Origin: a virus
Lineage: Duplodnaviria > Heunggongvirae > Uroviricota > Caudoviricetes
Reading direction: 5' to 3' (one strand)
DNA: 5,312 nucleotides
IMG/VR virus record: IMGVR_UViG_2713896777_000013
Shown: in pieces, positions 1 through 5,312 of the stretch
Layout: every line of letters begins with the position of its first letter
Numbering within the stretch: position 1 is the stretch's first letter
Translations under genes and position numbers: made by a program
The notes under the pieces: model-generated
Told to the model about the DNA's origin: nothing
What the model saw: the letters and a program-made list of their open reading frames with translations, nothing else
Database searches by the model: none

Positions 1-45
1 TGGAGTTCTGCAGATCTGACTTATTCCATTACATACGAGATGTGA
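1..45 (+). CDS. U: Tail terminator protein gpU-like, 3' end only (partial, 5' end outside window)
   Basis: Frame 1 reads [14 protein letters not shown] then TGA at 43-45, matching the recalled C-terminus of lambda gpU (..SSADLTYVITYEM). It sits immediately upstream of V as in lambda. Confidence 0.8.
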
Positions 46-52
46 GGACGAT

Positions 53-647
53 ATGGCAACACCAAATCCCCTTGAGCCGGTAAAAGGTGCCGGTACCACT
101 CTGTGGGTTTACAACGGCAAGGGTGATGCTTATGCAAACCCGTTGTCAGACGATGACTGGCAGCGACTGGCTAAGGTGAAGGATCTGACGCCGGGCGAGA
201 TGACGGCAGAANNNNNNNNNNNNNNNNNNNNNNNNNNNNNNNNNNNNNNNNNNNNNNNNNNNNNNNNNNNNNNNNNNNNNNNNNGTGACGGCGAAAGAAG
301 TGATCACCCGCACGGTGAAAGTGACCAACGTGGGCAAACCTTCTGTAGCGGAAGAACGCAGCAAAATTACGCCGGTCACTGCGATTAAGGTGACGCCGAC
401 ATCCGGTACGGTGGCAAAAGGGAAAACAACCACCCTGACGGTTTCTTTTGAGCCGGAAAGTGCAACCGACAAGACGTTCAGAGCGGTTTCCGCCGATCCG
501 TCGAAAGCCACCATTAGTGTGAAAGATATGACAATTACGGTAAACGGCGTGGCGACAGGTAAGGTGCAGATCCCTGTGGTGAGCGGAAATGGTCAGTTCG
601 CCGCAGTGGCTGAAGTCACCGTTACTGAAGCGGGCGCTGCAGGGTAA
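53..647 (+). CDS. V: Major tail tube protein gpV-like, interrupted by an assembly gap (N-run 212-284); C-terminal Ig-like (Big_2-type) domain
   Basis: ATG at 53 preceded by GAGGA (44-48). N-terminal [53 protein letters not shown] is collinear with lambda gpV ([22 protein letters not shown]..). After the gap, [49 protein letters not shown] matches the gpV C-terminal domain; TAA at 645-647. The pre- and post-gap segments are in different frames (2 and 0), so the 73 N is a placeholder of unknown true length. Confidence 0.9.
212..284. other. Assembly gap (73 N) inside gene V
   Basis: Run of N from 212 to 284; the coding frame differs on the two sides. Confidence 0.95.
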
Positions 648-660
648 ACGGAGGTAATAC

Positions 661-1083
661 ATGTTTCTGAAAACAGAACAATTTGAATATAACGGTGTGT
701 CCGTCACGCTTTCCGAATTGTCTGCGCTGCAGCGGTTTGATTATATAAAGTTTGTTTCAGACGCAGAACAACAGGAGACAACGAAGCATGATGTCGTGCA
801 CATTAACCAGCGATATCTGGAAACGGCATCCCTGCTTGTGGCGATGTCGCTATGGCATTCCCATTCCCTCAAAGGCACTCTGGCCTCTCCGGAGACAGAG
901 ATGCAGCAGATCCGCCGTGAAGTGATGCTGGGATGGCCTGCTGATGCACTGAATCAGGCAACGAACCGGGTGCTTTATCTTTCAGGTATGCTGGATAACC
1001 GGCACGATGCCGATCCTGAACAAACCGGGAAAGCAGAAGCGACTGAGCCGGTAACATCAAAAAAGCATTCGAAGGCGAGCTGA
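661..1083 (+). CDS. G: Tail assembly chaperone gpG-like
   Basis: ATG at 661 with GGAGG at 650-654. 140 aa product starting MFLKTEQFEYNGVSVTLSELSALQR.., collinear with lambda gpG (MFLKTESFEHNGVTVTLSELSALQR..); TGA at 1081-1083. Immediately follows V. Confidence 0.92.
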   Translation: MFLKTEQFEYNGVSVTLSELSALQRFDYIKFVSDAEQQETTKHDVVHINQRYLETASLLVAMSLWHSHSLKGTLASPETEMQQIRREVMLGWPADALNQATNRVLYLSGMLDNRHDADPEQTGKAEATEPVTSKKHSKAS

Positions 1084-1523
1084 ACTTTGTCCTGAAACTG
1101 GCGCGAGAGATGGGGAGACCCGACTGGCGCGCCATGCTTGCCGGGATGACATCCACCGAATATGCCGACTGGCGACGTTTTTACTGCACGCATTATTTTC
1201 AGGATACCCAACTGGACGCTCATTTTTCCGGGCTGATGTACGCCGTACTCAGCCTGTTTTTTGGCGATCCGGATATGCATCCGGCGGATTTCAGTCTGCT
1301 TGCTCCAGCGTGTGAGGAAGAGCAGACGGAGATGCCGGACGAGGAAGAAATGCTGATGCAGAAAGCGACAGGAGTTGCCGGAGGCGTCCGGTTCGGAGGG
1401 GACGGAGGGCGCGATATTTCACCTTCTGCGGATGTGGTGGATGTCAGCGAGGATGATGTTGCATTAATGATGGCTTCAGCGGGGATTTCCGGAGGTGTGA
1501 GATATGTCCCAGCCAGCGGGTGA
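661..1523 (+). CDS. T: Tail assembly chaperone G-T fusion, made by programmed -1 ribosomal frameshift near the 3' end of G (G frame 661..~1065, then -1 frame to the stop at 1521-1523)
   Basis: The -1 frame (frame 0) is open from 1047 to TGA at 1521-1523 and encodes ..AFEGELNFVLKLAREMGRPDWRAMLAGMTSTEYADWRRFY.., lambda gpT-like. The T frame has no convincing independent start before the homology begins. Slippery heptamer A_AAA_AAG lies in the G frame at 1059-1065. Predicted fusion about 287 aa. Confidence 0.85.
1059..1065 (+). other. Putative -1 programmed ribosomal frameshift slippery heptamer A_AAA_AAG (G to G-T recoding signal)
   Basis: In the G frame the codons are TCA(1057-1059) AAA(1060-1062) AAG(1063-1065), giving an X_XXY_YYZ heptamer at 1059-1065. 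It is the only such heptamer between the frame-0 stop at 1044-1046 and the G stop at 1081-1083. Confidence 0.7.
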
Positions 1524-4116
1524 TCTGGTTATTGATTTGAGTCTGGATGCGGCCCGGTTTGATGAACAGATGGCCCGGGTACACCGTCATTTTTCCAGTC
1601 TGGAGGCGGATGCCAGAAAAACCGCCAGTACTGTTGAACAGGGGCTGAGCCGACAGGCGCTGGCTGCACAAAAAGCCGGGATATCAGTCGGACAGTATAA
1701 GGCTGCCATGCGCACACTGCCCGCACAGTTCACGGATATTGTCACTCAGCTTGCCGGTGGTCAGAATCCCTTCCTTATCATGCTGCAGCAGGGGGGGCAG
1801 ATCAGCGATTCATTCGGTGGACCGCTCAGCCTGCTTACCCTGCTGAAGGAGGAACTTCTCGGGATCAGGGATGCCTCTGAATCATCAGAGGAGTCGCTGT
1901 CAGATACGGCAAATGCACTGGCTGAAAATGCCCGGAATGCCGGTGAGCTGGGACGATTTATGTCGGTGGCCCGTGTGGCGGCAGGTGGCGGGGTTGCCGT
2001 ACTGGCCGCGCTTGCTGCCGCCGCCTGGCAGGCAGAGCAGGCTGACCGGGCCTTATTGCGTTCACTGATCCTGACCGGAGGGGCGGCTGCCACCACAACG
2101 GCAGAATTGTGGAAAATGGCCGGGGTGATCAGCGATGAAGCCGGTGGTGGTATCAGACAGGCGGCAGAAAATCTGGCCCGTCTGGCAGAAAGCGGGAAAT
2201 ATACCGCCGGGCAGCTACGGATCATGGGGGAAACCTCTCAGAGATGGCTGCAGACGGTGGGGGACGATGCCGGGAAGGTGGAAAAAGCCTTTGAAGGGAT
2301 TGCAGCAGATCCGGTGAAGGCGCTGGCCTCCCTGAATCAGCAGTATAACTTCCTGAGCGTTTCCCAGTTACGCCATATTGATGAGCTTGAGCGCACGAAA
2401 GGTAAACAGGCTGCGGTGACGGAGGCGATGTCCCTGTTTGCGGATGTCATGAATGCACGTCTGGAGCAACTTGATAAAGCGGCCACGCCGGTGGAAAAAA
2501 TCTGGGACGATGTTAAAACCTGGACTTCTGACGCATGGGCATGGATAGGTGATCATACACTGGGGGCACTCAGTCTGATCACTGACGTGGTGGCCGGAAC
2601 CGTTGAACAAGTGAAGCTGCTGCTTGTGCAGGGGGATCTGGCGCTGGCTGAATTTATTCAGTCAGCCTGGGAAACGACAAAGAATGTGCCCGGCGTTGGT
2701 GCGTTGTTTGGTGAACTGGCAGAAGAGAACCGCGTATTTATTGAGAAAACAAAACGCGATGAACTGGCGCTGAGAAAATCCATTGCGGAACGGGATGCGC
2801 GTATACGCCAGGGGGAAATGGGGTACATCAACCGCTCGCGTGCAACAGGCGTCAGCAAAGGTCCTGGGCAGCAGGAAGCCGTCAGCCGTCTGGCTGAAGA
2901 GCTGACAGGTAAAAAGCATACATCACCGAAAACGCGCTCTGCCGGGGAGAGGGAAGAGGAGCAGGCAAGAGAGGCTCTGCTTGCCCTTGAAGCTGAGCTC
3001 AGGACGCTGGAAAAACACAGCGGTGCGAATGAGAAAATCAGTCGGCAGCGCCGTGATTTATGGAAGGCGGAAAGTCAGTATGCGGTCCTGAAAGAGGCTG
3101 CCACGAAACGGCAGTTATCCTGGCAGGAAAAATCCCTGCTGGCCCATGAGAAAGAGACGCTGGAGTACAAACGCCAGCTGGCTGACCTGGGCGACAAGGT
3201 TGAACACCAGAAACGCCTGAATGAGCTGGCACAGCAGGCGGTGCGGTTTGAAGAGCAGCAGAGCGCGAAGCAGGCCGCCATCAGCGCAAAAGCCCGCGGT
3301 CTCACTGACCGTCAGGCGCAGCGGGAGTCTGAAGCGCAGCGTCTTCGGGACGTGTACGGTGATAATCCGCAGGCGCTGGCCCGGGTCACTGGGGCACTGA
3401 AACAGACATGGGCGGATGAAGACATGCTGCGCGGTGACTGGCTGGCCGGGCTGAAGTCCGGCTGGGGGGAGTGGGCGGAAAGTGCGACGGACAGTTTTTC
3501 GCAGGTTAAAAGTGCTGCCACGCAGACCTTTGACGGTATTGCACAGAATATGGCGGCGATGCTGACCGGTGCAGAGGCAGACTGGCGGGGATTCACCCGT
3601 TCGGTGCTGTCCATGATGACAGAAATCCTGCTTAAACAGGCCATGGTGGGCATTGTCGGGCGTATCGGCAGCGCCATTGGCGGTGCTTTCGGTGGTGGTG
3701 CATCTGCTTCCTCGGGGACGGCCATTGAGGCTGCGGCGGCGAACTTCCATTTCGCGACCGGAGGATTTACGGGGACGGGCGGCAAATATGAGCCTGCGGG
3801 GATAGTTCACCGCGGGGAGTTTGTTTTCACGAAAGAGGCAACCAGCCGGATAGGTGTGGGGAATCTTTACCGTCTGATGCGCGGCTATGCGGAAGGTGGT
3901 TATGTGGGTGGTGCCGGAAGTCCGGCGCAGATGCGGCGGGCGGAAGGTATTAATTTTAATCAGAACAATCACGTGGTGATTCAGAACGACGGTATCAACG
4001 GACAGGCGGGGCCGCAGCTGATGAAGGCGGTGTATGACATGGCCCGCAAGGGGGCGCAGGATGAGATTCAGGCGCAGATGCGTGATGGCGGCGTCTTTTC
4101 CGGAGGCAGGCGATGA
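1504..4116 (+). CDS. H: Tail tape measure protein gpH-like (870 aa)
   Basis: ATG at 1504 with GGAGG at 1491-1495. N-terminus MSQPAGDLVIDLSLDAARFDEQMARVHRHF.. and C-terminal third (..ALLALEAELRTLEKHSGANEKISRQRRDLWKAESQ....GGKYEPAGIVHRGEFVFTKEATSRIGVGNLYRLMRGYA..QMRDGGVFSGGRR) are collinear with recalled lambda gpH. Overlaps the end of T by 20 nt; TGA at 4114-4116. Confidence 0.95.
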   Translation: MSQPAGDLVIDLSLDAARFDEQMARVHRHFSSLEADARKTASTVEQGLSRQALAAQKAGISVGQYKAAMRTLPAQFTDIVTQLAGGQNPFLIMLQQGGQISDSFGGPLSLLTLLKEELLGIRDASESSEESLSDTANALAENARNAGELGRFMSVARVAAGGGVAVLAALAAAAWQAEQADRALLRSLILTGGAAATTTAELWKMAGVISDEAGGGIRQAAENLARLAESGKYTAGQLRIMGETSQRWLQTVGDDAGKVEKAFEGIAADPVKALASLNQQYNFLSVSQLRHIDELERTKGKQAAVTEAMSLFADVMNARLEQLDKAATPVEKIWDDVKTWTSDAWAWIGDHTLGALSLITDVVAGTVEQVKLLLVQGDLALAEFIQSAWETTKNVPGVGALFGELAEENRVFIEKTKRDELALRKSIAERDARIRQGEMGYINRSRATGVSKGPGQQEAVSRLAEELTGKKHTSPKTRSAGEREEEQAREALLALEAELRTLEKHSGANEKISRQRRDLWKAESQYAVLKEAATKRQLSWQEKSLLAHEKETLEYKRQLADLGDKVEHQKRLNELAQQAVRFEEQQSAKQAAISAKARGLTDRQAQRESEAQRLRDVYGDNPQALARVTGALKQTWADEDMLRGDWLAGLKSGWGEWAESATDSFSQVKSAATQTFDGIAQNMAAMLTGAEADWRGFTRSVLSMMTEILLKQAMVGIVGRIGSAIGGAFGGGASASSGTAIEAAAANFHFATGGFTGTGGKYEPAGIVHRGEFVFTKEATSRIGVGNLYRLMRGYAEGGYVGGAGSPAQMRRAEGINFNQNNHVVIQNDGINGQAGPQLMKAVYDMARKGAQDEIQAQMRDGGVFSGGRR

Positions 4117-4442
4117 AAACATTTCGCTGGAAAGTGAAGCCGGATATGGAGGTGAACTCGCAGCCATCGGTGCGTGAAGTGCGTTTTGGTGACGGGTACT
4201 CACAGCGTATGGCGGCAGGGCTGAATGCTGACCTGAAAACATACCGTGTGACGCTTTCCGTGACCCGGGAGGAGGCCCGGCATCTGGAAGCGTTCCTGGC
4301 AGAGCACGGAGGCTGGAAGGCATTTTTGTGGAAGCCACCCTATGCATACCGGCAGATAAAGGTGACCTGTGCCGGGTGGTCTGCGCGGGTCGGGATGTTG
4401 CGCGTTGAGTTCAGCGCGGAGTTTAAGCAGGTGGTGAACTGA
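4113..4442 (+). CDS. M: Minor tail protein gpM-like
   Basis: ATG at 4113 overlaps the H stop (ATGA); GGAGG at 4102-4106. 109 aa MKTFRWKVKPDMEVNSQPSVREVRFGDGYSQR...RVEFSAEFKQVVN is near-identical in pattern to lambda gpM. Confidence 0.95.
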   Translation: MKTFRWKVKPDMEVNSQPSVREVRFGDGYSQRMAAGLNADLKTYRVTLSVTREEARHLEAFLAEHGGWKAFLWKPPYAYRQIKVTCAGWSARVGMLRVEFSAEFKQVVN

Positions 4443-5197
4443 TGCAGGATATTCACGAAGAAAGTCTGAACGNNNNNNNNNNNNNNNNNNNNNNNNNNNN
4501 NNNNNNNNNNNNNNNNNNNNNNCTGAACGAGTCGGTTAAATCAGAGCAGTCACCGCGGGTGGTACTCTGGGAAATCGACCTGACGGTACAGGGTGGTGAG
4601 CGGTATTTTTTCTGCAATGAGCTGAATGAAAAAGGGGAGGCGGTTACCTGGCAGGGGCGGCAATATCAGGCATACCCGATTGACGGCAGTGGCTTTGAGA
4701 TGAACGGGAAGGGCAGCAGTGCCNGNCCGTCGCTGACGGTGTCGAATCTGTTNGGTCTGGTCACCGGNATGGCGGAGGACCTGCAGAGCCTGGTGGGGGC
4801 CACGGTGGTCCGCCGCCGGGTGTATGCGCGTTTTCTGGATGCGGTGAATTTCGTTGCGGGCAATCCGGAGGCGGACCCGGAGCAGGAGCTGAGTGACCGC
4901 TGGGTGGTGGAGCAGATGTCGCAGCTGACAGCCATGACGGCCTCGTTTGTGCTGGCTACACCGACCGAGACGGATGGGGCGCTGTTTCCCGGTCGCATCA
5001 TGCTGGCGAACACCTGTATGTGGGATTACCGGGGAGATGAATGCGGGTATAACGGTCCTGCGGTGGCGGATGAGTTCGATAAACCCACCACCGATATCCG
5101 TAAGGACAGATGCAGCAAGTGCATGCGCGGGTGTGAGATGCGCGGCATGGTGGCTAATTTTGGCGGTTTCCTTTCCATTAACAAACTTTCGCAGTAA
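4442..5197 (+). CDS. L: Minor tail protein gpL-like (tail tip; conserved C-terminal Cys cluster), containing a 50-N assembly gap and four ambiguous bases
   Basis: ATG at 4442 overlaps the M stop (TGATG); AGGTGG at 4429-4434. MQDIHEESLN..VVLWEIDLTVQGGERYFFCNE..GRIMLANTCMWDYRGDECGY..FGGFLSINKLSQ is collinear with lambda gpL; TAA at 5195-5197. With the N-run and the duplicated 7 bp removed the product would be about 232 aa, as in lambda. Confidence 0.93.
   Translation: MQDIHEESLNXXXXXXXXXXXXXXXXXLNESVKSEQSPRVVLWEIDLTVQGGERYFFCNELNEKGEAVTWQGRQYQAYPIDGSGFEMNGKGSSAXPSLTVSNLXGLVTXMAEDLQSLVGATVVRRRVYARFLDAVNFVAGNPEADPEQELSDRWVVEQMSQLTAMTASFVLATPTETDGALFPGRIMLANTCMWDYRGDECGYNGPAVADEFDKPTTDIRKDRCSKCMRGCEMRGMVANFGGFLSINKLSQ
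4473..4522. other. Assembly gap (50 N) inside gene L, flanked by a duplicated 7-bp CTGAACG
   Basis: Run of N from 4473 to 4522; CTGAACG occurs at 4466-4472 and again at 4523-4529. Confidence 0.95.
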
Positions 5198-5202
5198 ATC
5201 CA

Positions 5203-5312
5203 ATGACACAGACAGAATCAGCGATTCTGGCGCATGCCCGGCGGTGTGTGCCTGCGGAGTCGTGCGGCTTCGTGGTGAGAACGCCGGAGGGGGAGCGGTA
5301 TATCCCTTGTGT
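5203..5312 (+). CDS. K: Tail assembly protein gpK-like, 5' end only (partial, runs off the window)
   Basis: ATG at 5203; MTQTESAILAHARRCVPAESCGFVVRTPEGERYIPC matches the recalled lambda gpK N-terminus (MTQTESAILAHARRCAPAESCGFVV..). No obvious Shine-Dalgarno; 5 nt after the L stop. Confidence 0.85.
   Translation, partial: MTQTESAILAHARRCVPAESCGFVVRTPEGERYIPC

What the first reader, a model, noticed from the sequence alone, without database searches (positions are those of the whole stretch)
1059..1065. G-T frameshift appears to use A_AAA_AAG rather than the lambda-type G_GGA_AAG
The gpT-like frame has no independent start before the homology begins, and it is -1 relative to G. The only X_XXY_YYZ heptamer in the permissive interval (after the -1 frame TGA at 1044-1046, before the G stop at 1081) is A_AAA_AAG at 1059-1065. 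This is the same class of highly slippery site used by E. coli dnaX. The predicted fusion junction is ..PVTSKK/AFEGELNFVLKLAREMGRPDW.., so this phage seems to have re-placed the conserved G-T recoding signal.
Basis: partly seen in the sequence, partly recalled or inferred. Interest (0 to 1): 0.55.

Follow-up and report, generated by a model that had tools for sequence, protein, structure and literature searches.

The report
Known A_AAA_AAG variant of G-T frameshift
This lambda-like E. coli prophage makes its tail-assembly fusion protein by a -1 ribosomal slip at A_AAA_AAG instead of lambda's G_GGA_AAG, at exactly the same spot, and this variant is common and was already catalogued for the close relative VT1-Sakai, so it is ordinary.

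Summary
A_AAA_AAG at 1059-1065 is in the X_XXY_YYZ phase of gene G (661-1083). It is the only such heptamer in G and in the permissive interval 1047-1080. The T frame is -1 and has no start codon before ATG 1110.

The signal has not been re-placed. It starts 22 nt before the G stop, exactly as in lambda, and the predicted 287-aa fusion aligns without a gap to lambda gpGT through the junction. Only the first three bases differ, so the P-site codon is AAA instead of GGA.

In 139 related loci the same position carries GGGAAAG (69), AAAAAAG (34), GGAAAAG (31) or rarer forms. The A-site A_AAR is the constant part.

Published reporter data give the two heptamers equal efficiency in E. coli in the same contexts. 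The dnaX-type stimulators are not evident here.

The window is 99.7-100% identical to Stx1a phages and to prophages in over 500 complete E. coli genomes. Lynch et al. 2012, citing Xu, Hendrix and Duda 2004, already list AAAAAAG as the site of phage VT1-Sakai, which is 95% identical here.

Verdict: real programmed frameshift site, already known, low interest.

The parts
53..647 (+). Major tail protein V gene (partly N-masked at 212-284), directly upstream of G
   Evidence: The C-terminal part matches Big_2 (PF02368, E 1.2e-19). The homologous gene is annotated V in VT1-Sakai and PhiR12_2_star.
661..1083 (+). Gene G, tail assembly chaperone (140 aa), the zero frame of the recoding event
   Evidence: PF06894 Phage_TAC_2, E 6.5e-35. 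Annotated gpG in RefSeq E. coli genomes. 99% identical to 'phage tail assembly chaperone G' clusters.
1044..1046 (+). Last stop codon (TGA) in the -1 (T) frame; 5' limit of the interval in which a shift can give a long product
   Evidence: List of frame stops.
1059..1065 (+). Slip site A_AAA_AAG (P-site AAA, A-site AAG, both read by tRNA-Lys)
   Evidence: for sequence and phase. Same position as lambda G_GGA_AAG. The columns for bases 1062-1064 (AAA) are invariant in 50 distinct relatives.
1065..1523 (+). T-frame coding segment (-1 frame) read after the shift, to the TGA at 1521-1523. With G codons 1-135 it gives a 287-aa gpGT.
   Evidence: PF06223 Phage_tail_T, E 1.3e-11. Gapless alignment to lambda gpGT, E 2e-112. 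Third-position variability in the T frame between the G stop and ATG 1110.
1110..1112 (+). ATG used by annotators as the start of a separate 137-aa 'T' protein; probably just an internal Met codon
   Evidence: Annotated as a separate CDS in Sakai and E2865. This codon is Phe or Leu in most relatives. No spaced SD precedes it (GCGAGAG abuts the ATG).
1074..1142 (+). Predicted RNA structure 8 nt 3' of the slip site: outer stem 1074-1080/1136-1142 enclosing hairpin 1099-1114/1119-1134. Possible weak stimulator, not established.
   Evidence: MFE fold, z -2.39 against dinucleotide shuffles. The same fold appears in lambda. Against synonymous-codon resampling z is only -1.15. 80% of cells are paired across 50 relatives with some covariation, but RNAalifold does not recover the structure.
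1504..4116 (+). Tape measure gene H (870 aa); its start overlaps the end of T. It encodes the binding partner of gpG and gpGT.
   Evidence: PF06791 and PF09718. Annotated as tape measure in relatives.

Best explanation
This is the programmed -1 ribosomal frameshift site of a lambda-type G-T tail assembly chaperone pair.

Most ribosomes translate G (661-1083) to its stop and make the 140-aa chaperone. A few percent slip back one base. This happens when tRNA-Lys occupies AAA (1060-1062) in the P site and tRNA-Lys occupies AAG (1063-1065) in the A site. Both re-pair with AAA AAA (1059-1064), and translation continues with GCA (1065-1067) in the T frame to 1523. The product is a 287-aa gpGT with junction ..TSKK/AFEGEL..

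By homology with lambda, the G part binds the tape measure protein H and the T part recruits the major tail protein V. The low shift rate sets a high G:GT ratio.

Shown here: the anatomy, the phase, the homologous position, and that the T-frame segment between the slip site and ATG 1110 evolves as coding sequence. Inferred from lambda and from reporter studies: the slip itself, its rate and the protein roles.

Relative to lambda, only the P-site codon differs (AAA Lys for GGA Gly). The A-site A_AAG core, which is constant across the family, is unchanged.
For: - The heptamer is in phase and unique in the permissive interval.
- G matches PF06894 and T matches PF06223, and they lie between V and H.
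- The heptamer starts 22 nt before the G stop in all 83 close loci, whether AAAAAAG or GGGAAAG.
- At the fixed position in 139 loci: GGGAAAG 69, AAAAAAG 34, GGAAAAG 31, others 5.
- Alignment columns 24-26 (AAA) are invariant, and Lys135 is invariant in G proteins.
- The fusion aligns gaplessly with lambda gpGT across the junction.
- T-frame third positions carry most of the variation both before and after ATG 1110: entropy 1.19 against 0.55 and 0.47.
- The Met at 1110 is Phe or Leu in most relatives.
- In E. coli reporters, A_AAA_AAG gives 0.29 / 4.3 / 39 % and G_GGA_AAG gives 0.28 / 3.8 / 43 % shifting in three matched contexts (PMC4066793 Table S3).
- Lambda G-T shifts at G_GGA_AAG about 4% of the time and depends on tRNA-Lys U34 modification (PMC3296357; PMC5009743).
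- AAAAAAG is listed as the site of VT1-Sakai (PMC3483164 citing Xu 2004). VT1-Sakai carries the same sequence.
Against: There is no direct protein or reporter evidence for this particular phage. Without stimulators both heptamers gave only about 0.3% in reporters, so a few-percent rate needs some context effect that I could not pin down. No SD-like sequence lies upstream. The downstream fold is not significant once the coding constraint is controlled.
Confidence: 0.9

Rival explanations
1. T is made as an independent 137-aa protein from ATG 1110, as RefSeq and GenBank annotate it, and the heptamer is incidental.
For: Separate G and T CDS are annotated in Sakai Sp11, E2865, VT1-Sakai and PhiR12_2_star. 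An ATG exists at 1110.
Against: T-frame protein similarity to lambda, and codon-periodic conservation, extend 45 nt upstream of the ATG to the heptamer. The ATG codon is Phe or Leu in most relatives, which then have no start at all. GAGAG abuts the ATG with no spacing. The slip motif is conserved at a fixed position.
Confidence: 0.04
2. The frame change is made by RNA polymerase slippage on the A6 run (an extra A in some transcripts), not by the ribosome.
For: A homopolymeric run of six A is present. An inserted A would give the same protein sequence.
Against: Relatives keep the shift at the same position with runs of only three or four A (GGGAAAG, GGAAAAG). That is too short for productive slippage, which from general knowledge usually needs about 8-9 or more A/T. 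The phase-specific X_XXY_YYZ arrangement and the invariant Lys A-site codon fit ribosomal slippage.
Confidence: 0.03
3. Only the A-site tRNA-Lys slips (an A_AAG tetramer event). The identity of the upstream three bases is nearly irrelevant, so the AAA/GGG difference is neutral drift linked to the G allele.
For: The constant part of the family motif is A_AAR. The P-site codon varies among GGA, AAA, GAA and GCA, and GGAAAAG is not an XXXYYYZ heptamer. A_AAG alone gives 5.6% with a pseudoknot (PMC4066793 Table S2).
Against: In the reporter data the full heptamers reach about 40%, against about 5.6% for the tetramer with strong stimulators. These were different constructs. P-site re-pairing therefore normally adds to the effect. 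This rival refines the best explanation rather than replacing it.
Confidence: 0.25

Closest known systems
Bacteriophage lambda G / G-T programmed -1 frameshift (Levin, Hendrix & Casjens 1993)
   Same: - Same gene order V-G-T-H.
- Same protein families (PF06894, PF06223).
- Same -1 direction.
- The heptamer starts 22 nt before the G stop in both.
- Same A-site codon AAG.
- The fusion is 57% identical overall and colinear through the junction.
   Different: The first three bases are AAA, not GGG. The P-site tRNA is therefore tRNA-Lys instead of tRNA-Gly, and the fusion has Lys-Lys instead of Gly-Lys at the junction.
Phage VT1-Sakai (Sakai prophage Sp15) G-T, listed with slip site AAAAAAG by Xu, Hendrix & Duda 2004 as cited in PMC3483164
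   Same: 94.9% nucleotide identity over G and the start of T. Identical TCAAAAAAGCAT context, and identical G C-terminus ..EPVTSKKHSKAS.
   Different: A few substitutions elsewhere in G and T. The T 3' end and H differ, because the match stops at about 810 of 961 nt. The window is closer still to Sakai Sp11 and Stx1a phages, at 99.7-100%.
E. coli dnaX tau/gamma frameshift
   Same: The same heptamer, A_AAA_AAG, read by the single E. coli tRNA-Lys (PMC5009743; PMC3711429).
   Different: dnaX has an upstream SD-like stimulator and a downstream hairpin, and shifts about 50% of the time to a shorter product. Here no SD-like element is seen, the downstream structure is unproven, the product is longer, and by analogy with lambda the rate should be a few percent.
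HK97-like tail assembly chaperone of Sakai prophage Sp9 (ECs1801; cluster A_AAA_AAG_25 of Sharma et al. 2014; 6-7% measured by Antonov et al. 2013)
   Same: A tail chaperone gene upstream of the tape measure gene, with an in-phase A_AAA_AAG and a -1 extension.
   Different: It is an unrelated protein family: BLASTP against the window's G gives E 1.2. The heptamer abuts the stop codon (AAAAAAG TAG).

Membership tests
Lambda-type G/G-T tail assembly chaperone with programmed -1 frameshift | The upstream ORF is a gpG-family chaperone | tested here: met
   PF06894, E 6.5e-35, covering residues 1-123 of 140. 45-48% identity to lambda-type G proteins over the full length.
Lambda-type G/G-T tail assembly chaperone with programmed -1 frameshift | The downstream ORF is a gpT-family domain in the -1 frame, overlapping the end of G, with no start of its own at the point where similarity begins | tested here: met
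   PF06223, E 1.3e-11. The -1 frame is open over 1047-1520. The first start codon is at 1110. Similarity to lambda begins at 1065.
Lambda-type G/G-T tail assembly chaperone with programmed -1 frameshift | Located between the major tail gene and the tape measure gene | tested here: met
   V 53-647, G 661-1083, T to 1523, H 1504-4116.
Lambda-type G/G-T tail assembly chaperone with programmed -1 frameshift | In-phase slippery heptamer in the G/T overlap at the conserved position | tested here: met
   A_AAA_AAG at 1059-1065, 22 nt before the G stop, as in lambda.
Lambda-type G/G-T tail assembly chaperone with programmed -1 frameshift | A G-T fusion protein is actually made at a low percentage and is needed for tail assembly | not testable with these tools
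   This needs protein expression, mass spectrometry or genetics. It is known for lambda only (PMC5009743; PMC3296357).
dnaX-type stimulated A_AAA_AAG frameshift signal | A_AAA_AAG heptamer in phase | tested here: met
dnaX-type stimulated A_AAA_AAG frameshift signal | SD-like stimulator 6-17 nt upstream of the heptamer | tested here: not met
   1039-1058 reads GCGACTGAGCCGGTAACATC and has no GGAG, GAGG or AGGA. Sharma et al. also record no SD for either phage chaperone cluster.
dnaX-type stimulated A_AAA_AAG frameshift signal | Stable hairpin about 5-9 nt downstream that is conserved beyond what coding requires | tested here: inconclusive
   A stem starting 8 nt downstream is predicted in the window and in lambda, and 80% of cells are paired in 50 relatives. 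Against synonymous resampling z is -1.15 and -1.76, and RNAalifold does not find the structure.

The most novel reading that the evidence does not exclude
The AAA-for-GGA swap may not be neutral. Both slipping tRNAs are now the s2U34-modified tRNA-Lys. The G:GT ratio of this large group of EHEC prophages could therefore respond more steeply than lambda's to host tRNA thiolation or sulfur status. The partly covarying long-range stem that starts 8 nt downstream (1074-1080/1136-1142) could be a shared, so far undescribed stimulator of G-T shifting in the lambda family.
Probability: 0.12. Interest if true: 0.35.

Novelty: already known. Interest (0 to 1): 0.1.

Why it matters
The practical value is for annotation. 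GenBank and RefSeq records of this prophage family list G and a truncated 137-aa 'T' as separate genes, with no ribosomal-slippage join. The real product is very probably a 287-aa G-T fusion.

Biologically, it shows that the lambda family tolerates several P-site codons at a fixed slip position while keeping the A_AAG Lys core. This agrees with published reporter data that A_AAA_AAG and G_GGA_AAG are equivalent in E. coli. It opens no new question.

Tried and rejected
- **Relocated signal.** I tested whether the site had moved relative to lambda. It has not: same distance to the G stop and a gapless fusion alignment.
- **Out-of-phase GGGAAAG at 1027-1033.** I asked whether it could be a displaced lambda-type site. 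It is in the GGG_AAA_G phase, is followed by the T-frame stop at 1044, and reads GGGAAAA in VT1-Sakai. Rejected.
- **Sharma et al. cluster A_AAA_AAG_25 (ECs1801).** I first took it to be this gene. It is in Sakai Sp9 and belongs to an unrelated HK97-like chaperone family. It supports the use of this heptamer in tail chaperones generally, not this family.
- **Stimulators.** No SD-like element was found. The downstream fold looked good against dinucleotide shuffles but not against synonymous resampling, and RNAalifold did not recover it. Left as inconclusive.
- **Primary papers.** I tried to read Xu et al. 2004 and Xu et al. 2013 directly. Neither is held, so the VT1-Sakai listing rests on the citation in PMC3483164.

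Full report
**What the window is.** The 5312 bases hold a lambda-type tail module on the + strand:

| Gene | Coordinates | Note |
|---|---|---|
| V | 53-647 | partly N-masked |
| G | 661-1083 | zero frame |
| T | -1 frame, open 1047-1523 | read after the shift |
| H (tape measure) | 1504-4116 | overlaps the end of T |
| M | 4113-4442 | |
| L | 4442-5197 | |
| next gene | starts after 5197 | |

Pfam assigns G to PF06894 (E 6.5e-35), the T frame to PF06223 (E 1.3e-11), H to PF06791 and PF09718, and M to PF05939.

The G-T stretch is 99.7-99.9% identical to ten Stx1a-converting phages. It is 99.8-100% identical to prophages in E. coli O157:H7 Sakai (Sp11), O111, O145 and O104:H4. In 511 of the 20,395 E. 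coli records searched, the best match is at least 99% identical.

**The observation.** Positions 1059-1065 are AAAAAAG. The G codons there are TCA AAA AAG, so the phase is A_AAA_AAG. It is the only in-phase X_XXY_YYZ in G.

The -1 frame has its last stop at 1044-1046 and then runs to 1521-1523. The G stop is at 1081-1083. The first possible start codon in the -1 frame is ATG 1110.

With codons drawn from the window's own usage, an 11-codon interval contains any in-phase heptamer with probability 0.036. It contains an X_XXA_AAG with probability 0.0023.

**Same place as lambda, not re-placed.**
- Lambda reads TCT GCG GGA AAG TGT TCG ACG GTG AGC TGA.
- The window reads ACA TCA AAA AAG CAT TCG AAG GCG AGC TGA.

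In the window, in lambda and in 81 further close loci, the heptamer starts 22 nt before the G stop. This holds whether it is AAAAAAG (32 loci plus the window) or GGGAAAG.

The fusion built by a -1 slip at 1065 is 287 aa. It aligns to lambda gpGT with E 2e-112 and 57% identity, with no gap near the junction..EPVTSKK/AFEGEL.. against ..EPVSAGK/VFDGEL...

The difference is a three-base substitution. It changes the P-site codon from GGA (Gly) to AAA (Lys) and the wobble base of the preceding codon.

**The family view.** I collected relatives from IMG/VR and from species-dereplicated genomes. At the fixed position, 39 nt 5' of the conserved LARE motif, 139 loci (58 distinct sequences) carry:

| Sequence at the slip position | Loci |
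|---|---|
| GGGAAAG | 69 |
| AAAAAAG | 34 |
| GGAAAAG | 31 |
| GGCAAAA followed by TAG | 3 |
| AGAAAAG | 1 |
| GGGAAAA followed by TAG | 1 |

The three A's at heptamer positions 4-6 are invariant in 50 distinct sequences, and Lys135 is invariant in G proteins.

The Lys-Lys form occurs in at least two G sub-lineages, of 140 aa and 138 aa. The constant element is therefore the A-site A_AAR read by tRNA-Lys, and the P-site codon is free to vary. Lambda's G_GGA_AAG is one variant among several, not the family's conserved signal.

**T is read only as a fusion.**
- Between the G stop and ATG 1110, variation across relatives is concentrated at T-frame third positions. Entropy is 0.55, 0.47 and 1.19 for codon positions 1, 2 and 3. 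Downstream of the ATG the pattern is the same: 0.58, 0.37 and 1.21.
- The Met codon at 1110 is Phe or Leu in most relatives (LAREF..). Those relatives have no start codon at all in the T frame.
- GAGAG abuts ATG 1110 without a spacer.

Database records nevertheless annotate a separate T from this ATG, with no slippage join.

**Mechanism and efficiency.** E. coli has a single tRNA-Lys (mnm5s2UUU). It pairs better with AAA than with AAG, which is why A_AAG is shift-prone (PMC5009743). Lambda G-T shifting is about 4% and rises when tRNA-Lys is hypomodified (PMC3296357; PMC7618472).

Sharma et al. 2014 measured all 64 heptamers in E. coli (PMC4066793 Table S3):

| Heptamer | No stimulator | IS911 stimulator | IS3 stimulator |
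|---|---|---|---|
| A_AAA_AAG | 0.29% | 4.3% | 39% |
| G_GGA_AAG | 0.28% | 3.8% | 43% |

The two heptamers are functionally equivalent in matched contexts. The swap is therefore expected to leave the G:GT ratio about unchanged.

**Stimulators.** No SD-like sequence lies 6-17 nt upstream. Sharma et al. likewise record none for either phage chaperone cluster.

Downstream, an outer stem (1074-1080 with 1136-1142) starts 8 nt after the heptamer. It encloses a hairpin (1099-1114 with 1119-1134). This is the minimum-energy fold, with z -2.39 against dinucleotide shuffles, and lambda folds the same way.

Across 50 relatives, 80% of cells pair, with some double changes such as G-C to A-U at the outermost pair. 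Three things weaken this:
- The sequences with the double changes appear to come from one group of relatives. I judged this from the sequences; no tree was built.
- RNAalifold does not recover the fold.
- Against resampling of synonymous codons, the native energy is unremarkable: z -1.15 for the window and -1.76 for lambda.

I leave this as inconclusive.

**Prior knowledge.** Lynch et al. [quoted passage not shown] They cite Xu, Hendrix & Duda 2004 for this (PMC3483164).

VT1-Sakai (AP000400) is 94.9% identical to the window over G and the start of T. It has the identical TCAAAAAAGCAT context.

A_AAA_AAG is also a recognised site in another tail chaperone family, the HK97-like ECs1801 of Sakai Sp9. 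That site is marked 'true' by Sharma et al., and Antonov et al. 2013 measured 6-7% shifting for the HK97-like chaperone cluster that Sharma et al. equate with it. I could not open Xu et al. 2004 itself.

**Verdict.** The site is real and almost certainly functional, but it is a known and common allele of a textbook recoding signal. It sits at the canonical position and its expected efficiency equals that of the lambda form. Novelty: already known. Interest: low.

Noticed in passing
window 1027-1033: A lambda-like GGGAAAG lies 32 nt upstream of the real site, but in the GGG_AAA_G phase. It is followed by the T-frame stop at 1044. It reads GGGAAAA in VT1-Sakai, so it looks like a coincidence rather than a relic.
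   Followed up: yes
L103-L145 (genome-contig loci), at the position homologous to window 1059-1065: Most non-E. coli Enterobacterales (Kluyvera, Enterobacter, Citrobacter, Proteus, Providencia and others) carry G_GAA_AAG at the slip position. This is not an X_XXY_YYZ heptamer: the P-site tRNA-Glu would re-pair with GGA. A few carry GGC_AAA_A or GGG_AAA_A directly before the G stop TAG, which implies a P-site slip next to a stop codon.
   Followed up: partly
L088-L100, L125, L129 (genome contigs): Short, roughly 1x-coverage contigs assigned to Neobacillus, Kitasatospora, Shewanella, Pseudomonas, Paenibacillus and others share lambda's sequence through the G-T junction and show the same 43% identity to the query. 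They look like lambda control-DNA contamination of those assemblies.
   Followed up: no
L038 (IMG/VR contig), junction region homologous to window 1059-1110: A mosaic: the 3' end of G with GGGAAAG is of the PhiR12 type, but the sequence immediately after the heptamer (TCTTCGAAGGCGAGCTGAACTTTGTCCTGAAACTGGCGCGAGAG) is of the window type. A recombination boundary therefore lies at or next to the slip site. Protein P0010 is likewise a G mosaic, with a lambda-like N-terminal half and a window-like C-terminal end.
   Followed up: no
L084 20002-20376 (Sakai prophage Sp9, ECs_1801): An unrelated HK97-like tail chaperone in the same kind of host also uses an in-phase A_AAA_AAG, here abutting its stop codon (AGA AAA AAG TAG). 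The -1 ORF continues into the gene annotated as ECs_1802.
   Followed up: partly
window 1791-1797 and 4606-4612: Two other in-phase heptamers sit inside long genes: G_GGG_GGG in H and T_TTT_TTC in L. Both are poor shifters in the published E. coli tables. I did not check the -1 frames behind them.
   Followed up: no
window 212-284, 4473-4522, and single Ns at 4724-4768: Runs of N interrupt V and L, and isolated Ns occur in L. They do not touch the G-T region.
   Followed up: no
L086 3344-5863 (E. coli E2865, NZ_AP018808): In this genome, which is 100% identical over G-T, the adjacent tape measure gene is annotated as a frameshifted pseudogene.
   Followed up: no

Follow-up and report, generated by a model that had tools for sequence, protein, structure and literature searches.

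The heptamer GGGAAAG at positions 1027-1033 of the stretch analysed here (5,312 nucleotides, hereafter the window) is very probably an incidental, nonfunctional motif, the by-product of codons for Gly-Lys-Ala. The poorly conserved C-terminal linker of this clade's gpG has these three residues, encoded GGG AAA GCA, which yields the seven letters. The motif stands in the wrong phase for tandem -1 slippage, and the stop from which the T frame opens lies downstream of it; it lacks a positional counterpart in lambda and other relatives and drifts freely among close ones. The functional element nearby would be a lambda-type G/GT -1 frameshift at A_AAA_AAG (1059-1065), at the same position as the lambda G_GGA_AAG and the N15/phi80 G_GAA_AAG. 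We infer that ribosomes slip there, and not above background at 1027-1033.

The window and its G-T cassette

The window comprises the tail-assembly module of a lambdoid prophage. Its features are listed below; the assignments of H and L come from gene order, and that of H also from annotation in close relatives.

285-647: C-terminal part of V, with a Big_2 domain, upstream of G
661-1083, + strand: G, tail assembly chaperone, 140 aa (PF06894 Phage_TAC_2, E = 6.5e-35); the zero frame, holding both heptamers
1027-1033, + strand: GGGAAAG, phased GGG_AAA_G, that is Gly123, Lys124 and the first base of Ala125 of G
1044-1046, + strand: -1-frame TGA, bounding the open T frame on the 5' side
1052-1054, + strand: TAA in the +1 frame, a dead end for any +1 slip at GGG_AAA_G
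1059-1065, + strand: A_AAA_AAG, in-phase X_XXY_YYZ heptamer, putative G/GT -1 frameshift site, homologous in position to the lambda G_GGA_AAG
1065-1523, + strand: T, read in -1 to G, with 152 codons and a stop (PF06223 Phage_tail_T, E = 1.2e-11)
1504-4116: 870-aa open reading frame standing where H, the tape measure gene, would be (gene order, and annotation of close relatives as tape measure protein H)
4113-4442: M (PF05939)
4442-5197: 251-aa open reading frame at the position of lambda L, with X residues from an N run (gene order)

Over 648-1530, identity is 99.9% to Stx1a-converting phages (LC645428) and about 94% to CP-1639 and ASU11; to lambda it is about 77% in the best-aligned parts. 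Of 5426 complete E. coli genomes, 644 contain the 120-nt stretch 991-1110, frequently in several of their prophages. The window is from an E. coli Stx-type lambdoid prophage that has the well-known G/GT programmed -1 frameshift cassette. One record labelled as a C. jejuni phage, MW057783.1 (“Campylobacter phage CJLB-4”), has an identity and a score equal to those of the lambda genomes, with coordinates that are nearly so; it looks like lambda DNA and not a Campylobacter phage, possibly a sequencing control or a contamination.

The source is a draft scaffold with runs of N at 212-284 and 4473-4522 and single Ns at 4724, 4726, 4753 and 4768. In the complete Stx1a phage LC645428, 231 nt occupy the place of the 73-N run in V, and V consequently changes frame across it. 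The 50-N run in L proves spurious when set against the same phage: the contig ends on its two sides overlap by 7 nt, so that CTGAACG is duplicated and L is inflated from 232 to 251 codons.

The lambda G/GT programmed -1 ribosomal frameshift was reportedly described by Levin, Hendrix and Casjens in 1993. Two later papers give its slip site as G_GGA_AAG (PMC5009743, PMC3296357), and the same papers put reading in the zero frame at about 96% and the G:GT ratio at 30:1, the lambda fusion thus amounting to a few percent of gpG, a ratio important for tail assembly (PMC3296357, PMC5009743). The window resembles lambda in its gene order (V-G-T-H-M-L), in the families to which G (PF06894) and T (PF06223) belong, in a heptamer that stands five sense codons before the G stop, and in a -1 product that is homologous from the first post-slip codon; its upstream motif, moreover, has the same seven letters as the lambda site. 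The difference lies in the working heptamer, which is A_AAA_AAG in the window and G_GGA_AAG in lambda.

Within the cassette (661-1523), an open reading frame homologous to gpG is preceded by the C-terminus of V and followed by the open reading frame at the tape measure position. The T domain, in the -1 frame, overlaps the 3' end of G, and the overlap contains an in-phase slippery heptamer, in the place that is conserved in the family. The open stretch of the T frame is 1047-1523; since it does not begin before 1047, a productive slip must fall within 1047-1083. The only slippery heptamer in that interval is A_AAA_AAG, present as a single copy in the window and starting 25 nt from the end of G; the sequence-only reading had placed the real slip site downstream of GGGAAAG, and this heptamer does lie there. 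Translation in the -1 frame from 1059 gives KKAFEGELNFVLKLAREMGRPDWRAMLAGM in the window and GKVFDGELSFALKLAREMGRPDWRAMLAGM in lambda. In the -1 frame, homology with lambda T sets in exactly at 1059 (window T-frame AFEGELNFVLKLAREMGRPDWRAMLAGM, compared with lambda VFDGELSFALKLAREMGRPDWRAMLAGM), and upstream of the heptamer the -1 frames of the four phages compared are unrelated and contain stops. By its sequence, the locus belongs to the lambda G/GT frameshift family as an ordinary member, one with a dnaX-type heptamer, and its G-T fusion would consist of residues 1-135 of G followed by 152 T-frame residues, 287 aa in all.

The slip site at 1059-1065 is the same A_AAA_AAG heptamer as that of E. 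coli dnaX, a sequence decoded twice by a single tRNA-Lys (PMC5009743). In contrast to dnaX, the window is without a Shine-Dalgarno (SD) element some 10 nt upstream and has a strong hairpin 33 nt downstream. N15, phi80 and mEp213 (AF064539, FN582354, PQ299149), for which G_GAA_AAG is annotated, share with the window the position of the heptamer relative to the G stop and a conserved T frame; they differ in the type of heptamer and in lacking an upstream GGGAAAG.

Phase of the upstream heptamer and its alignment with lambda

The sequence-only reading had described GGGAAAG as phased GGG_AAA_G and not G_GGA_AAG, and this holds: (1027-661)/3 = 122, which makes GGG codon 123 and AAA codon 124 of G. 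The -1 frame, read from 1026 as R E S R S D *, closes as described at the TGA of 1044-1046, the fifth codon past the two would-be slipping codons, and it was rightly concluded that the G-T product cannot be made from here, as the phase is wrong and the -1 frame meets this TGA. The sequence fits the seven-base form XXXYYYZ and fails the X_XXY_YYZ zero-frame phasing that tandem -1 slippage requires (PMC10861913). Its slipped codons would be CGG and GAA, each of which is, as read from the sequence, non-cognate at the first position (mismatched or wobble-paired). The motif lies outside the G/T overlap, 32 nt upstream of the working site, and has no open -1 frame into the downstream coding region, given the TGA at 1044-1046. 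Since the 32-nt offset between the two heptamers of the window is not a multiple of three, they necessarily differ in phase, and no event is needed to bring this about.

It had also been proposed that the motif is the relic of an ancestral slip site displaced by a 1-nt phase change. The letters are indeed those of the lambda slip site, and they lie just 32 nt upstream of the working one. The comparison with lambda, however, leaves no place for such a displacement. The window and lambda G proteins, both of 140 aa, are 43% identical and align with no gaps over their whole length, stop included, which leaves no phase change between them. The 3' codons of G are as follows:

Window: GAA CAA ACC GGG AAA GCA GAA GCG ACT GAG CCG GTA ACA TCA AAA AAG CAT TCG AAG GCG AGC TGA
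Lambda: GAA CAG ACA GAG GAC GCC GGG CCC GCA GAG CCT GTT TCT GCG GGA AAG TGT TCG ACG GTG AGC TGA

The gapless register of a MAFFT nucleotide alignment, in which lambda GCGGGAAAG falls opposite window TCAAAAAAG, matches this codon comparison and has no indel between heptamer and stop, nor any between the two sites. The window GGGAAAG (1027-1033) is aligned to lambda GAG GAC G, and the lambda G_GGA_AAG is aligned to the window A_AAA_AAG (1059-1065). To the question raised by the sequence-only reading, whether the lambda heptamer is homologous to 1027-1033, the answer is that it is homologous to 1059-1065; because this is so in a gapless alignment, the relic explanation is refuted by the criterion which that reading had itself set. 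The protein, codon and nucleotide alignments behind this rejection took in lambda, N15 and phi80 together with 130 further unique G genes. The slip position is, furthermore, constant in 130 of 133 unique relatives across three heptamer types, and the upstream motif is confined to one shallow clade. That a G_GGA_AAG once stood at 1027-1033, was dephased by a 1-nt indel and was then replaced downstream is thus extremely unlikely.

An internal duplication of the heptamers was considered as well, both being followed by GCA and sharing AAAGCA. It was rejected on the 32-nt offset, which is not a multiple of 3, and on the gapless alignment with lambda; for the same two reasons, the shared AAAGCA is a coincidence.

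The heptamer would be in phase if the true sequence were one base longer or shorter, and a scaffold with N runs and single N calls invites the suspicion of a sequencing or assembly error. The 3' end of G, however, is identical in 33 of the loci compared, among them a complete Stx1a phage genome; the stretch 991-1110 recurs in the 644 complete E. coli genomes, a match of at least 99% is given by 278 records, and the zero frame preserves the family's C-terminal motif EPVT..K.S.AS*. A sequence correction that shifts the phase, which the sequence-only reading had allowed for, is excluded by these independent assemblies, and the probability of such an error is to all purposes nil.

Variation of the two heptamers among relatives

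Our census drew on GenBank phages and three IMG/VR scans; it comprises 221 loci in which G is recognisable, and these reduce to 133 unique G sequences. In 130 of these, an in-phase heptamer has its first base exactly 25 nt from the end of G: GGAAAAG (the N15/phi80 type) in 62, GGGAAAG (the lambda type) in 39 and AAAAAAG (the window's clade) in 29. One further gene has the same heptamer at 13 nt, owing to an earlier stop. The remaining two, both from IMG/VR (L194 and L200), have degenerate heptamers at -25, G_GCA_AAG and A_GAA_AAG, which keep only the A-site A_AAG tetramer or lose even the P-site re-pairing.

A slip site at the counterpart of 1027-1033 is present in none of the 133 unique G genes, and among them the out-of-phase GGGAAAG at that position occurs only in the window's own shallow clade, a distribution from which it follows that the motif is derived and not ancestral. 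Neither the heptamer nor its position is conserved among the relatives: GGTAAAG and GGGAAAA variants occur, lambda has GAGGACG, and outside the clade the motif is absent. The census indicates that the position of the slip site is fixed while its letters have turned over, and that the upstream motif arose recently, as a by-product specific to this lineage.

There are 72 loci in the A_AAA_AAG clade, with 28 unique G sequences of 91-100% identity, in which 57 of 423 sites are polymorphic. At 1027-1033, the GGGAAAG allele is carried by 51 loci, a GGGAAAA allele (1033 G>A, Ala>Thr) by 13, CP-1639 included, and a GGTAAAG allele (1029 G>T, synonymous) by 8; the loci are related, and these counts do not represent independent evolutionary events. 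The upstream motif thus has two polymorphic sites in its seven positions, where stretches of 7 nt average 0.95; A_AAA_AAG has none in seven and is invariant in all 28 unique clade sequences. In ASU11-type relatives (L004, L073-L075), a T>A change at base 1044 has removed the -1 stop and the frame is open back to 1020. The G/T overlap is there enlarged to take in GGGAAAG, which remains out of phase. To judge from this variation, neither the upstream motif nor the -1 dead end is under visible constraint.

These data also bear on the idea that the motif is a functional site of abortive frameshifting, at which low +1 slippage (re-pairing on GGA AAG) or -1 slippage would yield a truncated gpG and tune the dosage of the chaperone. 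Re-pairing after a +1 slip would be possible for both tRNAs, as far as the sequence tells (GGG to GGA, AAA to AAG), and both alternative frames end quickly. Known +1 sites, however, use a slow A-site codon, either hungry or stop, and here the A site has neither; -1 re-pairing would be non-cognate at the first position of both codons. In otherwise near-identical prophages, moreover, 8 loci have lost the motif to a synonymous change and 13 to G>A, the ASU11-type relatives lack the -1 TGA as well, and all other family branches among the 133 unique G genes are without the motif. Basal slippage is widespread in E. coli, and in reporters non-programmed -1 slippage was detected at roughly half of the codons surveyed (PMC10861913); some basal slippage at 1027-1033 is therefore possible. 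We nevertheless regard a functional abortive site as very improbable. A more elaborate proposal, that GGG_AAA_G supports a small, selected, non-canonical slippage (+1 to GGA AAG, or near-cognate -1) which aborts some gpG shortly ahead of the true slip site and so contributes to the G:GT ratio of a clade whose heptamer has become the very shifty A_AAA_AAG, is exceedingly improbable.

Some lambda-like G genes with the canonical G_GGA_AAG also have an in-phase A_AAA_AAG early in G, as GA A AAA AAG (Glu-Lys-Lys), at 708-714 in the coordinates of those loci, within codons 36-38. It is found in L100, L103, L112, L115, L126-L142 and similar loci (10 unique sequences), and its -1 frame meets a TGA one codon on. 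Unlike the GGGAAAG of 1027-1033, this highly shifty sequence could plausibly cause abortive frameshifting.

RNA signals, chance expectation and annotation

Another role for the G-rich motif would be that of an upstream stimulator, which pairs with the anti-Shine-Dalgarno (anti-SD) sequence of 16S rRNA and boosts slippage at A_AAA_AAG in the manner of dnaX. GGGAAAG is in fact the best anti-SD match in 980-1066. Its predicted duplex, however, reaches only -4.3 kcal/mol, compared with -7.3 for the dnaX AGGGAG and -12.8 for a consensus SD. The dnaX SD-like element acts at about 10 nt, whereas GGGAAAG ends 24-27 nt before the A_AAA_AAG heptamer, and it is not conserved and is missing from lambda and N15. 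Stimulation of this kind is barely conceivable, and the motif is better taken as incidental.

As for structure, the RNA around the motif and the slip site is unstructured, with 1034-1100 folding worse than its shuffled versions (z = +1.8), and no Rfam family was found in the window at gathering thresholds. Downstream of the slip site there is a hairpin at 1099-1134 (-34.4 kcal/mol for 1066-1150, z = -3.46), whose nucleotides hardly vary across lambda, N15 and a Klebsiella phage. Its start, 33 nt past the heptamer, is too distant for a stimulator of the classical kind. The same region also codes for the conserved T motif LAREMGRPDWRAM, so that structural and coding constraints are inseparable here. 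In the single-sequence fold, no hairpin starts 5-9 nt downstream of A_AAA_AAG; an outer stem, 1073-1080/1136-1143, which would leave a 7-nt spacer, is weakly supported, appearing in the alignment fold only and with one A-U/G-C covarying pair (5:4 sequences).

The sequence-only reading had also left room for chance, and here the counts are in its favour. The window has one copy of GGGAAAG against 1.10 expected, and at least one occurs in 134 of 200 dinucleotide-preserving shuffles of the window. Any Gly-Lys followed by a codon that starts with G can yield the motif; given the protein sequence (...T-G-K-A...), it is contained in 23% of synonymous-codon resamplings of the 40 upstream codons. When the codon order of these 40 is shuffled, it appears in 1.0%, and a first-order Markov estimate for one occurrence per 100 nt is 0.8-2.2%. 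The unconditioned probability that a GGGAAAG falls in the 100 nt before the real slip site is thus only about 1-2%, so the coincidence is not trivial a priori. This figure, however, is post hoc and concerns one among many patterns that might have been flagged, which makes the coincidence a mild one.

As an incidental by-product of Gly-Lys-Ala, the flagged heptamer is of little biological weight. For scans that seek recoding sites, the letters of a heptamer are meaningless without phase, a position in a frame overlap and positional conservation.

The A_AAA_AAG site is entirely predictable from lambda, yet it is unannotated in the examined records of a very common E. coli clade (644/5426), since all the annotated records examined treat G and T separately and give no joined product. 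No paper giving this clade's A_AAA_AAG as a G-T site turned up in the literature collection searched. The clade records that carry annotation (the RefSeq genome NZ_AP018808, CP-1639, ASU11 and Stx2_14040) present G and T as separate CDSs without a joined G-T product, and the start that they give for T is an internal ATG, at window position 1110. The slip site is marked in the records of phi80, N15 and LLS.
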